Shown one piece after another: positions 1 to 64,000 of a stretch of 64,000 nt of DNA. Source of the DNA: Octopus vulgaris (taxonomy: Eukaryota). The DNA lies in the NCBI GenBank assembly GCA_951406725.2, contig OX597832.1:71424001-71488000 (forward strand), written 5' to 3'. Made by a program: the position numbers and the translations under genes. Numbering within the stretch: the first letter of the stretch is position 1; each line of letters opens with the position of its first letter. Below the pieces are notes generated by a model. That model was given only the letters and a program-made list of their open reading frames with translations, made no database searches and had not been told where the DNA came from.

Positions 1-645
<645 letters not shown>

Positions 646-672
646 TATATATATATATATATATATATATAT

Positions 673-809
673 TCTTTCTTTTCTTTTACTTGTTTCAGTC
701 ATTTTGACTGCGGCCATGCTGGAGCACCGCTTTTAGTCGAGCAAATCGACCCCGGGACTTATTCTTTGTAAGCCCAGTACTTATTCTATCGGTCTCTTTT
801 GCCGAACCG

Positions 810-810
<1 letters not shown>
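673..810 (-). mobile_element. SINE 3' fragment
   Basis: Reverse complement of the recurrent tail GGCGGTGCTCCAGCATGGCCGCAGTC..ATGACTGAAACAAGTAAAAG. Confidence 0.75.
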
Positions 811-887
<77 letters not shown>

Positions 888-1120
888 GGAGGCGCAATGG
901 CCCAGTGGTTAGGGCAGCGGACTTGCGGTCGGAGGATCGCGGTTTCGATTCCCAGACCGGGCGTTGTGTGTGTTTATTGAGCGAAAACACCTAAAAGCTC
1001 CACGAGGCTCCGGCAGGGGATGGTGGTGATCCCTGCTGTACTCTTTCACCACTCTAAAGGCGGTGCTCCAGCATGGCCGCGGTCGAATGACTGAAACAAG
1101 TACAAAAAAAAAAAAAAAAA
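888..1120 (+). mobile_element. tRNA-derived SINE
   Basis: A box TGGCCCAGTGG, B box GGTTTCGATTCCC, tRNA-like head, shared SINE tail and poly(A). Confidence 0.85.
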
Positions 1121-1124
1121 TATA

Positions 1125-1211
<87 letters not shown>

Positions 1212-1248
1212 GAATGGAGTCGAACGATGATTTAACAAAATTCCTTTA

Positions 1249-1332
1249 TTCTCGACATATGTTTCGAAGACTGCATATTCTCAATTCCGAAGGAATAAAG
1301 GGTGCATTATGCTGCCTTCTCATCAGGAAAAA
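1249..1332 (-). ncRNA. Type I hammerhead ribozyme in pLTR
   Basis: TTTTC-CTGATGA-GAAGGCAGCATA...TATGCAGTCTTC-GAAAC-ATAT-GTC-GAGAA; palindromic stem III ACATATGT. Confidence 0.85.
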
Positions 1333-1907
1333 CAAGGAACTTATGTCAGCATCATGACGAACAAAAACTTTTAGATGACTGCCCACACGGAGTCCATAGT
1401 GATAATGAGTGTTTCTTTAAAATATTCCGTTATAAGCAGTGACGTCAAAATTGGTTGGATGGAGAAGATTCTAAAGAGTTCAAGAGTTTAAAAATGGTTG
1501 GAATGGGAAAGTTCTAAGAATAGGAGGGTGACAGAGTGCAAGTCGTATGTATGGTGATGCGTTGTTGTTTGCTTTTGCTAATGAGATTGAGTGCCTATGT
1601 GTGTGTATGTATATAACTGCATTCGTGTCTATGTGTGTGTGTGTGTGCGTGATTGTGTGTGTGTGGGGATAAATGTCAAATACATCTAGTGGTGAAGTGA
1701 CAGTTTTATGTCTGTGTGTTTGTTTGTGCTTATAATAGAGAGAGGGAGAGAGAGAGAGGGGGAGAGGTAGAGAGACAAAGGTAGAACATACCCCAACGAG
1801 TTTGGTAGTAGTTCTTCATGTAACTGAGTATAAAAAAATTTTTCTATGGCGTTGTTGTAGAAGTAGAACCAATTTATTAAATTCAAGGAGGTTATCTATA
1901 TTATTCA

Positions 1908-2340
1908 TCATTCATATGAGTGGAAGGTGTGCTTCCTCCAGTGCATGCACCTATAGGATTTTTCTACCATTGTGTTTACTAAAGGGAATTTGGCGAAAAG
2001 TATATAGAAAAGTTCGGAATTACAGACGGCACAATATTTTCTGCCCTTATCAAAAGGAAAGGATACAGACAATATGGACCATTCCAGCTTGAAAGTTATA
2101 TTGTTGTCCTTAAGACGCCAAACTAATTTACTTAGTCCTGTACTTTGTTGTTTTCTCTTATCTCGGAAAGTTGAATAATGATTGGAAATTCTATGGGATA
2201 ATTTAGAAGTAGTCACCCCAACATAGAAGAAGACACCGGTACCGGAAGCAACTTTACACTGGTAAATGGAATTTCTAATTTTGGAATTGCTGGATAAGAA
2301 CTTTAATCTGTTAGGGTTTACCTCAGAGACTAAGACGGAG
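1908..2340 (-). pseudogene. GIY-YIG endonuclease domain of PLE
   Basis: NSIYQCKV..FYVGVT..RISNH..F..STGLSKLVW.LKD..W.IL..CAVCNSE..VN..E..RCMH. Confidence 0.85.
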
Positions 2341-2711
2341 TTTTTATTGTTATGATTGTTGTTAATATTATTGCTAGCACTGACCCCTATACTATTTCTA
2401 TTATTGTTATTATTATTAATTGTACTATCGCCGGCAATATCCCTGACTATAGAAATGATGCCGTTGTTATCATCAATACTATCATTGTTATTGGAAATGC
2501 TGTCGTTGTTACCACTAACACTTCCACTGTTAATAATCTGACTAATATTATTATTAATATTACCATTGTTAATGCCAACGCTGTTATGAATGTTGCTATT
2601 ATCAATATTATTTCTATTATTATTATTGTATGTTTGGTTGGAATTGGTAATAATAGTGTTGTAACTACCGGGGGTGAAGAATCCTTGTTTAGCAGCTTGT
2701 TATTATGGGAT

Positions 2712-3040
2712 GTGTCTTCTTCTATGTTGGGGTGACTACTTCTAAATTATCCCATAGAATTTCCAATCATTATTCAACTTTCCGAGATAAGAGAAAACAA
2801 CAAAGTACAGGACTAAGTAAATTAGTTTGGCGTCTTAAGGACAACACTATAACTTTCAAGCTGGAATGGTCCATATTGTCTGTATCCTTTCCTTTTGATA
2901 AGGGCAGAAAATATTGTGCCGTCTGTAATTCCGAACTTTTCTATATACTTTTCGCCAAATTCCCTTTAGTAAACACAATGGTAGAAAAATCCTATAGGTG
3001 CATGCACTGGAGGAAGCACACCTTCCACTCATATGAATGA
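2712..3040 (+). pseudogene. Inverted duplicate of the GIY-YIG C-terminal part
   Basis: ORF 2705-3040 is nearly identical to the 1908-2216 product. Confidence 0.85.
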
Positions 3041-3599
3041 TGAATAATATAGATAACCTCCTTGAATTTAATAAATTGGTTCTACTTCTACAACAACGCC
3101 ATAGAAAAAATTTTTTATACTCAGTTACATGAAGAACTACTACCAAACTCGTTGGGGTATGTTCTACCTTTGTCTCTCTACCTCTCCCCCTCTCTCTCTC
3201 TCTCTCTCCCTCTCTCTATTATAAGCACAAACAAACACACAGACACAAAACTGTCACTTCACCACTAGATGTATTTGACATTTATCCCCACACACACACA
3301 TAGACACAAATGCAGTTATATACATACACACACATAGGCACTCAATCTCATTAGCAAAAGCAAACAACAACGCATCACCATACATACGACTTGCACTCTG
3401 TCACCCTCCTATTCTTAGAACTTTCCCATTCCAACCATTTTTAAACTCTTGAACTCTTTAGAATCTTCTCCATCCAACCAATTTTGACGTCACTGCTTAT
3501 AACGGAATATTTTAAAGAAACACTCATTATCACTATGGACTCCGTGTGGGCAGTCATCTAAAAGTTTTTGTTCGTCATGATGCTGACATAAGTTCCTTG

Positions 3600-3683
3600 T
3601 TTTTCCTGATGAGAAGGCGGCATAATGCACCCTTTATTCCTTTGGAATTGAGAATATGCAGTCTTCAAAACATATGTCGAGAA
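3600..3683 (+). ncRNA. Hammerhead copy with core mutation (GAAA->AAAA)
   Basis: Inverted copy of 1249-1332; reads GTCTTCAAAACATATGTC. Confidence 0.7.
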
Positions 3684-3877
3684 TAAAGGAATTTTGTTAA
3701 ATCGTCGTTCGACTCCATTCTTTCATTTATTTATAGTAAAAAAACACACAAATTTCCACACGAAAGCACGGGATTTCTGCCCTTGTCATGTAGCTTCAAC
3801 CGTGATTTCTGACGTAAATTTGCTACCCGGGTATCGGTTAGCCGAATTATCCATACTAGGATAATTCATTCAACTAC

Positions 3878-3915
<38 letters not shown>

Positions 3916-4205
3916 CGTTCAGAGATGTATTATTACTTATATATATTGGTTTTTAATTATGTAAAATCCAAACTTTTAACAAGATTTTTATTTAACAGTG
4001 AATTGTGCAGTTCAATTTTACCTCCATTCAGACTTTATCTTAGTCATAAATTTTGATGATCATTCCTATATTGTGTTACATTACACACTGGTGCTGACAT
4101 GTAGGTAGGTACACATATGCAAACATATTTATATAAGCATAAATATATTTATATACACATGCACTGTCATATATTTATATGGGTGTGTATATATATATAT
4201 ATATA

Positions 4206-6208
4206 GTAGAAATATGTTACGAAAAGAAAATATAAAATACACGTGGAAATGTAAGGGTAAAATATGAAAAATCAACGAAAATGCATATTGCAAATAGAAA
4301 AAGGCTATTTATGACAGGTAGTGACAAATATATACATTTAGATTAACTGACGTAGTAATACGAGTCATAACGGTCATTATTATGAGATGATTATAAGATG
4401 TTAATAAAGTAAGAGAAGAAAACAAACCAATAGTTTACGCGAAGGCTATTCATCATTTGAACACCGGTTAATATACAGTGTCAGGTCTAATAGTTCCTGA
4501 GAAAAAAGATTATTTGTAAGGGAGGTAAGAAGTTCTGGAATTAGAGATGTGAGTGATGTAGGTAGTGTATAGGGTATAGTGGTTTCAATTGAAGAGTTAG
4601 TGGTGTTCTGTATTGAGTTGTGTGTTCATATTTAGTTGGGGGGAGAAATTTGTTGATGAAAAATGCCTCTTTATTCAACCTTTGTTGCATTGTGGTGTTC
4701 TGTGTGCATTGGTAAAAGGGAAATATTTGGAAATTGGGATTAAGATTCCTGGCACATCTTTCTATGTGTTGACTCACTTTTAACTGTCTGTATTGTGGGT
4801 GACGGATTTGCTCTTCGTGAATGGTGATTCTTTGACGGAGTGAAATTCCTGTTTGTCCAATATAGAGTTTACCACATCCAAGCATGTCATGACATAGATT
4901 ACATTTGCTGAGGCGCAGGTGAAATTTGATTTGATCTTAAATATTTCTCCTTGTTTGAATTGGAATTCTGAACCCTCCAGAAGGTGGGGGCATGTTCCAC
5001 AGTTAGAACGTCCACATTTTGTCACTTTTGGCTCAGTAGTTAGTGGGTAAAGTCTAGTGCCGGTTAATATTCTTTTCAGTGACTTTGGTTGCTTTTTGCT
5101 TTTTATAATTTTATATGAGCTTAAAATTTCATTCATTGTTTTGTCTGCTGTGAGGATGGGAAGGTTTGGGGTGATGATGTTAAAGGCTTCGTTGTTTCTG
5201 GGGTTATGTGTGGAGATGTATGGGAGTATTTTTAAGTCTTGTTTAGTATTTCGGCTAGTTTTCCTTAATCTTTGTATATCTATTTCCTTAGCTCTTTTGA
5301 TGCCTTCATTTACTAATGAGATTGGGTAGTGTCTTCTAGTTAGTGTAGATCTAAGTTCAAGGAGTCTATGTTCACGAGTGTATGTATCGGAAACTATGGT
5401 GCAGATTCTTTTTGCTAGGTTAAAGGGTATGTTGATTTTTATGTGTTTGGGGTGGCAGGAGTTAAATAATAGGTATTGTTTAGAATCTGTGGGTTTATAA
5501 AAGATGTCTGTTTCTATGTGGTTGTTAACTATTCTAATCAAGATGTCTAGAAAAGGTAGTTGCTTACTGTTGTGTTCCATAGTGAATTGTATATTGCTGT
5601 GTATGTTGTTGAGCATTCTTTTGAAATCAAGTTGATCCATGCTATCTTGCCAAAGTATGAAGCAATCATCTAAATATCTCTTCCAGTTCTCATTTAAGTA
5701 GCAATTGAAAGAGGCGCCATATTTTTCTAGTGATGATTGGTATAACTTAAGTTCGTGGTAACCCATTACGAGGTTTGCAATCACTGGAGCAGCTCTGGTC
5801 CCCATTGCAATTCTGCATTTCTGTCGATAGTAAGTAGTATCAAACAAGAAATGATTGTTCAACAGGACTAATTTCAGTGCTTCAATTATAAAATTGTGGT
5901 TAATTCGTCCTGGGATCTCTTCTGGGTATTTTTCTAGCCAAAATGTGATTGCTTCTATACCATAGTCGTGTGGGATATTAGTGTATAGATTCACCACATC
6001 GAAAGACACCAGTAGAGTTCCGTCCTTTACTGTCTTCGGGAGGTGGTTCAGCATGTCTAGGTCATCCCTGATATAGCTTTTCACATATTTTAAAAGAGGT
6101 TTGAGTAATATGTCAAGGAAGTTAATCAAACGGTGGGTTTCGCAAGAAGGGCCAGCTATGATGGGTCTGAGTTTGAGGTCAGTAGGTGGAGGGACATTAA
6201 TGCATAGG

Positions 6209-6210
<2 letters not shown>
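4206..6210 (-). mobile_element. Penelope-like element (Neptune-type), 5'-truncated, in (TA)n
   Basis: PLE RT followed by a Cys-rich linker and GIY-YIG; TA runs at both ends. Confidence 0.9.
4541..6200 (-). pseudogene. PLE reverse transcriptase + GIY-YIG endonuclease (one frameshift near 4885)
   Basis: RPIIAG, SFDVVNLYTNIPH, AMGTRAAP, RYLDDCF, PFLDI, YKPTD..SCHP, CGRSNCGTC, NVIY..C..C..YIGQTG..R...H..H..E..FI. Confidence 0.92.
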
Positions 6211-6254
<44 letters not shown>

Positions 6255-6267
6255 CATTTATGCACAT

Positions 6268-6450
6268 ATCATCATCACCATCATTATCTAATATTCAATT
6301 GATGTGGATTGAATGGTTTGATAGGAGCTGACAAGTCAGAAGACTGTATCAAGCTCTACTGTTTACTTTAGCATGGTCTCTACAGTCGGATGCCCTTCCT
6401 TATACAAACCACTTTACGGAGTGTACTGTGTGCTTTTTATGTGTATCAGC
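6268..6450 (-). mobile_element. RTE 3' tail fragment
   Basis: (CAT)n then GGATGCCCTTCCT..AACCACT..GAGTGTA..GTGCTTTTTA. Confidence 0.6.
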
Positions 6451-7479
6451 AACAGTGATTGCTGCTTGCTAGATTTGAGACAGTGAGAGGGGGGGGGGAT
6501 CTGCGTATTTCAGGGAGAGAATCACTTCTTTCTTTTTTTTTCTAGTTTTTAAGTTGGGAAGTTTTGGCTTTCTCTAGGTGGAAGGAAAAAAGGAAAAGGA
6601 TCTATGTTTTATCTTAAGATCTTTTATTATTACTAGTATATCTGTTTTGGCTTTATTAAGCCTGATCAGCACAAATTAACTTAAAATTTTTTTCTTATGT
6701 CTTTAAACTAGTCCATATAAAGTCATTTAAGACTTGAAAGTTATTGATTTATGTATATATATTTATTTGCTTTTTTTCTTTTTTGAAAAGAAGGAAAAGA
6801 ATGATTGAGAGAGACTGAGAAACAATAAAGTTTTTCTTACATAGTTCTTAATGTTGAATCTCTCCATATATTCCTGTCCAGTTTGTTCACCCTGTGTTAT
6901 GGCTTTCTGCATAACCACATGTACATGCTTGTGCCACAGGTTCACACAGTCCACGTCATTGTCTTTATCAGGTGCAAATTCTAAACTTTCTGGCATTGTT
7001 TTCTTTTCGCTTCATCCTTCAAGATGAATTCAGATGGTACCCGTCTATATTTTATCTTGCCTTGGCTCTCAAGCCAACTGTTTCAGTGGATGGGAGCTAA
7101 AATTCAGCCATTGTTTTGAACTCACATGTTTGTTGCTTGCTGGACTTGCTATTATGGCAGTTAGTGAATGAGTGAGAGAGAGAGAGAGGAAAGGAGAATC
7201 TGTATTTCAGGGTAGAGAATCACTTCTTTCTTTTTTTCTAGCTTTAAGCGGAAATGTTTTTGTTTTCTCTGGGTGGAAGGAAAAAGAGAAGAACAACAGT
7301 GAGTGGTGAACCAGGGTGGAGGGATGAGACGGTAATAAGGAGATAGGATGTAATGGAGATATTTGTCAGGGACAGATTGTGTACAGGGGCATGGATACAA
7401 ACAACATGCCTTTGTGACCTTGATTTTACTTAGCTGGAAGGATTCTCTCAAGCATAGCAAATTGCCAATCAGTTTAGTC

Positions 7480-7805
7480 CCTTGTCCTATGAGGCTCAAC
7501 ATCTAAAAATTATTTTCACCACTTCATCCTACATCTTCCTAGGTCTTCCTTTCCCACAAGTTTCCTCCATATTCAGAGATTGGGATTCTTTATGCAGCTA
7601 TCCTCATCCATACATATCATATGACCATATCAGTACACTCTTCTCTCTTGCACACTAAATCTGATATTGCTTATGCCCAATTTTTCTCTCTATACATTTA
7701 CACTTGTCATACATATAAATTTGCATTTTACATCCAGCAAAGCATGCCAGCTTTATTTCCTCATGTCCTCAGGAGTCACAACCCATATTTCACTACCATG
7801 TAACT
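7480..7805 (-). mobile_element. Degenerate RTE C-terminal fragment
   Basis: Similar to other RTE copies (GRPRK.W / HGSE regions) in reverse. Confidence 0.65.
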
Positions 7806-7811
7806 CAGTAA

Positions 7812-9400
7812 CCATTGAATGGTTAGTGAGAGCTGTGCAAGTTATGTTCAGGGACGCTGTCAGTAAGGTGGGGGTTGGCAATGTGTACAGTGAAGAATTC
7901 CGGGTAGAGGTAGGGGGTCCACCAAGGTTCAATCCTCAGCCCCCTCCTATTTATCATAGTCCTCCAGCCAATAACAAAGGAATTCAAGACAGGATGCCCC
8001 TGGGATCTCGTCTATGCTGACAACCTTGCTCTATTTGCTGAATCACTATCAGAACTAGAGAAGTTTCAGGTGTGGAAACAAGGATTAGAATCGAAGGGCC
8101 TTAGAGTCAACCTAGCTAAAACCAAAGTCCTAATAAGTAGGAAGGCAGACAAACCACAAATCCCTGCTTGATCTGTAGAAAAGGCGTAGGTAGAAACTCT
8201 ATAAGATGTACCCAGTGTAAGCATCAATATCAAAGGAAGGCAAACTGTGAAGATAGTTTTTGTATGTGGCAGATGCTCAGGAGCAATAAACATTGAAAAT
8301 ATGCAGAGAACAACTTCCACCATATTCCAAGGAGAAAATTAGAAGTAGTTGATAGCTTCCATTACCTAGGTGACCAAGTCAGTAGCGGGGGAGGATGTGC
8401 TGAAAGTGTAGCTGCTAGAATAAGAATAGCCTGGGCAAAGTTCAGAGAGCTCTTACCTCTACTTGGTGACAAAGGGCCTCTTGCTCAGAGTAAAAGGTAG
8501 ACTGTATGACACATGTGTATGAACAGCCATGCTACATGGCAGTGAAACATAGGCCATGACTGTTGCAAACATGCGTAAGCGCACAAGGAATGAAGCCAGT
8601 ATGATCCGATGACAGAGTGTAAGTACCTTGAGAGAAAAGTTGAACCTAAGAAGTATCAGATGTGGTGTGCAAGAGAGACAACTGTGCTGGTATGGTCATG
8701 TGGTGAGAATAGATGAGGATAGCTGTGTGAAAAAGTGCCACACCCTAGCGGTTGAGGGAACCTGTGAAAGAGGTAGACCCAGGAAGACCTGGGATGAGGT
8801 GATGAAGCATGACCTTCGATTATGCCTCATCGAGATAATGACCAAGGCCTTTGGAAATATGCAGTGTGTGAGAAGACCCGGAAAGCCAAGTGAGACCATA
8901 ACCCATGGCCTATGCCTCAAATCAAATTCGATGACTGGCACCCATACCAGTAGAGTGCTAAGAGCCCCATCCAAGCATGATCGCTGCCAGAGCAGCTGAC
9001 TGGCCTCCGTGCCAGTGGCATGTAAAAAGCACCATTCAAACATGATCATTACCAGCGTCACCTTACTGGTACTTGTGCCAGTGGCATGTGAAAAACATTT
9101 GAGCGAGGTCGTTGCCAGTTCCGCTGGACTGGCTCCTGTGCAAGTGGCATGTAAAAAGCACCACTTGAGCGTGGCCGTTGCCAGTACCACCTGCCTGGCC
9201 CTCATGCCAGTTGCAATTAAAAGCACCCACTACACTCTCAGAGTGGTTGGCATTAGGAAGGGCATGCAGCTGTAGAAACTCTGCCAGATCAGACTGGAGC
9301 CTGGTGCAGCCATCTGGTTCATCAGTTCTCAGTTAAATCGTCCAACCCATGCTAGCATGGAAAGTAGACGTTAAACAATGATGATGATGATGATGATGAT
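7812..9400 (+). mobile_element. RTE LINE, 5'-truncated, with repeated 3' UTR units and (GAT)n tail
   Basis: VHQGS.LSP, YADN, NLAKTK, YLGD, WYGHVVR, GRPRKTW; frameshifted. Confidence 0.92.
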
Positions 9401-9900
9401 GTAACATAACTATTCCTACATAATCATCGAATAATCTGCCTTTCACTCAGAGGGGGAGGCTCTTTGTAACCAACAAAGATGATAGCTCTCTGACCAGTTC
9501 ACACCATCATTATCGTTATGTAGGTAGGATGGTCATCACAGTCAGTATCAGCTCATATTTAGGACTGCAGCTCACCTACATGAATCAAGGGACCTCATCT
9601 TGTTTTTTCATTTCTGTCTTGTTTTTTAAGATCAGATGCCCTTCCTATCATCAAACCTTCCACAATTTTAAGTAAGTGCTTATCTATTACACTTGTCTTT
9701 GGGCCTATTGAACTACAGGATGTCTTTTTTAAAGGGAATGTAAACATAATATCAGCATTTTTACGGATGGTATCAGGCAAAATTCAGAATGTTAATTTAT
9801 ACACACATACACATGCAAATATGGACACATGCCAACACACATATACATACTTCGTACACACACACAAACACATACTCCCCCATCATACATTGTCTGTCTG

Positions 9901-9935
<35 letters not shown>

Positions 9936-10268
9936 TTCATACAATGAGTTTCCTTACATTTTCCATCAACTACTTCCATTTGCAAAGCACTGGTGCCTAA
10001 TTCTACAGTAGAAGACTGCTGCCTATGTTGCCATACAAAGGAAGGGAAACTTAAACTACATGGTTACACAGCAAACTTTGTATTCAAATAATCATGCCTA
10101 CACCTATATATATAAACAACTTATAAATAAGGGCAAACGAAAAAAATTTCTAATGCCAAATATGCCGAAAATTGGACATATTGTCCATTTACCATATAAT
10201 ATTTTTCCCAGTACGCACGCTACTTGAAAAAAATGTCGACAGAAATCTCTAAAAAATTCCATTATTAC

Positions 10269-10328
10269 CATATTGGACCGATTTCAGGGTCAGTTCAAAA
10301 AGAACCCTCCCTTCGTCAGTGATACATG
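10269..10328 (-). ncRNA. Hammerhead-like motif (imperfect stem I)
   Basis: CTGACGA-AGGG..GTTC/GAAC..CCCT-GAAA-TCG-GTC; two mismatches at the base of stem I. Confidence 0.55.
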
Positions 10329-10788
10329 TGGCAAAGAAGTAAATGAGATACTTACTCATACCCATGGAAGAAGCAAACACTAAGTCATGAGCCCAACTAA
10401 GTACCCCAAATAAATCCAAAATAGAAATACTCCAGCCCATTCAAGACACGTGCGATTTGAACTGAGACACTCACAGAGTGGGAGAGTCCGGAAGTGAACA
10501 CTATTAAATTTATATCTAATGTAGGATAAAATTTTTTTGAAAAAAATTTTATCCTACTTTAGATAAAAAATTTTTCGAAAAAATTTTATCCTACATTAGA
10601 TATAAATTTAATAGTGTTCACTTCCGGACTCTCCCACTCTGTGAGTGCCTCAGTTCAAATCGCACGTGTCTTGAATGGGCTGGAGTATTTCTATTTTGGA
10701 TTTATTTGGGGTACTTAGTTGTGCTCATGACTTAGTGTTTGCTTCATCCATGGGTATGAGTAAGTATCTCATTTACTTCTTTGCCACA

Positions 10789-10847
10789 TGTATCACTGAC
10801 GAAAGGAGGGTTCTATTTGAACTAACCCTGAAATCGGTCCAATATGG
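10789..10847 (+). ncRNA. Hammerhead-like motif, inverted copy
   Basis: CTGACGAAAGGAGGGTTCTATTTGAACTAACCCTGAAATCGGTC. Confidence 0.5.
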
Positions 10848-12779
10848 TAATAATGGAATTTTTTAGAGATTTCTGTCGACATTTTTTCGAGTAGCGTGCG
10901 TACTGGGAAAAAAATTATATGGTAAATGGACAATATGTCCAATTTTCGGCATATTTGGCATTAGAAATTTTTTCGTTTGCCCTTATTTATAAGTTGTTTA
11001 TAATTTAACCTTTAAAGGTATTTTTTAATATGCTGGCCATTGATAAAATTTTTTTCGAAAAAATTTTATCCTACATTAGATATATATATATAAACATATA
11101 TGTAAAAGCATTGCAGTGTCTTAGTAAATCACTGCAAATTTATTTGCATGAGTTAATAATCAGAATGTTCAGGTATTGGGATCATTTTAAGTCATTGGTT
11201 TATATACTTCAATTTCTTTTTTTTTTTTTTTTTTTCTTTTGGTACAAGTTGGTCTTAACTAATATAGAGATTATAAATTATTTTGAAACCATCTTAGTCA
11301 TATCAATAATTCGAGTTTTGAATATTGTTTTCTTTGATGATTGTGAATTTCTTGTCATGTGTTTGTGAAGATATGATGAAAGGTTAAGGTAGGATAGCGA
11401 TCATATTTGATGGCCTAGGCTATACTTTTGTAAAATAAATGACCACTAAAATTATGTTTTAATTCCTCCATTTATCTGTATAACTTTATGTTATTACCAG
11501 CAATTATAAGCAATTCAGTGCATCCACATTAAATATAAACATACTGCAGGTGTTTGTTCACTAATAAATGGCAGCACACATTTTGTAAACATACATACCG
11601 TTTTGAGCAAGTTTTGAGCCTACATTGAGTGCATTGGATGCAAGGAGATTTTTTAAGCCACTTTTGGGTAAAAAAAAAAAGGTGAGTCTTATAGGCCATC
11701 AAATATGGTATTTAGTACAGATATCACACTTTATATATCAACATTATCATAAATTGACACTTATTCCTTTTTCACAGTTGGATCTTAAATTAGAAAGCAT
11801 AGCAGAGGTAAATCATATTATAATCACACTATCATACAAAATGGTGTCACACTGCAAGATGGTATACAATATAGTATTACAGGTGTAAAACACCATGCAG
11901 TATGGTGTCACACACACCATGAGACCACTTCTTGTTTGTGAAATAATTTTCATTTCTCTACTTTTCAGTAAAAGATGATAAATCTTGATGCATTAGTTAT
12001 GCTTGTCTATCGCTCATATTCGGAGGTGACATATCTAACTTATAATCTCTCTAATGCATTAGATAAATACACTTTATGACATTCTGTGATACAACCAGGA
12101 AGAAATTCACTTTTAATTTTTCTAAATAAAAATCAAGAGAAAAGAATAGGAAATTGTTTCTCTGGCTACTCATTCTACCTATTAACTTTCATATAAAGAG
12201 ACAAAGTGAGTAAGAAGGCATTAATATAAGTGTGAAATAGATAATTAAGATCCAACTGCCTAATCAGGGTAAAGTATTCCAGCAGATCAAAAGTTGGCTA
12301 TAAGATATTCATAGCTAGGGTGAGTAAGAAAGAGACAAAGGGTGGACAAGCAACTGAGAATGGCAGGAGTACATTTATGTGAGTTGTTGCATGAACATAT
12401 TCATGTTGCAAGATTAGGGTGGATATTCACAGCTGTTCCAGAGATTTGGTGATTGGTAAATGCTGTAATGCTTATTATGCTAAAAGGTATATATAATGAA
12501 GTAATAATTTTGCACAGCAGGTGAGCAAAAATATTATCAACCATGCTTCATGTGAGTTGATAATATTTTTACTTCTTTGCTGTGTATGATTATTGTTACT
12601 CTTTTTCGATCCTCTGTCTCTATTCTCTCTTATATACTTTTAGTGTCATGGGGGTACACCCTCACCATCTCTTTCCAGCTGGAGAAGACATGTATTTTTT
12701 CTTCAATCAAGGCACCTGTTCTTGATTTTCTATTATTACCTTAAAGCCACTTCTTTCAATGCTACACTTCCACTCAGCT

Positions 12780-13000
12780 AAGGAGTCTTGTTTTACAGGT
12801 TACTTGGTGACCTCACTAGTGCAGGTGTCAATGAAAAAGCATCTAGTACACTTTGTGTTAAGTGGCTGGCTTTAGGAAGAACATCCAGCCATAGAAACTA
12901 TGTCTAAAGCAGATAGTGGAGCTTTGCACAGCCCTTTAGCTTGTCAATTCCTGTCAAACCCATGCCTGCATCGAAAATGGACAAAAAACAATAATGATAA
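12780..13000 (+). mobile_element. RTE-tail-type repeat fragment
   Basis: AAAAAGCA..AGTACAC..GTGGCTGGC.TTAGGAAG..CATCCAGCC.TAGAAAC. Confidence 0.6.
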
Positions 13001-13079
13001 TGCATATATGGCGGTGCCCCAGCATGGCCACAGCTCATGAGCTGAAACTAGAATCAATCAATCAATCATATAAATATAA

Positions 13080-13113
<34 letters not shown>

Positions 13114-13297
13114 TTTATAAAAATAGGGTAAAGTAAAATAATTTACTTTACCACACACCGAGCTTTTTAGAAATAGCAGCCAAAAATTTGGCTATTTCTT
13201 CCACTGCAAGAAGAAGTTTCCCAGATAATGCATACTCAGAAATAACTCACATAGGTATAAGGGAAAAACAACGAAAGATCACATCCATATAAGATAC

Positions 13298-13358
13298 CCG
13301 AGGACAGCCTGTTTCTGGATTAGTGGGTTAAACGCCAACATTTCCTTCATCAGCTCAG
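13298..13358 (-). ncRNA. Type I hammerhead ribozyme (within probable pLTR fragment ~13110-13535)
   Basis: CTGAG-CTGATGA-AGGA..TCCA-GAAAC-AGGCT-GTC-CTCGG; stem III ACAG-G-CTGT. Confidence 0.75.
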
Positions 13359-13542
13359 AGATTTCTTCTGATTTAGATTTGAAAGTACTAAGAATCAAAC
13401 ATACCCGTCCGATATATGTAACACCGGACAAACCATGCCAGACCACCAGTACTAGCGAATCCAAAAATACAAATGAGATCTATTATTCTCCCTGTCCACC
13501 TACGTGAGTCACATAGTAGTGCATTCCTACAGAGGCATATAC

Positions 13543-13629
13543 TCTTTTACTGGTTTCAGTCATTTGACTGCAGCCATGCTGGAGCACCGCCTTTAGTCGA
13601 GCGATGTTGGAGGGACAAACACAGACACA

Positions 13630-13673
<44 letters not shown>

Positions 13674-13848
13674 TATACATATATATGATGAGCTTCTTTC
13701 AGTCTCTGTCTACCAAATCCACTCACAAAGATTTGGTTGGCCTGAGGCTATAGAAGAAGACACTTGCCCAATGTGCCACGCAGTGGGACTGAACCTGGAA
13801 CCATGTGGTTGGTAAACAAGCTGCTTACCACACAGCCACTCCTGCCTA
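13543..13848 (-). mobile_element. tRNA-derived SINE with internal (CA)n
   Basis: Head GCAGGAGTGGCTGTGTGGTAAG..GGTTCAGTCCCACTGCGTGGCA and shared tail. Confidence 0.85.
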
Positions 13849-13965
13849 TACCTCTCTATACCTCTCACATTAACTTTCTCATCATTTGGACTGTAAAGCC
13901 AATTAACTGGCACTTTCTTTTCTCTTTGTCTAGTACTACAACAACAACAACTACTACTACTACTA
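13849..13965 (-). mobile_element. Short Dong/R4 REL fragment
   Basis: Matches 15332-15420 (SPNDEKVNVRGIE). Confidence 0.65.
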
Positions 13966-14136
13966 CTATATATATTTAAATATTTATATATTTTTATCTC
14001 TCTATATATATATTTGTTTCTGCTTATTTATGTGTGTGTGTATGCGTGTGTGTGTGTGCATGTGTGTTTCGATATGTATAGCTGCTGTTAATATGATCCT
14101 GATTTTTAATATCAGTTCATCAATGTATCTTTATTA

Positions 14137-14192
<56 letters not shown>

Positions 14193-14979
14193 GCTGTTGT
14201 TGTTATTGTTTCATTCAAAAGTAGGAAGCATTTAAAAAAGTGAGAATTTTTAAGAGATAAGTACCGATTTTTATTAATGTGATCATTTACAATCTTTATA
14301 ACCATATGTCTTCCTTGATTATGCACATGCACACACATGCACACACACACACACACGCACATGCACACTTGCACTAAAATACACACACAAATAATTCAAC
14401 TCATAATTTTGAAGAAAATCAGAATTCCTATAAATGAATATTACATTTGTATCATCTTGTCTGTTACTATAAACTAAAAATATAAAAGTCTATATAACTT
14501 TTATAATTACCAAATATAGTATCAAAAACAAAATCAAAATCATAAAATTTTTGCTGATTTGAAATATTAGAAATTAAACTGCTATCATCATTTTGCTACA
14601 ATTAACTCTTATAAATTGCATTTTTAAACTATGATGCTATTTAAAATTCCTTGAATTCAAAATTTGATTATCATCAATATGTTCTGGTGATAATGTAATA
14701 AATATATAATATATTATGAGTTTAACAGAGCAGATAAATTTCAAATAAAAATATAAGATAAAGCTAGTGTGAACTATTTATCTATTGATTTTTAAAATAT
14801 TTTTAAAAAATTCTAAACCCAGCATATCCAGAAGAATTTAGGTTTATCTAATCTATCAAATAGTAAATTATTTTAGCTACTTTTTTACTATTTTTGTTAA
14901 AAAGTGCTATTTCATTTTACTCATTGTTATTATATTTATTTATTCAACCTCCTCTCAAAATTATTATTGTTGTTGAAAA

Positions 14980-15120
14980 GGTGCATGGTTGAGTGGTTAG
15001 AGTTTTAGACTCTATAATCATAAAGTAGTAAATAGATTCTTGGATCATGTGACATGCGTTCTTGAGTAAGGTACTTCATTTCACATTGCTCTAGTCTTAT
15101 CAGCTGAAAAAAAGTACTAG
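14980..15120 (+). mobile_element. Degenerate tRNA-SINE head
   Basis: TGGTTGAGTGGTTAGAG..CTTGAGTAAGGTACTTCATTTCACATTGCTC. Confidence 0.55.
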
Positions 15121-15234
15121 TCAAGCACTGTTGTACTCTTTACTCCTTCTGGCTAGGCTGGAAGGTATATCAGCCGAAACGTGTTAACAACAAACAAGAT
15201 GAGGACAAATATCCATCAAATGTAAATAATGTCT

Positions 15235-15388
15235 TTAGGAGTAGTTCATATAACTGCAGGAATGCATTTTACCCATACTTTCCACAGCCTCTGTAACTCA
15301 GTGACTAAGTCCTGGTACTTTGCTATTTTCTCTATACCTCTCACATTAATTTTCTCATCATTTGGACTGCACTCTCTTTTCTTTTTGT

Positions 15389-15419
<31 letters not shown>

Positions 15420-16290
15420 CACTACCACTAAATCAGGCCTTTTAGCTTTTATTACTCTGTCAGTGTGAATGTTAATGCTCCTTAACATCTTATGCTTCTT
15501 ACTTTCTAGTACTTTACTAGGTTCATGTTCATACCACTTATCAGTATGGTCAAATCCTAGCTTTCTACATAACTCCCAGTTGATTATTCTCACTAAGTTG
15601 TCATACCTTTTCTTGTACTTAACCTTTGTCCAGTTAGTCCTTGATGCCTGATCTTGTGCTACTACTAACAAAGTTTCTGTCTCCTTTTTAAGTCATCCTT
15701 TCTGCAACTACAACCATGCCTCACTATTACTATTTTCTGCAATATCTTTGGAAATCTACCAAACAAAGCTTTCTCTTGCCAGTCAGATAGTCTTGCTTCT
15801 TTTTTTCTGGTTTTTAACTGCATTTAGCTTTTGGGTTTCCCTGTCTCCTACTATTACGCAAGTAGCTTTTAATAAAATTTCCTCACTATTGCCGATATTG
15901 GAGGCTGTATCTACTCTAGCTAACTCCACATAGTCTTCTTCTGATATTAAACTTCTACCACCTTCCTTTCTCAGTAAGTGCAATCCTGCTACTCCTGCTC
16001 TAGGAGTAGCAATTCATCCATTCATACTGAATTATTTCCTAGTCTAGCTCTTTTGTCTAGATTTGTTAATTCAGGTTTTGTCCAGTCTACAAAAGCTGCT
16101 GAATATATGAGTAATAATATTGTCCAAGTATTTACAGCCTTCACTAGATTTGGACCATTTAGCTTTGGCTCCATTAGCTTCTTCATCCTTCTGATATATT
16201 CTTCAACTGTCTCTTTTATTTCTAATGTCAGATTCTAATACTCTTAGATACTTCTAACTTTCTCCTTCTTTTAATACTAAACTGAGGAGA
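15235..16290 (-). mobile_element. Dong/R4-clade LINE fragment (REL endonuclease)
   Basis: AQDQA, KRYDN..I.WELC, KWYEHEP, TDR.IKA.RPDLVVVD, EKIAKYQDL..E.QRLW. Confidence 0.85.
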
Positions 16291-16474
16291 ATTAAACATA
16301 ACACAAATATTAAAGGGGATAACCAGTTTCCTTGAAAAATTCTTCTCTTGATATTAACTTTTCCTAAGGTTGTATCATCTGAGTAAAGGTCTAGTTTCCT
16401 TTTCTTCATGCTATAGCTAAAAATCTTTTATGCTGTCTGCAGTACTGAATATACTCAAACATTCACTTATCCAT

Positions 16475-17092
16475 GCTGAACCCGCATGTATAGGATAGAT
16501 GATCCTTATATTGCAGAAAAATTTTGTCGGTGTCCAGCCTTGAACCTCGAACTCACATCTCTGTGATTACCAGCCAAGTGCTTTACCCTTAAGCTAAACT
16601 GCCCACTGATAAATTTTTCTGCAATTTTTGAACTTATAAATTTAGCTTTTTACAGACGCTGTATGTGAAATTCAAATTACGACATATGAAAACAAAGTTT
16701 ACCTTTTTTATGGAAGTGTTGAGATGTATTGAAATATAGAGATATGGAAATAATTTATTCTCAATCACTGAATAATGCTGAACAGCATATATAATACAGA
16801 TAATCCTTATATTGCAGAAAAATTTGTCAATAAAAAGCTAAATTTATAAGTTTAAAAATTGCGGAAAAATTTGTCAGTGGGCAGTTTAGCCTAATGGTAA
16901 AGCAGTTGACCATTAATCACAGAGATATGAGTCCGAGTATCATGGTTGGCTGCTGACAAATTTTCCTGCAATATATGCTATTCAGCATTATTTAGCATTT
17001 GAGAATAAATTATTTCCATATCTGTATATTTCAATACATCTCAATGCTTCCATAAAAACCAAACTTGTTTGTTTACATATATCGTAATTTAT
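16475..17092. repeat. Tandem plus inverted repeat containing two tRNA-like sequences
   Basis: tRNA-like sequence on minus ~16530-16607 and plus ~16877-16953; 16676-16790 inverted at 16972-17092; 16475-16530 repeated at 16777-16828. Confidence 0.7.
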
Positions 17093-17804
17093 ATATATAT
17101 ACATATGTACACCAGTCAGATACATCTCAACCAAATGTGTGCAACATGGTGATCTCATCATATCAAGATAAACAGTGCATGACCTTGCAGGTGGAGTCCA
17201 GTTAGAATTTTTTTCAGGTTGAGTAGCCCATCCCACTCAGACGGGCCTTGAATAAAGGTTGTTGAACAAAGCATCCATGTTTTCAGAGATAAATTATTTA
17301 AACCCCAAAGAATTCCTCTCAACATATGGCTATGATGCACCCTCACTACTTCTGCTCATGATCAGAGATGCACATATCATCAGCCACCAAGTGACATGCT
17401 CAACTGGTTAATGTCAAACAACTGACAAACAAATCTGTGATACTAAGCAGAATACTTGATGTGGCTCATCTTTTATACTGAGACAAAACATGTACGCGGT
17501 AACGTTTTCAATTAGTTAAGATCAGAAGCCATGAGAGCCAGTGCCTGTATTATTATTATTATTACTATTATCATCATCTTCTTCATTCAATTTTTTTACA
17601 TTTCTTGATGAGTGTCTTCCTTACATCTCAGGCAAAGAAACTCTCTGTTATCATTGGTAGTCTATTAAAATGAAGACACTTAATAGTTCATTTACAAAGT
17701 CATGTGATAGAAGAAAAGGGGAAGAAAGACAGACAAAAAAAGGATAGAAAAAAGGAAAAAGAAAAAGTAAACAAAGAAAATAAAAGGAGAAAAAGGAAAG
17801 AAAA

Positions 17805-18080
17805 TTCACAGTGGCAATGCTCTTCTCAATTAAAGTAACATACTAGTTAAAACAATCTTTTGCACTTCCTGCATGGTAAGCCAGGGATCATCCTCAAATA
17901 ATTTTCAGTTTCTTCTCTTTATTTTGATCAGTCCAAGTGCTCCTACAATCATTGGTATTGTAACCATACTGAGACCCTACATCCTTTTGATTTCAATCAA
18001 CAAATCTTTATATTTTCTGAGCTTACCAAATTCTTTTGCTGGTATGCTCATGTCAATCAATAAACAGACTTAATTGTTTC
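17805..18080 (-). mobile_element. Dong/R4 REL 3' fragment
   Basis: Reverse strand encodes LIDMS.P..KLRKYKDLLIEI..M..IPMIVGALG. Confidence 0.7.
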
Positions 18081-18090
18081 GGTCTTATTA

Positions 18091-18121
<31 letters not shown>

Positions 18122-18167
18122 TTTATTTAATTATTAATTAGTTAATTATTTAAGTAAGTAAGTAATT

Positions 18168-18378
18168 AAGGCAGTGAGCTGACAGAACCATTAGCATACT
18201 GGACAAGATGCTTGGTGGGATCTCTTTGCTTTGAGTTCAGATTCCACCAAGTTTGACTTTACCTTTTATCCTTTCGGATCGATAAAATAAGTTCCAGTTA
18301 AGGACAGGAGGGGGTCAATGTAATCAACTATTGGCCTCCCACAAAATTTCATACTGTGTGCCTACAGTAGAAATATAA
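18168..18378 (+). mobile_element. SINE
   Basis: AGGCAGTGAGCTG.CAGAA..GAGTTCA.ATTCC.CC.AG..TGACTTT.CCTT..ATCCTTTCGG..GATAAAATAAG. Confidence 0.7.
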
Positions 18379-18514
18379 TATTAATATTGAGTTTTGATGG
18401 GAATGGATTATTTTCTTTTGTTCTTGGTTAGTTTTTGGATTTATCACATTTCTGAAGTGTTAGCTGATTACTTTTTGTGTCATGTATAAAATTATTACAA
18501 AGCAAATTGAGATG

Positions 18515-18680
18515 GTGCAGGTATGGCTGTGTGATAGGAAGTTTGCTTCCCAACCATACGTCTTGGGTTCAGCTCTGCAGCAAGTATCTTCTACCATAGC
18601 TCTGGGCCAACCAAAGCCTTGTGAGTAAATTTGGTAAATGGAAACTGAAAGAAATCCATCAAGTGCACATGTGTGTGTGT
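18515..18680 (+). mobile_element. tRNA-derived SINE 5' part
   Basis: Same head as 13543-13848. Confidence 0.7.
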
Positions 18681-18714
18681 AACTTTGTTATGACGTCACA
18701 TAATTATTTATAAA

Positions 18715-19700
18715 ATAGAGAATATAGTCTTTGTGTGTGGTAAATGTGCAGGTACAATAAGCACTAAAAATATGCAGACAATAGACTCCCTCAAATGCTT
18801 TGGGGGATTATCAGAAGTAGTAGATGGCTTCTATTACCTAGGAGACCAATTTAGAAGTGGGGGAAGAAGTTCTGAAAGTGTAGTTGATAGCATAAGAAAG
18901 GGCTGGACGAAGTTCAGAGAGCTTCTACCTTTGCTGGTAACTAAGAGATTCTCTCTCAGAGTGAAAGGCAGATTGGATGATGCCTGTGTACATACAGCTA
19001 TGCTACATGGCAGTGAAACATGAGCTTTGATTACAGAGGACTTGTGAAAGCTTGTAAAAAATGAAGCTAGCATGCTATGTTGGATGGGTAATGTCAGTGT
19101 GCAAGCACAACAGAGTGTAAATGATTTAAGAGGAAAACTGGGTATAAGAGGCAAGAGAGAAGACTGCACTGGTTTGGTCATGTAATGAAAACGGTTGTGT
19201 AACAAAGTACCAAGCTCTAATTGTGAAGGGTACCTGTGGAAGGGGTAGATCCAGGAAGATCCAACAAAGGGGAAGATCCGACAAAGTGGTGAGAAAGGAT
19301 CTTCAGACACTGGGCATTACTAAGGAAATGACAAGGGATTAGAAGTTGTGGTGGTTTGGTGTACTTGAAGAGACATGTCAAGTTAAGTAAAATTACTGTC
19401 TTCCACACATACAAGCTTGTCCTTTCAGGTACCGGTGCCACTTGAAAAGCACCTGTGCTGGTGCTATGGTAACACACCCGTGTTGGTACTGCATAAACGC
19501 ACCAGTGCCAGTGGTACATAAAAAGCACCCAGCACTCTCTGTTAAGTGGTTGGCATTAGGAATGGCCTCCAACCATAGAAACCACGCCACAACAGACAGC
19601 TTGAGTCTGGTCAGCTCCCTGCTAGCCAGATTCATATCAAATCACCCAACCCATGCCATCATGGAAAGCAGATGTTAAACAATAATGATGATGATGAACG
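18715..19700 (+). mobile_element. RTE LINE 3' fragment
   Basis: CGKC, FYYLGDQ, W.KFRELLPLL, MLHGSET; 3' tail with (GAT)n. Confidence 0.85.
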
Positions 19701-20014
19701 TCATTCATTTCCCATATTCTGCAAATGCGACTGATTATGGGAAATATTACCTTGCTTCAAAACTGATAATGGTCAACAACAAGAAAGGCATTCAGCTGTA
19801 GAAAATCTGCCTCAATAAACTCCCAGACAATTTAACAAAAGCAGTTTCATTGTGAGAATTTCATAATTGGGGTTTAAAAACAGATGTTAAAAATTAAGTT
19901 TTGCATGAATTGCTTCCAGCAAGAAAATTTTAAATGACATAGCTTAGTCCAAGAAAGAATAGTGGGGAAAATGTATTCCTTGAAATTCACTCTTCTTGCT
20001 CAAAAACCTGCTCA

Positions 20015-20620
20015 TGAGCAGGCAAACAAAATGCTTAGCTGCTTTTGCTTCACAAAAGGTGGTGGGGTTTTACTAAGCTCTTAAAAGATAAAAGGAGTAA
20101 CTACCCTAGCATCTTACCCGATCAACAAAAGCCAAGTTTATTAGACACAACCTGACCTTCAAGAGCAAACACAATGCACAAATCATCCACTCATAAGATT
20201 GTACAAAGTTCAAACTCTACTATGGTCAACTTTGCCTTTCATCCTTTCAGGGTTGATAAAATAAAATAACAGGCAAATACAAAAGCCAGTGGAATTTAAA
20301 AGCCTCCTCCCCTCAAAACTAATGAGTTTGTACCTAAATTAGAAACAAATGATGATGGATTGTCAGGCAAAAAGATTTGTAGTGTTTCAACTCTTTACAT
20401 TCTGAGTTGACAGAATTATTAGAAGAGCAGACAAAATGTTTTGCAGTTTTTCTTCTAGCTCTTTTCATTGTAAGTTCAGATCCCACCAAAGTCAACTCTG
20501 CTATTCATTCCTCCAAGGTCAGAAAAAGAAAGTACTAGTCATGCTCTGGGGTTGACAGCATCAACTTATCTCTTTGTCTCAAAATTTCTGGCCTTGTGCC
20601 TAAGTCAGAGACAATTATTT
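20015..20620 (+). mobile_element. Cluster of degenerate SINE fragments
   Basis: Repeated GTTCAAA..GGTCAACTTTGCCTTTCATCCTT..GATAAAATAA..GTGCCTAA.TTAGAAAC blocks. Confidence 0.55.
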
Positions 20621-21056
20621 TTAATTTTTAGTTTTAATTTCTTTTTAGGGAGAAATATGCTCAATATGGAGTAATAAGCTATTAAATAACTTCATTGAAT
20701 AAAATTATTGATGAGAAATTAGAACTTTGGTGAGCTGTAGTTGAGAAAACAAAAGCAAATGTATATAAATTAATAGAGCAAATGGGTTGCAGAGTGATGC
20801 AGGATGGGATGAGGAGTTAATGATTGATAACTTATTGTTATTCATGCCAAACACATTATTTCTGTGGTATTTGAAGTTTTAAAGAAATAAATTCAACTTA
20901 TTAAACAAAGAAATCATGCAAGAATGCAAAACGGGGAAGTCTCTTCATAGCAGTGATTAATTTACATGTAATTTCTCAAGGAAAATTAAGAGGGAAAGAA
21001 CGAGAAAAAAAGGTGAGCAATTGACAGAAAGCTAGGGTAGATAGGCAGGAAGAAAA

Positions 21057-21345
21057 AATAGATAGATAGACTGAAAGAGAGAGACAGACAGACAGAGACA
21101 GAGAGACATAGAGATAAAGATAGACAGACAGACAGACAGATACACGCACACGTACCACATACATTCATACATACATTCATACATACGTACATACATATGT
21201 ACATACATACGTACATATGTACATACGTACGTACATACATACATATGTACATACATACATACATACATATATACATACATACATACATACACACATACAT
21301 ACATACATACATACATACATACATACATGTACATAGACAGGTAGA
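21057..21345. repeat. (AGAC)n and (TACA)n microsatellites
   Basis: Direct inspection. Confidence 0.95.
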
Positions 21346-22929
21346 TAAATATAGAAAGAGTAGAGGTGAAAAGATAGACATGGAAAGGAGATGCATTAGC
21401 TTTCTCAATACATAAAAGAGAGAGAGAAGGAGAGGCTAAGAAAGTGATGAGAAATGGGAAAAAAGAAAGAGAAATAGACAGAAAAATGAAGAGTATCAAA
21501 GTGAAAGGCTTTATCGGATTAAATTCTGTTTTGTTGAAACCAACAGAATGACTCAAATATACAAATGATAAATTTCTTTTGCCAGAAATAAATAAAAAAG
21601 ACCCAAACCAAAACAAATTGCACAAAAGAAGATTGTCATTTCTCTATGGCAAGTTTATCTTTGCATCATTCTTCTGACAAAGTTAAACCAATATGAATAC
21701 ATTGCTGTTGATGAGGCTACAGTGAAGATAGTTACTATAGACAGAAAACACTCTCTTCCACAAATATGAATAAATGCTTTTACTTTAGATAATTTCGAGA
21801 CACTACATCATTATTGTAGCTGAAAATATCATACTCAAACCTCACAATCACTGGCTTCTCTTATTCACTAGGTGATTCAGACATGTACTTACTTAATCAT
21901 AGATAATCAAAAGCCATGGTTTTCCTGAACAATGCAGTCTATCTCTATAGTTAGCTACTAGACAGTTACTGGTCAATAGATCAAAAACTTCATGCATCCA
22001 ACTGACCAGCTGCATATTTTGAATTAATTTATCCTAGTTAAGCTGTCATTCAAAACTATCTCAGGTGTAACAAAATGGGGTGCAATGATATGAATGATGA
22101 TTGGTATTAAGAAAAATACTTTAATAGCCATTCTTGCAGAATAATATATTCTCTGCTAACATTGCTATATTATGGGTGTAAATAGCTTTCAGTTGAGTTT
22201 CCTCTTATTTTTCAACAACTGAAAAACTTTAATTGACAACCAAGCAAATCTGATTTTCTCTTTTGCAGTAGAACTGTTAATTAATATGTGGAATTGGTAT
22301 AAGCTATGTGTTCTGTTCAGGAGAGACGCTGCTGAAACATTATTCAGATCTGTGATGAATTACACTTTATCATTTACAGGTTCATTGGATAAAGTTGTTA
22401 TGCATCTAAAACTTCCAAGTTTAAATATTAAGTGCTCTCAAAAGTTCAAATAAAAGGAAAAGGTTTATCTTTCTACTGTAAATCACTTGTTGGTAATTTC
22501 TAGTTTCAGTCATTTACTCAGTGAGGAATGTGCAGCCTTAAGGTCTTGTGCGTCTTTGAAGCTGTTAAATGCAGCTTCCTGAAAGGAGTCCAGATTTTGC
22601 CAAAAAAAATACATTCCTGTTGATTACATAGTATATATATGTTGATTGCCTCATCTTGTTAGATGATAACCATCTCACATTCATTTGGTAGTGAGACATT
22701 TGAATGTCATTGGATTTAAAAGACAAAAACTTTTGCCACTCTCTTGGTTGCCATAGTAGTTTCCAGTGGCAAGCACTGCAAGATGACTGCTACTATTTTG
22801 ACTGCAAATTTTATGTTGGAATATCTTTCTCCTTGAAGAGCTACCTTCACCACAGCTTTGTTAAAAATTAACAAGAGCCTCCTCTACCTCTGGGATATCC
22901 GCTTAAGCCATAGATGGGACTCTGGCAGG

Positions 22930-23180
22930 TGGAGGCATGTGGCTTAGTGGTTAGGGATTTGGACTCGTGATCATAAGTTTGAGGTTTCTATTCCTGAATC
23001 ATGCGAAACATAGAGTTCTAAAGCAAATTACTTCATTTCACATTGCTCCAGTCCACTCAGCTGATGAAAATAGGTAATCCTACGAAGGACTGGCATTCCA
23101 TCCAGGTGGGGAATTTATACACCACAGAAACTGGGAAACCAGCCCTTATGAGTTGGCATGACTCAAGAAGGTATCTTGTA
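22930..23180 (+). mobile_element. tRNA-derived SINE
   Basis: TGGCTTAGTGGTTAGG..GACTCGTGATC..GGTTTC.ATTCC; core CTTCATTTCACATTGCTCCAGTCCACTCAGCTG. Confidence 0.75.
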
Positions 23181-23289
23181 CCCTGTCAAGCACTACTATT
23201 CTGAGTTAGAATGGACACACTGTTTATATATATAAATGATAATGGACTCTCCCATCAGATTTGAAGTATGAGTATCTAACAACTTACAC

Positions 23290-24190
23290 TTTCTTTGTCA
23301 GTCATAATGCTTAAGGCGAATGCGACATTTGAGTCCTGCCAATGATTTGCATAGAAGCCCACAGATGTTGCAAGTATGAGGATTACAGATCAGTGCAGGC
23401 AGCGTATTTGCATCTGCTTTTCTCTTTTGCCTTGCACTCCTTCACTTGCTAATGCTAGTTGAAACAAAGTTTCTTATACCATTTTGACAAGACAATCTCC
23501 AATTTCTTTACTCTAAGGTCGTTTGCTAAAGGTGTTGGGAGCTATATTGACTACTGAGAGGTTACTCTTCAGCTTGTCCTTATATCTGAGCCATGGTCAC
23601 CCAACATTCCTGTACCCACTATCAATTTATCTGTACACGAGGACTTCTTTTGACACTCATTCTGATGACATGACCAGCCCAGCACAATCATGACTACATA
23701 AAGCTCTCAGGTTGACATTAGATACTCTGTCTTTTAATGAATAACTGCAGATTGTCCTGAGACAGCCTTTATGGAAAATGTCTAGTTGGTTAATGTGCAC
23801 AATTCTGAGTCATAGAAGAGAGTAGTAAGAAAGGCAGCTTTATAGACCTGCATTCTGGTGTCAAATTTAATGCCCCTTTCATTCCTTAGGCAACAACAGA
23901 GTTTGCCAAATGCTTTCACAAGACAGTTGATGATTTCATCATCAAGGGAAGCACTTGAGTTCACTTTACTACCAAGATGAATAAATGATTTCACAACTTG
24001 AGGTTTTTCCCATCAACCTGTATAGGAGTGTCAGAAATTGTGAGCTAACAGTCTCTGCTTGATACCCCAAACTTCCTTAGATGTAGAGTCAGGTTAGTAG
24101 ATTACTTCTATTATCTTTATGCTGACAGTTAAGCCAATGTCTTTACATGCAGCAGAAATCCAGTCTAGAAGTTCCTGAACTTCCTCTAAG
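23290..24190 (-). mobile_element. BovB-type RTE LINE fragment
   Basis: F.HLGS...LDDEI...AFGKL...GIK..T...VYKA..LTTL.Y.SE; AGLVMS..; GDHGSD; degenerate. Confidence 0.7.
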
Positions 24191-24239
24191 AAAGTTGCTA
24201 CTAGTGCAACATTGTCTGTAAAAAGCATAGACATACATA

Positions 24240-24345
24240 TAGACAGGCAGGTAGGCAGGCAGACAGACAGACAGACATGCAGGCAGGCAGACGGACGGAT
24301 GGACAGATGGACAGACAGACAGACAGACAGGCAGGCGGACGGACG

Positions 24346-24383
<38 letters not shown>

Positions 24384-24400
24384 TAGATAGAGTGAGAGAG
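24240..24400. repeat. (GACA/GGCA/GGAC)n tetranucleotide tract
   Basis: Direct inspection. Confidence 0.9.
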
Positions 24401-24560
24401 CGGTAGGCATGGCAGTGTGGTTAAGAAGTTTGTTTCCCAAACAAGTAGTTTTAGGTTCAGTCCTGCTGTGCAGCACCTTTGGCAAGTGTCTTCACTAAAC
24501 TCCTGGACCAACTAAAGCCTTAACAGGATTTGGTGAATAGAAACTAAGAGAAACACATCA
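24400..24560 (+). mobile_element. tRNA-derived SINE 5' part
   Basis: GGCATGGCAGTGTGGTTAAGAAG..GGTTCAGTCC..GGCAAGTGTCTTC. Confidence 0.75.
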
Positions 24561-24809
24561 TGTGTATGTGAGTGTGTGTGTGTTTTTACATTTGTGCATC
24601 TTCAAAAATTGTCCATTGACAGACTGTGATGTTGCTGTCATGTTGCTGTCATTTACCCAATCAGCTGGTCACCCACTGAAAAATAGTTGAGGGTTAGTGA
24701 CAGATAGAGTCAGTGGTTATATAAAGAAGTGCCTCAATAATATACTCATATCTAGTATATGCTAGCATCTTTTATCTAGTATATGCTAGCATCTAGTATA
24801 TGCTAGCAT

Positions 24810-25188
24810 CTTTTATCTTTTACTTGTTCAACCAGCTGGGGCACTGTCATGAAGAATTTTTAGTCAAATTGATTAACTCCAGTACTTAATTTTTGTTAAG
24901 CCTGGTACTTATTCTATCAATCTCCCTTGCCAAACTGCTAAATTGCAGGAATGTAAGCACACCAACACAGGTTGTGAAACGGTGGGGTAGGGGACAAATA
25001 CACACACACACACATACAACAGGCTTCTTTCAGTTTCCATTTACCAAATCCACTCACAAGGCTTTGGTTGGCTCATAGCTACAGTAGAAGACACATGACA
25101 TTTGCCCAAGGTGCCATGCAGTGAAACTGAACCTAGAACCATTTTCTTGGGAAGCAAACTTCTTACCACACAGCTACACCTGCACCTA
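24810..25188 (-). mobile_element. tRNA-derived SINE
   Basis: Same family in reverse, with head and tail. Confidence 0.75.
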
Positions 25189-26404
25189 TAAGCAAAAAAG
25201 AAACAAATGTAAAACTGAACAAATTAATGAAATGTGTATCAGTCATTAAAAGGTCAGTTTAGTTTTGTTTCTTACTCTAATATTCATAATTACATTTTCA
25301 CAGTAAAAGTAATTTTCTTTTAATATTTTTCTACAAGTTTATTAAAAAAATTTGATACAATCTCTTAACATTACACTTAATTGATTGTGATCTTCAAAGA
25401 CAAAGGATTACCCCTACTCCTGTACTAAAACTTACATGTTAAAATTCTATCAATACCTTTTCTTTTTTTACTTTTATTGTTATGTTCTCTTTATTTATAT
25501 TCACTTACAGCTTAAGTAAGCAGAAGTAGTTTTTTTAATCAATCCTTGCAGAATTACTAATTAATTCATTCTTTAATCACTGCAGAAAGAGCTTTTGAAT
25601 ATTAAAGGTATTAGCTGACATAGGCAAGAGTGAAAACTGCACTGTGATGTGGCAAGACAATGAACATGGAGTCAAAAATTGCTGCATGCTAAAAGTGTTA
25701 AAGCACCAGTGGTAGATATAAACATTAAAAGGAAACCAGCATGATGATAGTGAATTTCAGAGAGCAACAGTTTGAGGAAAGAAGCTATTAGAATAAAAGA
25801 TCTATAACTAACACAGAATAGTTTTTCAACAACACTAATTTTTTCTTAATAGACTACAGTGAAGTGTGAGGAAACTTTTAGACGCCCCACTATAGATACC
25901 TAATAGTAAAAAAGATAAACAAAATATGTGTTTAACAGATCTTGTGTGCTAATACAGGGTTAAGATTAACTCTTCCACAATGTAATTACTTCAATTTCGG
26001 CACCATCTCTTGGTTCAAGTCACTTAATAACAAATACAGCTATGAAATTCTTCAAATTTGTTTACTCTTTTTAAGCCAGCAAGCTGTTGGTAACAGTCTA
26101 ATGTAGAGTTGGCTGCTAATTCTAATAGGGCATGAACATGTCTACATAGCTCACATCTATTGTGACCATCACTAGAACATTGCAGGGTAATCTGAACAGA
26201 TTGGGAAGATAGACTCACATACACTGCATTCCATGATAAATTATTTATTATATGCCAGGATCCTTAACTAAACAGAGATATCATATATCTAGAATGCTTG
26301 ATCTGTGGGTCATATATTAACCGTTGATTAACTAATGATTGCTTTGTACAGTAACGTCTGCTTGATTTGGTTTGACCTCACACAACAGAAAAAAAGAGAA
26401 AGCA

Positions 26405-27509
26405 GCAAAAAAGGTGCAGCAATATTAGTGGAAGGTTAACAGGGAAAATAGCTTTTGTATGTGGAAGATGCACAGTACAATAAACACCAAAAATGTACAG
26501 AAAATAGACTCACTCAACTGCTAGGGAATTAAGTTAGAGGTAGTAGATAGCTTCCATTATCTAGATGACCAAGTTAATAACAGAGGGGGATGCTCTGTGG
26601 GCTGGTCAAAGTTCAGAGAGTTGCCACTTCTCCCTCAGAATGAAAGGCAGAATGTATGATGCTTGTGTGTGAGCAGCTATGATACATGGCAGTGAAACAT
26701 GGGCTGTGGCAGTTGAAGACAAGCAAAGGCTTGAAATAAATGAAACCAATATGCTTTGCAGGATGTGCAATATCAGTGTGCATGTTCGACAGCATGTAAG
26801 CATCTTGAGATAAAAATTAGGCATAAGAGGCTTCAGATGTGGTGTGTAAGAGAGACAGCTGTGCTGGTATGGTCATGGGAAGTGTAAGGACGAGGACAGC
26901 TCTGTAAAGAAATGCCAAGAAATGCCAAACTGTGGAGGGAACCTGCGGTAGAGGTAGACCCAGGAAGACATGGGACAAGGTGGTGAAGCATGATCTTCGA
27001 ACTTTGGACCTCACAGTGGCAATGGCAGGTGACTGAGACCTCTGGCAATATGCTGTGCTTGAGAAGACCTGTCAAGCCAAGTGAGAATGTAGTCGTGGGT
27101 GATGCTGGTGGTATGTAACTGGCACCTGTACCAGTGGCATGTAAAAAGCACCTTTCTAGCATTGGGCCTTACAGAGGCAAAGTGGCTGAGCTCCTTTCAA
27201 GTGTTGGGCCTCATGGAGGCAATGACTGAGACCTTTGGCATTATGTCATGCTTGAGAAGAAGACCCATCAAGCCAAGCAAAATCGCAGCTGTGGTAGATA
27301 CCAGTATCATGCAAATGGCTCCAAATGCAGGCGGCACATAAAAGCATCCAATACACTGTTGGAGTGGTTGACATGAGGAAGGGCATCCAGTAGTATAAAT
27401 AATGCCAAATCAGACTGGAGTCTGGTGCAGCCTTCCAGCTTGCCAGTCCTGGTCAAACCGCCCAACCCATCCTTGCATGGACAAGGGACGTTAAATGATG
27501 ATGATGATG

Positions 27510-27510
<1 letters not shown>
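26405..27510 (+). mobile_element. RTE LINE 3' fragment with (GAT)n tail
   Basis: VCGRC, FHYLDDQ, HGSETW, WYGH, GRGRPRKTW. Confidence 0.85.
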
Positions 27511-27565
<55 letters not shown>

Positions 27566-27567
27566 AT

Positions 27568-27605
<38 letters not shown>

Positions 27606-27669
27606 TATATATATATATTGTCAGTAGTTCATATATCTGAAAAAGAAGTACACTCTAATATATTTTTTG

Positions 27670-28342
27670 TGTAGTAGCTGCACAGGCAGCCAGAGTAACA
27701 GCCTACACTGTAATAACACATCCATTGACAACAACAACAATGACAACAATGATAGCAGTCATTGTGGTGGCCAGAGTTACAGCCTGAGCAGCAAGGATAC
27801 AGCTGCCAACAACAACAACAGCACTGACAATATTAGTTGTGGTGACAGCAGCACGTCAAGGAGCAGAGACAACAATACCAACAGTTAAAATGGCAGCAAG
27901 CAACACCAACTTTGTGACCAGAAACAGCTGCTATGCTAACAGCAACAGAACCACCAGAATCACATCCAGGAATATCAGCACTGGCAGTGACACCAAGCAA
28001 CAATAACAACACCATCAGAGCTGGAGTTAACAAAAGAAACATTGGTAGTGGCTGCACTTGGAATTCTCCATTCATTGAATAGGTCTACCACAGCTCCTTC
28101 AAATATAAGATATAAGTTCAAAGCCAATATAAGGGGGGATAACCCTATCCTGCCTGCAGCATGGACAATTGCTTTTTTTATTTACAAAACCAATTGACCA
28201 TTGTGTATTTCTTCCTCCAGTTGTAGAGCAGTTACGTGCCTTCATCCATTTGAGTCTGATGAGTCACCTATACTGTTAAGCATTTTATAGGTGTGAAACC
28301 AATAGTCACTCTATGACCAGCCATAACACTTAACTTCCTAAA
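27670..28342 (+). mobile_element. Degenerate PLE 3' remnant
   Basis: AAC/AGC-rich low-complexity coding-like tract, HSSFKYK-like relic, then a clean HHR; TA-rich flanks. Confidence 0.55.
28252..28311 (+). ncRNA. Type I hammerhead ribozyme
   Basis: GAGT-CTGATGA-GT-CACCTATA..TATAGGTG-T-GAAAC-CAATA-GTC-ACTC. Confidence 0.82.
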
Positions 28343-28869
28343 CATATATATATATATATACACACACAAATACACATGTACACACACATATATATTTATA
28401 TCTATAGATATACACATGTACACATACACATATATACATATTTTCATAGACATATGCATGTATATGCATATATTTATAGTGAAATGTTTAAAACAAAGAA
28501 AAAAGAATTCATAAATGCCTAGTCAGAGGTGTTGATACTAGGGCAGATTTTTATCAAGTTAGTCTCAATATCTTTAACTGCTAGGCTACGAGGTTGTAAT
28601 GTGCCTCAGTAGAAAGGAGTTGTTACAACAGAATTCAAGATATTAGATCTCTAGAGTAAGATGACAAAGGAATGAAATGAGTGGTAATAGGCTGTACAAT
28701 AGATACATCCAAACTATATCTGAATGTTAAGATGTTGGGAATGATGATGTGGAGAGGAGACAAACACAAAGACAAACACACATAAGCACATACAAGCACA
28801 CATACATACAAGAAGTTACTTACTGTAAGGGACTTTAAAGAAGGAAATATTAAAATGAAAGGAATGAAT

Positions 28870-29620
28870 ATGCTTTAGATTTGAAAGTATTCGGGTCTTA
28901 AGAAAGTGAAAAACAATAATATGGAAGCAAGTTCCAAAGACTGGCAGTTCAAGGGGAAAAGCTATGGCTGTAGAAAGATTTCCTTATTCATGAAAATACA
29001 ACAGCATTTGAATGAAGATGCTCTGATTTTCAAGTCAGTTGAGATGCCACAAAGTGATCTGGAACTAAGAAAGAAAATTTATCAGGGTACTTCCTGTGAC
29101 AATAACAATAGACTGAATTTAGACTGGTGATGTCATGTCAGTGTGACAAGAGTTGCAAAGTCGAAGTAAGAGAGGGACCAATCATTGCTTCTGAACCTGG
29201 TTGAGGAGATGCAAGTGACAAGATGGTGCACCTGCCCAAATATGACAGCAGTATTTCATATGAGGATGAATTGTGAACTTGTAAAGATATAAAACAGCCT
29301 CAAATGTGAGGTAGTGCTTTGACCTATACAAAGATCCAACCTTATAAAAAGTAGACCTATCAACTGATTGTATGTAAGAACCCCAAGAAAAATCAGGGGA
29401 GAAAGTAAGATGAAGGAATTTCAAAGAAGAGCTTTCCTCAAGTGGTTGTCTGTCTCTCACCATATGATATCTCAGACTTATATCTCATGTATATAGAAGG
29501 AAGATAGGGGTCCAACTTCCTTCTGAAAAACATGAGTTTGGTCCTGCCAGGGTTGAAAGTTACTAGCCCCATTTCTTAACAACTTGCAGATCCACCTCAA
29601 GATTAGAAGCAAATTTCTGC
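28870..29620 (-). mobile_element. CR1/L2-like LINE RT C-terminal fragment
   Basis: LKFL.LTF..D.SW..YI..VGSLYR...LYLYK..I.PHM.YCCHIWAGAP...L.LL..VQK. Confidence 0.75.
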
Positions 29621-29639
29621 ACCTTCCATTAAAAATTCT

Positions 29640-30390
29640 AGAATACAAATGCTAAAATGTAAAAGGAGAGGATTTTTGAGGTCACAAATCATGAGAGTTT
29701 TAAAAGATACATTCGAACAAGTCCTCAATGCACAGGGATTGAAAACTTTACATGCTTTTAAATGGTTATATTTCTTACCATGATGGTGTTGAGAACATAT
29801 TTTATGTCAATAAAAAAATATAGGCTGTCACATGTTAAAAAATGTACATCCTAAAACAGATCTAATATTCTAATTAGATTTATTTCTAGAAAATCTTGGT
29901 GTGATCAGAGATAAGTAAGAGGAAAGACTCTATCAAAATATTCATGCGATAGAAACGTAATAGCAGGGATTTTGAAATGAATATGTGAAGGTTAACAGTT
30001 GCTGGAAGCTGTATATACAACTATTCAGATTAACTTTATATATTCACAATACATGTAAAAACTTGTATAATGCATATTGTTTAATAACATATGTATCTAA
30101 TTGAATATACAATACGTATACATATATATATATATATATATATATAAATAAGGTTAAAATTAACTATGTATGAATTAATCAAGTGTATGCCTTGTATTTC
30201 AGTTCAGGCAATAAGCAAATTTTGTATGAAATGCTATTTGATACACTTTAAGTATTGATAAAATTGGGAATAAGAAAAACTGTCATATTTCAAAAATTAG
30301 ATATGTAAATTAAAAAAACTAAAGACAGATGTAGAAACATCATTTAAAATGCATTCAGAAAAGGTTAATTTCATTTATGTTATTGCCTTG
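29640..30390 (+). mobile_element. Chapaev-3-like DNA transposon 3' relic
   Basis: Degenerate LDLFLENLGVIRD..EERLYQNI.AIE....G.....CWKL resembles the family motif LDFFPENLGAVSDE.GERFHQDI..ME.RYQG.W..DYCW. Confidence 0.55.
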
Positions 30391-30438
30391 TGTATGCGTT
30401 ATAAACTTAGCAAGCGCACACATACACACATACACACA

Positions 30439-30473
<35 letters not shown>

Positions 30474-30543
30474 ATGTGCGTGTATATGTGTGAGTTCATG
30501 TATGTATGTGTGTGTGCATCTGTTTTCAGCAATTTGTGCTAAA

Positions 30544-31608
30544 TCTATAAATATAAAACTCAACATGTGTGTCTGTTTGTTTAACTTCCTGGCACATCTC
30601 CTCCTAGCCAACAAATCGTAGAAGCACCAAAAATGGGTCACTTAAAGTTTAGGCAAATGAAAATTGAACTGCACTATTTCTGTTCCGAAATTCATCTCAC
30701 AAGTGCAAAAATCGATAATGTGTTTGTTTAGGCCTTATCCCATGCATTGAATAGTGAACTTTACTCAGTCAGCTGTTTGCCGTGAACTGTGTTCACCACG
30801 CGTGCAAGCATGCGTAAATTGCATGAAAAATAAAAAATCAAGATATAAAAATGAATCGCCGTAAACATTGTAGAAATTTGGCAAAGAAATGAATTTTCGG
30901 GATGTAGCCTGGAGGGTTTTTTCGTATTAATCGTTTGAACTTTGTGAACACATACCAATTGTTTTCATAACATTTTTAACGCTTTGAATTAAATGTGACC
31001 ATTTTGCGTTGAGTCAGCAGTTTGAATCACTTTAACCAAATTTTAGCAGGCCGGATTTTTGATCATCACAATACATCGCCAGCGACTCCCTGAAATCCCT
31101 GTTGAGAAATCTATATATATAAAATTCAACTTGTGTGTCTGTGTGTGTATCTGTGTATGTGTCTGTGTGTTTAACTTTTGGATCTACCAAGTTTCATTAT
31201 TAAGGATGGAAAGTAGTGTGTAGCAAATCTATATATATATAAAGCTGAAGTTGTCTGTGTGTGAAAGGTTTGGTAGCCTTCAACTAACACTATCTCCTTC
31301 GAGACCCTGCAGAGCAAGTTGACCAAAATTGAGAGTATGATAGAAGAAGGCTTGCTCTTCATTCTGTAGAAGATAAAATCCAAATCGAACCATGTTAACA
31401 CCAAAGATTATTTACATCAAAAAGGTGCTTTTTTTCTATGAAAATCCCTATTTTTGACTGCTGTGTCACCATTTTTCAGTGTATTTCAACTGGAAAAATG
31501 TTCACTTGAAGAGAATAACAAGTTGCATAATGCAAAATTTTTACTTTTCAAAAATTCCAATTCTAAAGGTTCGAAACAAACCCAAGCAACACCGTGTGAT
31601 ACTGCTAG
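30544..31608 (+). mobile_element. Non-autonomous Helitron, composite (5' TC ends at 30544, 31110, 31228; 3' CTAG at 31608)
   Basis: A|TCTATATATATAAA starts; degenerate CCC.AGCAAC.CCG.G hairpin then CTAG|T. Confidence 0.7.
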
Positions 31609-31764
31609 TTTGTGATATATTTGAAACCCATTCTTCTTATTTGTTTAATTCACATAAACAAAGTCACACATGCAACTACCTATCAAGTTATTCTGTTCTC
31701 TCAGTGACTAAACATCTTGAACTATGATTATACTGCCTTCATTCATGCTCAGCTATTTTACATA

Positions 31765-33022
31765 TCAGGTCATCCTATAAGTTCTGTCTGAATTTTGAGT
31801 AAAGATAACAGGTGATCAAATGTTATATTCAATTGAAATTTAATCATCAATGTACTTTCCTTGATTATCTATGACTTCCTTCCATCTATTTATAAGCTTT
31901 TTAATCCCATCAATGTAAAACTCTTTTGGTTTCAAAGCGAAGAACTCTAAAGTGTCAGTTTCGACCTCCTCCTGGCTTGCAAAAGTTGTCTTCCAAATGA
32001 TTCTGTAAACTATGAAATAAATGGTAGTCTGAAGGAGCAAGATCAGGAGAATAAGGTGTATGAGGAATTTTTTCCTAACCAAGCTCTTCGATCTTCTGTG
32101 ATGTGATCTTTGCAGTGTGGGGTCGCACATTGTCCTGATGAAACATCACTCCTTTTCGATTCACTAAAGAGGGTCATTTTCTTCAAAGCTTGGTTCAAAC
32201 GCTCTAATTGCTGATTCTTGCATTAGGTGGTAACAATTCAAAGTGAATTACTCCTTTGCAATCCCACCAGATAGAGAGAAGAAACTTTTTCCCATGAAGT
32301 TCCCTTCTTGGTTGTTGTTGAGCTTTTTCCCTTTTACCAAGCCACTATTTATGATGTTTAACATTTTGATAGAAGATCCATTTTTCGTCACCAGTCTATC
32401 CAAAAAGGGTGAAATAAATTCACAAGAATGGAGAGAAGAGCAGTTGTCAACTCGGGATTTGTGGTTGCTTTTGGACAATTCATAAGGCACCCATTTTCCA
32501 AGTTTAGGGACCTTTCCAAATTGTTGACGATGACAATGAACAGTTGTATGGTTTGAACTAAGCTTTATTGCCAATTCTTCAACTGATTATGCAAGATTTT
32601 TTTCAAGTAATGCCTCAAGGAGCTCATCATCAAACTCAACTGGACATCCTGTTCGATCTTCACCTTCAAGTCTGAAATCTCCACTTCTGAATTTTGCAAA
32701 CCCTCTTCTGCAAGTTCTTTCATTCAAGCATTCTTTCCCATAAACTGAGTGTATGTTTCAAGTTACTTCAGCTACTGAGTTTTCTTTTTTGTACTCATAA
32801 AGCTTTATGTGCCTCAAATGCTCTTTGGATACTTCCATGCTAGAAAGGGTTTTAATCAAAGAAATTTTAATTCTATTATTCTGTAAAATAATATTTAATT
32901 AGTTTAAATGTACATAAATGCATAAAAATAATTTTTCATTCCATTAGACATTCTAAAATACTAATAAATTTCATTCAGCTTTAAAAATGGTAAAATTGGA
33001 CAGAACTTATGGGATGACCTGA
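31765..33022 (-). mobile_element. Mariner transposon, full length, dead transposase (~31840-32840)
   Basis: TIRs TCAGGTCATCC.ATAAGTTCTGTC with TA TSD; GKWVPYEL, HQDN, PYSPDLAPSDY, GIKKL..RW..VI...G.Y. Confidence 0.93.
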
Positions 33023-33137
33023 TACATAGATGTATAACAATAAGAATAAGAATGGAGAAAATCACATCTTTACAGATATCTGCCTGGATTTTTTAATCCC
33101 TTTTACTTCTTACAAACACACAAACACACACACACAC

Positions 33138-33196
<59 letters not shown>

Positions 33197-33234
33197 CACA
33201 AATAAATATGAATATAAATATATGTATATAAGTA

Positions 33235-34273
33235 TTGGTTTGGCAACTAAGTTCCCGCCATTTTTTCATATTTTAATTTTTTTAATAGGTTTAATAAAAA
33301 ATAACAACTAATTAATTAATAATGTATTCACCCTTGTTGTTTACAACTTCTTTCCAACGTTCAACAAAATTTTCAATACCTCATTGGTACAAATCACCCG
33401 ATTTCAACTCGAAAAATTGATCCAACCAAGCTCTCAATTCTGCATCAGTATTGAACGAAACTCTGCACATAGCATTTGAAAGAGACCAAAAGAGGTGGAA
33501 ATCCATTGGTGCTAAATCTGGAGAGTACAGCAGGTGTGGCAGCACTTCCCAGCCATGTGTTCGAATGGCTTCCTTGGTCATATTGGCGATATGAGGGTGA
33601 GCGTTGTCATGCAGCAGAAGAACTCCATGCTGCTGATTAGGTCTTTTCTCTTGAATAGCTGTGTTGAGTCATTCCATTTGTTGAACATAGAGTTCTATGT
33701 TGACCGTTTGGTTCCATTCAAGCAATTCGTAATGGGTAATCCCTTCTCAGTCCCACCATATGCACATCTTTGTTTCGCGCACGGTGTCGCTCATTTACCA
33801 TGGCTAAGCCATTCCTTATGCTGCTTCATATTGATGTACAGGCACCATTTTTGTTTGCCAGTAATGATTCGGTAAAGAAATCATTACTTGTGTCCATGAG
33901 TTGAGCGGTGACAAGCAAGCAAACCAGCTGAGATTGTGGCTCATTGATTTTTATTGTTGTCACTTAAAACATGCAGTACCCATGCTCCATACTTCTGAAC
34001 TTTTCCCATCGAGTGAAGATGCTTCTCTATAGCAGTGTGGGAGCATTCCATTTTCTCTGCTAGTTCCCTTGTCATTTGACGAGAATTTTTGTGCAAAAGT
34101 TGGTTTAATCACTCTTCATCAAACTCAACTGGATGGTCAGAACAAGGTGCATCTTTCAGGTCAAAATTTCCATTTTTGAACTTGGCATATCAATCACAAA
34201 TGGTTCTTTCAGCAAGGCACCTTTTCCATACACAGCGCAAATTTCGTGAGCAGCTTTTGCAGCCTTAGAACCT
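33235..34273 (-). mobile_element. Mariner transposon, 5'-truncated
   Basis: TA-TTGGTTTGGCAACTAAGTT terminus; HDNA, WEVLPH..YSPDLAPMDFHLF. Confidence 0.88.
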
Positions 34274-34770
34274 TATATACCCATTCCTCTCTTCCTCTCA
34301 GTCCACCTCCCTCTGTTTACTCTCATGCACTTATACATATCTCAGCAGTCTCTCTCAGCTGTCAACCCACTTTCTCTCTTGAAATTCCACCTTTGTCACC
34401 CTATTAGAATATTTAACTGGGCCATATTCCTCTGTTAATATTTGCTCCTATCTCCTGTTCTCACTATCTCAACTTCCCTTAATTGTATTGCCTCTCCTCT
34501 TTTTAGCGACTAAAACTTTTTTTTTTTAACATTACAATATCTAGAATAATAAATACATAAAAGTATAAAGAAATATATAAATATATAGATATATAAAAAA
34601 ATATAAAAATACATATATATAGGAAACATATAAATAAATAATATATAATATATAAGGTAAGATAAAGTTCATCGTTTAGAAATTTTTCGATTAAAAATTA
34701 CTTTTCAAGATAAGGGAAATCTATTGTTAAAAGCCAGTGTCCAAGCAAAAAAGAAGAAACCATATTTACA

Positions 34771-34852
34771 TTCCTTGTGGCCATTTCAGGGGTTCTTCAC
34801 CGTATTTAATGCACGAAGGTGCATCACGATAATTACTCCTTCGTCAGGGGAA
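34771..34852 (-). ncRNA. Hammerhead-like motif in left arm
   Basis: TTCCC-CTGACGA-AGGAGT...ACCCCT-GAAA-TGGCCA-CA-AGGAA (U16.1 appears as C). Confidence 0.55.
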
Positions 34853-34892
34853 AAATAAAGAAACACACATCACGTACCAGGGCGAGACCTCA

Positions 34893-37800
34893 ATTTCTTT
34901 ATTACCCACAGGGGGCCAAATGTAGAATGATACAGAACAACTGATGGGATCAGTGAAATGATATGGGTTTACATATAATATGACTTTAAAAATTTAATAC
35001 AATATATAAAAATCGAATGTAATAAACAAAACAACAAACAATACAAACGAAGCGATGATCAGGCCACGCTCCGACCCCACAAGCCCCGATCTACCACTGG
35101 TACCTTTTTTTTGTTTTCTTTTTTTCCGGTCTATTCACACAGTTCCTTGCACGCCCAACACTCGTGCAACATGTTTCCATCTCTTTTGGAACGTACACTC
35201 CGACAGACACTTCTTCTCCAGCCACAGTTTCCTTTTCAAATGAAAAGAAAAAAAGATCGGAAATTGTGACCAGAGATAAAGCTGCCTGTCTTAATTCCTT
35301 TTATCCTAGTCTTCCATACTGCCTTTTTTGCTATTGCTACAACCGTGAGAAAGCAATTCTTACCTTCGTTCATTAGAACTCCCGGTGGGTCAATTTTTAT
35401 AATTGACTCAGTCGACAGCTGTACTCTTTCTTCGCCGGACAACTGGTGTTCAGCATAAGCCCACATTTCAGTTATCTCCGGACACTGAAAAATAGCGTGA
35501 GGGACGGTTTCTCTGTCCACCCCGCATCTTGGACAGGTTGGCGACTGACGTCCACCATGTCTTGCGAGCTTATCCCGAATGGGCAAGGCACCTCTGTAGC
35601 ATTGCCAGGTTAAGGACTTTGGGAAATTGTCCAACGTTCTCAACCCAAATGTACGGTGAAACAGGCTGTCCAGTTGAATAAATCCAAGACCTAGAGTCGA
35701 TCCCATGCCATCGTCGCATTCAGACTCTACCAACCCACTATATAAAATCCGTGTGGAACCCCAGCTGCTGGCATTGCCCGAGTGTCGGAATTGTAAGAGG
35801 GCCTTACAGCACTCTTTATGCCACTCCCTCGACCTCGGTCTACGAGCTTCCTCTTCACAAAAACTTTTGAATTCAGGGAACATTTGTCTGGCCAGCGGAG
35901 ACCACACCCGTTCACTATCCAGGAGAGTCCAGAGGTGCCTCAACCTCAACGCATGTCTGCACATCATTAACCAAGGCATCCCTAAACCTCCCTTTAAAGG
36001 CTTTTGGCAACAGACAGAGCGTTTTACAAGTGGCGACTTGCTCTTTCACGAAAAGCGAAAGAGCTGTCTCTCCAACCTGATCAACCACGAATCCGGACAG
36101 GGCACGACGGTCAGGCAGTAGGTAATGACCGATGCGATAAACACATTGGTCACCTCTGCCTTCCCTTTCAGGGATAGCCACCGCCAAGACCAGGTCTTGA
36201 CTACTGCAACCACCCTGCTCAATACCTCCACCCAGTTCTTCTCTATCTGGAGGCCTGGTCCAAACCAAACTCCCAGCAACTTAACCGGTTCCTCCATCCA
36301 GCGCCCAACAACGCTGTCTGAAGGCATCGACTTGCCAACCCAGATGCCGAGCTTCAAGCCGACCGACTTTTCCCGGTTAATCTTTGCTCCTGTCACTTCC
36401 TCGTAAGCCTCAATAGTCTTACCCACTTCACGTAGGCGTGCTATTGAGGTTACACTGATAGTGATATCATCCACGTAAGCTGTAACAAACTCCTCTAGTC
36501 CTGGTTCTCTCAGGATGCCACTCAACCTTCACAGTAATGGCTCGAGAGCCATCACATACAAAAGTGGTGAGAGCGGACATCCTTGATGAACCGAGCGTTT
36601 GATGCAGAACGGCTTCGAAAGGAAACCGTTCACCCGAACTATCGAGTCAATGTTGTGGTACAAAGAGATAAACCACCTGAGGAAGCCAAGGCGCAGGCCG
36701 AACTGCGCAAGCACAGTCGCCAGGTATCGATGGTCAACCCTATCAAAAGCTTTAGACTGGTCCAAATGTACCAATGCCCCACCTTTGCCAGATTTATTAC
36801 CAACCCTCTCTATGGTATAGCGAATGAGATGGAGGGTATCCTGAATGGTTCTGCCTGGGGTGGCACATCTGTGCCTCCCCGACTATACCATTCGTGACAC
36901 GCGCCAACCTTTTAGCTAAAACCTTGGCAAAAATCTTCACTTCTGTGTTTAACAGTGATGGGCCTGAAATTTTCTTGAACGTCCCCCTTGTCTGGGTCCT
37001 TTCTGACCAACGTCACTACTCCCCGGCGCACAGATCTGGGGATAAACCCATTCTGTTGCCATTTCGCGTACACGTCAGCCAGTAGTTGCCCGAACAAGTC
37101 TGGCATACATTTATACAACTCGTACGGAAGACCATCAAGTCCCGGCGACTTACCTGCTTTTCAGTTGGCCAAAGCCTCTATCACCTCCTCAGGCGTGATT
37201 GGCCCTTCGCAACACCCGCATCCGACCCCGGGAGGCACGGCAGCCCGGCAAGAAAGTCCTCGAGGGCTCTTTCACTACCAGGACCGCCGTCACCCCCGAA
37301 CAGCTGGGCGAAGTACTCCCGAAAGACCTCACACATTTTCTCGGGTTCGTTTACCAAAACACCATTTTGATTCGTCAAAGACCGAATAGAGGAACTATTT
37401 CCTTGCCGAGCTTCCACCACTCGGGCCCATCCAGTGGCCTTGATTCCTTCATTTCCCATTGCACGTAACTTAGCTCTGGCAATGCTTCCCATGTGTTGGG
37501 CTTCAAGGTGCTGGTTTAACTCCAGTCTTTTCACCCTCGCTTGATCCGCATTACCAGTCCTCCAGGCTTCTTCTAGTTCCTTAACTAGACCATCTCCTAT
37601 TCTACGTCCCTTCTTAGCTAACCTTATGCTAAACCTAATAGACTCATATTTGATGGCTCTTTTTAGGGCTTACTACCATTTGTTATTGGTGATGGTACCT
37701 GTTAATGCCCTCTGTATTAACATCTTGATCCGCTTTCTGTACTCCTCAATCGCCAAAAGGGACGTATTGAGTTTCCAGTAGCCAGATCCCTGTCCATTCA

Positions 37801-38725
37801 ACTTATCTACCGTCAGTTTACAGGTAACCATCTTGTGGTCACTGTAGCTGACTAGAAAAAACTGTGGACACTTTAATATGGATTTTCTAATTAAAATCCT
37901 ATCTATATATGTTCTAACAGACCCGTCACCATTTGACCACGTCCACTGTGGTGTGTTCGTGTGCTCCAACCTATATGGATCTGCTAGCTGAAAATGACTT
38001 AGTAGATCTCGTAATAGAGTTACATTTTCTATTCATGTTTGGGTTCGAGCCAACACAATCTGTGTGTGCTGCACATATTGTGTTAAAGTCTCCTAACAGT
38101 ACTAGCGAATGCAACATGGCTAGGAATTTTCCCAGGTCACAAAAATAATCAGTTTGCGGGCAAGTAATGTTTGGTGCTTAAATAGCAACCAGCCTGATTG
38201 TCTTGCCACAACTGAATGTCAGGTCGAGAACAACCAACCTGCCTTCTGGGTCAGAAAAAACCAACTTTTTCTCGGCTACCCGGTTTCTTTTTAGTAGGAC
38301 CAACACTCCACCCTCACCTCCCACCCGACTCAGAAAAACGTATTTCTTGTAGCCGGTCAGGAGGGGGAGCAGATCTCTTGGCCCCTTCACCCGGGTTTCT
38401 GTTGCAACAATTACATCTAAATTTCTCGACCTGATGTCATTTAGAAAGCGTCCTTGCTTCCAGCTTGACATCAGACCATGAACATTTAAACAACCAATAT
38501 GAATAGACATGTCTTACTTTTTAAATCGGGGCATCTTGTAGAGGGGTGTCCTCCACCTTTTCTTGACTTAGGGTCGGAGTTGGTAGGCCTTCAAACATGG
38601 TTGGATGGAAATCCAGTCTCCATGTTGATACTGCTTTCCTATATGTATTAGACAACATATTGTATGTCTTATCGTCCATTTCATAGAATTCATAATTTAC
38701 GTATTTTTCAGACAGTTCCATTATT
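34893..38725 (-). mobile_element. Tx1/L1-like LINE (ORF1 C-terminus 38521-38725, ORF2 ~35130-38510 frameshifted)
   Basis: APE (CLNVHGL, ATETR, LLGDFN, IDRI, SDHK, YWKLN), RT (DQSKAFDRVDH, QGCPLSPLLY, YVDD), C-terminal CPRC..H....C. Confidence 0.92.
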
Positions 38726-38990
38726 GGAAAAAAAAGAAAACAAAATAAGGTACCAGCGGTAGATCGGGGCTTGTGGGGTCGGAGCGTGGCCTGATCATCG
38801 CTTCGTTTGTATTGTTTGTTGTTTTGTTTATTACATTCGATTTTTATATATTGTATTAAATTTTTAAAGTCATATTATATGTAAACCCATATCATTTCAC
38901 TGATCCCATCAGTTGTTCTGTATCATTCTACATTTGGCCCCCTGTGGGTAATAAAGAAATTGAGGTCTCGCCCTGTGTGTTTCTTTATTT

Positions 38991-39072
38991 TTCCCCTGAC
39001 GAAGGAGTAATTATTGTGATGCACCTTCGTGCATTAAATACGGTGAGGAACCCCTGAAATGACCATAAGGAA
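38991..39072 (+). ncRNA. Hammerhead-like motif in right arm
   Basis: TTCCC-CTGACGA-AGGAGT...ACCCCT-GAAA-TGACCA-TA-AGGAA; two-arm consensus stem III ATGGCCAT is palindromic. Confidence 0.6.
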
Positions 39073-39554
39073 TGTAAATATGGTTTCTTTTTTGCTTGGA
39101 CATTGGCTTTTAACAATAGGTTTCCCTTATCTTGAAAAGTAATTTTTAATCGAAAAAATTTCTAAACGATGAACTTTTATCTTACCTTATATATTATATA
39201 TTATTTATTTATATGCTTCCTATATATATGTATTTTTATATTTTTTTATATATCTATATATTTATATATTTCTTTATATTTTTATGTATTTATTATTCTA
39301 GATGTTGTAATGTTAAAAAAAATTTTTTTTTTAGTCACTAAATTATTAACCATTAATTTTTAACCGCGATGGACTGTATTCACACATTTTTCTTATATGC
39401 TTGTATTGATGAGTTGTGCTTCATCTTCCGTGATTTTATGCATGTATATTCTATATGAAAGAAAAAGCATTATGTGATTAAATGTTCGAGATATGAAATG
39501 TTACGTGGATGACCTTATATTTGTTTGTTCTGCAACCATAGTTTAATATATCTA

Positions 39555-39660
<106 letters not shown>

Positions 39661-40444
39661 ACACACATGTATATCGTTGATTAAAATTAGCCTCATTGCA
39701 ATTAACCATGCACATATGATGAAAAAAAATATTTTAAAGGTTACATCTTTGAAATGAATTTCATTTGCTTTCATTCATTCACTCCTGATTGAATTCTCTG
39801 AAATATTTACTGGGTAGGTATGTAGAGGGAATGGCATAATTTCATTTTTTTTTTGCTTTGTTTTGTTTATATAATTTCTTCTTAGAATCATAAGGCTTGT
39901 GTGTATATGTGTACATATATACACACAGATAAATATGTATAAATTTGAGTGTGTATGTGCATATGTTTGTCTATGTGTATGTGTGAGTGTTTTGTATGTG
40001 TACACACATACACACACACATATATATATATAGTACCAACAATAAAAAAAATCAATATGAGGGGGAGTGGAGCAGAGGGCAGGCTGTTCAGGAAACCTAA
40101 CATTAAAATCTCTAAGCTAAATGAAGAAAATAATTACCACCGCATCTATCAATTTTCTTTTTGTTCAATAAAATGACTTCGTAAACATTAATTACAGCAA
40201 TATAGAAGCTTCTATTGATTAATTATCCTATAATTTATGTTACTCTGTTTTCTCGATATATTTGTGTCAGTTGCTTTATCTTTCATTGTATTTTGCACTT
40301 TCACATACTCAGGTACGCATACATGCACACAGACACATGCACACATGCACACAGTGCTAGGTAGATAGGTAGATAGGTGTATACATACATAAGGTAAGTA
40401 ATAGAATTATATATGCTTTAATTAAATACATATGTATATACACA

Positions 40445-40590
40445 TTCGGAGTAGTTTGTGTCAGGAATGGCATCCAGCTGTAGAAACACTGCCAGATCAG
40501 ATTGGGGCCTGGTGCAGCCTCCTGGCTTCCCAGACCTCAGTCAAACCATCCAGCATGGAAAACGGACATTAAACGATGATGATGATAATG
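40445..40590 (+). mobile_element. RTE 3' tail
   Basis: GGGCATCCAGCTGTAGAAAC..AGCATGGAAAACGGACATTAAAC(GAT)n. Confidence 0.8.
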
Positions 40591-40649
40591 ACACTATATA
40601 AACGTGGATGTGTAATATATAAACAATATAAGTATATATATTATATTAT

Positions 40650-41700
40650 ATGAGTGTGATAAGTGTTTTACAAAAAAAAAATGAAAGCACTGTTCTTGGT
40701 ATTTGTTGATTCGGAGAAAGCCTTTGACAGAGTCTGCCAGCCCTCATTTGGTGGTCGCTACTGAATGGCTTGTGAAAATCATCTAAGTCATGAACAGGGA
40801 TGCTGTCAGTAAGGTGAAAGTCAGCAATGAGCATAGCAATGAGTATAGGAGCGTGTTTAGAATGCTTGTAGGAGTTCACCAAAGCTCAATTCTTAGCCCT
40901 TTCCTCTTTATCATAGTCTTCCATACCATATCAGAAGAATTTAAAACTGGTTGCCCATGGATGTTTCTCTATGCTGTTCATATAGCTGATTGTATAGTTG
41001 AGTTAGAGAAGAAGTTCCAGGTGTGGAAGCAAGGCATGAAAGGATTTAGAGTTAATCTAGCAAAGACCAATGTACGAGTGAGCAGGAAAGCAGACAAATG
41101 ACTAATCTCTTCAGAGAAAAGAGCCCTGCTTGATATGCAGAGAAGCTGAAGGTATAAATTCTGTATGGTATGCCTAGCTATGGATGCATAAGAGGTGCAG
41201 CAGAATCACAGGAAGGTTAACGGAGAAAGACGTCTTTGTGCATGCCAGATGTATAGGAACTATAAGCACTATGAACGTACAACAAACTGATTTCCACAAA
41301 TGCCCAGGGGGATTCTTAGAGGTTGTTGAAAGTTTCTATTACCTAGGTGACTAAATTAGTAGTGGCAGGTGGTGCTTTGAAAGCAGAGTTGCTAGATTTA
41401 GAACAGGGTGGAAAAACTTTAGAGAGCTTTCACATTTGTTGGTTACAAAGAGCCTCTTCCTCAAAGTGAAAGACAGAATATTTTATGCTTGTGTAGGAAC
41501 AGTTATGCTACATGGTAATGAAATGTGGGTTGTGACTGCAGAGGATATGCAACAGCTCGAAAGAAATGAAGCCAGTATGCCTCACTGGATGAGCAATGTC
41601 AGTTTGCATGCATGATGTGTGTAAAGGTGTTGAGAGAAAAATTGGGTATAAACAGTATCAGATGTAGCATGCAAAAGAGAAGAATTAATTGCATGAGATG
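40650..41700 (+). mobile_element. Degenerate RTE RT fragment
   Basis: EKAFDR, GVHQSSILSPFLF, NLAKT, YYLGD, HGNE. Confidence 0.85.
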
Positions 41701-41809
41701 CATTTGAATCAAAGAACGTTCAAATCTGAGTGTCAATCTGATGGCTCTTGAAATGAGAATTTTTGAGTACTGACTTGCAGACACACTTTTGGATATATAT
41801 ATATATGTG

Positions 41810-42001
41810 TGTGTATATTGAAAGGGCAAGACCGCTAGGTAGTCGGCCGTATGCTAGAAATAGCATCTGTCTTGCCCGCCTAATTTGTTCTGGTGTTCGC
41901 TGAATTTTCCTCTAGAGAACATTCTTTGTAGTTTGATCGTTGGTGATCTATTTCTAGCATACGGCCGACTACCTAGAGGTCTTGCCCTTTCAATATACAC
42001 A
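41810..42001. repeat. Inverted repeat, 54-bp arms (41810-41863 / 41948-42001)
   Basis: One mismatch between arms; adjacent to a TA/TG run. Confidence 0.85.
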
Positions 42002-42150
42002 TGTATTAGAATTTTCTCTGATTTTTCAGATTTTTGTATGCTAGGCTACTGGTTTTAAATTAATATTAATTTATCTCCCTCATTATTTAAATATGTATAT
42101 ATATATATATAACTTACTTGGAAAAGGATGTGGGGTGTTCGATCATATAG

Positions 42151-42204
42151 TAATATAAATAATATATAAATATATGCATATATACATACATATTTGTACA
42201 TACC

Positions 42205-42239
<35 letters not shown>

Positions 42240-42520
42240 GCATATATGGGTGCAGGACATCAAAAAAACGTTGAACACGATGAGAAATGAAAACCTAAAA
42301 ACACAAACGTAGAAAACAAACTTTTTTCGAACAACGAAAAACACAGAGAAATGAGACATTCAACATAAAGAATATTCCCCTTCATCAGTTGCCCCTGTTT
42401 CATCTACTCCGTGGTTTCTTTTATGTCCTGTACCCATATATGCATGTATATATACATATATATGTAGGCATGTACATATATGTATGTATATGTGCATATA
42501 TTTATATATTATTTATATTA
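42151..42520. repeat. Inverted repeat, ~110-bp arms (42151-42269 / 42414-42520)
   Basis: CATATATGGGTGCAGGACAT / ATGTCCTGTACCCATATATG with TA-rich extension. Confidence 0.75.
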
Positions 42521-42542
42521 TATATATATATATACACACACA

Positions 42543-43390
42543 TGAGGGATACCCAAAAGTAACCGGAAATATTCTCTGTGAGACAAACCCATTGTAGTTT
42601 GGGCTTCTGTTGCTAGAAGCCAGTTAATGCAACCTTGAGGCATCAGTCTACTGGCTGGCATCGTTGAGTGAAGTCATATTGTCACATGGTGCATCTTTTT
42701 GTTTTGCAGTGCATCTCCCCTGTTCATCAATTTTTGCGATGGCTGAAACAAAGGAACAGTGTACTTCCATGAAATTCCATTTTCTGCAGGAGAAAATGGT
42801 GACCAAAAGAGTTGTCATACTTCAAACAGCTTACAAGGATGCTGCTATGAGCAAAACAAGTTTACAAATGGTTTCCACACTTTAGGAATAGTCACTTGTC
42901 GCTTGAAGACCAACCTTCTCAGCATGACTGTTGACCTCCCGAACAAATGAAAATATCACGATAATTCATGAACTGATCTTGGAGGACTGTTGCCTAACAA
43001 TTGATGAACTTGTTGATATGACTGGTGAGTCCTGGAGCTCCTGGTGACGAATATTGAGTGAAGAATTATGAATAAAAAGAGTTGCAGTAAAATTTGTGCC
43101 TCATTTGCAAAGAAAAGATCAAAAGCTGGCAGGGCTGAAAGAACAGTTGGAAGTTGATCTAGGCGTTTTTTGAAGGTACTCACTGGTGATAAAAACTGGT
43201 GCTATGGAATTAGCAGACATGGAAGAGATGGAAAAAAAAAACGACCGAGGCGTTAAAAGGCATCACTTTAGAAAGGTTCCATTACAAGTTTGAATAGTGG
43301 AAAACTCAACAGGACTGATGCATTGCTTCAAATGAAGAATAATTTGAAGTTGAGAAAAGTGTAAACTAAGTGAATAAAATAATATTGCAA
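42543..43390 (+). mobile_element. Internally deleted mariner
   Basis: GAGGGATACCCAAAAGTAACCGG start; EQCTSMKF..AY.DAAMSKT; KFVPH; TGDK.WCY. Confidence 0.75.
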
Positions 43391-43442
43391 AATTCCATAT
43401 ATGTGTAAACACATGCGCATGCTTGCACGCATACATACATAG

Positions 43443-43523
<81 letters not shown>

Positions 43524-43691
43524 CAAATATTACACCATGTATTAGTGCTATCAAATTTATCAATTAGATTTACAAGTATATATGCATACATATATATATA
43601 TTTCTCTCTGTCTCTCCCTTTCTCTTTCTCTCTCTCTCTCTCTCTAACTCTGTCTGTCTATCTATATATCCACCTATCCGTCTGTTTATAA

Positions 43692-43777
<86 letters not shown>

Positions 43778-43913
43778 TGTGTGTGTAAATTACCTAATAC
43801 AATACATAAATTTAATTTTCAATTAAATTTTCAATTGCAGAGACATATAGTTCCCTTCTCTTTCTCATATGTGTGTGTGTGTGTGAATATGTGTGTGTGT
43901 ATGTATGTATGTA

Positions 43914-43967
<54 letters not shown>

Positions 43968-44753
43968 TACATTTACCTATATATAGTTTCCAATTAAATT
44001 GAAAATATTTCTTCATCCTTTAATCTATATTCCATGTTTCCTAAACATCTTCATTGTTTATTTAACGACTTTCTATGATTGCTTGTACATTGTGTGTGTG
44101 TGTGTGTGCATATGTATTAGTGTATGTATTTATTCCCTCACACAGACAAGCATGTATTCTCTCTCCTTCTCTCTTTCTCTATATCTCTCTATCCTTATCT
44201 TATATGCACCCACACCGAAACACATAGACTTTGTTGTATTTAGGCAAGTCATTCATTTAAAACCCATTAAATTTATCACCAAATTTAATCCATCATAGTA
44301 TTTTTTATTATATCCTGTCATTAATTAAATAGGAAATTCGAGAATACTATTCAGTTATTTATATCAAAAATGAAGTTTGAAACTTTGAAAAAGTTCATAT
44401 GCCATGTGAAATATATTTCAGGCCTGACCCTTTGTCAGAGGGATACAAAAATATTACAAATAAATGTTTGTTGTCTCTCAGCCAAAATTACAGCCAAGAA
44501 AACTTTTCTGTATGGTATCTGGGCTTATCTAAGCTCACAAAATTCCGTCAGAAGCAGTTAAACTTTCATCTCAGACAGCTTTCGAAGTTTTTTTTTTTAT
44601 TATTACAATGGACATTATAAGAATATTAAATATAACCTTTGCTAACTATTTCTAATATTGATATATTAATACACTGAGGCTAAATATATTATGCTGTCAT
44701 GTGGTTAACTGAAGGGAGAGGGAGGAGAGAAAGTGAAAGAGAGAGAGAAAATG

Positions 44754-44791
<38 letters not shown>

Positions 44792-45442
44792 AATGATAAC
44801 AACATGAGGTAGGTGGTAAGTAATAATTATTACGTGGATAAAAATTAGTTGATGGGAGAGGTATAGAGAAAGAAAGCTAGAAATATAATGGTTAGCGGAG
44901 GGGTGATGTTGTGGTGAAGTTAAAGAAAGAGGGAGAGAGCAGTTGTATTGGAAGTGGGAGGTAGAGAAAGAGAGAGAGAATAGTGATGCTATTGCCAGCC
45001 AATGCATTACACTATCACGTGGTTAATGGAAGTGAGAGGTGAAGACAAAGAGAAAGAGAGAAATGGTACTATTTTTTATCCAATTGTAAGTCATAACTCT
45101 AAAATAACCTAGATTATCTAATTTAAAATAGGTAAGACAAGGATAGAACAATTTGGTGTTCCTTGCAGAATGCAGGAATACTGTAAGATCAACAAGTGGT
45201 TCTTTGGATGCAGAACTGGCTATAATGCTTCCTATGGGATTAGTTTAAGGAAAGACAGGCTGTATCAGGATACATACTGTATAGGATGAAAAATTGTTCA
45301 TAGGTTCGTTATGATACAATCAATCTAAGAGACCTGCTACATTTGCCACAGAAAACATACCTGTAAATTGTTTATTTCTTTCAATGAAGCAGAAACTTTC
45401 GGTGGAATTGGAAAACTAGTTTAATTCATTAATAGCTGTATA

Positions 45443-48040
45443 TTCACAAGAGTTTAGTGACCAAAGAAGGAAAAGGTACACATAAGTGGGCTGGTTACGC
45501 TCCTGGCATAGGCCACAGGTTATGGTCTCATTTGGCTTGCCGGGTCTTCTCGAGCACAGCATATTTCCAAAAGTCTCGGTTGCCAGTCATTTCCTTGGTG
45601 AGGCCTAATGTTCGAAGGTCGTGCTTCACCACTTCATCCCAGCTCTTCCTGGGTCTACCTCTTCCACAGGTTCTCTCAACCGCTAGGGTGTGGCACTTTT
45701 TCACACAGCTATCCTCATCCATTCTTGCCACATGACCATACCAGTGCAGTCTTCTCTCTTGCACACCACATCTATGCTTCTTAGGTCCAACTCTTCTCTC
45801 ATTACACATCCATCGGATCATACTGACTTCATTCCTTGCCAGCTTACGCATGTCCTCAGCAGTCACAGCCCATATTTCACTGCCGTGTAGCATGGCTGTT
45901 TGTACACATGCGTCATACAGTCTACCTTTTACTCTGAGAGAGAGGCCCTTTGTCACCAGCAGAGGTAAGAGCTCTCTGAACTTTGCCCAAGCTATTCTTA
46001 TTCTAGCAGCTACACTTTCAGTGCACCCTCCTTCGCTACTGACTTTGTCACCTAGATAACGGAAGCTATCAACTATGTCTAGTTTTTCTCCCTGGAATGT
46101 GGCGGAAGTTGGTCTCTGTGCATTTTCAGTGTTTATCACTCCCGAGCATCTGCCACATACAAAAACTATCTTCCCAGTTAGCCTTCTTTTGACATTGCTG
46201 CACCTCTTATGTGTCCATATCTTACATTGGGTACATCTTATAGAGTTTCTACCTACGCCTCTACTACAGATCAAGCAGGGCCATCTACCTGAAGGGATTT
46301 GTGGTTTGCCTGACTTCCTACTTATTAGGACTTTGGTTTCAGCTAGGTTGACTCTGAGGCCCTTCGATTCTAATCCTTGTTTCCACACCTGAAACTTCTC
46401 CTCTAGTTTTGATAGTGACTCAGCAATTAGAGCAAGGTCGTCAGCATAGAGGAGCTCCCAGGGGCATCCTGTCTTGAATTCCTCCGTTATTGCCTGGAGG
46501 ACTATGATGAATAGAAGGGGGCTGAGGACTGAACCCTGGTGGACCCTAACCTCTACCTTGAATTCTTCAGTGTACTCGTTGCCAACCCTTACCTTACTTA
46601 CAGCGTCCCTGTACATGGCTCGCACAGCTCTCAGTAACCATTCATCTATCCCTAGTTTCCTCATTGACCACCAGATAAGGAATCGGGGCACCCTGTCAAA
46701 GGCTTTCTCCATGTCAACGAAAGCCAGGTACAGGGGCTTATCTTTGGCTAGGTATTTCTCCTGCAGCTGCCTCACCAGAAATATGGCATCAGTGGTGCTT
46801 TTCCCAGGCATGAAACCAAACTCATCCAAGTTGACTCTCTCGCTAATCAGTTGGGCTATGACCCTCTCTGTAACCTTCATTACCTGATCCAACAGCTTGA
46901 TACCTCCGTAATTATTTGTATCTAGAGCGTCACCTTTACCTTTGTAGCAGTTGACTATTATGCTGCTACACCAGTCATTGGGTATGACTCCTTCGTGTAT
47001 CACCTGGTTAACTATACAGGTGACTAGGCTATAGCCGACACTACCAGATATTTTGAGCATCTCTGCAGTAATTCCTGATGGGCCTGGGGCTTTCCCTCTC
47101 TTCATGCTTCTAATTGCCTTAACTACCAAGGAACTGTCAACTCGGATAGCTGGTCCCTCTGTTGGGTCGACATTCGGCAGACTCTCTTTATCCCATTCAT
47201 TTTCTTTATTCAGCAACCTTTCATAGTGGCGTCTCCAAACCTCTCTCTTTGCATCCTCATTTAGCGCAAGTGAACCATCATCCATGCGAACACATTTCTC
47301 TCCTACCACATCACGATTCTCTCTCACACACTGTCTTGCAACACGAAATACCTCAAGTTTTTGGTCCTCATGGCGCAGAACATTGGCAAATTTTTTCTTA
47401 TCTGCTTCTCCTCTGGCTAAATAAACCTGCCTCCTAGCTTCCCTTCTGGCAGTCTGATACATTTCCCTGCTACCACCGTTCAAGACCCGTTGAGGCAAGT
47501 GAAATCAAAATCAAAATCAAAATCAAATCAAAATCAATTCGATGACTGGCATCTGTGCTAGCGGGATGCAAAGAGCCTCATACGAGTGTGATCGTTGACA
47601 GAGCGGCTATTCAAGTATGATCGTTTCCAGCATCACCTTACTGGCACTCATGCCTGTGCTAGTAGGGTGCCAAGAGCACCATCCAAGCGTGATCGTTGCC
47701 AGAGCAGCCAACTGGCTTCCATACCCTTGGCATGTACAAGGGCACTATTCAAGCGTGATCGTTACCAACGTCGCTTTACTGGCACCTGTGCCGGTGGCAC
47801 ATGTAAAAAAGTTTGAGCGAGGTCATTGCCAGTACCGCCTGACTGGCCCCCATGCCAGTGGCATGTAAAAAGCACCCACTACACTCTCGGAGTGGTTGGC
47901 GTTAGGAAGGACATCCAGCTGTAGAAACTCTGCCAGATCAAGATTGGAGCCTGGTGCAGCCATCTGGCTCACCAGCCCTCAGTTAAAATCGTCCAACCCA
48001 TGCTAGCATGGAAAGTGGACGTTAAACGATGATGATGATA
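45443..48040 (+). mobile_element. RTE LINE with 5' inversion (45443-47481 inverted; 47482-48040 sense 3' UTR and tail)
   Basis: Inverted part ends ..CACTAAACTCTTGTGAA, exactly where the sense part starts AAGACCCGTTGAGGC; contiguous in the copy at 63320-63360. Confidence 0.88.
45528..47481 (-). CDS. RTE reverse transcriptase (open ~650 aa, 5'-truncated, PHD-type insertion)
   Basis: GKAPGP, FGFMPGKST.DAIF, FVDMEKAFDRV, QGSVLSPLLF, YADD, FRYLG, WYGHV, GRPRK.W. Confidence 0.9.
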
Positions 48041-48384
48041 TTACTGCTTAACTGATACTGATTAGCTAACAGTACAAGTATCAGTGGTCAAGTGTATAAA
48101 AATATACTTAACCTTAGCTTAGTAATAAAAATTTCTAGTTTGAGCCATCAGGTATCATGTAGACATCCAAGGATAAGATACTTGATGACCAGTAGGAATC
48201 AAACTGATCAAAATGTTGCATTGATTTGAATATTAAAAGTTATTGTCATCTTTAAAAATGAGGTCAGTAATCTTTCAAATTATTAGCTTCAGGTATAATT
48301 ACTGTAGCCTTGCAGATAATAATGGTTGTTGACAGCTGACACTTTCCATCATATCCAGCCAAATGAGCTGAGAGTTTTCATCTA

Positions 48385-48835
48385 ATAATGATAATAATCC
48401 TTTCTAATATAGGCACAAGGCTTGAAATTTGAGGGGAGAGGGAAATTACATCGACCCCAGTGTTTCACTAGTACTTAGTTTATCAACCCTGAAAGGATGA
48501 AAGGTAAAGTCAACCTTGGTGAAATTTGAACTCAGAACATAAAGATGAATGAAATACTGCTAAGCATTTTACCCGGTGTGCTAACAATTCTGCCAGTTCA
48601 CTGCCTTAATAATAATAATGCTAATAATAATACTTTCTATTATAAGCACAAGGCATGAAATTTGGGGGAGGGACCAAGTTGAATACATCAGTGTTTCACT
48701 GGTACTTAATTTATTGACCCCAAAAGAATAAAGGCGAAGTTGACCTGGGTGAAATTTGAACTCAAAATGTTGTGACAGGCGCTAATTATTTCATCCAGCA
48801 TGCTAATGACTCTTCCAGCTCACCACCTTAATAAT
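48385..48835 (-). mobile_element. Two tandem SINE copies separated by (TAA)n
   Basis: Same family as 18168-18378, reversed, twice. Confidence 0.75.
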
Positions 48836-48849
48836 AATAATGATAATAA

Positions 48850-50130
48850 AGGTCTCAGAAAATGACAAAGCAACCACACTCTGGGATATGCCAATACATA
48901 CAGATAGCAAAATCAAGGCTAATAGACTGGACGTAGTTGTCAGAGATCACCAAGAAAATAATGCCTTCTGATCAATGTATCAAGACCAACAAATGGCAAT
49001 GTATCTCTAAAAGAAATGGAGAAACTCTCAAAATACAAAGATCTGGAAATAGAGGTAACCCACATGTGGAGCCTAAAAGCAAACAATCCCTGTAATAATA
49101 GGTGCATTAGATATGATTAAAAAACACTCAGACAAATACATAGCCAAAACAACAGGACTTACTAATGTATATAACATATAGAAAATAGCACCACTAGTCA
49201 CCACGCACATCCTACGTAAAGCACTTTCAATAATGTGAAATAAGTGCACCCCAACAAACCACAGCATATACCCAAGGCACACAGAGCTTTGGGTATAAGC
49301 TAAACACAAAAGAAATAGACCAAGTAAAATCCCAACAATGGCTGAAAAGCTCAAGACTCAAAGCAAAGACTGAAGGATTTTTAATTGCAGCAGAAGATCA
49401 AAGCCTCCCTCCCAGAAATTACCAGACACACATAATGAAGAAAAATACAAGTAACTGCAAAATATGTAGTCATCAGAAGAAACAATAAATCATATTGTCT
49501 CTGGCTGCCCAGTCCTGCCTAGGAAGTAATATATTCACATACATGACAGAGTTGGGATCTATATATGCTGGAAGCTATGCCAACACTATGGAATGACAAC
49601 AGAAAAACGATGGTATAGGTACATGCCAGAAAAGATCTTGGGAAATGGCAAAGCAACCATACTCGGAGATATGCCAATGCACACAGATAGAGAAATCAAA
49701 GCTAATTGACCAGATGTAGTTGTTAGAAATCACCAAGAAAATAAATGCCTTCTAATTGATGTATCAATATCAACAGATGACACTGTATCTCTAAAAGAAA
49801 TGGAGAAACTCAAAATACAAATTTCTGGTAAGGTGACTTTGTGCTAACCCAAATGTGGAGCCTAAAAACAGAAAGAATTCCTATCGTAGTAGGCACATAA
49901 AATATGATTAAAAAACATCCAGACAAATACATAACTAAAATACCAGGACTTGTTAATCTACATAACATGCAAAAAATAGCACTACTAAGTATCATGCACC
50001 TCCTACATAAAGCACTTTCAAAACAGTGAAAATAAGGGCACCACAACAAACTACAGCACATATCCAAAGCACACCTAGCTGTGCTGGGCAGTGTGATGGA
50101 ATTATGTAATAAAAATAAAATTATTGAATA
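48850..50130 (+). mobile_element. Dong/R4 3' fragments (REL region present twice: ~48850-49290 and ~49630-50090)
   Basis: TEGFLIAAEDQSL, C..C..ETINHI.SGC, WDMPIHTD..IKAN..DVVV, KYKDL.IE. Confidence 0.8.
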
Positions 50131-50470
50131 GTAATAATCTTCTACATTTGCAAACTGTTTTTCTTTAAGGAATAGTTTTTATTCAGAGAAACAAAAGGAA
50201 ATTGTAGAATGTTTAGTTAACAGTTTGGCCAGGAGAAACAAATTCTGTGTGGACAATTCCTATCGCACTGATGAAACAATTCACCATCGTCTTGATATAG
50301 GACTTCACTTGACACACTTTTTTGAGATGTGGTGACATTGAATGCTTCCATTGATTTGATTGCTGCTTTGTTTCCAGGTTGTAGCCATAGTGTCCACTTT
50401 CATTACTAGTGATGACTTTTGAAGAAAGGTCCAGATTAACTTCCAGCTGTTCTTTCAATTCACGACAAAC
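50130..50470 (-). mobile_element. Mariner fragment
   Basis: VITSNES..YGY..ETKQQS.QWK..SP..KK..QVKS..KTM...GIVH.EF..GQTVN. Confidence 0.8.
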
Positions 50471-51200
50471 ATTAATAAAAGAACACAAGGAAAAGAAAAT
50501 AGTTTTCCCTACACACAAGGAGGCAACAAAATACAAAACAGAAACAAACTACACTAATACACTGATCTCATATGGCAACATAGCAAAAATGGTCAAAGAG
50601 ACAAAGAACAACATAGAAACACAACTACAAAACATACTAAAGAAGAAATGGAGAGAAAAATCACTCCATGGCCAATACCCAGCAAGGCTTGACAGGGAAG
50701 AAGTGAGCACAGGTAAAAACTAACAAAAGCTCAGAATTAAAAGCTGAAACAGGGGGACTGATTCTCACTGCACAAGACCAATGCCTGACTACAAACAACT
50801 ATAAAAGCAAAATAATGAAAACAGGTCAAATGCAGAATGTGCAACCAGCACAATGAGTCAGTTGAGCACATCTTTTCTGGCTGTACAGTCCTTACCAAAT
50901 CTGAATATATATATATAAACATGAATGAGTAAATAGTTATATCCATTGGACAATATGCCAACACTACAACATAAAAACTGATAATAAATGGTATAAGCAT
51001 GTGCCGAACAAGGTACATGACAACAACCAGGCCACAATCATATGGGATGTGTCTATTCAAACTGACAAAGAAATAAAAGCTAATCATCCTGAAATAATAA
51101 TCAAGGATTAGGAAAAAAGCACCTGGTTACTGATAGACATCGCAGTCCCTTCTGACCAAAGCTCAAAAAGAACTGGAGAAATTGTTAAAGTACAAATATC
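50470..51200 (+). mobile_element. Dong/R4 fragment
   Basis: W.EKSLHGQY, LKAETGGLI..AQDQ, CRMC..ESVEHI.SGC, WD..IQTDKEIKANHP. Confidence 0.8.
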
Positions 51201-51319
51201 AAGTATGCCTCTTAGGAAGAGGAAAGATTATCAGAAGGGTTTTGAGCATTTGAAAGATTATTGAGAACTTGTGAATATCTAAGGCTACAGGTAGTAACCT
51301 GTTACCCCCATAAATTCTA

Positions 51320-51700
51320 CCAGGAATAACACCAAACCTTAGTCAAGTTGAATGATAATAAACGGGTAAAAAAGTAAAGACCCTCTTCAATTATGAGTGA
51401 CCATGGGATTGCACCTAGAAAGTTACCCTCCAAGGCACAAGTCTGGTAAGGTTGTTTATGGAAAATCAGCAGTTGCCCATGCATACCAGCCTCCTCTCTC
51501 CACACCACTAATATTGACAAAGGCCAGTACAGCTTGGCACCAGTGATGTCGCAACTAATTTCTACAGCTGAGTGAACTGGAGCAACATGAAATAAAGTTT
51601 CTTACCCAAGAACATGACTCACAGCCCCGGTCCAGGAATCAAACTCATTACCTCATTATTGTGAACCTGAACTATAAGCACTGAGCAATTCACCTTTACT
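51320..51700 (-). mobile_element. tRNA-derived SINE
   Basis: Reverse head (TTGCTCAGTG..GAGTTTGATTCCTGGACC) and core TTGCTCCAGTTCACTCAGCTGTAGAAAT. Confidence 0.7.
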
Positions 51701-51779
51701 TAATGATAAAAACAACACCAACAATATCAACAACAACAACAACAATAATAATAATGGTGATGATAATAATAATAATAAT

Positions 51780-53885
51780 AGTGCCGATGTTGACAAAGCC
51801 CTTACCCATCAATGGTTAGTGTCTTCTGGCTTAAAATCAGAAACAAGAAGGGTTTATCATACGAGGGACGTTCAATAAGTAATGCCCCTGACCCACTTGC
51901 AGTTGTTTGATCTAGATGAAATTTTGCATGTGCAATTATTTATATCTCTATAGATTAAGTAGCAAATTACAGCTCTGAATTAATTGTGGTTTCTGATTTA
52001 CAGGTATTTGAACTGAGTCAAGTGTGAAATGGAGCCTGTTGAGTGTCAAGCAGTGATCTGGTTTTTGTATTTGAAAGGACGCACACCACAGGAGACTTTT
52101 GATGAAATGAAAGTAACTTATGGTGATGATGCCCCATCATATGACCTTGTAAAACGCTGGCATCGGGAATTCAAACATGGTCGGAACTCTGTGGAAACAG
52201 CTCCCAAATCTGGTCGCCCCCCTTCTGCCACTGATGAGGCATCTGTCCGTCAAGTTGAGGCTGCCATTTTGGAAGATCGACGCATAACTATTCGCCAAAT
52301 AGCCCATGAGGTCAAGATTAGTACTGGGTCTGTGGAAACTATCATTCATGACCATTTGCATATGCAAAAGGTGTCTGCCAGATAGATTCCCAGGTTGCTC
52401 ACACCTTTCCAGAAGCAAGAACGCGTTGAGTGTTCGAGGACGAATTTGGAGATGTGCCAAGAAGATGAGTCAATTTTTTCTAAAGACTGATTACACAGGA
52501 TGAAACCTGGGTCCATCACTATGATCCAGAGATCAAAGCCCAGTCAATGCAGTGGAAGCACCGTGACTCACCTCCTCCAAAGAAGGCAAGGGTACAGCCC
52601 TCCGCTGGTAAGGTCATGCTCACAGTCTTCTGAGACCAGGACGGAGTAGTGATGACAGATTTCCTATTATGCGTCACTTTTGAGGAAATTAAGAGAAGCT
52701 ATCAAAATCAAGAGGCGGGGCAAGATCAGCAAAGGCATCCTCCTCCTGCAGGACAACGCTCCGGTCCACAACTCGCGTGTCGCCAGATCAGAAGCACAGG
52801 TGTGTGGCTATGAACTCCTCCCCCATCCCCCCTACTCTCCTGACCTTGCACTCTCTGATTTTCACCTCTTCCCAGCCATGAGGTTGGTTTTGAAAGGAAA
52901 GCGTTTCCCAGATGATGCAGCCTTGATTTCTGAAGTCACGTCATGGTTGGAGGACCGAGCTGGGGTCTTCTACAAAAACGGTCTCCAGAGCTGCATCAAA
53001 CGATGGGAGAAATGCGTAACTCTGGGTGGTTCCTATGTAGAAAAAGACTAATAACTGTGCCAAGTTTCGTTGCTCTACTGCTATGGGAACCCAAGATCAA
53101 TGCCTACCTACAAGGAACTACCAGGCCAACATATTAAAAAACAGCAGTAGCCCAACATGTCATGTATGTAAACAACAAAATGAAACCATTGATTATGTTG
53201 TCTCCATGTGCAGTCTTCTTGCACCCACAAAGTATCTGAACAGGCATGATAGCGCAGCATAGTATATTCAATAGACCTGCCCCATGATAAAAACTGGTGG
53301 GAACACAAACCACCTCCAGTTTTTGAAAATGATCACATCTCACTCCTCTGGAACTTCTCCATTCAAAGTGACAGAAAGATAGATGTGAATAGGCCAGACA
53401 TTATATTGAAAGACTTCTGTTAAAAATCATGCCTCCTCAATTGACATAAATGTATCTGTCAAGACCTACCAAAAACTGAGCAAGTATAAAGATCTTGAAA
53501 TAGAAATTGGCAAAATGTGGAACCTCAAGAGTAAAACAATACCTGTTGTCATAGGTGCCCTCGGAATTAAAGAAAAAGGGGTTTATTCCTACCTAGCTCA
53601 GATATCAGGAAACCCCAAAACAGCAGAAATTCAAAAGATAGTGCTCATGGGAATTGCTCATATCCTACGTAAAATACTGTCTATGTAATCTCAAATTTTA
53701 AAACAAACTTAAAATTTTTTAATATTCTCTTCAACATTCTCTAGAATAATACTATGTACAAAACCTAGGCATAACATGACACCCTAGGCATAACACCTAC
53801 ATGAACTTCCAACTTGTTGTCTCTTGAGGTCTCTGGGTGAGACTTGGAGTCAACTTGTACAAATACAAAGCAAAAGTCAAGCATA
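51780..53885 (+). mobile_element. Dong/R4 3' fragment interrupted by a mariner
   Basis: HQWL.SSGLKSE..GFII | QDQCLPTRNY.. RPDII..KYKDLEIEI.KMW; (TAA)n flanks. Confidence 0.8.
51862..53088 (+). mobile_element. Mariner (DD34D), right TIR missing; transposase pseudogene 52029-53051
   Basis: TA-CGAGGGACGTTCAATAAGT start; GRP, ITQDETWVHHYDPE, QDNAPVH, HPPYSPDLALSDFHLF, KRWEKCV..G.YVEK. Confidence 0.92.
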
Positions 53886-53917
53886 TAATAATAATGATAA
53901 TAATAATAATAATAATT

Positions 53918-55266
53918 TCCTTAGCAGTACCAGTTGTTCTTTATAGCTTCAATGTGCTTAACTGGAATACCAGTGGAATAATGAAAATTGACAGAAAAAT
54001 CCGCAAGCTACTGACTTGTAATAAGATGCACCATCCAAAGGCAGACGTGGATCGCCTTTACCTTCCCAGAGCTCAGGGAAGTTGAGGTTTGATCCAGCTT
54101 GAACTTACTTACAAAACTACCACAAATACCTTGAAGCAATCAATGACTGGATGCTAAAACTTGTTGAAAAATACGAAACATCGAAAAAACTTCACTCTAT
54201 TCTCAAACAGAGCAAAAAATTCACTGCTGATTGATCAGGGTGAAGGGAATACGCCAACTGCAACTGCAAAGAAAAGAAAATTAATTGCAAAGACAAAAGC
54301 ACATGAAAATTTAGCTAGCAGATGGGAACAGAAACCTCTTCATGACAAGTATGTGGCCTGTAGCAAACAAGCTGATGTCGACCAGAAACACATGCACCAA
54401 TGGTTACGAAGCTCAGGGCTAAAAGCAGAGAGTGAAGGTTTCATATTAGCTGCTCAAGACCAAAGCTTATTAACCCGGAACTACCAAGCCAATGTGATAA
54501 AAAATGGAGCTGACCCAAAATGCCGATTCTGTAACGATGAGATTGAAACAATAGACCGCCTAATCTCAGGGTGTAGAGTCTTAGTACCTGCAGAATATAA
54601 AGCAAGACATGACAGAGTCGGCCAGTATTTAAATTGGACAATATGTCGGTATTATAAAATCAAAGCCGCTGACAAATGGTATAAACACTATCCTGAAGCT
54701 GTGACTGAGGGAGAAAATGTGTCGATTCTATGGGACATCCCCGTACAGACCGACAAAACTATAAAAGCTAATAAACCGGATATTATTATAAAAGATCAGA
54801 CAAAAAAGAGGTGAGTATCCCTTGCGATCACAATATAGCGGTGAAAGAATTTGACAAGATTAGTAAATATAAAGACTTGCTAATAGAAATTGAAAAGATG
54901 TGGCATCTCAAGGCGACTTCAGTACCAGTGATTGTAGGATCTCTAGGAATGATAAAAAAATGGTACTGAAACCTATTTGAAAATGATTCCAGGCTTACCA
55001 TCCCTACAGGAAGTGCAAAAAATCGTATTAACTGGAACGGCTCATGTACTGAGAAGAGCATTATCACTGTGAAAACAACATCCATCCATGAATTTATTTA
55101 TTTATTTATTAATTTTTAAATACATATTTTATCTGTGAATTTGCGTGTGTAATCTGGGAATGCATACAATGAGCTTCTCTGCCCTAGGTGTGTGAAAAAC
55201 ACTCGGCGAGAAACGGAAGAAAACTTGAAGAAAGAAGGAAAAAACATAATAATAATGATGATGATG

Positions 55267-55328
<62 letters not shown>
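53918..55328 (+). mobile_element. Dong/R4 LINE 3' part with (TAA)n tail
   Basis: HHPKADVDRLYLPR, GLKAESEGFILAAQDQSL.TRNY, CRFC, RHD, KPDII. Confidence 0.88.
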
Positions 55329-55329
55329 C

Positions 55330-56490
55330 AGCTACACTGAGTGCATATCACAGTTCCAGCAAAATCAGTTATTCTCTAATTACCAGGAGAAATACAGATG
55401 ATAATACACCTCCTGAAGCAGAAGAAACCCACCAATTTTGGGATAACATCTAGGAGCAAGAAGTTTCCCACAAACACAGTGCTGACTGGATTCATTCTAT
55501 GAGCCCCAAACTCCATCACCTGGGGGCTCCACGATAAGCCCATGTGTGCATAAAGACCATGTCATTGCACAGGTATCAAAACTGCCAAACTGGAAAGCAG
55601 CAGGGTCACACAGAATTCAAGGTTACTGGCTCAAGTGGTTTAGGTCAACACACAAGAGAATTGCATTGCAATTAAACAATTGCCTACAGAGTAGTGCAGT
55701 TCTGGAGAGGATAGTAGAGGGGAAAACAACATTGATAATGAAAGATGGTCAAAGGGCAATAAGGTGGGCAATTACCAACCCACTGTTCATCTTAACCTCC
55801 AATGGAAAGTATTAACAGGTATCATTAAAGAGAAAACAAAAAGGATGCTGAAAAGGATCTAAGGACACCAAGGACCACCTTCTGATAGACAACGTTATAA
55901 TGAAGAACTGTAAATGGTACCAAAAAACTTATGCATGGCGTAGGTAGACTTCAAAAAGGCTTACAGCATGTTGCTGCATTTGTGGATTTTGGAAACACTT
56001 GACACATGTGGAATAGCTGAGAATGTGTGTGCACTGATTAAGAACAGCATGCCTAGTTGGAAAACACATCTTTCCTGTAATAACCAGCACTTAGCTGAGG
56101 TAACAAGCAAAAGAGGTATCTTCCAAGGAGGCTTTTGTTCACTTATGTTATTTCTTACTCCTCTCTGTACTCCTACACAAAGTCAACATGCACTATGAGC
56201 CAAAAAAGAAGGGGCTTCATCTCAACCACCTTCTCTTCATGGATGATTTAAAATTGTTCGAAAAAACAGAGCCTGAAATGGAGAGGCTAGTTGACACTGT
56301 GCAAATGTGCAGCAAGGATATAGGGATGGAATTTGGTATCTCGAAGTGTGCGGTGCTTACTTTGAGGTGGAGGGAAAAGAGTAACTTGTAGGGGCATAGA
56401 ATTGATCTTTGATAGATTATTGCCAGGAAAAAATACACATAAAGGAAAGGCAAAAAATACATTTGAAGGAAATACAAAAAATATCATAAA
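55330..56490 (+). mobile_element. Dong/R4 RT fragment, degenerate
   Basis: NWKAAG...IQGYWLK, DFKKAY, RGIFQG, NHLLFMDDLKL, DIGMEFG..KC. Confidence 0.82.
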
Positions 56491-56494
56491 ACCT

Positions 56495-57268
56495 TTCAAA
56501 GTAATTTTTTCTAAGTTACTTTTAAAAATTACAAAAATGTTATAGAAGGTCGGGAGGTTGGCTGTGTAATCAAAAGATTAGGTAACATGATGTATTTAAT
56601 TAAAGGACAACATTCAGAACATAACAAACACCTTAGCCAGTTAAAGGTGAGACATACAGAAGAACAAAGGGTAATACCAATGGAAGTCTTCTATGATGTG
56701 TTTGAAGTACCAGCAGTGAGAGATATTGAACCCCATATAACTAGCTTCAGAAAACGAAAACAGGCTCGATATCTGGAAGTAATACCTAAACGAAAAAAGT
56801 ATTAAATTTTCAAAAAAGAAAAAGAGTGCTAACAAAGAGTGCTTTGTACAGTGAAAAGATTAAAAGTGCTATGTGCAAGGAACAATATTACCTTAAAAGT
56901 CGGGCAACAACTAAGATACAACAGCTAAAAAAAAAAAAAAGAGGGGGAGAGGTGCTGGAAAGAAAAAAGAAAAATAAAAGAAATTTCACTTTCTGACAGT
57001 AGTTGAAATCTCAAAAGAGATGTGATGAAAGATAAGTAAAATATAAATGGTCCAAGTAAAGTATAAATAGTAACAATCCGAGTGAGTTAAAAGGTTCAGA
57101 GTTTGGAGTCGAGTGAAGTTCATGTTAGTTCACAGTGAAACCAAAAGTTGCTTAGTTCACAAGGAATACTGATATGTTGATTTGTAAAGAAATTTTTTTA
57201 GTTTGTTACATTGTTTTAACTGTTGTCTAGTTATCTTATTTATTGTGTGTAACAATTATGTTACAACA
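56495..57268 (+). mobile_element. Gypsy-like LTR retrotransposon 3' end (integrase tail, PPT, LTR 56953-57268)
   Basis: G.VIKRLGNMMYLIKG....KHLSQLK.R; purine tract AAAAGAGGGGGAGAGG then TG...ACAACA. Confidence 0.65.
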
Positions 57269-58689
57269 CTTATATAAATTCTTATATTTCATTTCCTTTT
57301 TTTTTTTTACAGTGACTCTTCAAGTTGGATATCATAAAGTAGCACAGACCCAAAGCCAGATATTAAGGTTAATTGTTATTTTCTATTTATAAAGTACAAT
57401 ATTGTTTTGAATTCTTTGAAATATCAATAAATTTAATATCATATACTTCCTATCTAATTTATTAGCATACATTCTTTCTACTTTTAACTTGCATACTGTT
57501 TGTGTATGAAGGTTATATACTGTAATGTATATGTAATGTGTATGTATATGCAAGTATATATAAGCTTAGTTTTATCACTTTCTTTGCTTTTTGATTTCTT
57601 AAGCCAACCTTTTACAATGTTTTAATGGGAGTTTGAATCTTATGCCCACTCTGTTATTATTGATATTAATCAAACTAGTCATCTAGCACCACCACCCCTA
57701 CTGTGTTTAGGTCTGAACTTTTGCATGCATAAACTTTGTTGTTAACTTGATCAACAAGAACAACCAACAATAAAAGCAACACTGCAAAAGATTTTTATCT
57801 ATACTTCAAACAACCTATCCCCACCCCCAAATTTGTAAATACGAATGAATACACACCTGGTTTTCCTTAGGGTATGCATTAATTTCTAACTACAAACTGC
57901 AGCACTAAATGTTATTCTAAGTCAATTAACAATTAGTGCATAATGAAGATATTGCTATAGTGGTCACAGTGAAAACAGTGTTACTGAGTGCATAGAAAAA
58001 TGGACTCTTAATTACAATATACACTAGAAGTTCAAATTTAACATAGGCATGGCATTTTTCTTTTGGCTTCAGTTATATTTTAACTCATTTGAAATCTAAG
58101 CGACACCTGATCTCGAAATACATGTATGTGCATATGTACACTGGCCATTGGTAAAATTTCTGTGTTCTTGCTTTACTTACATCCCTCTCTTCAATGATAG
58201 TATACTGGCCATTGCTAAAATTTGTATGCATCTTGTTTTACTTATGTCTTGCTGTTTCCATGTCTCTCTCCCCAATAATAGTAAACTGACCATTGCTTGT
58301 CCACAATGTGCCCGGCCATTCTCACTCCCACCACCTATACCAGAAACACCTACAGGACTCTGCCTCACTTCTGTACCAGAAGACTTGCAAGCCTTCGTCC
58401 CTCCTTCCCTACTGCTAACAATTACCCATACTACTACATGCATCAAAAGGTGATATGTTACTTAGGAAATTATTAGTAAATTAACAAACCACCTACCTCT
58501 TTCTCCCTATATATAATGGACTAACCAATAGCAGACCATTTATATAATTAATAAATTTATACATTGGCCTATTTATATTTGCAGCAGTAATGCTTATATT
58601 TACAATGCTACTCACTACCAACAGGGACAACAATTTTAACATGTTTAAATGGTGGTATGTTAAAACAAGACCAACTGATGTGACATGTC

Positions 58690-60170
58690 TGTTACCAAAC
58701 GATCACTGAAACCGTCTTTTCAGGTGTCTAATACCATCTCTCCTGCCCATGTTCCCTCTTGCATCCCTTACCCAGTTCTCAGGGTTGGCACTGTTAATGT
58801 AGGCACATTAAAAAGTAGGTCTAGTGAGATTGCCGAGCTGCTTGAATGGACGTATGTTAATGTATGCTGCATCCAAGAGGTAAGGTGAAGAGGAGCTTCA
58901 TCCAGGTTCCTCACAAGCAAGACACATAGGTATAAAATCTTTTGGAAAGGTAACAGTGATGGGGTAGGTGGTGTAGCCATACTTCTTGCAGAGAAATAGG
59001 TGGATAAGGTCATAGAGGTAGTCAGAGTGAGTGATAGAGTGCTTAAGCTCAGGTTAGTCTTGCAGAATAGCATAGCATCAATTATCCCTTCTTATGCCCA
59101 ACAAGCAGGCTTACTATATGAACAGAAGGACCATTTTTATGATATTCTCCTGCAGTCTACCTCTAAAATGATGACAAGGATCTCCTTTTTTGGCTGGGGA
59201 CTTCAATGGGCATGTCAGACGGCAGCCTGATATTTTCTATGGTGTACATGCGAACCATGGAATTGGTTCACGAAATGAAGAGGGAACAAGGCTGCTGGAG
59301 TTTTGCGATGCAAATAACCTATTGATCTGCAACACCAACTTCAGGAAGCCGCCCAGCCACCTGATAACCTACCAACCAGGTGGCTACATCAGCCAGATTA
59401 ATTACATTCTCTCCAGGGAGTAGGATGCATGGTTGCTCTTAAATACAAAGACCCTCCTTGGTGAAGAATATATTCCCTAGCAAAGACTAGTCATTAGTGA
59501 ATTTAGACTCCAGGCCAGAAGGATGCCAGAAAGCAGACCAATCTGGAAAAGAAGGATTTGGAATCTTAAAGGCCCTTTATATGGTCAGAGATTTAGGGAT
59601 ATCCTAATTGAGAAATTTGATGAGAGTGAGGAGGAGCTACAAGCTTATGACATAGAGGGCAACTGGGAATTCCAGTGTGACAGCTTGCTGAGTGCCACAA
59701 ACTAAATCTGTGGATGGTGTGAAGTTCCAACCAGACCTAGAGTAATGTAGTGATGGAATGATGTGGTAGACAAGGCCATTAGAATAAAGAAACAGGCTTA
59801 GAAGGACAGGAAGAGAGGCAGTAGTAGGGAACTGTATCAGATAGCCAGGAGGGAAGCTAGGAGACAGGTGTATCTAGCCAAGGGAGAAGCAGAAAAGAAG
59901 TTTGCCTATGTTCAGCAATGCGAGTGAGGACCAAAGAACAGAAGTGTTTCAGATTGCAAGACAGTATGTTAGAGAAAACTGTGATGTCATAGGAGAGAAA
60001 TATGTCCACATGAATGATAGTGCAACTTGCATTTAATGATTCTGCAAAGAAAGAGGCTTGGAAATGAATGTGGAGAATGAATGGGAGGAGGAAAGTCTGC
60101 CAAATCTTGACCCAATTGAGGGACCAAATCAACAGTACCTTGATAGATTAAGGATATGAAGACAGGGAAA
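58690..60170 (+). mobile_element. RTE 5' part (APE endonuclease and linker), degenerate
   Basis: VGTVNVGTL, CIQEVR, GVGGVAIL, YAQQ.G, AGDFNGHV, RNEEG.RLLEFC, NTNFRK. Confidence 0.9.
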
Positions 60171-60631
60171 AACCTCTATGCCTTCCCTGCTACACACCCA
60201 GAAGAGTTTGTACCTCTGTTCCATGCCTGTAATTGAAGTGTCTAGTTGAGACTTCTTTCCATTTCACCTCTTGTATACAGTACACATCTATGTATCTGCA
60301 CTCAAACATTTCAACAATCTCACTTGACTGGTCTTTTGTTGAGCCTTTATTCAACATGGCAACCCTGTGGAAGCAGACTTCAGAAGAGTGGGAAGTATTT
60401 GGGATATTGGTTTAAATTTTTAAGAAGATGCAACACCTGTAATTAGGTAATGAATCTTATGAAAATAGCTATTTATTTCTCAATTACTTACACATTCCTT
60501 CAATCCTGTCAAGGGGGCATCAATGGTGAGTATATGTATGACATGTATGCAGGCATATATACACACATCCCTACATATACCAATGACTAACAATAATCTA
60601 TATATGTACACACATATGCCACCATAGCCAC

Positions 60632-61690
60632 ATCATCATCATCATCATCATCATTTAGCGTCCGTTGTCCATGCTAGCATGGGTTGGACGGTTCAAATGG
60701 GGTCTGTGAAGCTGGAAGGCTTCATCAGGCCCAGTCAGATCTGGCAGTGTTTCTATGGCTGGATGCCCTTCCTAACGCCAACCACTCCGCGAGTGTAGTG
60801 GGTGTTTTTTATGTGCCACCTGCACAGGTGCCAGACAGAGCTGGCGAACGGCCACGAACGGATGGTGCTTTTACGTGTCACCGGCACATATATATATATA
60901 CATATATAAACATATATATATATATATATATATATATACTAGCATTAAAGACCCATCGTTGCCGGGTCATAGTGCTAGTGCTTTTACATGTCAACGGCAC
61001 GGGGGCCAGGCGAGGCTGGCAATGGACATGAATGGATGGTGCTTTTATGTGCCACCAACACGGGGGCCAGACAGAGCTGGCAAACGGCCATGAACGGATG
61101 GTGCTTTTACGTGTCACCTGCATGGGGGCCAAGCGAGGCTGGCAATGGACACGAACGGATGGTGCTTTTACGTGCCACCAACACGGAGGCTAGACGGGGC
61201 GGTGCCGGCAACGACCACGATTGGATGGTTCGCTTAACCACAGCTGCAATTCCCACTGATGTTGATCGACCTCAATTTGGTTCTGCTTTCTGATATATGA
61301 ATTGATTTGGTTTGATTTTGATTTTGACTGTTCTCACTGGTCTTGCTGGGTTTTCTCACGCACAGCATATTTCCAAAGGTCTCGGTCTCTGGTCATTTCC
61401 TTGGTGAGACCTAAAGTTCGAAGGTTGTGCTTCACCACCTCGACCCAGGTTTTCCTGGGTCTACCTCTTCCACAGGTCCCCTCAACTGCCAGGGTGTGGC
61501 ACTTTCGCACACAACTATCTTCAGCCGTTCTCATCACATGACCATACCAGCGCAAACGTCTCTCTTGCACACAACAACTGATGCTTCTTAGGTTCAACTT
61601 TTCTCTCAAGGTACTTACACTCTGTCGATTATGAACACTGACGTTACACATCCATCGGAGCATACTAGCTTCATTTCTTGCAAGCCTATA
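60632..61690 (-). mobile_element. RTE 3' part with repeated UTR units and (GAT)n tail
   Basis: RNEASMLRWMC, RLRWYGHVMR, GRGRPRKTW. Confidence 0.9.
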
Positions 61691-62134
61691 TAAACTTGCA
61701 GACATGCACAAGCACGCATTTCCCACATAGGTGTGTACACATACATGTATATATATTCCTCTCACACATATGCACAACATGTCTAGACATATAGAAAAAT
61801 AGGTGCATTCATTATTGAGAGGGTGGTGAGGGGTGCATAGAGTTAAGCGGCGGATAAAATGACAACTTATCTTATAACTATCCTAATAATACATGGTTTG
61901 TAATCTTTTGACTCTAAATGAAGACTCCTAAAATATTGAAGTATTTATCAAGTAAAATGGTGGCCACTGTAAAACAGTAAAAATTATTTCATACCATTTA
62001 CAAGAACCAACAACTTTACAACACAAACTACCATCATTAGCTAAGGCTGAGGATAAGAGTAAAGCTATTGAAATTACAGATTAAGAAAAAGAATATAAGC
62101 ACTTAACTTTAGAGTTCATTTTATCAATATAAAA

Positions 62135-63925
62135 TGGCCTTTGACAGAGTCCCCCCCCCCCAATCCCTTATCTGGTGGTCATTAAGGAAACTAGAGATAG
62201 ATGAATGGTTAGTGAGAGCCGTGCAAGCCATGTACAGGGACGCTGTCAGTAAGATGAGGGTTGGCTATTTATCATAGTCCTCCAGGCAATAACAAAGGAA
62301 TTCAAGACAGGATGCCCCTGGGAGCTCCTCTATGCTGATGACCTTGCTCTAATTGCTGAGTCACTATCAAAACTAGAGAAGTTTCAGGTGTGGAAACAAG
62401 GATTAGAATCGAAGGGCCTCAGAGTCAACCTAGCTAAAACCAAAGTCCTAATAAGTAGGAAGTCAGGCAAACCACAAATCCCTTCAGGTAGATGGCCCTG
62501 CTCGATCTGTAGTAGAGGCGTAGGTAGAAACTCTATAAGATGTACCCAATGTAAGCTATGGACACATAAGAGGTGCAGTAATGTCAAAAGAAGGTTAACT
62601 GGGAAGATAGTTTTTGTATGTGACAGATGCTCGGGAGCGATAAACACAGAAAATGCGCAGAGACCAACTTCCGCCACATTCCAGCAAGAAAAAATAGATG
62701 TAGTTGATAGCTTCTGTTATCTAGGTGACAAAGTCAGTAGCGAAGGAGGGTGCGCTGAAAGTGTAGCTGATAGAATAAGAATAGCTTGGGCAAAGTTCAG
62801 AGAGCTCTTACCTCTACTGGTGACAAAGGGCCTCTTGCTCAAAGTAAAAGGTAGACTGTATGACGCATGTGTACGAACAGCCATGCTACATGGCAGTGAA
62901 ACATGGGCTGTGACTGATGAGGACATGTGTAAGCTCACAAGGAATGAAGCCAATATGATCCGATGGATGTGTAATGTCAGTGTGCATACTCAACAGAGTG
63001 TAAGTACCTTGAGAGAAATGTTGGACCTAAGAAACATCAGATGTGGTGTGCAAGAGAGACGACTGCGCTGGTATGGTCATGTGGCGAGAATGGTTGAGGA
63101 CAGCTGTGTGAAAAAGTACCACACCCTAGCAGTTGAGAGAACCTGTGGAAGAGGTAGACCCAGGAAGATCTGGGATGAAGTGGTGAAGCACGACCTTCGA
63201 ACTTTAGGCCTCACCAAGGAAATGATTAGTGACCGAGACTTTTGTAAATATGCCGGTGACACATAAAAGCACCATAATCTCATGGCCTATGAAGGGGCTT
63301 ATGCATACCTTTTCCTTCTTTGGACACTAAAACTCAGCTTGCGAAGACCTGTTGAGGCAAGTGAAATCAAAATCAAATTCGATGACTGGTGTCCATGCTA
63401 GTAGGGTGCAAAGAGCACCATACGAGCATGATCAAAGAGCACCATACGAGCAGCTAACCGGCTTCCATGCCAGTGGCACTTAAAAGGCACCATTCGAGTG
63501 TGATCGTTACCAGCGTCACCTTACTGGCACTTGAGCCCCGTGCTAGTAGGGTATTAAGAGCACCATCCGAGCATGATCATTGCCAGAGCAGCTATCTGAC
63601 CTCTGTGCCAGTGGCATGTAAAAGACACCATTCGAGTGTGATCGTTACCAGCATTGCCTTACTGGAACCTGTGCCAGTGGCATGTGTAAAGGATTCGAGT
63701 GAAGTCATTGCCAGTACCGCCTGACTGGCTCCATGCCGGTGGCACGTAAAAGCACCCACTACACTCTCGGAGTGGTTGGCGTTAGGAAGGGCATCCAGCT
63801 GTAGAAACTCTGCCAGATCAAGATTGAGGCCTGGTACAGCCATCTGGTTCACCAACCCTCAGTCAATCGTCCAACCCATGCTAGCATGGAAAACGGACAT
63901 TAAACAATGGTGATGATGATGATGA
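62135..63925 (+). mobile_element. RTE LINE, 5'-truncated (ORF 62388-63266)
   Basis: KAFDRV, YADD, PHD-type finger, YLGD, WYGHV; repeated UTR units; (GAT)n tail. Confidence 0.93.
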
Positions 63926-64000
63926 AAATACACTTTTTATATATATAAATGATGTATGGAAGACTGGAACTGGACAGAATTACATTGATTTGATTGGTAA

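What the first reader, a model, noticed from the sequence alone, without database searches (positions are those of the whole stretch)
34502..39342. Tx1/L1-like LINE packaged in Penelope-style inverted, hammerhead-bearing termini
Seen: a 5'-truncated Tx1-like LINE (APE-RT-Zn) is bracketed by ~620 bp inverted repeats. Each arm has ~235 bp of apparent LINE 3' UTR (ending ..CCCCTGTGGGTAATAAAGAAAT) plus ~385 bp carrying CTGACGA..GAAA with a palindromic stem III. Established: L1/Tx1 elements do not make such duplicated inverted 3' ends, whereas a long copy preceded by an inverted 5'-truncated 3' copy with an HHR is the PLE signature, as at 1207-3879. Inference: a LINE inserted upstream of a PLE pLTR and the chimeric RNA was retroposed in trans by PLE machinery. 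Alternatively, this Tx1 family has acquired an HHR 3' module.
Basis: partly seen in the sequence, partly recalled or inferred. Interest (0 to 1): 0.85.

Follow-up and report, generated by a model that had tools for sequence, protein, structure and literature searches.

The report
Dead LINE inside Penelope head-to-head insertion
A broken LINE retrotransposon is fused to the ribozyme-bearing tail of a Penelope-like element and is present here as a long copy plus an inverted short copy, likely because the Penelope enzyme re-copied the hybrid RNA, which would be a rare case of one class of jumping gene carrying another as a passenger.

Summary
The inverted repeat is real: 94.6% over 628 columns, and contigs span the inner junction in 4 of 4 public runs laid. 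The hammerhead module is the 3' end of a Hydra-type Penelope-like element (PLE) whose RT and GIY-YIG ORF lie upstream in other copies. The right arm runs past 39342 to 39551, the commonest 3' end of that PLE, and abuts a microsatellite. The LINE is an abundant Tx1-like family; 27 of 29 other copies examined end in a SINE target, none in the module. The LINE/PLE junction occurs at only two loci in the genome, so the family has not acquired a hammerhead. Head-to-head arms occur in 15 of 39 PLE loci and 0 of 23 Tx1 copies. Best reading (0.7): a Tx1 inserted about 240 nt after the PLE stop codon, and PLE machinery later copied the hybrid RNA twice, head to head. The donor, a target duplication and a canonical left end are missing, so DNA-level fold-back stays open (0.2). 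A dead one-off variant of known PLE trans-mobilisation.

The parts
34269..34493 (.). Left flank: fragment of an old repeat; its relatives continue with sequence that is not found on the right side of the element
   Evidence: 71-74% identity to L093-L096
34502..34891 (-). Left arm, PLE 3' UTR/pLTR part; stops about 210 bp short of the family's commonest end
34776..34847 (-). Hammerhead motif, left copy; U16.1 changed to C and G1.1 to A, predicted impaired
34892..35134 (-). Tx1-like 3' UTR with the exact family 3' end and no poly(A); joined to the PLE at 34892/34891
35135..38510 (-). Tx1-like ORF2 (APE, RT, zf-RVT), broken by stops and frameshifts into at least 9 pieces
   Evidence: near-intact family copy L142 is closest to L1 ORF2p among solved structures
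38524..38725 (-). 3' end of Tx1 ORF1; 5' truncation point at 38725
38725..38726 (.). Head-to-head junction: blunt, no microhomology, no added bases
   Evidence: spanned by a contig in 4 of 4 runs
38726..38961 (+). Right arm, inverted copy of the Tx1 3' UTR, starting about 7 nt after the ORF2 stop
38962..39551 (+). Right arm, PLE 3' UTR/pLTR running to the family's commonest 3' end
   Evidence: 14 of 27 other loci end at the same place
38996..39067 (+). Hammerhead motif, right copy; stem III palindrome broken and G1.1 changed to A, predicted impaired
39552..39660 (.). (CTAT)n/(TA)n/(TG)n microsatellite, the usual neighbour of this PLE's 3' end

Best explanation
A Tx1-like LINE is joined at its exact 3' end to the hammerhead-bearing tail of a Hydra-type Penelope-like element, and the PLE enzyme likely reverse-transcribed this hybrid RNA twice and joined the two copies head to head. 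Step 1 (inferred): a Tx1 inserted into the PLE 3' UTR at a site that resembles its usual target. Step 2 (inferred): read-through transcription gave an uncleaved LINE-PLE RNA. Step 3 (inferred): PLE RT started at its normal 3' site beside a TA-rich target and made a long cDNA that stopped in ORF1 and a short one that stopped just after the ORF2 stop; their 5'-truncated ends were joined bluntly. Step 4 (inferred): the outer end of the left arm and some flank were lost at or after insertion. The element is now dead: ORF2 is broken and both ribozymes are mutated (shown).
For: Module is a PLE 3' end: GIY-YIG ORF upstream in L006, L013, L014, L030; RT core, EN and hammerhead together in L220 and L221. 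Right arm ends where 14 of 27 other loci end, before a microsatellite. Head-to-head arms by BLAST in 9 of 27 loci and 8 of 14 loci picked without regard to structure; after merging two segmental duplicates 15 of 39, against 0 of 23 Tx1 copies, Fisher p 4e-4. Five of the 9 PLE junctions are blunt or within 1 nt, like this one. Both arms share 17 rare UTR and 2 rare PLE variants and a junction found at only one other locus, so they come from one template; in 10 of 12 head-to-head loci with measurable overlap, this one included, the partner arm ranks in the top 4 of 15-54 comparisons. An in-place Tx1-like insertion with a 17-nt target duplication and PLE on both sides exists about 13 nt from the same site (L166). 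A second LINE-plus-PLE unit lies between two (TA)n runs with no upstream PLE and no duplication (L178). Precedent: PLE trans-mobilisation of a host gene (PMC3846280); uncleaved RNA is the main PLE substrate in vitro (PMC11167929).
Against: No donor: the junction pattern finds only the two arms and C8:36085278, and C8 is not the donor (0 exclusive shared ORF2 sites in about 930 nt; its PLE part groups with L008). No target duplication; the left end is not a canonical PLE end (4 of 27 other loci also end early); the pre-insertion site cannot be rebuilt. Arm age (18 of 1224) and private ORF2 decay (18 of 933) do not differ (p 0.5), so a delay between LINE insertion and arm formation is not proven, and the shared variants cluster in the inner part of the arms, as gene conversion would also give. 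L178 is weak support: 12 of 21 truncated copies of that LINE family show no duplication by the same test. The PLE loci were chosen by likeness to the module, so frequencies are for that sample.
Confidence: 0.7

Rival explanations
1. DNA-level fold-back in place: the Tx1 inserted into a PLE at this locus, and repair or replication copied the UTR plus PLE tail in inverted orientation as far as the TA repeat, deleting the upstream LINE and PLE parts.
For: Needs no lost donor. Arm age and LINE decay are statistically alike. Inverted duplications at L1 insertion sites are reported (10.1101/2024.12.14.628481). TA repeats could guide rejoining (inference).
Against: The inner junction has no microhomology, whereas the reported L1 inverted duplications show 2-bp homology and small hairpins; here the loop would be 3.6 kb. 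The repeat does not extend into unique flank. 0 of 23 Tx1 copies show it while the PLE does so often.
Confidence: 0.2
2. Two Tx1-primed cDNAs with 3' transduction of the PLE tail met head to head.
For: L1 can give one bridge with two poly(A) ends from two events (10.1101/2024.08.27.596794).
Against: No poly(A); the right end is the PLE's own end; neither flank is the SINE target used by 27 of 29 copies.
Confidence: 0.05
3. PLE RT jumped from PLE RNA onto the 3' end of a Tx1 RNA, making the junction without any prior insertion.
For: Several PLE copies start 13 nt from the junction (L008, L009, L011, L028, L029); neither junction locus keeps upstream PLE.
Against: Both arms carry the identical junction, needing the same jump twice or a prior copy; L166 shows true insertion with target duplication in this region; the site resembles the Tx1 target.
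Confidence: 0.04
4. The Tx1 family has stably acquired a hammerhead 3' module.
For: The junction recurs at a second locus, and a 3' UTR haplotype is confined to the three junction copies.
Against: 0 of 29 other copies carry the module; two loci genome-wide; the two loci have different PLE partners.
Confidence: 0.01

Closest known systems
Penelope trans-mobilisation of an NRPS gene in Adineta vaga (PMC3846280; passages seen)
   Same: Foreign sequence carried 5' of a pLTR in a structure with an inverted pLTR; only pLTR sequence is shared with the PLE.
   Different: The passenger here is a LINE; there is no upstream direct pLTR and no target duplication; the inverted arm itself contains passenger sequence.
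Hydra clade of C-terminal EN+ PLEs (PMC8557442, section 11 read)
   Same: DKT motif, CxCX5C linker, no CCHH, CxxC and CxH motifs, hammerhead, (TA)n targets; long copy preceded by an inverted 5'-truncated copy is described for PLEs in the same paper.
   Different: This locus holds no PLE coding sequence; RWK reads RWR in the one copy where it was seen (L231).
Tx1-clade elements that target other transposons, such as Tx1L in Tx1D and Tx1-Mar in Mariner-N4 (PMC4494074; passages seen)
   Same: Site-specific insertion into another repeat; partner SINE with a similar 3' tail.
   Different: Usual target here is a SINE; a PLE pLTR is an occasional target for at least three Tx1-like families (this one, L166, L178).
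L1 twin priming (10.1101/2024.08.27.596794; passages seen)
   Same: 5'-truncated element with an inversion at the 5' end.
   Different: Twin priming inverts an upstream piece with short junction duplications (median 22 bp); here 600 bp of the 3' end plus downstream sequence is duplicated.

Membership tests
Hydra-clade PLE (source of the module) | DKT in place of DKG; RWK motif | tested here: met
   SDKTG in L224, L225, L228, L231; RWR (not RWK) in L231
Hydra-clade PLE (source of the module) | CxCX5C linker, no CCHH in EN, CxxC and CxH around E and N | tested here: met
   CNCRNPELC, one Cys only between VIY and YIG, CKLC, CIH in L220, L222, L223; Pfam GIY-YIG weak, E 0.003, below cut-off
Hydra-clade PLE (source of the module) | Hammerhead in pLTR and (TA)n insertion | tested here: met
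Hydra-clade PLE (source of the module) | RT phylogeny with named Hydra elements | not tested
   no named reference sequences fetched
Type I minimal hammerhead | CUGANGA, GAAA, palindromic helix III, UH, stem I | tested here: met
   all intact in 17 of 28 other loci; dimer fold predicted for L005 and L013; both window copies fail at least one feature
Type I minimal hammerhead | Rfam match | tested here: not met
   none in window or L005 1400-1700
Type I minimal hammerhead | Self-cleavage | not testable with these tools
   needs in vitro assay
Tx1 clade | ORF2 APE-RT-zinc finger, L1 group; ORF1 with zinc knuckle | tested here: met
   (L1 ORF2p E 2e-64, R2 E 2e-20); CCHC knuckle read by eye from the C8 ORF1
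Tx1 clade | Target-sequence preference | tested here: met
   27 of 29 3' flanks are one SINE site; 12 of 12 5' flanks examined are SINE
Tx1 clade | RT phylogeny with named Tx1 elements | not testable with these tools
   23 homologues returned carry no Tx1 name; filed as Tx1-like
PLE-mobilised passenger insertion | PLE 3' end at the outer termini in head-to-head layout | tested here: inconclusive
   met on the right, left end is short
PLE-mobilised passenger insertion | Target duplication or rebuildable empty site | tested here: not met
   flanks do not rejoin
PLE-mobilised passenger insertion | Donor copy elsewhere | tested here: not met

The most novel reading that the evidence does not exclude
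PLE pLTRs are a recurrent landing site for Tx1-like LINEs in this genome, and PLE machinery repeatedly re-mobilises the resulting LINE-PLE hybrids (window, L178, possibly C8), a cross-class hitch-hiking route in which the rare junction barcodes both arms and shows that PLE inverted repeats are made from one template.
Probability: 0.4. Interest if true: 0.6.

Novelty: new variant of a known kind. Interest (0 to 1): 0.42.

Why it matters
How PLEs form head-to-head repeats is still unexplained (PMC8557442). Here both arms carry a junction that exists at only two loci against 46 empty sites, so the short arm was not drawn at random from family RNA. If PLE-made, it also shows that a whole LINE ORF2 can travel on another class's machinery into sites its own endonuclease would not choose. 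The locus itself is dead and unique, which limits its importance.

Tried and rejected
Assembly artefact: rejected. Tx1 with a stable hammerhead tail: rejected (the four 2-mismatch hits match the control count of 5 and were not inspected). C8 as donor: rejected. Whether window and C8 are two insertions at one base or one ancestor plus conversion is unresolved: they share a unique UTR haplotype but have different PLE partners (tree support weak, bootstrap unsettled), and C8 has no upstream PLE in about 17 kb. Splicing as the cause of the junction: considered, the letters do not give GT..AG (inspection). Monomer folding of the hammerhead region was not significant (z -0.6 to -1.8). Rebuilding the empty site from the left-flank repeat failed. 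No RNA holder listed; not evidence either way. Earlier scan findings: nothing returned. Literature searches for a LINE carried by a PLE listed no such report by title or abstract start; most subscription journals and Repbase are not covered, PMC5850863 was not held, and no supplements were read.
Full report
Observation. The window lies at G000:C19:71424001-71488000 of a 2.8-Gb genome. The arms 34502-35125 and 38729-39342 are 94.6% identical over 628 columns, with 4 substitutions in 236 UTR bases and 14 in 376 module bases. Logan contigs from 4 of 4 runs laid (4 studies, three organism labels) cross the inner junction at 38725 with 40 bases on the short side; two runs list contigs bridging the LINE/module junction by more than 31 bases on each side and one the left end (the table was cut). 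The structure is therefore real. The LINE has all of ORF2, in at least 9 pieces, and about 200 bp of ORF1.

The module. A search with 241 bases found 327 candidates, 40 scored, 30 loci fetched. In L006, L013, L014 and L030 a GIY-YIG ORF lies upstream in the same orientation. Longer copies give an RT with DKT, FDISNYY, ITMGS and YRDD, a CxCX5C linker and an EN without CCHH, the features listed for the Hydra PLE clade (PMC8557442 section 11). The hammerhead has core, palindromic stem III, UH and stem I intact in 17 of 28 other loci and folds as a dimer in the two natural copies tried; both window copies share G1.1 to A and each has one more lesion. Rfam gave nothing. Such minimal, dimer-type motifs are described for PLEs (PMC4209133, passages). 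The right arm ends at 39551, where 14 of 27 other loci end, before a microsatellite; the left arm stops about 210 bp earlier.

The LINE. 1336 candidates, 40 scored, 30 fetched. Of 29 other copies, 27 are followed by one SINE site, 2 by other sequence, none by the module; 12 of 12 long copies have SINE sequence at the 5' side. A near-intact ORF2 (L142) is closest to L1 ORF2p among solved structures. Clade placement by tree was not possible, so it is Tx1-like by architecture and targeting (PMC4494074, passages).

The junction. It occurs three times within one mismatch: both arms and C8:36085278; 46 PLE copies have the site empty. The Tx1 end is joined 229-296 nt after the PLE ORF and about 44 nt before the hammerhead core. 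The C8 copy is a near full-length Tx1 with an internal deletion, followed by the PLE tail, with no inverted arm and no upstream PLE. It shares a unique UTR haplotype with the window but no exclusive ORF2 variants; each has its own neutral decay, 1.9% and 2.5%, and its PLE part is of the L008 type. It is not the donor. Other Tx1-like families also hit this region: L166 holds an ORF1-only element with a 17-nt target duplication and PLE on both sides, and L178 holds 770 bp of a related LINE (65% amino-acid identity) plus PLE tail between two (TA)n runs; that family's target motif matches the PLE site, and 12 of its 21 truncated copies, L178 included, show no duplication.

Who made the inversion. 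Inverted 3' pieces at the 5' truncation occur in 9 of 27 PLE loci and 8 of 14 further loci (L183 is a ninth by inspection; 6 loci fetched because they already showed inverted pairs or tandem copies were left out of the count). Merging L018/L027 and L174/L184 as duplicates gives 15 of 39, against 0 of 23 Tx1 copies (p 4e-4). The window junction is blunt like 5 of the 9. Both arms share 17 rare UTR variants, 9 of them also in C8, and 2 rare PLE variants, so they derive from one template. In 10 of 12 head-to-head loci with measurable overlap the partner arm ranks in the top 4; 6 of 18 tried gave no measurable overlap.

Mechanism. Most likely a Tx1 inserted into a PLE tail, the read-through RNA stayed uncleaved, and PLE RT initiated at its own end and produced two 5'-truncated cDNAs joined head to head (0.7). 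Internal initiation and use of uncleaved RNA are shown for an anole PLE (PMC11167929, parts 1-2 of 4 read); carriage of foreign sequence is shown in Adineta (PMC3846280, passages). The shared G1.1 change may have favoured an uncut RNA, but long copies with intact ribozymes exist, so this is speculation. Against: no donor, no target duplication, a short left end, flanks that do not rejoin, and no significant age gap between arms and LINE decay. DNA-level fold-back (0.2) needs no donor but lacks microhomology, which the reported L1 cases have (10.1101/2024.12.14.628481, passages).

Novelty. Head-to-head PLE insertions, PLE passengers and Tx1 targeting of other repeats are each known. A LINE as PLE passenger did not appear in four searches (listings only), nor in passages of a recent Octopus repeat annotation (PMC13282606) or a retrozyme preprint (10.64898/2026.07.22.740005). 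Verdict: new variant of a known kind, dead, one locus with the full structure; interest 0.42.

Noticed in passing
L032-L060 3' flanks; L070-L088 5' flanks; window 40412-40594 not included: This Tx1-like family inserts at one position of an abundant SINE whose 3' tail resembles the Tx1 3' end; the SINE forms tandem arrays at the same site, as expected for a partner SINE that targets itself.
   Followed up: partly
L139-L148, L150-L152, L154, L156: Young Tx1 copies keep ORF2 at about 92% identity to an older copy but have a different ORF1 (65% or no DNA match), suggesting an ORF1 swap.
   Followed up: no
L070, L071, L075, L080: Four long Tx1 copies share the same variant SINE head at their 5' end; in L071 it differs from the 3' flank, so the head may travel with the LINE.
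   Followed up: no
L166:3190-4875 (G000:C4:98705190-98706875): ORF1-only Tx1-like element with an open zinc-knuckle ORF1 inserted in the PLE tail with a 17-nt target duplication.
   Followed up: partly
L178:246-2108 (G000:C18:49720746-49722608, minus): Second LINE fragment plus PLE tail between two (TA)n runs, no inverted arm.
   Followed up: partly
L215 (G000:C4:149250130-149250700): A third Tx1-like fragment inserted with an 8-nt duplication just upstream of the hammerhead of another PLE-like family, the one at window 10228-10887.
   Followed up: partly
window 238-562, 1197-3735, 10228-10887: Three more head-to-head repeats with hammerhead-like motifs (404 minus; 1326 minus; 10319 minus and 10796 plus), and a Penelope-type RT/GIY-YIG ORF at 4541-6294.
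   Followed up: no
L008, L009, L011, L028, L029: Five of 27 PLE copies begin at the same base, 13 nt upstream of the Tx1 junction, three of them directly after (TA)n; a possible pLTR boundary or solo-pLTR subfamily.
   Followed up: no
L064:3400-6200 (G000:C8:36079400-36082200): Cluster of nested Tx1-like fragments, including a short element with the same AATAAAGAAAT tail lying head to head with the C8 copy.
   Followed up: partly
L069, L072, L080, L088, L089, C8: Large internal deletions are common in older Tx1 copies.
   Followed up: no
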